A stretch of 64,000 nt of DNA from positions 3,072,001-3,136,000 of the forward strand of contig CM000151.3 in assembly GCA_000004695.1 (NCBI GenBank), given 5' to 3'. Made by a program: the position numbers and the translations under genes. Source of the stretch: Dictyostelium discoideum. Its lineage: Eukaryota. The notes beneath the pieces were generated by a model. That model was not told the origin of the DNA and searched no databases. It saw only the letters and a list, made by a program, of their open reading frames with translations. Shown here piece by piece: positions 1-64,000 of the stretch (the stretch's first letter is position 1; the number at the start of each line of letters is the position of its first letter).

Positions 1-79
1 GTGAGATTAGGTAAACTTTATATCTGAAATATTACTAACATTGTAAATAACATCTTTATTTTTTTTTTTAAAAAAATAG

Positions 80-340
80 ACTTTCAACAAACAAGTTGAA
101 CAATCATTTTTACAAGATGGTTCATCATCATTAAATTCAGCCAGCCAACAAGGTAGTGGATCAAGTAGTTCAGGATCAAATGAACCAACTAAACAACATT
201 TCACTTATGTTACTGGTCCAGTCCTTTCTGCTTATTTGATTATCTCAATCTTATTAGCCATTTTATTCACTGGTATTTGTTGTATTTCTGATCTCCAAGT
301 TCCAGATAGATACGAAGCACCAAAGAGCAAAGTACTTTAA
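80..340 (+). CDS. 3'-terminal exon (partial gene; window opens inside an intron, 1..79 beginning GTGAGA and ending ...AAATAG) encoding a Ser/Gly-rich stalk, one C-terminal transmembrane helix and a short tail
   Basis: Frame from 80 reads TFNKQVEQSFLQDGSSSLNSASQQGSGSSSSGSNEPTKQHFTYVTGPVLSAYLIISILLAILFTGICCISDLQVPDRYEAPKSKVL then TAA at 338-340. The hydrophobic 22-mer is a typical type-I membrane-protein TM. Position 1 starts with GT and 78-79 is AG. The overlapping minus ORF 7..204 is less plausible. Confidence 0.45.
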   Translation, partial: TFNKQVEQSFLQDGSSSLNSASQQGSGSSSSGSNEPTKQHFTYVTGPVLSAYLIISILLAILFTGICCISDLQVPDRYEAPKSKVL

Positions 341-577
341 AAAAAAAAAAATAATAAAAAATTAATACCAAATAATTTATAAAACAAATAAAATATGACA
401 TATAATAAAAAATAAAAAATAAACAAAAAAAAAAAAAAAAAAAAGATTAATAAAAAAAAAAAAAAAGATAATAAAAAAAAATCAAACTAAAAAAGTTATA
501 AATAACTTTACTTTTTTTTTTTATTTAAACATAAATAAAAAAAAGAAAAATAGAATTTATAATTATTAAAATTATAA

Positions 578-4565
<3,988 letters not shown>

Positions 4566-4882
4566 TTCTTTTCGTATATATATATGGGGATATACACGCG
4601 TGTTTTTTTAAATTTATTTAATATATACTTTTTTGTTTTTGTTTTTTTTTTTTTTTTTTTTTTTTTAATTATAAAAGTTATTATATTAAAAGTAAAATTA
4701 TTATGACCAATAAATAAATTATCTTTTTATTATAATATAAAATTATAATAATAATTTAACTACGCACCACTTCTTCTCCTTCTTTTTCTATTTATATCCT
4801 TTATTTCCCTCTACTTTATCTTTTGTTAATGTAATATTACAATTATAATAAATATTGCGAAATGTATTGTTTAATTGATTTC

Positions 4883-4920
<38 letters not shown>

Positions 4921-5947
4921 CCTTTTTAATTTGTGCAAAAGTAAAATGTGCGTTTTTTTTTTTTTTTTTTTTTTTTAATTTTTTATTTTCTATTTTAAAT
5001 TAAAATTATAATTAATATTTAAAAAAACATTAAAAAAAAAAAAAATTTGTTAAACAAAAAATTTATATTGCAGAGGAGAGAATATGAAAGAGGTGAATTT
5101 TATACAAAAAAAAAAATACCAAAAAAATAAAAAAAAAATAAAAAAAATTAAAAAAAAAAAAAAAAAAAAAAAAATTTTATTTGCAAATAAAAAAAATAAT
5201 GGAAAAAAAAATAAGATAATGTGGGAAAGTCATTTCGAAAATGAAAAATGAAAAATTTAAAAAAAATAAAAAGGAAATTAAAAAAAGAAAAGGTAAAACA
5301 ACTGGCTTATTTAGATATTCTGGGTGGGTTATATCAAATTAATAACCACACACATACACACACGCACTAGGTTCATAAAAAATAAAATAAAATAAAAAAA
5401 AAATAAAATAAATTAAATAAAAATGGTAATACATGCACCATTTTGTATCTTTAAAAAAATATTAAATAATTGTTAATTATATATAATTTATCTTATTTAC
5501 AAAAAACTTACAATTGCTTTTATTGGTATTACCGTCTTCACCTTTTTAATAAAAAAAAGAAAATGAAAAAAGGAAAAAAAAAACAAAAAAAAAAAAAAAA
5601 AAAAACTCAATCAGATTTATCTATCGCAATTGATAGAGATGGAAATAAAGATTACATGGTTTAGTTTTTATATTTTATTTTATTGTGGGATAAGTGGTTA
5701 ATGGTGCTATATTTATATTAATAATCATTGATTTCAAATAAATCAAAAAGTTAATAAATATTATAATTTTTATTAAAAAATTTTTAAATCTAATGGTGGT
5801 TATAATTGGTTGTAAAATAAATAAATAAAAAAATAAATAAATTTTTTTTTTTTTTTTTTTTTTTCTCCAAACCTTAATTTTATTCTTTTATGACTTTTTA
5901 TTTATTTTTTTATTTATTTGAGTACTATAGTTAAAAGATTATTTTAA

Positions 5948-5978
<31 letters not shown>

Positions 5979-6092
5979 GAAATAAAAATAATATATTTGT
6001 TTTATTCTTTAAACAAATAAATAAATTAAAAAAAATTTTCCAACCACTTTTTTTTCTTTTGTTTAAGATTAAATTTTAGATTTATTCAAAAA

Positions 6093-6347
6093 TCATTCTT
6101 TATTGAAAAGTCTTTTACGATTACTAACCTTTTGTGGTGTTTTTGATATTGGTAAAAAAGTGTCAAAATCAATTTGATTATTATTACCATTTTTATTATT
6201 ATTATCATTATTATTATTATTATCATTAATATTTTTTAAATTATTATTATTATTATTATTTTTATTTTTATTATTATCACCATTATCACCATTATCACCA
6301 TTATTATTATTATTATTATTATTATCATTTTTATTATTAATAATTTG

Positions 6348-6378
<31 letters not shown>

Positions 6379-6750
6379 ATAATTTGATTATTATTTTTTT
6401 TATAATTTAATAAATAATTTTTATAATTTATTAATAATTGATCTTTTAAATTTGGTAATTCAGTGATAATTGTACCAATTAAAGATTCAATTTGATTATC
6501 CCACCAAAATGGAATTTCAATGATTGTGATATTATTATTCTTACAAATTAATCTTTTTTCATTATCACGATTTTGATATATTGTAGAATCACCAAAACGT
6601 GGAACATCCATATAATGTTGTTTACCTTGATATTCAAATGCTAATGATAATTGAGGTATAAAAAAATCTAAATGAAATGAATGATTACTTAATTGTTGAT
6701 ATTTTAAATTTGGATGTCTATAATCTTCAAATATTTCAATATTATTATTA

Positions 6751-6785
<35 letters not shown>

Positions 6786-8328
6786 TTGAATAAATAAATG
6801 ATTTAAATAAATTGATAATAAACGTTGTGATGATTTTTTACCAGGTTGTGAATAAATATGATAATCCCATTTCTCTTCTGGATATAAAATCTCTAAACAA
6901 TTAAATAATCCACCATGTTTTTTAACAAGTTGTGATCCACCAATATATTGAATTTGTGAATTTGAAACTCTATACCAATCTTTAATATCTAAAATATTAT
7001 AATATTCTCCTGCAAATTTAAAAAATTCTCTTAAAGTTTTTAATTCATCTTTAATTTCTTCAATTTTATTATTTTTATTATTATCATTATTATTATCAAC
7101 ATTATTTTTATTATCATTTAATATTGGTAAATTATTAAATTTCCAAACTTTCCAATCATAATCATCTTTAAAAACTTCTATAATCACTTTTGCTGGTGAT
7201 CCATTATATAATAATAATAAAGATGATCCATTATTTTTAACAAAATCATTTTTACCAATACCATACCAATGGTTATATTCTGTGAATCCTATTTGTTTAC
7301 CTAACCATTGTAAATATTGTTTTTGATTTTCAATTGGTTTCCAAAAATTTCTAATAAATAATAAAAAATAATAATAAAAAAATTAATAAATAATTAATAA
7401 ATTAATAAATAATTAATTAATAATAAATTAATAATAAATAAGGTATACCTTGGAGCTGATGTAAATAACCAAGGTTTAAAATTATAATTTGGATAATAAC
7501 TACAAAGAAAACCATAAATTGAATCATTAAATTGTGCAATTATTGGACGACCTTTAAATTTTATAAAATCATTTTTTTGAACTTTATACCATTGTTTAAG
7601 ATATTCATTATCAGTTTCATTTTCATCACTATATCGAAACCTATCAAATTTACGATGAGTTTGATCGAATTTCATATCAGTTGTAAAAGATTGAATAAAA
7701 GAATCAATATTATCTTGATTTAACCAAAAATATTTATTCCTATCAATTGATTTTACCAATTTAACTCTATCCCATTCTTCTTTAGGGTATGCAAATTTTA
7801 ACATCTCATAAAATGAATATTCAAAATTATCTCTAAATATTTGTTGTAATTTTAAAATTGGTTTACTAATTTCACTATTTTTAAGTTCTTTATTCTCTGA
7901 AAATATTTTTGTAATATTAACATTATACCAATCATTTAATTCTATAATATTTAATTCCCTTTATTATTAAAAGTAAAAAAAAATAAAAAAAAAAAAATAA
8001 AAAGAAAAAAGAAAAAAGAAAATTATTAATATTATTTTCTAAAAAAAAATAATAAATAAATAAATAAAAACCTTTGAACAGAAAATATTGTTTCTTTAAT
8101 TTCATCTTCAGTATTTTTAATTATTATTTTATTATTATTATTTGGGGTTAAATTGGTGGGGGTATTTTCAGTTGTTAATATTGTTTCATTGGTATTATTA
8201 TTATTAATAGTAGTAAAAAAATGTTTTTTGTTGAAATTAAAATGTATGGGATGTGGTTGTTTTTGGAATGATGGTATTAAAAGCGTTTTTGGAAGTTTTC
8301 GAAAATTATTATATACTAATCGTATCAT
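6093..8328 (-). CDS. Protein with a C-terminal DUF559 / Vsr-like PD-(D/E)xK nuclease-fold domain. Three exons: 8072..8328, 7449..7958, 6093..7350 (about 675 aa), with Asn-rich low-complexity inserts.
   Basis: The C-terminal exon carries FHLDFFIPQLSLAFEYQGKQHYMDVPRFGDSTIYQNRDNEKRLICKNNNITIIEIPFWW. This matches the DUF559/very-short-patch-repair-like signature (hydrophobic-E-x-D/Q-G-x-x-H ... D-x-x-R-D ... hydrophobic-I-R/E-F/I). Exon joins are supported by phase (CCAAG|GTATAC ... TTATTAG|A and CAAAG|GTTTTT ... AAAG|G). The second donor, GTTTTT, is weak. Confidence 0.55.
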
Positions 8329-8752
8329 ATTATCTTATTATACTAATTTAGATAGGTGTGATATTTGATCATAATAATAAAAAAAAAAATAAAAAAAAAA
8401 ATAAAAAAAAAAATAAAATAAAAATTGTAAAAACTAACGAAATTTTAGAAATTTGTTTTTTTTTTTTATTTATTTTTTTAACCACCCGACAAAACACCAC
8501 AACCAAATGAAATGAAATAAAATAAAATTAAACAAAAAATAAAAAATTGTTTTTTAAATTTTATGGGAAACAATCCTTTTTTAATACACCCATAATATCA
8601 ATATGGGATGAAATTTTTAAAATCTTAGATATGTGAATTTGTACTAAAATATTTTATTGTAAAAACCAATTTTTTTTTTTTTATTTTGGGAAATTTTTTC
8701 AAATGCATTACACAAACCCATACAATTTTCAAGATGTAGATCTGCTTAATAC

Positions 8753-8795
<43 letters not shown>

Positions 8796-9138
8796 ATTAT
8801 AATAATAATAAAATGATAATAAAATAATAAAATAATAAAAATTAATAAAATTTTACCTTAACAATATTTATCCCTCAAATTATTATAATTATTATTTTTT
8901 TTTTTTACATTTAGATTTTTAAGTAAAATTTTTAAGAATTCACAAAAAATAAAAATAAAAATAAAAATAAAAATAAAAATAAAAAAAATAAAAAGAGATA
9001 TAGAAAAAAAGAATATATTGTTAAAAACTTATTCAGAGGTTTATTTCCTCATAGAAGAAAAATATTTGGTTAAAATTTTATTGTTATTTTATTGTAGTGA
9101 GACAATAGCAATAAAATTTATTTTTTATTTTTTATTTT

Positions 9139-9197
<59 letters not shown>

Positions 9198-9708
9198 ATA
9201 TATGATATATGTGATATGTTACACACATAAATATAAATAAAAAAATTGACAATCATATCTACAAATGGGAATAATTATTTTATAATATTATAAATAGTGT
9301 GAGTGTGTTATATAGTGGTTAATAAATGGTGTTTAATAACACCAAAAACAAAAACAACAATAAAAAATTAATATTACTAATAATAATACTCCCATTGAAT
9401 AAATTTATAAATTATAACTACAATAAATGGTTTTCAAATAGTATTCTTTTTTTTTTTTGTGGATTTTATTTATAATGTTTAAATATTAATTTTTTAATTT
9501 TTTAATTTTTTTTTTTTTTTTTGTTTATTTATTTATTGTTTTTTATTGTTTTTTTTTTTTTTACTCTCATCTCATTTGTTGTTTCAATTTCTTTTTGTTT
9601 TTAATCCTTTTATATTTGTTTTGTAGATGGATATACTAAAATATCATGACATTATAATAAAATAAAAATAAAAATAAATAAAAATAATAAATAAAAAGGT
9701 GAATATGG

Positions 9709-9745
<37 letters not shown>

Positions 9746-9784
9746 TTTTATAACACTTTAACAACTCTTTCTAACCACAACTAC

Positions 9785-9838
<54 letters not shown>

Positions 9839-10039
9839 CATTGTTTTGCTGCAGCCAAACTAAACAGCCAACCATTTATTATAACCAACCACTCTTACAA
9901 CCAACCAGTCAATGACTATTATTAAACTATCAAAATTTCAAATACAATTTTAACAACAACAACTACAACAATAACAATAAAAAATATATTATAGAAACAT
10001 ATTTATTTTAATTTAAAGTATTTTTTCTTTACCACCTCC

Positions 10040-10275
10040 TACCAATATAAATTTAACCACATACACACACTCTCTCTCAAACACACTACACACACACACT
10101 CTCTGTCTGTCTCTCTCAAACACACTCACACTTAATTTATATTCGCCATCTTAACTCACTATCACAATTATCATATTTTTATTTTCTTTTTTTTTTATAA
10201 AAAATAATATCAGTGGTGTCTTTGTGTGAATGAGTGTGAATGAGAGAGAGAGAGAGTGTGTGTGTGTTGTTTAAC
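10040..10275. repeat. Imperfect inverted repeat of CA/CT-rich (left arm) and GA/GT-rich (right arm) simple sequence, flanking an ~80-nt AT-rich spacer, inside the 4-kb intergenic region 8329..12341
   Basis: Left arm: ...cacacacactctctctcaaacacactacacacacacactctctgtctgtctctctcaaacacactcacac. Right arm: gtgtgaatgagtgtgaatgagagagagagagagtgtgtgtgtgttg. The right arm is approximately the reverse complement of the left. Confidence 0.7.
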
Positions 10276-10543
10276 TATCATTATTTAGTAGTATTTATAC
10301 CATCTTTTTTAAATAATTTTTAATTAAATCAAAAACCAAAAAAAAAAAAAACCAAAAAAATAAAAAATAAAAAATAAAAAATCAAATTTAAACAATTATA
10401 AATACTAAAAAATAAACCTGAAAAGGAATTATAAAACAGTCGGCTATAAATTTCAAATAGTAACTACCTTTACAGAGTATAAATAATTAAATTATAAAAT
10501 TTATTTATTTTTTATATATTTCATATATTTTATAAATTTATTC

Positions 10544-10574
<31 letters not shown>

Positions 10575-10725
10575 CTTCTTCCATTCACTTTTTTTTTTTT
10601 TTTTTTTTTTTTCCATTTTAATATAAATAATTATAATTATAAAATTTATATGATTAAAAAAGTGTGGTTTGTGTGCTGTGTGTTTGTGTGGTTTTAAATA
10701 ATATAACAATAACAATTATAATAAT

Positions 10726-10799
<74 letters not shown>

Positions 10800-10864
10800 T
10801 TTAGCCTTTGTAATTTTTTAAAAATTACAATCCTCTTTCCCTATAACAATAGATAATAATAAAT

Positions 10865-10899
<35 letters not shown>

Positions 10900-11976
10900 C
10901 ATTTTACAAAATTTCTTTTAAAAATAATAATTTTGATTTTCAACAATTGCGTCAAAATAATTTCATATAAGAAATAATTATAAAAAAAAAAACACATTTG
11001 TTATAATAATAATAAAAATAAATAAAAATAATAAAATAATAATAATAAAAAGTCAATAATAAATTTATTGTTTTTTTTCCATTGTCTTACTAATCTTAGT
11101 GATTGGTAAAAGATCTAATTTCCACATTATTCGCAATTAAAGAACATAATTATATTTTTTCGAATAAATTAGTAATCTCAGAAAGAAAGAAAGAAAGAAA
11201 AAAAAAAAAAAAAAAAAACTTTAGAATCTCACACTTTTTTTTTTTTTTTTTTTCGAGATCTTCATTCAATACCAAAATTATTATTTTTAAATAGTAATAA
11301 ATAAAATAAATTAATAAATTAATAAAATAAATTAATAAAAAAAAAAAATAAAAAAAATAATAAAATAAAAAAAAAAAATAATAATAAAAATAAAAATAAT
11401 AATAATAATAATAAAATTATTCAAATACATAAGCAACCTCCAAGGTTTAAAATTTTTTTATTTATTTATAGTGTGGTAGTAAATAATAACCTTGTATTAA
11501 AATTTTATTTTTTTTTCAATTATTTTATTTATTTATTTTTTTTCATATTTTTCAAATTATTAAAAAAATTATATACCTCAACCATTGTTTTTTTTTATCA
11601 TTACCCTTAAACACTATCAGCAATATAAAACCCACCTATTTTAAAATAAAATAACTATCAATATTTCTGTTGTTGTTGTTGTTGTTATTGTTTTTTTTTT
11701 TTTCCTTAATTCAACAACTTATTTTTTTTTTTTTTTTTTTTTTTTTCGATCAGTTGTTTTTATTTTAAATTAATTTCTAAAATTAATTTTTAAATTAATT
11801 TTTAAAATTAACATTTAAAATAATTTAATTTTTTTTTATTTTTTTTTAATTTTTTTTTTTTTGTTTTTTTCCTTTTGGAAAACAAAAAAGCAAACCAATA
11901 GCAATAATTTGGTTTTATCAGTTTTTTAAAAAAATAAAATATGATTTGATAAAATCCAAATAAAAAACCATAACTA

Positions 11977-12011
<35 letters not shown>

Positions 12012-12287
12012 AGTTGTTGATTTTATTTTATCTATAAACCATTTTTTTCTTTATTTAAGGAAAAATATAAAAACAACCTGTCAAATAAAAAAAAAAAAAA
12101 CAAAAATAAAAAAAATAAAAAAAAAAAAAAAAAAAAAAAGGAGATTAACTAAATCTTTATTTTAAAAAAAAAAAAAAAAAATTTCTTTGTTGTTAAATTA
12201 TTTTTATTTGAAAAACAATTGTAATATTAGAATTAAAATAAAATTTGTATAAATAAATAAATAAATAATTAAAAAATAAAATTTGTA

Positions 12288-12318
<31 letters not shown>

Positions 12319-12341
12319 AACTTTTTTAAAAATATAATTAA

Positions 12342-14507
<2,166 letters not shown>

Positions 14508-14764
14508 AAAATAATTAATTAAATATCCTTACATTATATTGATATTTGGGAAAAAAAAAAAATAAAAAATCAAAAAAAATAAATAAATAAAAAAACAAAT
14601 ATATATGTATATATAAATACACATATGTAAAATCTAATTTTAAAATTTATGAGGATTTTATTTGTATAAAAAAATAAAAAAAAATAAAAAAAATTATTAT
14701 TATTATTATTATTAAAAAAAAAATTAAAAAAATTAAAAATCAATATATATAATTATTATTATTC

Positions 14765-16337
14765 CTAATCTTGTTTACTTGAATAATATTTAGTTTTTGA
14801 ATAGTCAACCTTATTCTTTAACAATACACCTTTTAATTGTTGTGCAATATTTTCATCACCTTTTCTTACATTAAAATCTTGAGATTGATCAAAATATTGA
14901 ACTGCTTTAAATTTAGGTAATTTGATAAATGGTGATACATTTTTAGTAAAATTTGAAAATTGTGCTTCTTTAATATTTAATTGTGAAATTTCATTTAAAT
15001 CATCATTATTATTATTATCATCAGTTGGTATTGTAATTTGTTTTTTTGAATGATTTTCATTAATTTCTAAATCATTTTTAACACCAATTTGTCTTAACCA
15101 TTTTGATTCAGATATTGATTGAGTATTTACAAAAGAAGCAATGAAACCACCAGGATTTAATAATGGTATTGCCAATTGTAATAAATCTCTATAACAATCT
15201 TTACTTGTAAATATACCAAAACCATTACCTTTTGTACGAGGTGGTGGATCCAAAACGATTACATCAAATCTTGTGGATTTAGATTTTAAATAATCCAATT
15301 GTGTGAAAACATCTTTTTGAGAGAATTTATGATAATTTGTATCTAAACCATTCAATTTAAAATTTCTATCTGCAAATTTAAAGTTTTTAATTGACTCATC
15401 AATATTATAAGTTTGAATTTTATGACCATTGACACAAGGTGCAATTGAAAATGAACAAGTATGTGCAAATAAATTTAGAATTGAACCACCATTTCTACCT
15501 TTGAAAAGGTTTGATATAATTTGTCTATTATCTCTATGTTCTAAATAAAATCCTGTTGATTTTAAATCCAATAAATCTATATAAGATTTCATACCATTCT
15601 CTTCAATTATCAATGTTGTTTGATTGGCTTCATCTAATTCATAACCTTTTCCTAAATAAAGTTTAGACATTTGTTGATCTTTTGTACTAATTTTCCAATA
15701 TATTCCTTTTTTACCAGTTTCATTTAATAAATATTCTGATATATATCTAACATGAGGATGCCAATGATCTGAAAGTGTCTAATAAATTTGTATTAATATA
15801 TGTATATAAAATAAATTAAAAAAAAAAAAAATAGGAAATAATAATAATAATTACAGTAATTTGTAAATAATCAGCAAAAACATCAACTGTTAATCCTGAT
15901 AAACCATCTGAACCATCATTAACTAATCTATATGCTGACTTTGGTCCAATATCAATAATTTTATCATTTGAAAGTTTTTCTCTAAGTTCCATCGCTTTTT
16001 TTAATGAATTTCTATTTTTGTTTTAAAAAAAAAAAAAAAAAAAAAAAAATTAGTATAAGATATAATTGTGAAAATAATATTATTGATGATTTTTAACATA
16101 CTTAATATAATCTCTTGAAAATATTTCATTACAATAGTTCATGATTCTAATAGGGGGTTCAAAGTTTGTATCAATTAAAGCTATACCTTTGGCTGAACCA
16201 TCTTTTAATGTGAAATCAAAATCACAAAATCCATTACTTTTTCTAAAAACTTTTATAAATGATTTACCAAGAGAATATGGTTTGGAATTTAAACTAGTTT
16301 GCAATGATCCCAATAAATTTTTCATTGACCCTGCCAT
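14765..16337 (-). CDS. Class-I SAM-dependent RNA methyltransferase of the bacterial RlmI/YccW type (N-terminal PUA-like domain plus Rossmann MTase). Three exons: 16102..16337, 15855..16011, 14765..15778.
   Basis: The PUA-like N-terminus reads ...KDGSAKGIALIDTNFEPPIRIMNYC... Across exons 2-3, ...RLVNDGSDGLSGLTVDVFADYLQIT | TLSDHW... corresponds to the RlmI 'EGDGLPGLVVDRYGD-LVVQ' block. SAM-MTase motifs follow: LDLKSTGFYLEHRDNRQ (compare RlmI ...GYF-DQR-NR), LNLFAHTCSFSI (motif I-like) and FDVIVLDPPP (motif IV DPPxF-type). Donors GTATGT and GTAATT and acceptors ATAG|A and TTAG|A give consistent phases (2+1, 0+0). Confidence 0.75.
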
Positions 16338-16723
16338 TTTCCTTTTTTATTTGGATTGAAATGAAAAAACGGAAAATGAAAATTGAAAAAAAAAAAAATA
16401 AAAATAAAAATAAAAAAATAAAAAAAATAAAAATAAAAAATTTAAAAATAAATAAAATAAATAGAATTTCATTAGTACATAAAAAAAATAAAGTCCAAAA
16501 CAAATAAAATAATCCAGATTTGATTTCATTTATTTTAATGATTTTTAAAAAAAATAATAAAAATAATAATAAATAAAAAAAAAAAAAAAAGGTAATTATT
16601 AATTATTTATTTATTGAATAAATATTTAAGAAAAGATTTTTTTTTATTTTTTTAAAGTTTCAAATTCTTGGTGTTTAAAAAAAAAAAATTTTGAGAATAA
16701 ATTTACTAAAAAAAGGTTAAAAA

Positions 16724-16763
<40 letters not shown>

Positions 16764-16868
16764 ATTTGTTTTTTTTTTTAAAATTTTTTTAACTTTTTTT
16801 ATTTTTTTTTATTTTTTTCATTAATTATAAAACTCACAAAAAAAAAAAAAAAAAAATCTTTTAAACAA

Positions 16869-17942
16869 ATGAAACCAATAAAAAATAATAAATTTAGTGA
16901 CGATGAATTAAGTAGCAGTAGTAGTAGTAGTGATTTTGGTAGTGATGATGAACCAATAAATGTAAATAATAATAATAATAAAATAAATAATAAAAAAGGC
17001 GGTAAAAATAGTAATTACAATGAACCAATGGAAGAAGATGAAGATGATGAAGAATTAGATATTGGTGATGAAAATTCAACATCAAATAATAATAATAATA
17101 GTGGAGGTAAAAATAAAAATAAAAATGAAGATGAAGATGAAGAATTTAATGAAGATGAAGATGAAGAATTTAATGAAGAAGAAGAGGATTTAGAAGATGA
17201 AGAAGACGATGAAGAAGATGAAGAAATTGAAGGTAATAATAAAAATAATAATAATAATTTAATTGGTACAAGTAGACAAAAAGATATGAAAAGAGGTAGT
17301 GGTGGTGGATTAAATCAAAAACTATTGGCACCAATACCACAAGAAGTTAAAAAGATAAAAGTATTAACAGATGAGATGAAACAAAAAAAGAGTGAAATTG
17401 CATTATATAGAAGAAATAAAAAGATAGAAGAAGATGAAGCGAGTATGAGAGATGTCGTTAATCAATTATTTTATAGAAAAGCTGCTACAAAAGAAACATC
17501 TGCTGAGGATGAAAAAAAGCCCTCAAGACATGTAAGTTTATTTTTATATATATATGTATATTAAAAAAAAAACACTCTGTATTAATTTAATTATTTAAAA
17601 TTTTTAAAGGATTTATTTTTAAAACAAATAAATGGTAAAACAGTTTGTTATAAGGATGATAGTGATAATGGTAAAACTTTATCATATCCGATTGGGCATC
17701 CAATGATTGAACAAATTGAAAAAGATAAAGAAATAAGTAAAAATACAGCAACAGCAACAGCAACAACAACAACAACGACAACAGTTAAAATCAATACACC
17801 AATTAAATGCTCAGTTTTAAATTGTAATAATATTAAAAGATATAATTGTCCAAAAAATAATCTTCCAGTTTGTACATATGAATGTTGGCAAAAAGTAATG
17901 AATACTCCTGTTACTACCACAACAGCAACAAATCTACAATAA
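16869..17942 (+). CDS. Acidic (D/E-rich) nuclear-type protein with a C-terminal HIT-like zinc finger. Two exons: 16869..17531, 17610..17942.
   Basis: Exon 1 is Ser/Asp/Glu-rich (EDEDDEELD..., EEDEEDDEEDEE). The donor is CAT|GTAAGT at 17532, the acceptor AAAG|G at 17609, phase 0. Exon 2 ends ...KCSVLNCNNIKRYNCPKNNLPVCTYECWQKV... The C-x4-C-x7-Y-x-C-x7-C-x3-C spacing is typical of zf-HIT (ZNHIT1/Vps71- or INO80B-like), but the family assignment is tentative. Confidence 0.55.
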
Positions 17943-18094
17943 AATAAAAATAAAAATAAAAAAATTTTAAATAAAATGATAATATAAAATGAGAATTCTC
18001 TATAAACATAAATTTTTTTTTTTTTGATTTAAAGATTATTTAAATTTACAAAATCTTGTTTTTTTATTTTTATTTTCTTTTCTTTTTCTATTTT

Positions 18095-18328
18095 TTAAAG
18101 ACCATATTCAAAATCAATGAAACATTGATGAATATCATTCATATCACTCATTACAAATGGTCCATATTTAAATATTGGTTCTTGAATTTGTTTTGATGAA
18201 AAGAATAAAAGTCTTGAATTTGATTTAGATGTTATTGAAACTCTATTAAAGGTACAATTTTCATTATCTATATCTATATTATCACTACCACCACTATTAT
18301 TATTTATATTACTATTATTATTTGTACA

Positions 18329-18361
<33 letters not shown>

Positions 18362-18545
18362 TGATTTTCTATTAAATACAATAAGTTTTCCAGGACCAAT
18401 AGGTTTTGAATTATTTATTGAAACTGGACCATCTAAAACCAATAAAAATGAACCAAATGTTTCATTTATATCAATTTCAAATGGAGTAGTAGATTCTTTT
18501 TTACAAGTATATTCTTCATTATTTTCACCATTATTATCATTAGTA

Positions 18546-18612
<67 letters not shown>

Positions 18613-19366
18613 CACCACCATTATCACCATTATCTGCACTTATAAGTTGATTGTTATTATTATTATTATCAGTATTTAATTTTATATCAATATCTAAAAC
18701 TTGAGGATTTAAACCTAAACTTTTTAAAGGACTTTTATGTAATATCTTTGTTTCATTATCTAAATATTGACCAGAGATAACTTTAATCATGAAATCAGTA
18801 TTACCATTTGTACGTTGAATTAATGGAATTGATTCATTCGATACATATTGGTAATCTGGTTCAACCATTTTCAATTGTTTTGGTAAATTTAACCAATAAT
18901 GAATGACCCAAAGTTTAGAGGTTGTCGAGGATGGCATCTCACTATGTACTATACCTTTACCCGATAGTATCCATTGAAGATCACCTGTCTTTAATACAAC
19001 TTTATTACCTAACGAATCATTATGTACCATCAAACCTTCCAACATATATGTCACCAATTGAATACCACGATGTGGATGATCTGGGAATCCTTTTTCATAT
19101 TCTTGAGGTGAATTGGTATTAATTTCATCCAACAATACAAATGGATCAATATGTTGTAACTCTTTATCACCACCTATTAATCTATTCAATACAAATCCTC
19201 CACCGTCACACATATTCTTTTCAAATCTATATACTTTAAATAATGAATTACTCTCTATTAATCCATTCTTTAATACTTTAACAATAACTTCTTTTTCATT
19301 TTTATTACAATTAATTTCACCACCACCACTACTACTACTACTACTACCACTAGTACTAATTGTACA

Positions 19367-19401
<35 letters not shown>

Positions 19402-19465
19402 TGTTATTATTATTATTAATGTTATTATTTCTTTGGACTGGTGTTGAGAAGCAATCCATCATCAT
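18095..19465 (-). CDS. Pirin (bicupin) family protein, single exon, with long Asn/Ser low-complexity insertions
   Basis: GGGFVLNRLIGGDKELQHIDPFVLLDEI...GFPDHPHRGIQLVTYMLEGLMVHNDSLGNKVVLKTGDLQWILSGKGIVHSEMP matches the pirin N-terminal cupin signature (P-H-R-G-F/I-x-x-V/T-Y-x-L-x-G ... GD-Q-WMTAG-GI-HSE). The C-terminal cupin is interrupted by poly-N runs. Confidence 0.8.
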
Positions 19466-20130
19466 GTTTTTTTTTTTATCGTCTTTTGTTATTTGTTTTT
19501 TTTATTTTTTTTTTTTTATATACTAAGGTGTTAATTTTTGCTTTTTTTTTTTTTTTTTTTTTTAATATACAAGTGTTGCGACGTTTTTTTTTTTTTTTTT
19601 TATAATTGATATTTTAATTAAAATTTTGCCCCAGGTGTTGGGGCTCTCAAAAAAAAAAAAATAAAAAAAAATAAAAAAATTAAAAAAATTAAAAATTATT
19701 TTTAATTTTTTTATTTTTTATTTATTTTTTTTTTTTTATTTTTTTTTTATTTTTTTTTAATATCTCTCACAATTTCGAAATACATTATAATTTTTTATTT
19801 TTTTTATTTTTTCTATTTTTCTATTTTTTTTTTTTATTGGAATATTCAAGTTAACTTATTAATTTGTAACAATCACTTTTTAAAAATACTGCACATATAA
19901 TAATAATAATAATAATAATAAAATAATAATTATAGTAATAATAATAATAGTAATAACAATAATAAGGAAAAAAGTTTAAATGGCTATTGGCATTAAATCA
20001 TATATTAAATAGACTTTTTTTTTGTAAACCCAATCTCTCAAAAAATAAAAAAATAAAAAAATAAAAAAATAAAAAAAGAAAAAAAAAAATTTAAAACAAT
20101 AGTTTTTTTTTTATAATATAAATTTATACA

Positions 20131-20198
20131 ATGTTTACGAAATATTCACACCATAATGGTTATCAGGGTAAGTATTTTCATTATAATTTTTTTTATTC

Positions 20199-20229
<31 letters not shown>

Positions 20230-21214
20230 AAAGAAAAAAAAATTTTTTATAATGAAATTTATATTAATATAGATTGATCATATTTATATATGTTTAGATG
20301 GAAGTCATTTACAACCTTTTCAATATCAACAACAAACTTATAATCAACAATCATATTTGAGACAACAACAACAAGCACCACAACAAATTTCTTATGGATT
20401 TAATCAACCAAATTCACCAACATCATCATCATCAACACCATCATCATCAACGGCAATGGGAAATTCATTCCAAAATCAAAGACAAATCAATTTACAACAA
20501 CAACAACAACAAGAACAATTTTTACAAGAACAAGTTTTTTATCAACAACAATTATTACAACAACAATCACAAATTAAAGAACAACAACGACAAAAAGAAC
20601 AAAAACAAAAAACAAATATTTTAAATATATATAAAGAGGGAAAACAAAAAATTATGATGTCTTTTTATAATCTTTATAGAAATTGTATGTTTTTAGGAAT
20701 TATTATTTATTTTCTATTATTATTTCATCGTTTATATATATTAACATTTTATTTAAAGATCCAACGGAGCCTCCACATTTTTCACCCTCACCAATTTGGT
20801 TAATGGGAAGGTGTTATACCTCAAAAGATAATAATAGTAATAATAATAGTAATAATAATCAAGTACCACAGACCCAACCAACACAACTTCAACAATCTAT
20901 AGGTATTTTTCAAAATAACAATAGTAATAGTAATAATAATAATAATCATAATAATAATCATAATAATAACAACAACAATTTAACTACAGATCTTATATAT
21001 AGACCAGCTATAGAATCAGGATTTTTATCAGATGTAGCTTCAATGATATGGTTTAGTTATAGGAAAGATTTCCCACCAATAGAAAATACAAATATTACTA
21101 CAGATATTGGTTGGGGTTGTATGTTAAGAACTGGTCAAATGATATTAGCTAGAGCATTAATTAAACATCTTTATAAAGAAAATGGTATGATTATTTGTTG
21201 TTTTATTTTATAAT

Positions 21215-21272
<58 letters not shown>

Positions 21273-22824
21273 TTAAACTTTATTAACCAATTAATTATTT
21301 TTATTTATTTTTTTTTTTTTTAAAAAAAAAAAAAGATATGGTACCAGAAATAGAAAGAAAGAAACCACATTCAAATTATAGCCAAGTGTTGGCATGGTTT
21401 AGTGATTATCCTTCAAAGGAGCATGTATATGGTATACATCAAATTGTAAATAAAAAACAAGCAATGGAAAAGAATAATAGAAAACAACAAATTTTAAGAG
21501 AACAAGTGATTTCATTAAATCGAGGAGGAGGAGGAAGTTCTAAAGGAAAAAAGAAAAAAGAAAAAGAAGAAGAGATAAATGATAATGTAGAGGAATGGTT
21601 AGCTCCAACTAGAATTTCAAATATTTTAAGACAATTAATTAAATTTCAACATTTGGAAGATTTAGAAATGTACGTTCCAACTGATGGTGTCATATATAAA
21701 GATTATATAAATAATTTATGTAATAATAGTAATACACATAATCATTATCAAATTATTCAACAACAATTACAACATTTAAGAGAACAACAAAATATTCAAC
21801 AAAATAATAATAAAAATAATAATAACAACAACCCAACAACCACAACAACTACAACAACCACAGCAACAAGTAGTAATAATAACAATAATCAATCACCACC
21901 ATCTAGAGTACCAAATGGATATAATAATCAAGTATTTGATGATGAATCATTATTTGACTATAACACAGCTATTAGTTCAATACCACCAAAGTGGAAATCA
22001 TTGATTATTATGATACCTTTGAAATTGGGTGCAGATAAATTAAACTCAACCTATATTGAAAAATTAAAATTATTATTAAAATTACCACAAAGTTTAGGTT
22101 TTATTGGTGGTAAACCAAAACAATCATTTTATTTTATTGGTTTTCAAGATGATCAAGTCATTTATTTAGATCCTCATTTTGTCCAAGAAAGTGTTAATCC
22201 AAATTCATTCGATTATTCAAATGTAAGTTTTATAAATAATAATAATAATAATTCATTCGATTATTCAAATCTAAGTTTTATTAATATATATTTATATATA
22301 TATTATAAATAATAATTAAATAGACATATAGTGGATGTATACCGCAAAAAATGCCATTTACACAATTAGATCCATCTTTATCAATTGGATTTTATTGTAG
22401 AGATCAAGCAAGTTTTGAAGATCTTTGTGATAGATTATCTGTAATTAATAATTGTGAATTTCCAATCATTTCAGTTTGTCAAAAGTTACCAGATTATCAA
22501 ATCGAATGTGAATTGGTTGATGATTATGCAGAGAGTGAAACAACTGAAATGCTTGCAATCACTATTGCAAATGGTGGAAATAATCATTCTTGTATTCCTG
22601 AAAATATTGTTGTTGATGATGAAGAATTTATAGTTCATCATCATATTCCCTATAATCCAAATAATAATCAAAATAATAATCAAAATAATAATAATAACAA
22701 CAACAAAAACAACAACAACAACACTAACCAACAACAAACTCCAAACTATCCACCAAAATTAAATACTTATCAACCTGATTTTTCTAGTGATGGTGAAATC
22801 GATGATTTTACAATGGTTGGCTAA
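20131..22824 (+). CDS. atg4: Autophagy cysteine protease Atg4 (C54 peptidase). Five exons: 20131..20167, 20298..20684, 20759..21184, 21336..22222, 22324..22824.
   Basis: The catalytic Cys is in ...DIGWGCMLRTGQMILARAL and the catalytic Asp-Pro-His in ...VIYLDPHFVQ. Flanking blocks read SFYNLYRN-Y-PTEPPHFSPSPIWLMGRCYTS, YSQVLAWFSDYPSKEHVYGIHQIV, GFIGGKPKQSFYFIGFQDDQ, LDPSLSIGFYCRDQASFEDLCDRL. All are colinear with ATG4B. Splice phases are consistent (CAG G|GTAAGT...TTTAG|AT; ...AATT|GTATGT...AAAG|AT; AAT G|GTATGA...AAAG|AT; AAT|GTAAGT...ATAG|ACA). Exon 2 carries a Gln-rich N-terminal extension. Confidence 0.85.
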
Positions 22825-22850
22825 AAAAAAAAAAAACAAAAACAAAAACA

Positions 22851-22887
<37 letters not shown>

Positions 22888-23015
22888 AGTAAATAGATCT
22901 TCCTCTTCTTTTATTTATTTCCCAACTCCAATTCTCCTTAATAAAATTTTTGTAATATAATTCCAACCAAATAGTATCACTTTTTTTTTTTTTTAATATA
23001 TATTAATTTATTTAT

Positions 23016-23284
23016 TTAAACTTTTGTTATGAAAACTTCCTCTGGTAAACGAATTTGAACTTTATCACCAGGTTTTAAATAAATTGGACCTTTACAAGAA
23101 CGACCATTTTCAAAATGAAGAACATTATTGTTTTGGAGATCTGATACAGATCTAATAGTAAGATCAATTTGTGTTGGTCCTTTAAAATCAATTACATTAC
23201 CATTATATGTTCTAAAATGGAATTCAGTATCTATTTAATTGGAAAAAACAAATGAATATAATTAGTTTTTATTTTTTTATTTAA

Positions 23285-23376
<92 letters not shown>

Positions 23377-23837
23377 ACAATACCTTCACCGAATAAAGAT
23401 AAATATGGTGAATAACCATCTAATTGTGAAATATTTGTACAAACAAAATCTTCATCATCTTCTTCATCACCTTCACTATCAATTCTTCTAAAAACAAAAG
23501 CTTTACCATCTTTGATAGTTTCAACGAAATTATAAGTACTTCTTGAGAGATCAACTAATTCTATATTCTCTGCACTTCTAAATTTAATATTACTTTTTGA
23601 ACCATCAATAACATTCTTCATATCGGTAATGATGAAACCACCTCTCATTGCAACCTTTTGATGTACAACTTTCTCAATTTGGAATAATTTGGACTTATGT
23701 TCAATCCACATACCTTTCTTTAATTCACTTGCTTCAATCTCTTGAAATCTTTTTGCATATTGGCATGTTTCAATAGTTGATTGTTGTCTATTTATTAAAC
23801 GTGTAATACTTGTTGATGCTTTTAAAAATTTATTCAT
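23016..23837 (-). CDS. Bacterial-type translation elongation factor P (EF-P) homologue with a presequence-like N-terminus. Two exons: 23384..23837, 23016..23230. The intron is mostly (ATT)n.
   Basis: ASELKKGMWIEHKSKLFQIEKVVHQKVAMRGGFIITDMKNVIDGSKSNIKFRSAENIELVDL...TYNFVETIKDGKAFVFRR aligns residue-for-residue with E. coli EF-P domain I-II ([43 protein letters not shown]...). The C-terminal exon (...KGPTQIDLTIRSVS...KGPIYLKPGDKVQIRLPEEVFITKV*) matches EF-P domain III (...[30 protein letters not shown]). The N-terminal 35 aa (MNKFLKASTSITRLINRQQSTIETCQYAKRF) are basic and hydroxylated, like a mitochondrial targeting peptide. Confidence 0.75.
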
Positions 23838-24405
23838 TTTTTTCAGTTGTTACTATAAATTATTTTAAAAAATAAAAAACAATAAATGTTGAAATTTTTT
23901 TTTTTTTTTTTTTTTCCAAGCAATTTGGATTTTTTTTTTTTTTTATTTTTTTTTTTATTTTTTATTATTTTTAATTATTTTTTTATTTGGGTTTATATTA
24001 AAAAAAAAAAAAAAAAATCCAAATATTATTTAGCACTTTCATTTTCTCTTGATTAAGCAAATTGTTTTTTTTATTTTTTTTATTTTTTTATTTTTTTTTA
24101 TCTTTTTTATTTTTCTTTATTAAATTAATTTTTCCAATTAAGTTTTAATTGATTAAAAACTTTATTGAAAAAGGTTAATAAAAAATATCTACCGTTTTTT
24201 TTTTTTTTTCTCAAAGGGCTACGAGAAAATAAATCTAAATTTGAATATTAAAAAAAAAAAAAAATGTGAAATCAAAAATATCTTTCCACCAATTTTTAGT
24301 TTTATTTTTTTTTTTTTTTTTTTTAATTTTATTTTTTTTTAATTTTATTTTTTTACCTTTTTTTTTTTTTTTTTTTTTTTATATATGGATATTATTTGTA
24401 TATAA

Positions 24406-25331
24406 ATGGTAAATAATAATAATAAAAATAATAAAATTAATGACAGAGAAAATGAAGAAAATGAAAAAAATAAAAAAAAGGATAAAATATATGAAAATAA
24501 AATAGGAATTAATGAAAATAATAATGAAAATAATAATTACCAAAATGAAAATTTTATTTATACAAGCGGAGATAGTAATGATACACAAGAGGGTGATATT
24601 TCTGAAATACAAGAAGAATCTACAAATGAAAATAATAAAAAATTAAAAAAAAGAAAAATAAAAAAAACCAAAAGTCTTTATTTTTATAAATGTGTTACAG
24701 GGCCCGATAAATTATTTTTTATAGTTACTCAAATTTTTATATTAGTTCCATCATTATTTTTTGAAATCAAATTGTATGTTTAATTTTTTTTTTTTTTTAA
24801 ATTATTTTAATTATAACATATATTAACAATTTATTTATTTTCTTTATTAATTTTATTAAATTAAATAAAATTAAATTAAATAAAAAAAAAAGGGTACCAA
24901 TAAGTTTAGAAATTTCAAAAAAATTAGAAATTTCAAATTATATCATTACTTTAACATTATTGGTTTTTATATTTTATAATTTATATAAATGCGCATTTAC
25001 AAATCCAGGTATAATTACAAGAAATAATATTGAAGAAAGTAAAAAAGATAAAATAAAATTAACAAAATTACAAGCAACTAAAAAAGCTTTAAAGAAATTT
25101 ATAACATCAGGTATGGATGAAATTGCAAATGATGATCCAATTTCATCATCATCTGATTTTAGTGATAGCGATGATGATGATCAAGATGAACAAGGTGGTA
25201 GTAGTAGTGCTCGAAATAGTTTTGAAAATAGTGGTGATTTCATCGTAGAAATGGAACAACCCACAAATAGTAACAACAACAACAGTAATAATAATAATAA
25301 TAATAATAAAAATAGAAATAGAAATAATAAC

Positions 25332-25363
<32 letters not shown>

Positions 25364-25850
25364 TCAATCAAAATATAAAGAAATTCAAATTGGTGATAGT
25401 GATTTTAAATATAAATGTAAATTTTGTATTACATGTGGATTATATAGAGAACCAAGATCTTTTCATTGCTCAACTTGTAATAATTGTGTAGAGAATTTTG
25501 ATCATCATTGTGTTTGGATTGGAAATTGTATTGGTCGTAGAAATTATAGAGAATTTTTTTATTTTATAACAACAACTTTAATTTATGCACTATATCTTTT
25601 ATCAATGTCAATTGTATTTTTAAATCAAATTGTAAATACAACTGAATCACCTGCAAATAAAATTAATAATAATAATATTAATAGTAATAGTAGCAATCAC
25701 AATAGTAGTAATGATTTAAATGAAAAGTTTGAAAAATCAATAAATAATATTTTATATGCTTTAAGAACTACAAGTGGAGGTTTATGGTAAGTCGAAAAAT
25801 CTAATTTAAAGATAATCTCAAATCAATGTGATTAATCACCCACACTGTGC

Positions 25851-25882
<32 letters not shown>

Positions 25883-26235
25883 TTTTTTTTTTTAATTATT
25901 GATTTTTTTTTTTTTTTAAAAAAAAAAAAAAGATAAATCAATTAACTTTTTCTTAATTTTCCTGATTACTAATAATTTTTATTTTTAGTATTTTTATAAT
26001 TATTTTTGGTTTTATAATGTCACTGTTGTTAGGATTTTTAGTATCATATCATATAAGATTAACTCTTTCAAATAAATCAACAATCGAGGATTTTAAAAAG
26101 ATTTTCGAAAACCAAATAAACCCATACGATAAAGGGTGGTTGTTCAACTTAAAAATTAAACTTTTTAATTTCAATAATAGTAATAATAATATTAATATTA
26201 ATAATAATAATACTAATAATAATATTAATTCTTAA
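24406..26235 (+). CDS. DHHC-type protein S-acyltransferase (zf-DHHC). About three exons: 24406..~24773, ~24928..25786, 25989..26235.
   Basis: The DHHC-CRD is read directly: CKFCITCGLYREPRSFHCSTCNNCVENFDHHCVWIGNCIGRRNYREFF. Four predicted TM helices and the post-TM4 TTxE-like motif (KSTIEDF) are present. The exon2/3 join is TATG|GTAAGT...TTTTAG|T, phase 2+1. The exon1/2 join (donor GTATGT at 24774; acceptors at 24909 or 24927) could not be brought into phase by eye. Confidence 0.78.
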
Positions 26236-27182
26236 AAAAAAAAAAAAAAATAATTTCAATATTTTATTTTTTAAATAAATAATAATTAAGAATTCTTTCT
26301 ATTTTTATCTAATTATTTATTTAATTTAATTTATTAAATTTATTTATTTATTTATTTATTTTTTTTTTTTCTTTTTTCCAAAATTATTATTATTTTTTGT
26401 ATTATCTTGGAAAATTAAAAATTTAATTTAAAGCTTTTTTACGAAGATACAATTATCAGTTTTTTTAAATCAAATTATTTAGATTTATTAATTCCCTAAT
26501 AAAGGTTAATAATTTACAATTATGCTTGTATTTTTTAATAGTTTTTTTTTTATTTTACTTTCACATTAAAAGGACAATGAGGCAAATCACCAAAAACTAT
26601 ACAAAGAATCTTTTTTGAGGAATGTGATTTAATTTTAACTTGTTTGTTTCTCATAAACTTTAATCTTTTTTTTTTAATAAAAAAAAAAAAAAAAAAAAAA
26701 AAAAGGAAAAAATCTAGTTATGATCAAAAAAAAAAAAAAAATTAGAAATAAAAAAAAAAAAAAAATATTTAATCTCGCCAAATTAAGATATTTATAAAAA
26801 AAAAAAAAAATATATTAAAATTTAAAAAAAAAACAATTTTGTAATCCAGTGCACTGGATGATTATTAAAAAATTAGTAAATTGGCAAACATATCATCAAA
26901 ATTTCTTTTAAAATAATGAGTACACATTTTAAATCTAAAAAGTTATTTTGTTTTTTTTTTATTTTTCTATTTTTTTTTTTTTTTTCTATTTTTTTTTTTT
27001 TTATTATTTTTTATTTTTTTTTTAATGTAATAATTTTTTTTTTTCTAAAAAAAGTGTCCTCACAAATATTTTTAATATATGTATACTGTTTTTATTAAAT
27101 AATTTACATTAATCATAAATTATTAATAATAAACACCACCCACAGTATCAATCAAAAAAAAAAAAAAAAATCAAAAAAAACC

Positions 27183-27213
<31 letters not shown>

Positions 27214-27905
27214 TCACATTATAAAAATAATAAAATAACTATTACAATAACTCACACATTCTCTACACAAATTATTTTAAACACAAATAATTTAAATTAC
27301 CCACACCACACATTAAAACCAACATTAACACTTTTTTTTATAACGGTATTGTACACCTACCTTTGTAAAAAAAAATATATATAAATTTTTTTTAAAAAAA
27401 ATAAAAATAAAAAAAAAAAAAAAATAATTAATTGCATTGTAATTTTGTTTTTGATTTATCGTCAACTATTACATCCTTTTAAAATTCATTCTAATATTTA
27501 CACAAAAAATAAATAACCTAATAATATTTAAAAAAACAATAGTAATAGTAATAGTAATATTAATAATAAAAATAATAGAAACCATTAATGATTAAATAAT
27601 TTTTTTTTGTTATTAATTTTTTATTTTTTTATTTTTCCTTAATCGTTCAAAGTCATTAATCTAAAAAAAAAAAAAAAGAAAAAAAAAATAGTTTAAAAAC
27701 TATAGTTTTTATTTTTTTTTTTTATTTTTTTCTTGTAATTTTATTTATTTATTTATTTATTTTTGTAATAATATAAAAAAAAAAAAAAAAAAAAAACAAA
27801 AAAAAAAAACAAAAAAAAAAAAAATAAAAGATTTTTAAAGATATATAAAGATAAAAAGATAAAAATAAAAATAAAAAAATAAAAAAATATTTTTTTTAAA
27901 GAAAA

Positions 27906-29266
27906 ATGATTTATTTAAAAATATTAGAAAAATTAAATCAAGCAATTTGGTTATTCGATATAAATAAAAGAGTATTGATTTGGGGTAATCAATCATGTAA
28001 AAAATATAAAAATATTGAATCAATAACATCATTATTTAATAATTCAAATTTAATAAATGATATTAGAAATGGTAAATCAAAACATGAACACATCGATATA
28101 ATAGAATCCAACGAAAATGGAGAGATTTTAAAACAAATGATATTTAAATATTCATCAATACATATTAGTGATATGGATGCAAGACAATTATATTTGGATA
28201 CTAGTATTAATTTATTAGTAAATCAAGATAGTCATTATTTAGATTACGAAGGTAAACGAATTTTTATATTAGTAGAAGCAATTGAAGAAATTAAATTTAT
28301 TCAATCACCATTATCATCATCAATTGAAAATCATAATATAAATAATAATCAAAATAATCAAAATTCTGTAAATATTAATAGTAGTAATAAAGGACAATAT
28401 AATAGACCAGAACCATCAAACATGGGATCTTGGGAATGGAATGTTCAAAATGATACAACTAAAGCATCTAATCAATTTTATAAAATAATTGGTATTGAAA
28501 ATGATTTTAATAAAAAATTGAATTTTAATGATTTTATTAATAAACTTGGTATTCAAGAAATTCAACCAATAATTAATAATTGTATAGAATCAAATAGTTC
28601 TTCATTTGAATATCCATTAAGAATTAATAGAAAAAATGATAATTTAGTTAGATATATTCAATTAAAGTTTGTATTATTATTATTATTATAATTATCATTT
28701 TTATTAATTATTTATTAATTTCCAAACTTTTTTTTTTATTTTTTTTTTTTTTTTTCAATGAAAAAAAAAAGAGGTGAAATTATTAAAAAAGATGATAAAG
28801 TTTTTAAAGTTTTAGGAGTTTGTCATGATTTTAGTGAAATTCAAGAAGCAAAAGATAAATTAGAAGAAGAGAGTAAATTTGTTGAAGCATTAATTGGTTG
28901 TTTAAAAGCAGGCATTGTTGCATGTAATTCAAATGGTGATTTAACACATTTCAATAAGAGTGCACAAGATTTACATGGATTAGAATTGAACGATAAAACC
29001 GATAGAAAACAATTATTAGATCAAATTTTAAAATGTTATAGATCACCATATGAACAAATAAATTTAGAAAAATCAGGTACACCAATTATTAGAGCATTAA
29101 GTGGTGAATTTATAAATGATCAAGAAATTATAATTACTCCAACTTCAAATCAACAACAATCATCATTATCAAAATCAAATAGACCAAGATCACAATCAAA
29201 TTGTTCAAATGGTAATAAATCACAAAATAGATTATCAAAAAATTATAGTACAACAACAACAACAAC

Positions 29267-29330
<64 letters not shown>

Positions 29331-32282
29331 TCAATTTCACAACAACAACAAACACAAGTATCAACACAACAAACACAACAACAACAAAATACAACAAATG
29401 GAATAGGTGGTGCAACAACATCAACAACAGCAGCAGCAGCAACAATAACATCACCACAACAAATACCAATTGCAACTAAAATTCCAACAAAGATAAATGA
29501 TAATGAATTTTTAGTTTTGGCAAGTGGTCAAGAGATTGTTTCAAAAGATGGTAAAACCATTGGTGCATTTGTAGCCTTACATGATATTACTGAAAGAAAA
29601 CGTAATGAAGTTATACTAAAGAATGCAACAGAGGAGGCACAAAGGGCTAATCAATTAAAAGGTGAATTTTTGGCAAATATTAGTCATGAATTATTGAGTC
29701 CAATGAATTCAATCATTGGTATGGTTGGTTTATGTTTAGATGTTGCACCAAGGAATCTAAAGGAAATGTTAAATGATGTTGTGGAGTCGTCAAAGATTCT
29801 ATTGGATTTACTTCACCAAATTTTAGATTTCACAACATTGGAATCAAATTCATTGGCAGTTAGACCTTTCCCATTCAAGTTACGTGATACATTCAATCAA
29901 TTATTTAAAGTTTTCTATACACGTATCATTGAAAAGAAGATTAGTTTAACCTTTTCAATCGATCCAAATATTGCCGATGATTTCTATGGTGATCAAAATC
30001 GTTTAAAACAAATCCTTTCAAATCTAATTGATAATGCAATAAAATTTTCAAATTCTTCAAATATAAATAATTCAATTTCAATCATTGTTGAACAATTAAC
30101 TCATAATCAATTTAAAAAATATAAAGACTCTTTTAGATCAAATTCAAAGACTCATAGTAGATTAAATTCACATGATGATTATAGTATCGATGGTGATTAT
30201 GATGATCAAGATAATAATGATTCTTATTTTGGTAGAGATATTAATGTTTCAGATAATGAATCAGCTGTTGGTGGTTTTAGTGAATTAGATGAAAAAGATA
30301 ATAGTGATGATGATGATGAAAATGATGATGAAAATGATGAAACTGATGAAAATGATGATGATACCGACGACGATACATCATCAAACACTTCAAGAAATAA
30401 TATAAGTAATAATTTATTATTTCATAATAATACCAGTGGTGGTGGTGGAGGTGGTATTAATAAACGTGAAAAATTTAAAAAAAAAGATCGTGAAGGGTTT
30501 GTTAATCTAAAATTTTCAATTAAAGATCGTGGTATTGGTGTACCAGAGGATAAACATGATTTCATTTTCGATAGATTCTTTCAAGTTGATGGTTCATATA
30601 GTCGTGTTCAAGGTGGTGTTGGTTTAGGTTTAAGTATTTGCAAAAAGTTAATTGAATTCTTTGGTGGTGCAATTTGGTTTGAAAGTGAAGCATCACAAGG
30701 TTCAACTTTTCATTTCATTCTCTCAATTAAAAGTGTTGAAGCACCATCACCAAAATCACCTTCATTACAATCAAGTAATGGTTCAATCAATTCAACCACT
30801 AAATTATTTGAATCTAGTAGATTAAAAAATGAAATTTATATTCCATCACTTCCAAATGTTCAAACTAAAAAAGTGAAAAAAGATTCAAATGATAATGGTA
30901 ATAACGATTCAACAAATTATGGTATTTCTTTAAGTAATAGTATGAATAATATAAATATCAATGGTAGTACATTAAATAATAATAATAGTATTAATAATAA
31001 TAATAATTCAAATGATAATGGTCCATTAACAAGTCGTACACCATCAAATAGTTATTATAATTTCATTGCCTCTTTAAATAATACATCATTAAAATCTTCA
31101 AGTCATAATACTCTTAGTTCAAGTCCAACTGGTTTTAATGGTATTTCAAATTTAAATATTAGTGGTTTAAATAATCTTAGTAATTTATCAAATAATCCAA
31201 ATAATCTTAATAATATAATTGGTAATACTAATGGAAATAATAATACCAATGGAAATAATAATAGTGGTATAAGTTTAAATAATAGTAATAATAATATTCA
31301 AACTCCAAATGGTTTAAATAATAGTCGTGGTTCAAGTTTAATTTCAACACCTTCAACTAAAAATGTTAAAAAACAACATAGTTGTCCAATGGATTTAATT
31401 CAAAGAATTCATTCAATTTGTACACCACGTGGTCCAATTTCCAAAGAATGTGGTTTAAATAATTTACCAGCTTATTCACCACCAAAATCACCTGGTCGTA
31501 GTTTAAGTCACGGTGGTAAAAATTATTCAAATTTAATTAGTACCCCTAGAGGTGGTGTTGGTTATAGTTCACCACCTATCAACAGTAGTAGTAGTAGTGG
31601 GGGTGGTAGCAGTACAAATGGTAGCAATAGTGGTAATAGTAGTGCAAATAATTCAACTCCTTCATCATCTTCATTATCCTCAACTCCATTAACATCTTCA
31701 AATACACCATCACCAGTTTCAATATCATCAAATAATGTTAATAATAATAATCAACAACAACAAACACAACCAATTTTATCACCAATTTTACCATTAAAAG
31801 ATAACTCAATTGATATCTCTGATTTAAATAATATTAATAGTTTAACACCAAATTCTTCAAATTCAACCTCAACAAATGTAACTCAAAGCAGTTCAAATAT
31901 TATTAATAATGGTAATAGTATAACAATTATAAATAATAATCCAGTTACTCCAAATGGTAAAAAAATAGTTATAGTTCCATTATTAAGTTTACAATCTGCT
32001 TCATCACCAAAACAATCACAACGTGGTTATTCACCAAAACAGCAATACTCTCCAAAACAATATTCACCAAAACAACAATATTCACCAAAACAATATTCAC
32101 CAAAACAGCAACAACAACAGCAACAACAACAACAACAATTAGAACAATTGAGTGGAAGAATGTCACCACATAAATCCAATTTAAGTAGTACAAATCTTCA
32201 TCATATTCATCATCATCATATTCATCAACAACAATCTCAACAACATAATAATACTACTGTTCATTCAAATAATTTAATTTTA

Positions 32283-32371
<89 letters not shown>

Positions 32372-33209
32372 CACTACAAATACAAGTAATAATCATACAT
32401 CTGATCCATCAAAATCATCAAATTCAACACCTGAAACATCACCACCAATTAGTTCACCAAGAAGCAATAATAATAATAATTGTAGTTTAACTACAATAGT
32501 AGGAGTAACAACACCACCACAACCATCATCAACAATTACTACACCACAATTCCAATCACCACCAATTTTATCAGGAAATAGTGGTAATATTAATTTATTA
32601 AGTAGTAATGGTACAAGCAGCGGTGGAATTGAAATTAGTGGTAGTCAAATGATTCCACAAAAAGTATTGGTAGCAGAAGATAATACAATGAATCAAAAAT
32701 TAATAAAGACATTATTAACTAAAAGAGGTTTTGATATTACCATTGCAAAAGATGGTAAACAAGCCTTAGATTTCTATCATGAAAGTAAAAATAAATCAAT
32801 ACTTTATGATTGTATATTAATGGATATTCAAATGCCAGTTTTATCAGGTTTAGAAGCAACTTGTGCAATTCGTGAAATCGAAGCAAATGAAGGTGGTCAT
32901 ATTCCAATCATTGCTGTAACTGCTCATGCAATGAAAGGTGATAAAGAAAAGTTTTTAGAATCTGGTGTTGATGATTATGTAACAAAACCAATTAACCCAA
33001 AGTTATTATATGAAGTAATAAATACTCAAATCTGTAAATATATTGAAGAAAATCGTTCATCATCTACAATAAATGAAAATAAAAATACAATTAATAATAA
33101 TAATAATAATACAAATAATAATAATAATAACAATAATTCAAGTAACCCTGTTAATAATAATAATAGCAATAGTATTGATGCTACTCAACAAGAATTAAAT
33201 AATGAATAA
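27906..33209 (+). CDS. Cytosolic hybrid sensor histidine kinase (PAS - HisKA - HATPase_c - receiver). Two exons: 27906..28666, 28772..33209 (about 1730 aa), with very long N/S/Q-rich linkers.
   Basis: PAS-like N-terminus, exon-2 start ...GEIIKKDDKVFKVLGVCHDFSEIQEAK. The H-box is LANISHELLSPMNSIIGM. The N-box is LKQILSNLIDNAIKFS. G1 is IKDRGIGVPEDKHDFIFDRFFQVD, and G2 is [35 protein letters not shown]. The receiver is KVLVAEDNTMNQKLIKTLL...DCILMDIQMPVLSGLEA...IPIIAVTAHAMKGDKEKFLESGVDDYVTKP. The proposed donor AA|GTTTGT at 28667 is weak, and the acceptor AAAAAAG|A is at 28771. Confidence 0.85.
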
Positions 33210-33659
33210 ATTCGTATTTAAATCTTACAACCATTTTAATTTTTTTAAATAATAATAAAAAAAACAAAAATACTTTTTTTGACATCAAAGTATTTAATTT
33301 AAAATTGTTATTTTTATTAATTTATTTTTTTCAATATCGAATATCATTATTATTTTAAATTTTACCAAAATTAGTATTGATCGATATTTTAAAATGGTTA
33401 ATAAGTTCACAAAAAAAAAAAAAATAAAAAAAAAAACCAAAGGGCCAAAATGATTTTTCAAATGATTTTTTCAATTTTTTTTTATTTTTTTTTTATTTTT
33501 TTTTATTTTTTTTTTTTATAAAATTTTATTTTTGATTTTTTTATATTTATTTTTTTTTTTAATTTTTATATTTTTTTTTCTACAAATTTATTTCTCTACA
33601 AAGTGATTTCTTTATATGTGTTGATTGGCACATAGAAATATCTATTTAGAAAATATAAA

Positions 33660-35717
33660 ATGGCTGAAAGACAATCAGCATCATCACCAACTCCTTCTTC
33701 ACCACCACAACAACAACAACAAACACCTCAACAACCACCACAATAGTATGATTGATCAAATAAAAAATAAAAAAAAAAAAATTATTTGGATTATCCACAG
33801 AGATCAAAATATTAATAATAAATTATTTTTTTAAAATTTTATTTTAGTTTACTAAATTCAAAAAAGAATTTTAAAGTAAAAGTATTAAATGGTAGAGAAG
33901 TTGAAAGACACCCATTAAATTCAATTACAAAAACAGAGGATACAGGTAAACCAAAACAATCATCATTATCATCAAATGCAAGTTCACTTCAATCAGCAGC
34001 AGCAGCAGCATCATCATCAACAGCAACAACAGATATTGATCCATTAAACAACAATAATAATAATAATACAGATATTGATCCATTAAATAATCCATTAGAA
34101 AAAAAACATGATCCACTTTCAGAAACAATTGCAACAATGGGTGGATTAAAATTAATAAAAGAAAATCATTTAACAAATTATGTTGATGAGAATTTTATGC
34201 CATGGGATACATTGAAACCATCGATTCTTCAACAATATACCTCTGATGATTCAAATCCAATTCAAGTTTCTTTTATGTCAACTGGTACAAGTGGTAAAAT
34301 TAAAATTCCAATCAATCGTTTAAATAAGATTTTAGAAGAATTGGAACAAGATAAAGAAGATTCAAAATCAACACAATTCTCTCAACCTGATATCATTATG
34401 GATTTAGAAACTTTACATTCTGAATTATTAAAAGCTTGGGCTGCTGAAGAAAGAGTTAGATCTTTAAAAATTGCAATTCAAGTATGTACTAATTTTCAAA
34501 ACTAAAAAATTAAAAGTAAAATTTATTAATATATCTCTTTTTTTTTTTTTTTTAGACAGCAAAATTATTATCAGATACATCATTAATTAAATTTTATCCA
34601 AGTAAATTTGTAATTGCAACAGAGATATTAGATACATTTGGTAATTTAGTATATGATAGAATTAAAAAGAGATTACAATCATCAAAAGAAAGTAAAAATC
34701 ATGAAATATTACTAAAGGAACAAGCAAAGGAAACTTGTAGAAATTGGTTCTATAAGATTGCATCGATTAGAGAGTTATTACCAAGATTGTTTGTAGAGAT
34801 TTCAATTTTAAAATGTTATGAATTCATTCAAGGTGATGTAAACACTGAACCAAAACAAGTGATTAATCGTATCAGTGAAATGATTAGAGGTATTGGTAAT
34901 CCATTGGTTGCAAATTACATTAGAGCTTATTTGACAAGAAGATCATTCGATCTTTGTCCAGAGTATAAGAAATTCGTCATTCAATTATTGAAAGATTTCG
35001 TTTTCACTCAAAAATCATACGAGAAATCAAAATATTTAGAGAATACCTTGTCAATGTATAGAATTACTCTCACTGATTATATGGGACTATATTCACCATC
35101 ATTGGAATGGTTACTACAATGTTTGGCTCATAAAGCAACACCTGAAACTTTGGAAGAGGTTTTAGAACTTTTCAGAGAATCAAAGAATTCTCTCCTCTTA
35201 AATCATATCATTAGTTCTTTCCCACCAGAATACATTTGTAGTAATTCAACAATGTTTTCAAATTTCATAAAGGATGCCGATACTCTCTCCTATCCAAAAT
35301 ATCAACTCTATAGTACTTTTGGTGTTAATTTGGTTTTAGGTCAACCTCCAAAGAATCAAATCTTATCAATTTTAAATGATGTTTGGAAAGTTGTTACAAA
35401 CTTTGAAAATATTAAAGATTATATTTCTGTTGCTGAAGTTTTTATTGAATATGTTTTAACTCATTGTTCTGTAAGTTGTTTTTTAAATTAAAAAAAAAAA
35501 AAAAAATTAAAAAAAATAGTTTTATTAATAGTTTTTTTTTTTTTTTATCTAATAGGAAAAAGAAACAGATGTTTTCTTAAAAGATATTCTTAGACATATT
35601 ATACCAGATAAAGGTTATGAAACAATTCAATCACATCTTCAATCAATTGTTTTAAAAATTTTTACACATATCTCTGATTTTGGTAAATTAGTTTCGTTTG
35701 TAAGTTTTGAACTATAT

Positions 35718-35766
<49 letters not shown>

Positions 35767-37224
35767 TTTAATTATTATTGATTAAATTAAAAAATAATTA
35801 TTGATTTATTATTTATTTTATTTTAAATAATATTATTTAGACAAACTTTTTACCATTATTAGATTTATTTAATGGTGAATCACAAAAACAAATTAGTAGA
35901 TCAACATTAGAAGCATTATCAACATCAAAAGTTATGACATCAGATCCAATATTGATAAATACATTCCTTACCTATGGTAAAGCATTACATGATTCATTGA
36001 ATAGTCTTAGTTTCCAAGATGAAGTTAGACAAGTCACTCAATTGGTTGTAAATTGTATCAATAAGATTGATTTCGGAAGAGATGTTGAAAAACAGTTAAA
36101 CTTTTATGTAGAGTGTAGACAAACCTTTATCAATTTCGATGGTGTAAAGAATAGATTGGTCTATGGTGTTTGTGAAATTTGTGAGAAAACTTTAAATTTG
36201 GTAAAAGGTAAACATACTCCAAAGACTACCTCTTTTATTCGTGCTTGTGTTGCCTATTGCTTCATTACAATTCCATCAATTGATGATATCTTTTTAAAGA
36301 TGAATCTTTATTTAGTCTCTTCATCTGTGGCTTTACAAAATCAAGCACTCTCTCAAGCCGATGCTTTATTAAAGGCTGCCATCACTTTTATTCAAGAAAT
36401 CCCTCCAATCTTGGAGTTTAAACAAGTTAAATCAACTGAAGATTGGACAATCTCTTATGTCTCTGATTTTATCTCACTTTTAGTTGTAACTCCTGGTCAT
36501 CCTGAAAGTGGTCCTTTCTATTTAGTAAAGGCTCTTTATAAAGTCATTAAAGAATATCAATGGGAATCAAGTTCAACTGCTAAATCAAAATTATTTATTC
36601 AATTATTATTACTTTGTTCTTCTTGGTAAGTTATTAAAAATTATTATTATTAAATTATAGTGAAAAAAATTTTTTTAATTATTAATTTTATTATTATATA
36701 TTTATTTTTTTTTTTAAAAAAAAAAAGGGCACAAACTTCATTACCATATCATATTGAAAAAGTTGAATCAAATGATCAATTATTTACAGAAGATCCAGAG
36801 TTTAATACAGAATTAACAGAATTTTATAATTCATTAATTAAAGAAATTTTATATGATTTAAATCTTTTGAAAGATGAACCAGATAATTTAGTAAGGTATT
36901 TTATTTTTTTTTTTTTTTTCATTTTTTATTTATTTATGTTATTTAATATTAACATTTATTAAAAAAAAAAAAAAAAATATATTATAGACACAGAAAAAAG
37001 TTGGTATCATTTGTATTGATTTAATAAATGCATTATTAAATGTTGGTGAATTAAATAGTAAGACAGCATCATTAATTTTCAATTTATATAATATGGCAAA
37101 GAAAATTATACCATCAACCTGTTTCAATGAAATTACATATTTAAAGAATACTCTTGCTTTTATTGGAACTCTTGAATCTAAAATGGGTCAGGATATTTTT
37201 AATAAACTTTCACAACAACAATAA
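33660..37224 (+). CDS. vps35l: VPS35L (C16orf62 / retriever complex VPS35-like subunit) orthologue. Seven exons: 33660..33745, 33848..34481, 34556..35470, 35556..35699, 35841..36625, ~36727..36890, 36988..37224.
   Basis: Multiple colinear blocks match my recollection of human VPS35L: LLKAWAAEERVRSLKIAIQ / TAKLLSDTSLIKFYPSKFV; ETCRNWFYKIASIRELLPRLFVEISILKC; MIRGIGNPLVANYIRAYL; TTSFIRACVAYCFITIPS; LSQADALLKAAI; PGHPESGPFYLVKAL; LPYHIEKVESNDQLF. Every junction has a canonical donor (GTATGA, GTATGT, GTAAGT x3, GTAAGG) and a Tn-AG acceptor with matching phase. There is a +/-1 nt uncertainty at the exon-6 start (homopolymer count). Confidence 0.75.
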
Positions 37225-37991
37225 GAAATAATAAAAAAAAAAAAAAAAAAAAAAAAAAACTTTTAATAAAATATAATAAAAAAAGATTTTAAATTGTATT
37301 ACCCTAAATATGAATAAAATATTATTCCAAAAGTGATTATTTTAAATATTAATAGACCAACTTAAAAAAAAAAAAAAAAAAAAATATAAAAAACAATTTG
37401 TAATTAAAGTTTTTTTTTTTTTATTTTTTTATTTTTTTAAGTTTATAGTTTAAAATAACAAATCAAATTTTATTTTAATACAAATCTTACCTTAATTTCA
37501 GCCAGTTTATCTTTTTGAGATATTTTAAAGTTTTTGGTTTGGGAAGAAACTTTTTATTTTCCAAAATGTAACTATTTTTTTTTTTTTTAGGATTTAAAAT
37601 AATTTGGTTTTTGTGTTGAAAAAAAAAAAAAAAAAAAAAAAAATTATTAAAATTTAAGTTTTTTTTTCTTAAAAAATTAAGTTGTGGGTTAAAAAAACAA
37701 TTAAAATATTGTTATTTTTTAGGTATTTTTATATTAATTATGTTTAAAAATACCCCCTAAGGGACATAGTACCAGTTTGAAGTTTTAAGTTATTACATTT
37801 TAAGAAACCAACTATTTATTAATTAATTTTTTTAATTTTTTTTTTAATTTTTTTTTTTTTTTTATAAATAATTAAAAAGTTTTAAAAAAAAAAAAAAAAA
37901 AAAATATTATCAAAATATTCAAAAATAATAATTAACAATTAAAAAACTGGATTTTATAATACACATATATCACTAGAAATTTTTAAATATA

Positions 37992-38693
37992 ATGACAGAA
38001 GTTACTTACCAAATTCAAGACCAAATAAAACAATTTAACAATTTTAATCCCATTCAAAAAACAAATTATAAATATCAATATAATAGTGATAATGAAAATT
38101 CTTCTTTGGTTTATTTAATTAAAAATCCCAAACAAAACAATTTTAAAAATTATAATAATAAAATATGTAATTATAAAAGAAGTTTATCTTCTTCATCATT
38201 CCAAGGAAACGAAGAAAAAGAAACTAGAAAGAAAAATAAGGCTCAATTTTATGAAAATGATTTTGAAAATGGATTTGGAAATATTTCATCTTGGTTGAAT
38301 AATTCAATACCATATAAATGTGAAGATTGTAATGGAAATAATGAACCACCTCATCAAAAATTGAAATCTCAGGATATTCCATTATTCACTTTCTTTGAAC
38401 CACTTACTTTTATTCATGAAATTAATAAGGTTATTCATATTGAATTAGAGATAGCAGGGGTCGATAAAGATGATGTTAAAGTTGATCTCACTAACAATAT
38501 TCTTACAATTGTAGCAAAGAAGAAATCAGTTTATCCATTATTTCAAAATATGTGTGAATTTAAAAGACATGAAAAATCAATTGGTGTTTACAAAAGAGTA
38601 TTGGAATTTAATTCAAATACTGTTGACAAAGATACAATTAAAGCAAGATATGTTAATGGTATTTTATTAATTACAGTCAACAAATTTCTGTAA
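37992..38693 (+). CDS. Small heat-shock protein of the Hsp20 / alpha-crystallin family, single exon, with an N-terminal Asn/Tyr-rich region
   Basis: The alpha-crystallin domain reads ...IHIELEIAGVDKDDVKVDLTNNILTIVAKKK...FKRHEKSIGVYKRVLEFNSNTVDKDTIKARYVNGILLITVNK. This is the G-x-L-x-I-x-V-P/N-K C-terminal signature of Hsp20. Confidence 0.8.
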   Translation: MTEVTYQIQDQIKQFNNFNPIQKTNYKYQYNSDNENSSLVYLIKNPKQNNFKNYNNKICNYKRSLSSSSFQGNEEKETRKKNKAQFYENDFENGFGNISSWLNNSIPYKCEDCNGNNEPPHQKLKSQDIPLFTFFEPLTFIHEINKVIHIELEIAGVDKDDVKVDLTNNILTIVAKKKSVYPLFQNMCEFKRHEKSIGVYKRVLEFNSNTVDKDTIKARYVNGILLITVNKFL

Positions 38694-39329
38694 AAAAAGA
38701 AATTTAAAAGTAATGAATATAATAGTATTAGTATATTATTATATTTTAATAAATGTAATAATATTAGAATATTATTATATTTTAATAAATATTTATTATT
38801 CAAAAATAGATTATAGAAATTTACCAATTTTGAATTTAATTATTTGGTTTTTATAATTATTATTATTATTAAAAAATGATTTAATTATAATAAAATAAAT
38901 ATTAATAATTAATATTTTTATAAAAAAAAACAATATTAAGATTTGAAAAGATTTATAATTGTTTTTCTCATTTTTAAAAAAATTTCAAAGTTCTGGTTAT
39001 TGAAATTTAGACTCACCAAAAGCATATATGGCATGTTTAATGTTGTATGGTGTTGATCATTTTATTAATACCGGCACATTGGATTACTGTTTTGGGCCAG
39101 AGCTAGAGAGCCAGAAATTGATTCAAAATGATTTTTATCAAAGAAATTACCAAATATAACTCGAAAAAAATAAATGTATAATAATATTTAATTTTTTAAT
39201 ATAAATAAATCTATATCCTTATTGGTGTGTTTTTATTAAATTAAAATAAAAAATATTGTATTTTATTTAAAAAAATTAAATATCTTCTTCCATACCAAAA
39301 AATAAAAATAGTAAATCTCAAACAATATT

Positions 39330-39465
39330 TTTTTAAAATTTTTTACCTTTTTTCAAAGATAATATTTATTTATTTTATATTTTATTTTATTTTATATTTT
39401 ATTTTATTTTATATTTTATTTTATTTTATTTTATTTTATTTTATATTATTTTATTTTTTGGAAAT
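39330..39465. repeat. AT minisatellite built from (TTTTA)/(TTTTATA) units, in the intergenic region downstream of the DPP3 gene
   Basis: Direct reading: tttattttatattttattttattttatattttattttattttatattttattttattttattttattttattttatattattttatttttt. Confidence 0.8.
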
Positions 39466-39478
39466 TTAATAAAAAGCT

Positions 39479-40293
39479 TTATAACATATCAGAATCATCT
39501 TTACCAAATCTGGTGATCATTGAATCGATCATACCTTGAGTTGAGTCATCAAAATCTTGAAGACAAACTTTACCATTTGAATTGAGATATGTATGAGCTT
39601 GAACAAATACCTTTCTTGGTTTCTTTTTAGCCAAAACTATATCTCTAATGGCGAGGAATTCTTCATTGACATGAGTATATTCATCGAATAATTTGATTGA
39701 GGCATCAATATTTGCAGTTGCTTTGTAAACCATTAATCTATTGAGGAAATCACCAACAGCTTTAACACCAATACCTCTAATTTTACTTTTATCAAGTTTG
39801 ACAATTACATCGTCGGCAGTCTTGTCTAAAGTGACAATACCAGAACGTAAGAATGTTGTTAAAATACAATATCTGGCTTGCATATGAGCTTGTCTCCATT
39901 TACCTGGTGCACCTTCACTTGGTGGACTATAAAATTCCAATGCACAGACACCAGCACGTGCCATAATCAACCAATTGACATAGTAGACATCTTCAGCTTT
40001 CTTTGGATCTGTGAAACCAAAGAGTTCAAGAATCTTTTCATCTGGTGATAAATAGATACCACAACATTCTGCTCTACATTCTTCCATTGGTGAACCCAAT
40101 GATTTGAAAACACTGTCATAAGTTTCACCAAATTTATATACTTCAGTCTTTGGGTCAATTGGTTTGTTTGTAAGTGGATTAATAACTTCACCAACTTTAA
40201 AGTTAACATTACCATTAGCATCTGTTGTGAAAAGTTTACCTGAACCATGACCATATAACTAAATAAATAAAAAATAATAATTAATACTTTATA

Positions 40294-40325
<32 letters not shown>

Positions 40326-42098
40326 GAAACTTACTTCATGAATGCCAACTTGTAATTCGAATGCTTCAGTTGATAATTCATTGAATAATTTTTGATCACT
40401 TTCTTGGATAAAAGTAACATACTCATCCTTTCTTGCGGCAATAACATTACCTAATGATACATTCTTGAAACCTTCAGTTTGACGAATATCATCATCTATT
40501 TGGTTTCAATTTAAAAAATGGAAAACAAAAAAAAAAAAAAAAAAGTTAGAAATAATTTTTAAAAAAAAAAAAAATTAATATTAAAAAAAAAAAATAAATA
40601 AACCTTACAATTACTTAAATTAATACCAGCTGGAATACCAGTTGTAGCAAATGTTAAAACTTCTAAAGAAGTAAAATCTGGTTTGTTGAATTTTTCTTTT
40701 TCAAAGCTCTTGTCCCATGGTAATTTTGATAAGAAAGTAGTGGCATTATCTGTTAATTTTCCAAATTTCAAACTCATTTCTTTGTTAACCATTGAAACGA
40801 AACCTTCCCATTCACCTCTTACACCATATGGATCACGATAACTTTCAATGAAACCAATATTAGTTTCAACAGCTCTAAATAAAAATAAATAAATAAATTA
40901 GTAAATTAATTAATTTTGATTAACAATAAAAAATAAAACTAAAAAAAAAAAAATAAAAAAAATAAAAATAAAAAAAAAACTTACGGAGAAATATCTTTAA
41001 TCCACCATCTTTGACTATCTTTATGATCATCAATTGAACCACTATAGAAAGAATCAATATATTTCTTGAGCATATTTGTTTGATTTTCATTTGCAGCGTA
41101 TGGTAAAGCCAATTTAAGATTATCTACTACTTTGGTTAAGTTCTTATTCCAATCACCATAGACGATATTAATGGTGTAACCATCGAATTGATGAGAGACA
41201 GTTGGAGTTGAAGTTGAAGCACTAGCAATCAAAAGGTTATAGTTATTCTCTGAAACTTTGAATAAACGAGTATTATATGGTGAAATGCTCTTTGAGTCCA
41301 TAAACTTTTGTACTTTTTCAATTTCAACCTTTGTAATATTTGGTGAATAATAGGTTGAAATACCATTACCATCAATACCCAATTCTCTTACTTGTTTATC
41401 TAATGAATACATTAATTCACTACATTTACCCCAATATTCATTGACTTTATTATCATTAACTTTATTAATAATTAATTGTAATTTTTCTTTTGAAATTCTT
41501 GGCTATATAAAAATAAATAAAAATAAAAAAATTAATAAACTATTATTATTTTTTTTTATTTTATTTTAAAAAAAAAAAAAATATACTTTACAATAAATTT
41601 ACTATCACCAAAACTTAAGTAATTACCCATATTACCATAAAAAGTTGCAGCATATGATAATAAATCAGAATATTCTTCTTCAGAAACAATATTTGGAACA
41701 ACAGTTGATTTTAAATTTTGAATTGAGAAAAGATTTTGAAAGAGATTAAAGATTGGACCACTTTCAATAGATGTTTGACCAAGACAAATTTTTGAACCCC
41801 ACCAACAGGCAACACTAATATGATGGGCATAGAGTTGTTCTTTCTCTGTTAATAGATTGAATGATTCACGAGCATTTAAACGATAAACTGGAATCTCCTT
41901 TGGTACAAGATGATTCTCTATTACTGATGATGGTACTGACATTATTAAATTATTTGTTGAATAAAATCTTTTATTAAAACTATTATTATTTTTATTGTTA
42001 TAGAAATTATTATTGTTATTGTTTAATATCAAAAGGGAATTAAATTTAAAATTTTTATTTTCAACAAAATTTTTTAATTTAAAAACTTTTTTTAACAT
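39479..42098 (-). CDS. dpp3: Dipeptidyl-peptidase III (M49 zinc peptidase). Five exons: 41592..42098, 40985..41502, 40609..40874, 40335..40495, 39479..40258.
   Basis: Zinc motif 1 spans an intron: ...ELQVGIHE | LYGHGSGKL (HELLGH-type, here HELYGH). Zinc motif 2 is ...[16 protein letters not shown] (EECRAE). The N-terminal block is [28 protein letters not shown] and a mid block is [31 protein letters not shown]. Donors are GTAAAG, GTAAGT x2, GTAAGG. Acceptors are TATAG|C, TTTAG|A, AATAG|A, ATTTAG|T. Phases check (0/0, 2/1, 1/2, 0/0). Confidence 0.88.
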
Positions 42099-42343
42099 TG
42101 GAAAAAAAAAAAAAAAAATTAAAAAAATAAAAAAAAAATAAAATAAACCAAATTTAAGTTCACTGTCACTATAATTTTTTTTTTATTAAAAAAGTTGATT
42201 TATTTCCACATGCAATTTCCAAAAAAAAAAAAAAAAAAAAAATTAAAAAAATTAAAAAATGAAAATTAAAAATAAAAATAAAAATTAATTTTTATTTTTT
42301 TTTTTTTTTTTTTTTGTATTAAAATAAATTATTATCATAAAAA

Positions 42344-42380
<37 letters not shown>

Positions 42381-42549
42381 TAATTCTCTTTCAGTATTAA
42401 TATCATTGCCAAATAAAATAAAATAATATATTTTTTTTTAGGTATATAACCTAATAAATAAAATAACAACAGTTTTTTTTTGATTTCTTTTTTTTTTTTT
42501 TTTTTTTTGAATTTTTTTTTGAATTTTTAAAAAAAAAAAAAAAAATTAA

Positions 42550-42581
<32 letters not shown>

Positions 42582-42675
42582 AAAAAAAGTTGCATTATTA
42601 ATAGCAATATTGGAAAAAAAAAAAAAAAAAAAAAATTTATATCATAAATTTATACATATATATTGTCAACATATA

Positions 42676-43337
42676 ATGACAACAACAACAAATATTATTA
42701 ACAATGGAGTGTCTTCATTTTCATTGAACAATAATAGTAATATACCTACCATACATTCACCAAGTAATCCAATAGTAGATTGTATTAGAGATGGTACAAT
42801 GGCATATATATATTTGGTAGATGAATCATATATACAACAACAACACCAACCAAATCCAAAATTCCCATCATTGATACCATTACCAAAGAAACTATATTCA
42901 ACCACACCAAATAAAACCACACCTTATCCATTCCAATTTCAACAAAACAATGAGAATTTATCAATTGTTAAAGAGGTAAATATTTAATAATTATTCATTA
43001 TATATTTTTTTTTTTTTAAAAAAAAAAAGTATAAAATAATTAATTTTTTTTTTTTTTTTTAAAAAATATTTTTATATAGATTTATAATTATATAAATTGT
43101 TTTGAAATTAAAGATTGTAGAGATTTTCATTGTGTAGATTCAATTAAAAGATATGCAAGATTTCATTTGAATTTAACATTGAAATTTATGGGATGTAAAT
43201 CAATTCATGCAAGACAAATTTCAAATACAGTGTTTGAACAACTTGAAAAGTGTAGAATTGAACAAAACAAACAATTAACTGCTACAAATAATAATGCAAT
43301 TGTTACAACTGATTCAATTACAAAAACTGAACAATCA

Positions 43338-43382
<45 letters not shown>

Positions 43383-45570
43383 GCAACAACAACAACACAA
43401 CCACCAATTTATTGTGTATCAATTCAAAGAAATATTTTCTATTATATCATTGGTCACATACTATCATGTTATCAATATTCAAAGCCACAATATATAATTG
43501 ATTTCCCTGTATCATGTGAAGTTCAAGATAAAAAACATTCTTTTACCATTTTATTGGGTGGTACATCTGGTTGTGGTAAATCAACACTCACTGCTTTATT
43601 AGCCTCAAGAATCGGTTTCACTGCTGTTATCTCTACTGATAACATTAGACAATTACTAAGAAAATTCATTAGTAGACAAGAATCACCTATACTTTGGGCT
43701 TCAACTTATCATGCTGGTGAAATCATTTCAAATCCATCATTATCACATAAAGAAAAAGTAATTAATTCTTTTTTTTTTTTTTTTTTTAAATGTTATATAT
43801 ATATAATTAATAACTTTTTATTTTTAATTTTATTTTATAGATTTTACAAGGTTATGAAGCACAAAATGAAATGATTTTTAATAAATTAGATATTTTAATT
43901 GGACATTATGAAAAGAGAAAAGAATCATTAATTGTTGAAGGTGTTCATTTAGATACTAAACTCATTCTAAGATTAGTAAAGAAACATCCATCTTGTATTC
44001 CATTTTTAATGTACATTAGTAATGAAGCAAAACATAAAGAAAGATTTGCAATTCGTTCAAAATATATGACTCTCGATCCTCATCAAAATAAATATACAAA
44101 ATACTTTAAAAATATTCGTATCATTAATGATCATTTATGTCATGGCGCTGATGAACATATGGTAAGTTTTTTAAATATAAATATATAAGGATAGAAATAT
44201 TGATTGATAGAAAGATTGATTAATAAATATTCCAATTTATATTTAAAATATTGATACATATATTTTTAGATTCCACAAATTGATAATACAAGTATTGATA
44301 GATCTTTAGCTACAATTCATGGCACCATCTTTGCTTGTTTAAAGAGAAAAGTACAATGTGGTGAATCTTATTATAATCATGAAACTGATAAGTATGTATT
44401 ATTGATCCTTTTTTAATAATAATAATAATTTCTAACATTAAAAAAAAAAAAAAAAAAAAAAAACTATTTAGAATGAATATGTTATATAATCAATATGAAC
44501 AAATTCAACATCAATTTTGGTCATCAAAGGGTATGTTGAGATTAATTCAAAAAAAAAAAACTGTTAGTCCTCATGGAAATAATAACGTCACCGGCGATGT
44601 AGATAATAATAATAGCAATAGTAACAACAATAATGTCAATAATAATAATGGTGATAATAATGGTGATAGTAATGTTGATAATAATAGTAATGATAATGAC
44701 AATAATAATAATAATAGTAATAATATTAGTAATATTAATAATGATAATGATAATAATAATAATGATAATGATAATAGTAATGTTGATAATAATAACGATA
44801 ATAGTGATAATAGTGTTAATAGTAATAATAGTATTAATAGTAATAATGGTAATGAGGGTAGTAATAATTGTAATGTTGTAAATGGTAATAATAGTAATAG
44901 CGATATATTAATTAAGGTTGAATACAATAAAAATAATAATAGTAGTAGTAACGATAATGAATACAAGAATAGCAATGACAATCATTGCAATATAAAAAAT
45001 GAAACCGAAAATAGTGATATTAATGGTTGTATCAATAACAACATCATCAGCTACAATAACAATATAAAGAATAACACTGATAATACCACTGGTAATCATA
45101 ATTATACCACTATGAATGGTAACAATGAAAATGATTGTAAAAATAATAATAATAATAATAATATTAAAACCATACCAAACGAGGGACAACAACAACCACA
45201 ACAACAACCACAACAGCAACCACCACAACAATCACAACAACAACCACAACTACAACAAAAAAAGCAACAAATACAAGAAGAACAACAAAATTTAAATAAT
45301 AATAATAAATCAATTGAAGATGATGAAGAAGCATTCAATAGCGATGATGAACATGATCATGAAGATGATTCAATTAGAGGTAATGAATCTGGTTCAGTTG
45401 GTGACCATGGTAATAGTGTTAAGAAATCCTCATTAAATGATAAAAATCATAATAATGGTAATAATCAAAGTAATGAAGATAATGACGATGATTCAGATAT
45501 TTCAGATTCAGATTCAGATGGTGGTGAAAGAATTGATTATTATTTAGATTGTGGTTCACTTGGTAGTTAA
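42676..45570 (+). CDS. P-loop NTPase homologous to archaeal 2-phosphoglycerate kinase / plant LPA1-type proteins, with a long Asn/Asp-rich C-terminal tail. Five exons: 42676..42975, 43080..43757, 43841..44161, 44270..44391, 44472..45570.
   Basis: Walker A is HSFTILLGGTSGCGKSTLTALLASRIGFTAVISTDNIRQ. The kinase-core motif is SLIVEGVHLDTKLI (2PGK 'EGVHL'), followed by ...FLMYISNEAKHKERFAIRS.... Junctions are GAG|GTAAAT...TATAG|A, AAA|GTAATT...TATAG|A, ATG|GTAAGT...TTTAG|A, GATAA|GTATGT...ATTTAG|A, all in phase. Confidence 0.65.
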
Positions 45571-45780
45571 AAAATTTTAAAATAAAAAAATAAAAAAAAT
45601 AAACAAACACAATATTAATTTTGTTCTATAAATAAAAAATAAAATAAAAAAAAACATTACTTTCATAATTTTCTCCACCCCCCAAACCTTTACTTTTGTG
45701 TATAAAAAAATTGAATTTTATTTAATAATTTTACAACTTTTGATTAAACCTAAAATTTTGTTTTATTTAAGTTTCTTCTC

Positions 45781-46181
45781 TTATTTCATACCTTTTAATT
45801 GTTGAACTTTTTGAGCTAAAATTTCATCAGTTAAATCTTGTGAAGGATTTTCAGAAAATAATGAAACATGAATTGGTGAAAAGAATTCATCAATCTTACC
45901 TCTATGAGTTGTTAGACGACCTTTAACCATTGGTGAAACTGATACGCCAACAAAGGTAATTTGAGCATGTTTTGGTTGAACGATACCATCGATAACATCA
46001 GTGGTCGCAACGATACCATAGTTTACATTTTGATCCTTTAAATGTGAGACTAACTCCTGAAGACCACCAGTACCTTTACCAACTAAACCTAATCTTTCTT
46101 TATCTTCATAACCAATTAACATCCAATTAATTGGATCAGATGATGTTTTAACTTGTTCAACTATTTTTTTTAATTCATAAT
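45781..46181 (-). CDS. Second coactosin-type ADF-H domain coding region immediately downstream, in a different frame, with no initiator ATG of its own. It is either a second exon/domain of the upstream unit or a separate truncated or pseudogenic copy.
   Basis: The frame opens after TGA at 46182-46184. It reads NYELKKIVEQVKTSSDPINWMLIGYEDKERLGLVGKGTGGLQELVSHLKDQNVNYGIVATTDVIDGIVQPKHAQITFVGVSVSPMVKGRLTTHRGKIDEFFSPIHVSLFSENPSQDLTDEILAQKVQQLKGMK*. This is a full ADF-H fold lacking only about 5 N-terminal residues. Confidence 0.5.
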
Positions 46182-46541
46182 TTCAGTTTCACTTAATTCA
46201 CTCTTTAATGATGCAATGATTTCAACATTATAATGACCAAGTAATTTTGTAACTGATGTTTTATTTACACTGTATTTGGCTTTTTCAATGGCTTTAACAT
46301 TATCACCAATAAATGTAATATAAACGAATCTATCAGTTGGAATTCCATCAACATGATCAACTACTCTGAGAATTGCATAAACCATTGATGTATCATCAAA
46401 ATGTTCAATTAATTCATTAATACCTTTAGTACCAGTTGATAATAATTTAATTTTATCTGGTGATCCATCATAACTTTAAAAAATAAAAAAAAAACAGGAA
46501 AAAAAAGATAAAAATAAAAAATTAATATCTGAGATTTTTTA

Positions 46542-46573
<32 letters not shown>

Positions 46574-46754
46574 AGAAATAAAATTACCCAACTAATAACC
46601 AATTTGTGGCACTATCTGTTTTGTGGACAGATTTAACTGCATCATTAAAATCTTCAAGATTTGATACAGAAACGGAATTACCAGCTCCTGGGGTGCTCAT
46701 TGAGCCTGCTTTTCTTTCAGCTAATGAAAATCTTAATTGGCCATCTGTTGACAT
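46170..46754 (-). CDS. Coactosin-type ADF-H (actin-depolymerising-factor homology) protein with a ~28-aa N-terminal extension. Two exons: 46588..46754, 46170..46473 (156 aa, terminated by TAA at 46170-46172).
   Basis: MSTDGQLRF...SNLEDFNDAVKSVHKTDSATNWLLVG | YDGSPDKIKLLSTGTKGINELIEHFDDTSMVYAILRVVDHVDGIPTDRFVYITFIGDNVKAIEKAKYSVNKTSVTKLLGHYNVEIIASLKSELSETEIMN*. It is colinear with coactosin (...AVIWVTFKYDGS...VRLFAFVRFTTGD...SKRSKFALITWIGENV...). The donor is GG|GTAATT and the acceptor AAAG|T (phase 2+1). Confidence 0.7.
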
Positions 46755-46794
46755 TTTGTATTATCTTTTTTTTTTTTTTATTTGTTTCACTTTG

Positions 46795-46857
<63 letters not shown>

Positions 46858-46924
46858 TACACAAAAATATCTTTTTTTTTTTTTTAATTAAAAATTATTT
46901 GAAAAAAAAAGCCAAGTTTTATTT

Positions 46925-47560
46925 TAAATTCAATGACTTTTTTTTTTTTTTTTATAGGTTTTACATTTTTTTATTTTTTTTATATTTTTTAATCATAATC
47001 TTGATTTCAGCTATTTTATCTTTTTATTTATTTTTTCAATGAAAATGTATTTCAATATTATATTTCTGTAAGTTTAGGAAAAAACAAACTCATTCCCCCT
47101 TTTTTGCTTAAAAATTTATGTTTTTTTTTTTTTTTTTGGATGATTATATGGAACACTAACAACATCACCAACATTAGCACTAACCACCCAGAACAAGAAA
47201 AAGTAAATAAATAAAAAAAATAAAATAAAAACAAAAAATAATAAAAAAAAATAAAAGAAAATAAAATATCCTAGTTTTTGATTTTTCATTTTTTTTTTCC
47301 CCAAGTTATAAATTTAATGAATTTTTTTTTTTTTTTTTTTTTTTTTTGATATTTAAGGTTTTATTTTACATTTTTTATTTTTTTATTTTTTTTTTTGTCA
47401 TAACCTTGATTCCAACTATTTTATCTTTTTATTTATTTTTTTTTGAATGAAAATGTATTTTAATATTATATCCATAAAAAAGTTTGGAAAAAATAAATTT
47501 ATTATCTCTTTTTCCTAAATAGTTTTAAAGCTTAAAAATTTAAGTTTTTTGGATTGATTT
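46925..47560. repeat. Two diverged direct copies (about 200 bp each, roughly 75-80% identity by eye) of an intergenic segment: about 46925..47125 and about 47345..47560
   Basis: Copy 1: ...ataggttttacattttttt...aatcataatcttgatttcagctattttatctttttatttattttttcaatgaaaatgtatttcaatattatatttctgtaagtttaggaaaaaacaaactc...gcttaaaaatttatgtttttt. Copy 2: ...aaggttttattttacatttttt...gtcataaccttgattccaactattttatctttttatttatttttttttgaatgaaaatgtattttaatattatatccataaaaaagtttggaaaaaataaattt...agcttaaaaatttaagttttttgg. Confidence 0.7.
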
Positions 47561-47767
47561 AATTTTTTAAATTTATTTTTTATTTTTTTTTGATTTAATT
47601 TTCAAATTTCTTTTTTTTATTTTTTATTTTTTATTTTTATTTTTATTTTTTTTTTTTTTGATTAAATTTTCTTTTTTTTTCTTTTTTCTTTTTTTATTAT
47701 AAATTTATTTTTTTATATTTTTCTTTTTTTTTTCTCTCATAAACATTATTTGTATATAAAGAAATAA

Positions 47768-47811
<44 letters not shown>

Positions 47812-47868
47812 AGAAAAAAAAAAAAAAAAAGAAAAAAAAAAAAAAAAGTAAAAAATTTGCACACTAAT

Positions 47869-64000
<16,132 letters not shown>

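Follow-up and report, generated by a model that had tools for sequence, protein, structure and literature searches.

A Dictyostelium nuclear gene that joins four helical repeats to a Vsr/EDxHD-type nuclease domain

A gene of three exons and two introns occupies positions 6093..8328 of the 64-kb window, our term for the whole stretch of Dictyostelium discoideum DNA that was analysed; it lies on the minus strand, as do all of the features described below. In the splice model that we built, the exons are 8328-8072, 7958-7449 and 7350-6093 (the stop codon falls within the last); intron 1 (8071-7959) has GT..AG boundaries and intron 2 (7448-7351) has GTATAC..TTAG. The 674-aa spliced product is the same at every residue as XP_644598.1 / Q557I2 of D. 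discoideum AX4, the product of DDB_G0273543 (= DDB_G0273481), for which the database annotation is ‘hypothetical protein’. A preliminary description of this DNA had delimited the same gene, and its choice of a weak donor at 8070 was right (the GT is 8071-8070), because the product spliced there is identical to XP_644598.1; the protein length that it gave, 675 aa, is corrected here to 674 aa. The chromosome-2 duplication of AX4 holds two identical copies of the gene (DDB_G0273543 and DDB_G0273481), and no second copy occurs within the window. A literature search found no papers that mention DDB_G0273543/DDB_G0273481 or Q557I2.

The protein opens with a leader (aa 1-71, 8116..8328) that consists of a presequence-like start and an Asn/Thr-rich spacer. 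We call the start presequence-like because a composition count gives 7 K/R and no D/E in the first 40 aa. At most one acidic and at least three basic residues were counted in 38 of the 56 complete family members that have a leader. A basic leader devoid of acidic residues probably serves mitochondrial import, judging from its composition. No nuclease of this type is mentioned in the published mitochondrial proteome of Acanthamoeba.

The roughly 500 aa upstream of the nuclease had been described as having no motif, which is wrong because four repeats are present there (aa 72-158, 163-257, 258-332 and 344-427). With a clean repeat profile they score 28-64 bits, compared with 5 bits for the top scorer among 200 shuffled control sequences. 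Repeat 1 (7742..8115; 27.7 bits, i-E 1.2e-10) is the most divergent copy, contains intron 1 and bears an insertion. Repeat 2 (7347..7729; 44.9 bits) has an insertion of ~20 aa, with intron 2 at its 3′ boundary, and its positional orthologue in both P. violaceum and H. album is repeat 2. Repeat 3 (7122..7346; 63.6 bits) is the most canonical copy, FWKPIENQKQYLQWLGKQIGF..HWYGIGKNDF..NGSSLLLLYNGSP.., and has five helices with pLDDT >95 in the AlphaFold2 (AF2) model. Repeat 4 (6837..7088; 56.3 bits) follows an Asn-rich linker and packs directly N-terminal of the nuclease domain, its modelled helices including H90-115 ... H147-154; AF2 modelled repeats 3-4 with a pLDDT of 90.1 and a pTM of 0.78.

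Comparison of equivalent repeats among dictyostelids gives scores of 198 (R2-R2), 259 (R3-R3) and 185 (R4-R4), whereas repeat pairs within a protein score 35-81. By these sequence comparisons, each of the four five-helix repeats (~75-95 aa) has stayed distinct from the others since the common ancestor of dictyostelids. Across the family the number of repeats ranges from 1 to 12 and their mean net charge is +2.8; those of D. discoideum are about neutral (-4 to +2). The four repeats probably anchor the protein to a particular target nucleic acid. A search of all PDB sequences with the repeat profile returned nothing real, and a homologue search with the same profile yielded 2 fragments only. The uncharacterized repeat DUF4046 (PF13255) may be equivalent: precomputed ‘faint’ PF13255 matches fall on the repeat arrays of three relatives (P0004, P0013 and P0014), 2 of 128 relatives match PF13255 at ~9e-4, and our own repeat profile links all of these relatives. 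However, the DDB_G0273543 protein itself gives no PF13255 match and we found no literature on DUF4046 / PF13255, and the equivalence is therefore only tentative.

The nuclease domain spans aa 424-561 (6435..6848), with a poly-Asn insertion at aa 444-460. The preliminary description had confined the motif to the last 70 aa; in fact ~90 aa of Asn-rich tail and a short conserved terminal motif come after the domain. The peptide singled out there, LAFEYQGKQHY...IPFWW (aa 492-539, 6501..6644), was analysed by sequence, secondary structure and conservation, and includes strand beta-3 (LAFEYQG), H501, the helix R517-D518-x-x-K521-x-x-x-C525, strand beta-4 and the PFWW motif. With a profile built leaving out the two closest orthologues, the domain still scores 144 bits, and the similarity is thus far above chance. 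The AF2 model of the domain (pLDDT 84.5) has an alpha-beta-beta-beta-alpha-beta core, for which the closest structures are 1cw0, 3hrl and 3r3p. The proposed DUF559/Vsr-like PD-(D/E)xK assignment is partly supported: it stands as a fold group and fails as membership of a Pfam family.

A Pfam scan of the whole protein matched no family even at E ≤ 10. Among 128 relatives there were no matches to DUF559 (PF04480), Vsr (PF03852) or RAP in a tally of the 25 most often matched families, which extends down to families matched by a single relative. The protein (phmmer), the domain profile and a virus-enlarged domain profile each found nothing real among all PDB sequences, 3r3p included; hhalign of the domain profile against Escherichia coli Vsr was insignificant (probability 0.7%), and the domain has no NCBIfam match. 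The sole recurrent Pfam similarity among the relatives is to DUF2726 (PF10881), an uncharacterized bacterial PD-(D/E)xK family that is often found near mobile elements. At E ≤ 1 it is matched by 54 of the 128 relatives (the lowest E being 1.8e-5), and one of them (P0029) scores 28.6 bits, above the gathering threshold of 24.7 bits; however, the DDB_G0273543 protein is unmatched, most relatives are sub-threshold, and the matches are confined to the C-terminal third of the model (positions ~70-125).

The putative active-site codons lie within 6555..6827: Q431 (6825-6827), D484 (6666-6668), E495 (6633-6635), Q497 (6627-6629), H501 (6615-6617), D518 (6564-6566) and K521 (6555-6557). Across 288 domain instances, D484 is present in 286, E495 in 281 (with Asp in 4 others), H501 in 282, D518 in 284 and K521 in 281, all five staying invariant after the addition of viral sequences; G498 is likewise kept (281-286 of 288) and position 497 is Gln in 219, His in 48 and Asn in 16. 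The catalytic-type residues of known enzymes are E25/D51/F62/H64/H69/D97 in Vsr and E170/D196/N208/H213/D222 in I-Bth0305I (PMC3239194), and the order seen here appears to fit the EDxHD set together with the extra acidic residue of I-Bth0305I (PMC3239194). Because it is based on motif order and secondary structure, we infer rather than observe this mapping, in which D484, H501 and D518 (compare Vsr D51, H69 and D97; 282-286 of 288) occur in the expected order and secondary-structure elements, Q431 takes the position of Vsr E25 and Q497 that of H64/N208.

The Gln residues at the Glu25 and His64 equivalents would suit a catalytically inert scaffold, in which the Vsr-like fold acts as a nucleic-acid- or protein-binding module and the protein is an adaptor, comparable to FASTKD4, whose Vsr-like pocket is retained, yet mutation of the pocket has no effect (PMC11879112). 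Enzymatic decay does occur within the family, as the KxDG lysine motif has degenerated in the ligases fused to some relatives (see below). We nevertheless consider an inert scaffold quite unlikely. At least 97% of the 288 instances across eukaryotes keep D484, E495, H501, D518 and K521, which stay invariant once viral sequences are added; an active site is expected to show this pattern, and Gln/His/Asn at position 497 parallels Asn208 of the active I-Bth0305I. The earlier suggestion of an inactivated fold is disfavoured for the same reason, namely that the catalytic-type residues are near-invariant.

The ordered residues D...E-x-(N/Q/H)-G...H...D appear to be shared with I-Bth0305I and the ‘EDxHD’ homing endonucleases, which are encoded in phage introns and inteins (3r3p). 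Similar to I-Bth0305I, the protein is bipartite, with a presumed DNA-recognition module (the repeats) at the N terminus and the nuclease at the C terminus, and its domain matches families of phage proteins that carry the annotation of homing or intron-encoded nuclease. It differs in having no detectable sequence match to 3r3p, Gln in place of the first Glu, a Q497-H501 spacing of 4 rather than 5 residues, and an N-terminal module of four novel helical repeats instead of NUMOD/HTH motifs. Moreover, DDB_G0273543 is a fixed nuclear gene with introns of its own, not an intron- or intein-borne or free-standing mobile open reading frame (ORF); mobile ORFs of that type are found among the phage homologues. 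Vsr and DUF559 proteins (1cw0, 3hrl; PF03852, PF04480) differ as well: there is no Pfam or profile match, and the pairing that marks Vsr proper, a structural Zn site with Trp residues that intercalate at the T:G mismatch, is not present. The Zn-binding Cys/His cluster around the GxxH segment is absent from our protein, in which only C525 is conserved, and I-Bth0305I is likewise without a Zn site (PMC3239194). Our protein is, moreover, a eukaryotic one with a repeat array, and nothing links it to a cytosine methyltransferase. The C-terminal domain of the giant-virus relative P0013 was considered as a true Vsr on the basis of an FHGDYYHG pattern, and was dropped when checking did not confirm it.

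At the sequence level, the annotated relatives are phage proteins. Residues 421-564 match the PHROG families phrog_559 (E 1.7e-13), phrog_9084 (‘homing endonuclease’, 5.5e-13) and phrog_7140 (‘intron encoded nuclease’, 9.4e-7), these annotations being predictions and not experiments. With tblastn the domain was found in 164 phage records (best E 2e-11). The homologue in phage vB_SurM-PSU4 is an intron ORF between fragments of the terminase large-subunit gene, and in viral versions the domain is preceded by Zn-finger, DUF723 or CapR modules. The nuclease core has a patchy distribution that takes in phages, giant viruses and many phyla of bacteria and archaea, and the full repeat-plus-nuclease architecture also occurs in two bacterial genomes (L093 and L094). 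The protein appears to descend from a mobile nuclease family of phage introns and giant viruses, with patchy representation in bacteria and archaea.

In eukaryotes, the members named or checked for genomic context comprise those of six dictyostelids, Cavostelium, a heterolobosean and one more protist with eukaryote-type nuclear neighbours. The signature had been called unusual in eukaryotic nuclear genes, which is wrong for this family, as it is not rare in eukaryotes. The domain profile matches 9,817 cluster representatives at E ≤ 1e-10 and 522 clusters at E ≤ 1e-30, counted with taxa unassigned. There is one orthologue per species in the six dictyostelids (37-85% identity); paralogues occur elsewhere, with at least 5 in Cavostelium and at least 3 in one sample. 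Most complete leader-bearing members have an organelle-type leader, and some members have a fused DNA ligase.

The patchy distribution of the core, the complete architecture in L093 and L094 and the intron location of phage homologues would be expected if the gene were a currently mobile selfish element, either a homing endonuclease gene that stands by itself or one recently acquired by horizontal transfer. This reading is largely refuted and we regard it as very improbable: the gene has two spliceosomal introns and a composition typical of Dictyostelium, the adjoining genes are ordinary nuclear genes, each sampled dictyostelid has exactly one orthologue with conserved repeat positions, and the window lacks a second copy. 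DDB_G0273543 is a gene of the host, interrupted by spliceosomal introns and retained by every dictyostelid sampled.

A C-terminal ATP-dependent DNA ligase (Pfam PF01068 + PF14743) is present in ~12 of 278 sampled members (~4%), as assessed by a motif scan and examination of tails. The fused ligases match NCBIfam NF006592 (‘DNA ligase’) over near full length at E values of 1e-50 to 1e-56. The fusion is absent in Dictyostelium, and a ligase exon or gene adjoining DDB_G0273543 was rejected, as four ligase modules used as tblastn queries had no match in the window. A literature search combining ‘Vsr-like’ and ‘DNA ligase’ found nothing relevant.

The layout of an organelle-type leader, 1-12 helical repeats and a C-terminal Vsr-like domain appears to be shared with RAP-domain proteins (FASTK family, apicomplexan HPR-RAP and Chlamydomonas OPR-RAP), and the protein might be a functional analogue of these, an organellar RNA-binding or RNA-processing factor in which the repeats read a mitochondrial transcript and the Vsr-like domain cleaves or just holds the RNA, for example at processing sites in the polycistronic mitochondrial transcripts of Dictyostelium. 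FASTKD4 sets a precedent for a Vsr-like fold that acts on mitochondrial RNA (PMC11879112), and several paralogues in some protists (Cavostelium) are typical of organellar RNA-binding repeat families. We regard this role as possible but unlikely. Neither the protein nor its 128 relatives match Pfam RAP (PF08373), FAST_1 or FAST_2, or those of other helical repeats in the case of the protein, and its repeat is a distinct five-helix unit of ~75 aa; compared with RAP domains, the catalytic-type residues are much better conserved. Every annotated sequence-level relative is a phage DNA nuclease, the fusion partner is a Lig E-type DNA ligase and not an RNA ligase, and the relatives and this partner together indicate DNA. 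Structurally the domain is slightly closer to DNA enzymes (match scores of 8.2-8.7) than to RAP domains (at most 7.7), and dictyostelids have a single copy, not one member per transcript. DNA is the most likely substrate.

We favour, with a probability of about 0.5, the reading that DDB_G0273543 encodes a domesticated, probably mitochondrial, repeat-guided modular DNA endonuclease, on the basis of sequence, structural models and analogy. The leader would bring the protein into the mitochondrion and the repeats would hold it at a specific nucleic-acid target. Judging from Vsr and I-Bth0305I as analogues, Mg2+ would be bound by D484 and E495 and H501 would be the general base, with Q497, D518 and K521 completing the site. 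The enzyme would nick or cut the organellar genome at a specific site or structure, and the cut would be resealed by a ligase, which is fused in some relatives and would be a separate protein in Dictyostelium. The earlier proposal of an organellar or horizontally acquired DNA-repair or nickase-like protein is compatible with the presequence-like leaders, the DNA-ligase fusions and the phage and bacterial relatives. In a bolder form, which we hold to be distinctly improbable, the ~75-aa five-helix units would represent a novel type of modular repeat for nucleic-acid recognition, arrays of 1-12 of them would guide the Vsr-type nuclease to a defined site in the organellar genome, and a Lig E-type ligase would reseal the cut in some lineages. 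Such a natural ‘cut-and-reseal’ enzyme would be without a described counterpart and might offer a scaffold for programmable nucleases.

The nuclease fold is already known; its packaging, a novel repeat array before a fully conserved Vsr/EDxHD-type active site, is undescribed. The family is large across many protists and probably cuts organellar DNA. Should mitochondrial DNA be the target, the protein would add a new factor to those that maintain organellar genomes in Amoebozoa, Heterolobosea and other protists, one open to study in a tractable model. Should the target instead be RNA, the protein would be a candidate for a nuclease that processes mitochondrial transcripts in Dictyostelium, and its combination of helical repeats and a Vsr-like domain would be a second, independent one next to that of RAP proteins. 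For DNA and RNA alike, the repeat is a candidate for a new kind of nucleic-acid-binding module, and the family would exemplify the eukaryotic domestication of a phage-type homing nuclease.

Beyond the nuclease domain, the translated low-complexity Asn-rich tail (aa 565-655, 6153..6425) is conserved only in the closest species. A comparison of tails shows that the short C-terminal motif LPISKTPQKVSNRKRLFNKE (aa 656-674, 6096..6152) has the counterpart P-I-P-K-x-Y-Q-K-x-x-T-N-K-K in other dictyostelids. At the same position, the ligase-fused relatives have a ‘PIP...’ linker, which is followed by the ligase motif DPTGWW.SEK.DG.R.

The protein encoded by DDB_G0273543 is best read as a domesticated, repeat-guided DNA endonuclease of the Vsr/EDxHD type, probably mitochondrial, and we give this reading a probability of about one half. 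The gene occupies 6093–8328 on the minus strand and has three exons (8328–8072, with the ATG at 8328; 7958–7449; and 7350–6093, with the stop codon at 6095–6093), separated by introns of 113 nt (8071–7959, GT..AG) and 98 nt (7448–7351). The spliced coding sequence of 2,025 nt specifies 674 amino acids, and an exact-sequence look-up showed the product to be identical to D. discoideum AX4 XP_644598.1 (Q557I2); the gene model of the preliminary description, weak donor included, was therefore correct to within one residue. The product is annotated in databases only as a 'hypothetical protein', and the gene has a twin, DDB_G0273481, in the chromosome-2 duplication.

The upstream part of the protein, in which no motif had previously been recognized, proved to contain four repeats. 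The family repeat HMM has 75 positions, draws on about 670 instances and has the consensus YWkd.eNQr.FLd.L.kkLniks.eDWY.is.kqI...GG.gLL.kYgGSL..lL...YPEy.W...kF...PKG. A clean HMM built without Dictyostelium sequences detects repeat 1 at residues 72–157 (72–158 with the first profile; 27.7 bits), repeat 2 at 163–257 (44.9 bits), repeat 3 at 258–332 (63.6 bits) and repeat 4 at 344–425 (344–427 with the first profile; 56.3 bits), whereas the best of 200 shuffled controls reached 5.2 bits. Intron 2 lies where repeat 2 meets repeat 3 and splits the codon of R257, the final residue of repeat 2. The number of repeats per family member ranges from 1 to 12. Their mean net charge is +2.8 family-wide, but those of D. 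discoideum are close to neutral. The same repeat compared between dictyostelid species scores 185–259 for repeats 2–4 (81–83 for repeat 1), as against 35–81 between different repeats within one protein. Each repeat has thus preserved an individual identity, and the repeats are positionally orthologous across Dictyostelia, the pattern predicted if every one of them touches a specific portion of a conserved target.

The conserved nuclease domain spans residues 424–561, including the peptide (residues 492–539) on which the DUF559/Vsr-like call had been based, and precedes an Asn-rich tail of about 90 residues (6153–6425). A Pfam search with the protein found no family even at E ≤ 10, and searches of PDB sequences with the protein or domain gave no real match. 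An AlphaFold2 model computed from an alignment of 23 homologues (mean pLDDT 84.5, pTM 0.79) has an alpha-beta-beta-beta-alpha-beta core typical of PD-(D/E)xK nucleases. Its first three structural matches are exactly the structures of the 'VSR, DUF559' group in a census of PD-(D/E)XK proteins (PMC3424549), and Bax1 is also among the structures that resemble it. The DUF559/Vsr assignment therefore holds structurally, but not as Pfam family membership. When 128 relatives were scanned individually, DUF2726 was the sole recurrent family (54 relatives, mostly sub-threshold, best E = 1.8e-5); DUF559, Vsr and RAP were absent from the families listed. The main rival reading, an RNA-binding or RNA-processing role analogous to that of RAP proteins, shares the general arrangement of the protein and has a structural match almost as close. 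A poly-Asn run of 17 residues (444–460, at 6768–6818) interrupts the domain between its first helix and strand beta-1; the insertion is shorter in the D. citrinum orthologue. The fold evidently tolerates low-complexity insertions.

Across 288 domain instances, D484 is retained in 286, D518 in 284, and E495 (with Asp in 4 more), G498 and K521 in 281 each; the Q497 position holds Gln in 219, His in 48 and Asn in 16, and Q431 is kept in 187 of 196. The EDxHD residues of the homing endonuclease I-Bth0305I (E170, D196, N208, H213 and D222) correspond to E25, D51, H64, H69 and D97 of Vsr, and a conserved acidic residue has been noted at the position of Vsr F62 (PMC3239194). Mapped by order and secondary-structure position, Q431, D484, Q497, H501 and D518 would match these five pairs in turn, and E495 the acidic residue. 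In FASTKD4, which is reported to be inactive, Asn replaces the His (PMC11879112), whereas the family studied here keeps H501 in 282 of 288 instances. Judged from sequence, this pattern is that predicted for a working metal-dependent nuclease and not for a decayed fold. The near-constancy of D484, E495, H501, D518 and K521 speaks against the inactivated fold raised in the preliminary description, and makes an inert Vsr-like scaffold improbable.

The sequence-level relatives of the domain are phage nucleases. Direct matches were obtained to phrog_559 (E = 1.7e-13), phrog_9084 'homing endonuclease' (E = 5.5e-13), phrog_7140 'intron encoded nuclease' (E = 9.4e-7) and phrog_3339 (E = 0.0036), and tblastn against 50,697 phage genomes recovered 164 records (best E = 2e-11), mainly from phages of Staphylococcus, Enterococcus, Bacillus and Listeria. 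A few of these carry the annotation 'putative group I intron protein', 'intron-encoded nuclease' or 'homing nuclease'. The homologue in Staphylococcus phage vB_SurM-PSU4 is flanked on both sides by pieces of the gene for the terminase large subunit, the classical setting of a homing endonuclease borne on an intron. In IMG/VR, 123 viral loci were confirmed, giant-virus bins among them; among prokaryotes, scanned with a single genome for each species, there were 276 confirmed loci, spread over a very wide variety of bacterial and archaeal phyla. At viral loci of phages and giant viruses (L004, L016, L040, L067 and others), the nuclease core is preceded by tandem treble-clef zinc-fingers (DUF4379), DUF723 or CapR, giving one catalytic domain alternative recognition arrays.

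That the Dictyostelium gene is itself an active selfish element is highly improbable, being contradicted by its introns, single-copy orthology (six dictyostelid species have one orthologue each) and ordinary genomic context. The window has 14–29% G+C, a composition typical of Dictyostelium nuclear DNA, and the neighbours are ordinary nuclear genes: on the minus strand an M1 aminopeptidase (1350–2762), a SAM-dependent methyltransferase (14765–15670) and pirin (18095–19465), and on the plus strand an Atg4-like C54 peptidase (21338–22312) and a hybrid histidine kinase with a receiver domain (28758–33209). No tRNA genes were found across the 64 kb.

A motif scan with inspection of tails identified an ATP-dependent DNA ligase after the nuclease domain in about 12 of 278 sampled members, joined by a 'PIP' linker followed by DPTGWW.SEK.DG.R. 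The ligase matches Pfam DNA_ligase_A_M and DNA_ligase_OB_2 and, at E = 1e-50 to 1e-56, covers nearly all of NCBIfam NF006592 'DNA ligase' (PRK09125), which we take to be the minimal Lig E type. It is complete and fused to repeats and nuclease in relatives P0029, P0035, P0050, P0099, P0115, P0076, P0025 and P0010 (E down to 8e-56); the KxDG adenylation lysine motif is degenerate in P0029, P0059, P0082 and P0150. Because the nuclease is fused to a DNA ligase in some members, the architecture argues that the family acts on DNA. Neither this fusion partner nor any sequence-level relative supports a RAP-like role in RNA binding or processing, which we consider rather unlikely. The dictyostelid proteins lack the ligase domain and stop shortly after a 'PIP' motif, and the 64-kb window contains no ligase coding sequence. 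All dictyostelid orthologues share the short C-terminal motif P-I-P-K-x-Y-Q-K-x-x-T-N-K-K (here LPISKTPQKVSNRKRLFNKE, residues 656–674, at 6096–6152), which resembles the linker of the fused relatives; it may have been left behind when a fused ligase was lost, or may serve for docking or as an NLS.

The mitochondrial part of the endonuclease reading draws on the leader before the first repeat, which, in 38 of the 56 complete members with a leader, contains three or more basic residues and no more than one acidic residue; the first 40 residues of the D. discoideum protein include 7 K/R and 0 D/E. This fits a mitochondrial presequence, as a compositional hint only. The fold of the nuclease is already known, as are its relatives in phages; a literature search found no description of the repeat module, of its pairing with this nuclease, whether or not a Lig E-type ligase is added, or of the breadth of the repeat-plus-nuclease family in protists. 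If the repeats prove to be a modular recognition code, the family would become much more interesting.

At E ≤ 1e-30 the domain profile matches 522 cluster representatives; the number rises to 9,817 at E ≤ 1e-10 and to 37,633 at E ≤ 1e-3, and many of these proteins are metagenomic. Cavostelium apophysatum has at least five paralogues, a heterolobosean also has members, and one further protist has at least three paralogues on contigs with typical nuclear genes. Two bacterial genomes encode the full architecture, with very regular repeats preceding the nuclease domain: six in a deltaproteobacterial MAG (L093, contig JAUXGL010000049.1) and at least three in Bacterium UASB270 (L094, DF820476.1), which points either to horizontal exchange between bacteria and eukaryotes or to MAG contamination. 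A protein with six repeats and no nuclease is encoded at 6001–7500 of a 269-kb bacterial contig (L002), adjoining an RHS/YD-repeat toxin gene, with ArdC and TrfA-type plasmid genes nearby, so the repeat module also travels on mobile elements of bacteria. On a 117-kb giant-virus-like contig (L001, 8001–9782), among genes for dUTPase, DNA ligase, dNK and two viral-type rhodopsins, six repeats precede a different C-terminal domain with the pattern VDG...FHGDYYHG, for which computational checks gave no confirmation of a Vsr-like nature. Some relatives (P0019, P0027, P0028, P0029, P0030 and P0031) carry two nuclease-domain copies per polypeptide, and such pairs could form an intramolecular dimer for double-strand cleavage.

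Follow-up and report, generated by a model that had tools for sequence, protein, structure and literature searches.

A cysteine-less COG1092 protein of Dictyostelium discoideum as a candidate guanine-N7 methyltransferase of large-subunit rRNA, possibly mitochondrial

The COG1092 family holds both m5C and m7G methyltransferases, and its cysteine-less Firmicute group corresponds to RlmQ (PMC10798245). RlmI, also called YccW, is the E. coli 23S rRNA m5C1962 methyltransferase (PDB 3c0k). Its catalytic Cys sits in an SCS motif, and the enzyme is reported to act on naked 23S rRNA rather than on assembled 50S subunits (PMC2836557). RlmQ, or YwbD, is the 23S rRNA m7G2574 methyltransferase and is represented by SAUSA300_0981 of S. 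aureus (3vse), YwbD of B. subtilis and SMU.776 of S. mutans (2b78/3ldf). In E. coli, G2574 is unmodified. The other m7G enzyme of the family, RlmK, is the C-terminal domain of E. coli RlmKL (3v97) and methylates G2069 of 23S rRNA (m7G2069); it is defined by an EEHEE domain and a methyltransferase domain without a PUA domain, is gamma/beta-proteobacterial and is usually fused to RlmL. It is established that methylation of a pyrimidine at C5 needs the attack of a thiolate on C6, and the top signature that separates RlmI (m5C) from RlmQ (m7G) is a Cys-to-Asn exchange with a co-varying His-to-Phe exchange (PMC10870370). The literature describes COG1092 as bacterial and archaeal, with the addition of "certain plants" for the Cys type. 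The factor mt-LAF24 of Trypanosoma brucei (6yxx chain E4), which is bound to an assembly intermediate of the mitoribosomal large subunit, has a related fold.

Here, we describe a member of this family encoded in the nuclear genome of Dictyostelium discoideum, DDB_G0273547, and we propose that it is a cysteine-less RNA methyltransferase of the Asn/Phe type that likely targets guanine N7 in large-subunit rRNA, most plausibly that of the mitochondrion. For this proposal taken as a whole, we regard the balance of evidence as even. In the scheme that we envisage, the protein would bind S-adenosylmethionine (SAM), as suggested by its predicted fold and by its intact SAM-binding and catalytic motifs, and would methylate a nitrogen of the base ring, guanine N7 being the most likely site by analogy with RlmK and RlmQ. 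By the same analogy, the substrate would be large-subunit rRNA, modified before or during subunit assembly; that this rRNA may be the mitochondrial one is suggested more weakly.

The window, by which we mean the whole 64-kb stretch of DNA that was analyzed, is AT-rich Dictyostelium nuclear DNA of about 20% GC. The gene lies on the minus strand and runs in three exons from an ATG at 16337 to a TAG that ends at 14765. Exon 1 (16102..16337) comprises codons 1 to 78 plus 2 nt, encodes the N-terminal helix and a degenerate PUA-like domain, and ends at 16102/16101 with the donor AA/GTATGT. It is followed by intron 1 (16012..16101; 90 nt, phase 2, GT..AG, 11% GC) and by exon 2 (15855..16011), in which the EEHEE RNA-recognition domain begins and which contains NDGSDGLSGLTVDVFADYLQIT. 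Intron 2 (15779..15854) is a 76-nt, phase 0, GT..AG intron of 8% GC, and 15780-15779 is the sole acceptor that keeps the reading frame. The first part of exon 3 (14765..15778) encodes the remainder of the EEHEE domain, the beta-hairpin and the Rossmann methyltransferase domain, and its last part encodes a low-complexity insert, the C-terminal strands and a Lys-rich tail up to the TAG stop. The spliced coding sequence of 1,407 nt yields a product of 468 amino acids that matches D. discoideum AX4 DDB_G0273547 with 100% identity over 100% of the length, so that the three-exon gene drawn at 14765-16337 by the first-pass annotation, which had been made from the DNA letters, is exact. AX4 carries a second copy of the gene, its chromosome-2 duplicate. 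The public label of the protein is [quoted passage not shown] and a literature search for a functional description of it found none.

Orthologs with 37 to 86% identity are found in D. citrinum, D. dimigraforme, D. firmibasis, D. purpureum, Heterostelium, Cavenderia, Tieghemostelium and Polysphondylium violaceum. Both exon junctions fall inside sequence that is conserved among the orthologs and inside regions of the AlphaFold2 (AF2) model with a pLDDT of >90, and D. firmibasis and Heterostelium share intron 1 in both position and phase. Because of these orthologs and of the shared intron, the gene was already present in the dictyostelid ancestor; it is a long-resident nuclear gene and neither a contaminant nor a recent arrival. 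We note in passing that the deposited gene model of Heterostelium mis-splices intron 1.

The profile of the Methyltrans_SAM family (PF10672) matches residues 184 to 357 (15101..15622, minus strand) with an E value of 6.4e-21 (75.3 bits; gathering cutoff, 27), and matches 10 of 10 clade members. The AF2 model (pLDDT 87, pTM 0.85) displays the order PUA-like, EEHEE, beta-hairpin and Rossmann SAM-dependent domain; it superposes on each of the solved COG1092 enzymes over the full set of three domains, aligning 369 of the 380 residues of SMU.776 and 363 of the 395 residues of RlmI. The part of the model encoded by exon 1 consists of a helix (residues 2 to 17) and strands (residues 36 to 67), and in the PUA-like domain G36 occurs in all of 53 homologs and R64 in nearly all of them. 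A low-complexity insert (residues 378 to 411; 14939..15040, minus strand), predicted to be disordered (pLDDT <50) and of variable length among species, splits the C-terminal part of the methyltransferase domain. This insert and the Lys-rich C-terminal tail are additions specific to the eukaryotic proteins. The assignment to the RlmI/YccW family (COG1092/PF10672), with its domain order and bacterial ancestry, had been made in the first-pass annotation and is borne out by the PF10672 match and the AF2 superposition. It stands because the best matches are not NSUN-type cytosolic methyltransferases, and we consider membership of DDB_G0273547 in COG1092 virtually certain. Of the two Pfam domains that had been anticipated, Methyltrans_SAM was recovered, whereas the PUA_3 profile (PF17785) gave no match at an E value of ≤10, the PUA part being degenerate.

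Within the family, the first-pass annotation had singled out RlmI and the m5C chemistry. In its full form, this reading makes DDB_G0273547 an RlmI ortholog that forms m5C at the equivalent of C1962 in the mitochondrial large-subunit rRNA. In its favor, a single-sequence search with the protein gives RlmI models and structures as the best matches, and among the 109 nearest bacterial matches in a word-indexed protein search, 108 are of the Cys/His, RlmI-like type. The scores against the RlmI equivalog models, on the other hand, fall far below the cutoffs, with 119 bits against 712 for PRK15128 and 89.6 against 575 for NF053718. The preference for RlmI also depends on the query: in the single-sequence search, RlmI scored slightly above the m7G enzymes (100 versus 84 bits), and with a dictyostelid-only profile it reached 142.5 bits versus 138.6 for SMU.776, while a profile of the eukaryotic clade gave 201 bits for SMU.776, 184 for RlmQ and 176 for RlmI. 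As judged from such scores, overall similarity does not discriminate between RlmI and the m7G enzymes, so that the class assignment rests on the catalytic residues and on the tree.

The word-indexed search with the eukaryote-clade profile was dominated by the abundant RlmI-type sequences and returned no further named eukaryotes. We also carried out an exhaustive hidden Markov model search with the dictyostelid profile against 1.84 billion representatives. Proteins of the Asn/Phe type ranked first, and the graded relatives almost all carried the pattern AFVNTH...DF. Named cysteine-less relatives were found in Balamuthia mandrillaris, Pelagophyceae sp. CCMP2097 and Ectocarpus fasciculatus and as two Schistocerca gregaria RefSeq models, together with bacterial metagenome proteins. 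The Schistocerca models bear the NCBI name [quoted passage not shown] YwbD being RlmQ. These relatives had escaped the word-indexed search.

A neighbor-joining tree was computed from 288 shared columns with capped distances and 300 bootstraps, both signature motifs having been deleted in order to avoid circularity. The dictyostelids were recovered together with 99% support, and at least 15 sequences nearest to the dictyostelid clade included no Cys-type protein in 300 of 300 bootstraps. The branching order of the cysteine-less subgroups (RlmQ-like, RlmK-like and PUA-less) received <5% support. Both the tree and the exhaustive search with the profile place the clade among cysteine-less proteins, against RlmI orthology, and assign the dictyostelids to the Asn/Phe class of cysteine-less COG1092 proteins. 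The idea of a recently mutated RlmI was ruled out, because Asn and Phe are common to all dictyostelid groups and to the nearest relatives outside them.

The active site was compared in MAFFT and hmmalign alignments with RlmI and RlmKL as encoded by the genome of E. coli MG1655 and with RlmQ (3vse), SMU.776, PH1915, TTHA1280 and RlmO (TTHA1493), taken from PDB alignments. Asn349 (codon AAT, 15125..15127, minus strand) aligns with the catalytic Cys340 of RlmI (FSCSG), a position at which RlmK and RlmQ also have Asn, and Asp432-Phe433 (codons GAT TTT, 14873..14878, minus strand) align with D375-H376 of RlmI (DHP), where RlmK and RlmQ also have DF. Motif VI reads (F/C/A/S)SCS and the C-terminal motif reads DHP in the m5C-type proteins, as in all but one of the 109 nearest bacterial matches; DF accompanies FSNN in RlmK (m7G2069), CTNA in RlmQ (m7G2574) and F-x-N-(T/P) in the dictyostelid proteins. 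Asn349 is invariant across the dictyostelid orthologs, and D432 and F433 are kept in nine of the ten clade members, that is, in all but P0010, whose C terminus is aberrant. The alignment of the dictyostelid clade contains no conserved Cys at any position, all five that occur in D. discoideum being unconserved, and offers no alternative nucleophile. Given the thiolate requirement, the lack of a conserved Cys leaves no known route to m5C or m5U, and DDB_G0273547 is very probably not an enzyme of either kind. The RlmI-type m5C activity that had been read into the gene fails on these residues, and we consider orthology to RlmI highly improbable, even though DGLPG, present in most dictyostelids, and R64 are closer to RlmI than to RlmQ.

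The residues expected on the SAM side are well preserved. Motif IV, D308-P-P-P311 (15239..15250, minus strand), is present as the first-pass annotation had read it, and D308, P309 and P310 are invariant in 53 of 53 homologs. Motif II D258 aligns with D568 of RlmK, the mutation of which to Ala abolishes m7G2069, and motif III corresponds to D287/F289, which vary little or not at all. Among the dictyostelids, in a set that spans all sampled groups, little or no variation occurs at N256-I-D258-x-S260, D287, D303, D308-P-P, F347, N349 and D432-F433. The conservation of the SAM-side residues D258, D287 and D308-P-P argues for an active enzyme. A different view is that the protein is an inert, methyltransferase-derived factor of ribosome assembly that serves as a scaffold or chaperone for pre-rRNA. 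Deactivated modification enzymes (MRM and RPUSD4) do serve as assembly factors of the trypanosome pre-mtLSU (PMC7957421), mt-LAF24, of homologous fold, is a stably bound factor, and the motif I of DDB_G0273547 is atypical, with HTCSFS in place of YTGGF and its glycines replaced. However, SMU.776, with the similarly glycine-poor motif I YTAAFS, crystallizes with SAH (3ldf), and across the dictyostelids the positions for SAM binding and catalysis are strongly constrained, so that we find an inert factor improbable and favor an active methyltransferase.

Regarding the chemistry of this active methyltransferase, we lean slightly toward m7G, with the limit that "Asn/Phe means m7G" extrapolates by analogy from two cysteine-less members of known chemistry. 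Regarding the target, mitochondrial large-subunit rRNA falls, in our estimate, just short of an even chance and is suggested by analogy with the relatives of the protein. The characterized members of the PUA-EEHEE-methyltransferase family all act on 23S rRNA, and T. brucei mt-LAF24, the sole eukaryotic relative of known location, is found on the mitochondrial pre-LSU. The first 38 residues are basic, predicted to be helical and free of acidic residues in D. discoideum and its subgroup, features that would fit a non-extended targeting signal. Against the mitochondrial reading, DDB_G0273547 has no presequence-like N-terminal extension relative to its bacterial homologs, aligning with the bacterial PUA domain from about residue 1, and the orthologs of other dictyostelids have acidic residues by positions 2 to 16. 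These features would suit an active cysteine-less COG1092 methyltransferase that works outside the mitochondrion or on another substrate or atom, such as cytosolic or nucleolar rRNA, tRNA or a nitrogen other than guanine N7, and so would the absence of the substrate-side residues of RlmQ cluster 2, the eukaryote-specific Lys-rich tail and low-complexity insert, and the patchy distribution of the eukaryotic relatives. We consider this alternative unlikely, as the 23S rRNA substrates of the characterized members, the location of mt-LAF24 and the composition of the D. discoideum N terminus speak against it. A full-text literature search with the gene identifier, which included the searchable text of the mitochondrial proteome papers on Dictyostelium (PMC9118663) and Acanthamoeba, returned no mention of the protein.

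To our knowledge, no m7G has been described in any mitochondrial LSU rRNA. The nucleotides C1962, G2069 and G2574 are so widely conserved that their presence in mitochondrial rnl would not discriminate between the hypotheses.

The first-pass annotation had also drawn attention to a neighboring EF-P gene about 7 kb away and had read the two as bacterial-type genes of the translation apparatus, both plausibly mitochondrial. The neighbor is a genuine two-exon EF-P-like gene (exons 23837..23384 and 23230..23016, minus strand) that encodes 222 amino acids, with an EFP_N match at an E value of 1e-15 and about 34 extra residues ahead of the KOW domain, and it lies 6.7 kb from the start codon of the methyltransferase gene. 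An unrelated ATG4-type peptidase gene and a gene for an acidic protein stand between the two. The adjacency is kept in D. firmibasis, at about 6.4 kb, but in Heterostelium the methyltransferase gene has no EF-P gene within 10 kb and, of its neighbors, keeps only the histone-fold one. Because the pairing is lost in Heterostelium, it is a matter of local synteny and carries no functional weight.

The label "RlmI m5C" for DDB_G0273547 would name the right family and the wrong chemistry, and this error of function by homology is a systematic one. Automatic annotation routinely gives cysteine-less COG1092 proteins the label "23S rRNA (cytosine1962-C5)-methyltransferase," JGI/IMG entries P0128, P0139 and P0155 being examples, and RlmQ of S. 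aureus was misannotated as RlmI until 2024 (PMC10870370). The intron-bearing dictyostelid clade and its relatives in Balamuthia and the stramenopiles show that the cysteine-less branch persists in eukaryotes too. Taken by itself, DDB_G0273547 is an uncharacterized and fairly ordinary eukaryotic member of COG1092 whose domain-level annotation is already public, and if it were merely an orphan RNA methyltransferase, the result would be one of routine annotation. If its target is mitochondrial LSU rRNA, then the biogenesis of mitoribosomes would gain a new base modification and its enzyme, in an organism amenable to genetics, with a link to the unexplained mt-LAF24 of trypanosomes. A broader conjecture, tentative and in our view doubtful, is that the proteins of dictyostelids, Balamuthia, the pelagophyte and the brown alga, and more distantly mt-LAF24, are unrecognized m7G methyltransferases of mitochondrial LSU rRNA that act near the peptidyl-transferase center, at the equivalent of G2574 or G2069, and that were patchily retained from the bacterial ancestor of mitochondria.

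Among the described enzymes, RlmQ and SMU.776 are structurally the closest to DDB_G0273547, although the identity to RlmQ is only 27 to 29%. RlmQ shares with the Dictyostelium protein the Asn and its partner Phe (the cluster 1 signature; N349 and F433) as well as the motif TGLFLDQR. In the cluster 3 segment, the clade shows the RlmQ-type deletion of three residues relative to the DRSDVAVRKK of RlmI, and several orthologs read YWKAKFK where RlmQ has YEKVRFK, D. discoideum itself having YWKISTK. The cluster 2 signature of RlmQ consists of Met, Gly and Trp where RlmI has Lys, Pro and Arg (PMC10870370). At the positions inferred from the alignment, the RlmQ Met before TG, the Gly in DGxGG and the Trp in the PUA domain are absent from DDB_G0273547, which has Ser205 (K-S-TG), Ser117 and Arg64 instead; Ser117 of D. 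discoideum is Pro in most other dictyostelids. Since these residues are lacking, strict orthology to RlmQ, and hence its target site, is not supported, and given the <5% support for the order of the cysteine-less subgroups in the tree, the target nucleotide may differ. DDB_G0273547 further departs from RlmQ in having a helix that replaces the initial ∼25 residues of the PUA domain, a disordered insert of ∼35 residues (378 to 411), a Lys-rich tail and a nuclear gene with introns.

In comparison with RlmI, FSCSG has become SFVNTQ in DDB_G0273547, the His of DHP is replaced in DF, and the deletion of the RlmQ type falls in RSDVAVRKK, the likeness on the PUA/EEHEE side residing in DGLPG, for most dictyostelids, and in R64. 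RlmK resembles DDB_G0273547 in lacking the Cys, in its Asn (FSNN) and DF, in its essential D568, equivalent to D258, and in the motif TGLFLDHR, whereas the Dictyostelium protein has an N-terminal PUA-like domain and lacks the RlmL/THUMP part. Finally, mt-LAF24 shares its fold with DDB_G0273547 at only 12 to 15% identity.

The gene models of the methyltransferase differ at intron 1. The deposited model of the Heterostelium album orthologue P0008 (GL290993.1, locus L005, about 10205..10320) carries a 17-residue insert, 'RMIFIKHHYHHIIFIFR', which is the product of a wrong, smaller intron choice; the Heterostelium DNA at this locus contains a clean GT..AG intron (AG|GTATTT...CTTTAG|A) that matches D. 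discoideum intron 1 in both position and phase. In P0002, the 448-aa model from another D. discoideum assembly, the stretch 'PIRIMNYCNEIFSRDYIK' (20 residues) is missing where exons 1 and 2 meet, as seen against window positions 16102..16160. Since these residues are kept in orthologues, the gap probably reflects a splice-site prediction error in that other assembly.

Annotation problems also affect the wider family, as the m7G-type branch of COG1092 is systematically mis-annotated as RlmI. The automatic label "23S rRNA (cytosine1962-C5)-methyltransferase" is attached in JGI/IMG metagenome annotations to the Asn/Phe proteins P0128, P0139, P0155, P0226/P0341, and P0347, and the wrongly labeled cysteine-less set includes one RlmQ-like protein from Bacillota. 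The nearest PUA-less bacterial relative of the Asn/Phe type is P0129 (317 aa), encoded on groundwater metagenome contigs (L002/L003). Of note, its gene adjoins a Tex-like transcription accessory gene called as two ORFs, one covering Tex_N and the central region and the other YqgF/HHH/S1. Two metagenomic fusion proteins, P0019 of 550 aa and P0278 of 561 aa, join a cysteine-less COG1092 methyltransferase (motif AVTNH) to a pseudouridine synthase domain (PF00849), and a set of related proteins of 520 to 620 aa displays a CVTNH...DCP motif. They are possible bifunctional rRNA modification enzymes. Among the closest nonamoebozoan relatives are two RefSeq models from the locust Schistocerca gregaria, P0125 (XP_049850733.1) and P0127 (XP_049852062.1), the latter with Thr instead of Asn at the catalytic position. 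Each is located on a small contig, one of 248 kb and the other of 78 kb, in a very large genome, and both models could originate from lateral transfer, from a gut protist or another contaminant, or from a genuine insect gene.

Adjacent to the methyltransferase gene lies a Gln/Asn-rich ORF (window 13374..14507 on the plus strand, and 14100..14365), in which a very long (AAT)n tract encodes ∼90 Asn in succession. A Pfam scan of its N-terminal 116 residues gave no match; the ORF is probably the histone-fold (CBFD_NFYB_HMF) gene that is a conserved neighbor in Heterostelium. Further along the plus strand, an ATG4-type cysteine protease gene spread across several exons (20683..22824; Peptidase_C54, E = 4e-23) and a DHHC palmitoyltransferase gene (24960..25790; E = 1e-27) have no relation to translation.

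The EF-P-like gene (23016..23837, minus strand) encodes a 222-aa protein, in which Pfam recognized only the N-terminal KOW-like domain (EFP_N) and detected neither the OB nor the C-terminal EF-P domain. The ∼34 residues ahead of the KOW domain have a high content of Arg, Ser, and Thr and look like a presequence. The Lys normally modified in EF-P may be replaced by Arg or missing in this protein, since the modified loop reads KPGKG in bacterial EF-P whereas the Dictyostelium protein has KVAMRGG.

Follow-up and report, generated by a model that had tools for sequence, protein, structure and literature searches.

A frame-shifting linker deletion probably disrupts a conserved two-domain ADF-H gene in a lineage of Dictyostelium discoideum

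Organization of the locus

The window, the 64,000-nt stretch of D. discoideum DNA analyzed here, has a G+C content of about 22% and its open reading frames (ORFs) are rich in Asn and Gln, a composition typical of Dictyostelium. Two ADF-H units lie in tandem on the minus strand (46754..45781), the second unit being in the -1/+2 frame. The locus comprises the following features:

46798..46854, minus strand: homopolymer of 57 nt (T on the coding strand) within an AT-rich upstream region, 44 nt from the ATG
46588..46754, minus strand: exon 1 of the ADF-H gene, ATG at 46754..46752, encoding MSTDGQLRFSLAERKAG... to ...NWLLVG(G); its junction agrees with the intron-less transcript contig L003
46474..46587, minus strand: intron 1, 114 nt, GTAATT...TTTTAAAG, absent from the L003 transcript contig and present in the genomic loci L001 and L002
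46170..46473, minus strand: exon 2 up to the premature stop; finishes ADF-H domain 1 and ends ...SLKSELSETEIMN, followed by TAA at 46172..46170
46161..46192, minus strand: 32-nt pseudo-intron GTGAAACTG...AAAATAG, which restores the frame in GenBank model ACTFIT_002973 (P0004, 275 aa)
46173..46176, minus strand: deletion junction with the 4-nt microhomology GAAT; compared with intact alleles, 196-199 nt that encode the linker are gone here
46164..46171, minus strand: A8 run, of which the first two A's are part of the premature TAA; the same run occurs in the intact alleles L003 and L004
45781..46182, minus strand: ADF-H domain 2 in the -1/+2 frame, NYELKKIVEQVK...QQLKGMK, stop TAA at 45783..45781, first ATG at 46122..46120

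As proposed in the initial annotation, unit 1 consists of two exons (46754..46588 and 46473..46170) and terminates with a TAA that extends to 46170. Exon 2 reads ...IIASLKSELSETEIMN from 46473 up to this codon, and the C-terminal end of unit 1 is ...SETEIMN. Unit 2 reads NYELKKIVEQVKTSSDPINWMLIGYEDKE...; a TGA at 46185..46183 precedes its frame, which is open from 46182 onwards and shares 13 nt with the end of unit 1. Two positions in the initial annotation required correction. The second frame had been placed 10 nt after the stop, but in the direction of transcription it opens 10 nt before it, at a higher plus-strand coordinate; and the A8 run, given as 46162-46169, is located at 46171..46164. 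Domain 2 includes the peptides LGLVGK and IDEFFSPIHVSLFSENPSQDLTDEILAQK.

The perfect 57-nt A/T homopolymer at 46798..46854 is shorter in L001 and L002 and thus constitutes a length-variable tract in the presumed promoter. Scans of both strands for Rfam families, tRNAs and tandem repeats yielded nothing relevant, and the plus-strand ORFs across the locus are short and of low complexity.

Elsewhere in the window, a 1,483-aa ORF (28758..33209, plus strand) shows, by eye, HisKA/HATPase-like motifs and a C-terminal receiver domain, as in a hybrid histidine kinase. Further ORFs resemble, again by eye, an M1-type aminopeptidase (1350..2762, minus strand), pirin (18095..19465, minus strand) and an Atg4-like protease (21338..22824, plus strand). 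Two other window ORFs, of 301 and 456 aa, and an ORF of 154 aa had no exact match in the look-up.

Both units are ADF-H domains

Both units score well above the gathering threshold of 22.4 bits of the Pfam family PF00241 (Cofilin_ADF). Unit 1 reaches 86 bits (E 2.1e-24) over model positions 3-123 of 125, corresponding to residues 38-155 of the 156-aa product, while unit 2 reaches 57.6 bits (E 1.4e-15) over model positions 2-125 of 125. The two units share 26% identity (E 9e-18), far above chance, and PF00241 is the sole Pfam domain in the window units and in all homologues. Both are true ADF-H domains, and the initial description of two tandem units, split by a stop and a +2 frame, is upheld.

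For classification, a family profile from 15 members was searched against PDB sequences. Domain 1 matched the coactosin-like protein COTL1 best (E ~1e-14) and also yeast Abp1, whereas domain 2 gave drebrin-like (E 6e-23) and drebrin (E 2e-22) as best matches, together with Entamoeba coactosin. Unit 2 of the window alone matched the drebrin-like and drebrin ADF-H domains with an E-value of 2e-11. In the PDB sequence searches cofilins were much weaker than coactosin, drebrin and Abp1 chains, and no twinfilin chain appeared in the profile search at E <= 0.01. By sequence, the domains are assigned to the coactosin/drebrin/Abp1 class.

Structural comparisons were based on an AlphaFold2 model of the intact conspecific orthologue P0001, not of the truncated products of the window. 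The model predicts two ADF-H folds (pLDDT about 76-92), each with the mixed beta-sheet and flanking helices that define the fold, and predicts residues 1-25 and 165-213 to be disordered. Single modelled domains of P0001 superimposed on COTL1, the drebrin ADF-H domain and EhCoactosin with TM scores of 0.87-0.89 at 19-31% identity (Foldseek). Identity to COTL1 and EhCoactosin is 19-25% in this range of TM scores, UniRef labels the orthologues 'Coactosin', and the 156-aa truncated product of the window is secondarily coactosin-sized. However, coactosins are single-domain proteins of about 140-150 aa, while the ancestral gene discussed below encodes a pair of ADF-H domains along with a long disordered linker and an N-terminal LRFSLAERK extension. 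Domain 2 resembles drebrin/Abp1 (HIP-55) with a TM score of 0.88 and 30% identity, but the tandem ADF-H protein has neither a proline-rich region nor an SH3 domain, Pfam giving Cofilin_ADF alone; in Abp1 and drebrin a single N-terminal ADF-H domain precedes helical or proline-rich regions, and Abp1 adds an SH3 domain at the C terminus. Coactosin binds the sides of F-actin without severing or depolymerizing it, an activity that is putative for the tandem ADF-H protein.

The initial annotation had listed a twinfilin-like gene among its alternatives. The likeness stands for the two-domain layout and fails for the domain class, as well as for the C-terminal tail, which is absent. Twinfilin comprises two ADF-H domains, a short linker and, at the C terminus, a tail to which capping protein binds (PMC10638096). 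The ancestral gene likewise has two ADF-H domains in one chain plus a linker, which in the window allele are separated by a stop and a frame shift; however, the tandem ADF-H protein lacks the tail and its linker is long, with about 50 disordered residues. Full-length twinfilin (7ccc_B) tops the Foldseek results by E-value, as both domains align, yet with 11% identity and a global TM score of 0.33; isolated twinfilin domains rank 26th or below, with 13-16% identity. The resemblance to twinfilin is architectural only.

Intact orthologues carry both domains in a single ORF

A search with both units joined returned single proteins of 333-354 aa that span both units, from D. discoideum (P0001, 352 aa), D. 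dimigraforme, D. firmibasis, Tieghemostelium, Acytostelium and environmental amoebozoan sequences. Three more came from a cluster look-up: P0019 (356 aa) and, at 351 aa each, P0020 and P0022. The single-ORF two-domain form is thus found in three other D. discoideum assemblies (P0001, P0019 and P0020) and in Logan contigs (P0021/P0022), and also in D. dimigraforme, D. firmibasis, T. lacteum, Acytostelium, Cavenderia and a genomic ORF of D. purpureum. Its occurrence in D. discoideum isolates and across Dictyostelia bears out the earlier suggestion of a two-domain gene disrupted by a frame shift, in the manner of a pseudogene.

Intact orthologues consist of two domains, 334-356 aa in total, connected by a Ser/Thr-rich linker of ~65 residues. 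Domain 1 ends ...SETEIMNKIQDASGSRNRSG and is followed by the Ser/Thr-rich stretch, then by ...NTKSVGLTFNNESELK(Q/K)IVEQVK... and domain 2. The motifs at the linker edges are kept in every outgroup, with D160, A161, S162, G163 and R165 among the invariant positions of the alignment, and in all orthologues the ORF ends ...QQLKGMK, 5-8 residues past the last helix of domain 2. Both units are located in one exon and one ORF in every relative compared.

All amoebozoan members except Acytostelium have a nearly invariant N-terminal motif, (G)QLRFSLAERKAGS, ahead of domain 1 (residues 5-17 of P0001; window 46742..46704, minus strand), in a region for which the model predicts disorder (pLDDT 31-40). 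At the level of sequence, this LRFSLAERK motif has an R-x-S core similar to a basophilic kinase site.

Evidence that the linker is coding comes from a transcript and from a second species. The 1,139-nt contig L003 (Logan assembly of SRR24091723) contains an uninterrupted 351-aa ORF and lacks intron 1; this shows transcription and splicing of the intact allele, confirms the predicted intron and identifies the linker as exonic. In D. purpureum (GL871119.1; L009 1001-2141), one continuous genomic ORF runs through a comparable Ser/Thr-rich linker (...SRNRTGDSKPTTTH...VNTKSVGLTFKNESEIRAAIQKVK...). Because the genomic sequence is a continuous ORF through the linker, the D. purpureum model DICPUDRAFT_88560 (P0005, 300 aa), in which the linker is spliced out as an intron, is probably wrong.

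The profile search also matched a Cavenderia protein (P0024), three-domain versions from environmental eukaryotic contigs (P0025, 503 aa; P0026, 465 aa), two-domain 'coactosin-like' proteins of the sea anemone Actinia (P0038) and the brachiopod Lingula (P0040), and a coral protein of 250 aa (P0042) covering 59% of the query. P0025, P0026, P0038 and P0040 are without the amoebozoan N-terminal motif. A 342-aa protein assigned to Schistocerca gregaria (P0013, LOC126322706, on a 207,904-nt scaffold) has a tandem ADF-H arrangement of the amoebozoan type, including the N-terminal ELRFSLAERT. Rather than an insect gene, it looks like amoebozoan sequence, from a parasite or a contaminant, within the locust assembly.

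A deletion in exon 2 removes the linker and shifts the frame

The comparison with orthologous loci that the initial annotation had recommended revealed an intact ORF at the syntenic locus and exposed a linker deletion. When the window is aligned with the syntenic locus L001, whose flanks align on both sides, and with L003/L004, there is one clean gap in exon 2 and the remainder is colinear. The gap measures 199 nt relative to L001 and 196 nt relative to L003/L004, both of the form 3n+1 (about 65-66 codons plus 1 nt). Intact alleles read ...ATTATGAAT|AAGATT......AATCGGAAT|TAAAA..., so that the gap edges are two GAAT tetranucleotides, fused at 46176..46173 of the window. The new junction, ATG AAT TAA, itself forms the stop codon, and what was once the 3' half of this exon, the domain 2 segment, has been put out of frame. 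The intact alleles L003 and L004 share GAATTAAAAAAAATAG (ELKK) with the window; in L001 the corresponding codon is CAA (ELKQ).

The same junction is found in a second D. discoideum assembly (L002, GCA_054883475.1); between it and the window there are 3 mismatches and 3 gap openings in 6,970 nt (99.6% identity). The shared deletion confirms the sequence and is silent on allele frequency; the assemblies that share it may represent the same or sister strains.

All outgroups carry the linker with its conserved edge motifs; the state of the window is therefore derived, brought about by a deletion, and an insertion in the relatives was rejected on the same grounds. Domain 2 of the window is identical to that of L002. 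Against the intact alleles it shows 8 nucleotide differences in one comparison (7 synonymous) and 4 in the other (3 synonymous), and neither stops nor indels. Since domain 2 is undecayed, the deletion would be a very recent event within the species. The 4-nt microhomology is weak evidence for a specific deletion mechanism; its chance expectation is estimated at ~5%. Deletions of this kind, flanked by microhomology and producing a premature stop, are commonplace.

Alternative readings of the locus

The domains could still be joined in one protein if an ultra-short intron were spliced. The initial annotation had pointed to candidates of the type GTGAAA/GTGAAT...TAG and doubted them for their length. 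Both were located: GTGAAA...TAG (32 nt, 46192..46161) and GTGAAT...TAG (41 nt, 46201..46161). They have GT...AG ends, are both 3n+2 in length and restore the frame, so that a protein of 275 or 272 aa with both domains and no linker would result, and the 32-nt version is used in P0004 (...SLKSEL|IEQVK...), the automated GenBank annotation of the second deletion-bearing assembly. Nevertheless, the doubt was justified. Median and mean intron length in D. discoideum are 104 and 133 nt (PMC4683709), against which 32 and 41 nt are short, and the true intron of this gene measures 114 nt; the literature searched stated no minimum intron length for Dictyostelium. Both donors sit within conserved coding sequence, the GT sites at 46201 and 46192 being exonic in the spliced L003 transcript, and the mini-intron owes its existence solely to the deletion. 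Judged on the P0001 model, its product would also be missing residues 151-162, which form the C-terminal helix of domain 1, and residues 220-231, half of the first helix of domain 2. A similar pipeline removed the true coding linker in D. purpureum (P0005 versus the genomic ORF). Because it is too short, depends on the deletion, removes helices and lies in a region that such pipelines mishandle, as the D. purpureum case illustrates, the 32-nt intron of ACTFIT_002973 is almost certainly an annotation artefact, and we see only a slim chance that a linker-less two-domain protein is made in this way.

Alternatively, the genome might contain an intact two-domain ORF that was obscured by a sequencing or assembly error, for instance a miscounted A8 run, which the initial annotation had offered as a cause. 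There is indeed a homopolymer at the junction, and differences between the window and L002 elsewhere are mainly in homopolymer lengths. However, an altered length of the A run cannot rescue the gene, since 196-199 nt of conserved coding sequence are gone; the stop TAA comes before the A8 run and overlaps its start; and the same run is present in the intact alleles L003/L004. The cause is the 196-199-nt deletion. Because L002, an independently built assembly, shares the exact junction and the missing linker segment is not a tandem repeat, leaving none to collapse in assembly, an artefact is very unlikely, with hardly any probability attached to it.

It is scarcely credible that the units are separate genes, whether a tandem duplicate lacking its first exon, as also considered initially, or two independently expressed single-domain genes. 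They do differ in frame with a stop between them, and the unit 2 frame has an ATG past the stop (46122). Nonetheless, orthologues hold both units in one exon and one ORF in every relative; the identity of merely 26% between the units implies that the duplication is old; and their 13-nt overlap leaves no promoter-like spacer. A product initiated at the ATG at 46122 would, according to the structural model, lack helix 1 and the beginning of strand 1 of the ADF-H fold.

Recoding, by a programmed -1 frameshift or by termination followed by reinitiation to produce domain 2, is extremely improbable as well: the shift needed is indeed -1 and an A-rich stretch adjoins the junction, but inspection of the sole permissive stretch, between TGA 46185..46183 and TAA 46172..46170, found no X XXY YYZ heptamer, the A run is positioned past the stop, the arrangement is a recent accident missing in all relatives, and in eukaryotes reinitiation downstream of a 156-codon ORF is inefficient.

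A probable AX4 lineage and a possible duplication on chromosome 2

A 233-aa ORF of the window (37992..38693, plus strand) is identical to the AX4 small heat-shock protein hspF (XP_644663.2, XP_001134605.1). Based on this exact match and on the near-identity to L002, the lineage that bears the deletion is apparently the AX4-type laboratory lineage of the species. An AX4-labelled protein from the ADF-H locus was absent from both protein searches, though the AX4 proteome is in the database, as the hspF match shows; we infer that the locus counts as non-coding, or as a pseudogene, in the AX4 annotation. Both protein database searches also failed to reveal an intact paralogue at another site of the genome, either for the ACTFIT assembly or for AX4.

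The hspF sequence is recorded under two AX4 accession pairs (EAL70735.2/XP_644663.2 and EAS66921.1/XP_001134605.1). These two pairs suggest that the window may belong to the chromosome 2 segment that is duplicated in AX3/AX4, in which case there would be two copies of the broken ADF-H locus.

Proposed origin of the allele and its product

The locus very probably represents a conserved dictyostelid two-domain ADF-H gene whose linker was deleted, and whose frame was shifted, in the lineage of the window, resulting in a strain-specific broken allele. The evidence consists of an intact syntenic ORF in conspecifics and outgroups and of a defined lesion that is reproduced in GCA_054883475.1. The conserved gene has one intron and one ORF of ~340-356 aa, encoding the N-terminal LRFSLAERK motif, ADF-H 1, a disordered Ser/Thr-rich linker of ~65 residues and ADF-H 2. 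A 3n+1 deletion, of 196 nt when measured against the closest intact alleles, took the linker and cut into both domains, removing the final half-helix of the first and the initial residues of the second; it joined two GAAT tetranucleotides as replication slippage or microhomology-mediated end joining would do. Translation would halt at the junction TAA, leaving domain 2 in the -1 frame.

The broken allele would thus yield at most a 156-aa single ADF-H protein without the conserved KIQDASGSRNR tail, or no protein at all. The amount of the 156-aa product is possibly lowered, and its mRNA, carrying ~390 nt of old coding sequence as added 3' UTR, may be of reduced stability. Domain 2 would persist as an untranslated, undecayed relic. 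Exact look-ups of the products of the deletion allele (156, 113, 71 and 272 aa) retrieved no record.

These properties are reminiscent of strain-specific frame-shifting deletion alleles, that is, unitary pseudogenes in the making, which share the intact orthologue in conspecifics and outgroups, the single lesion, the premature stop and the undecayed downstream sequence. In contrast to such alleles, the upstream half of the window allele still encodes a nearly complete ADF-H domain.

Implications

A disrupted allele should be entered for this locus in annotations. Two database models are corrected as artefacts, ACTFIT_002973 (275 aa, with the 32-nt intron) and the 300-aa model of D. purpureum.

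In the literature searched, 'two ADF-H domains' led to twinfilin only, and we found no description there of a tandem coactosin-type protein, of the locus as a pseudogene or of the new assemblies. We tentatively raise the possibility that the ancestral gene represents an uncharacterized architecture of two (in some relatives three) coactosin/drebrin-type domains, with the amoebozoan LRFSLAERK and linker-edge motifs, extending from dictyostelids to some cnidarians and a brachiopod, and that it has gone unstudied in Dictyostelium because the laboratory lineage is a natural truncation mutant. If this is true, wild isolates and AX4-type strains would provide a ready genetic contrast for addressing the function of the tandem ADF-H protein.

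The laboratory lineage appears to be without the full-length tandem ADF-H protein, although Dictyostelia as a whole conserve it and other D. discoideum isolates have it intact. Studies of the actin cytoskeleton in this background would therefore have been done in its absence.
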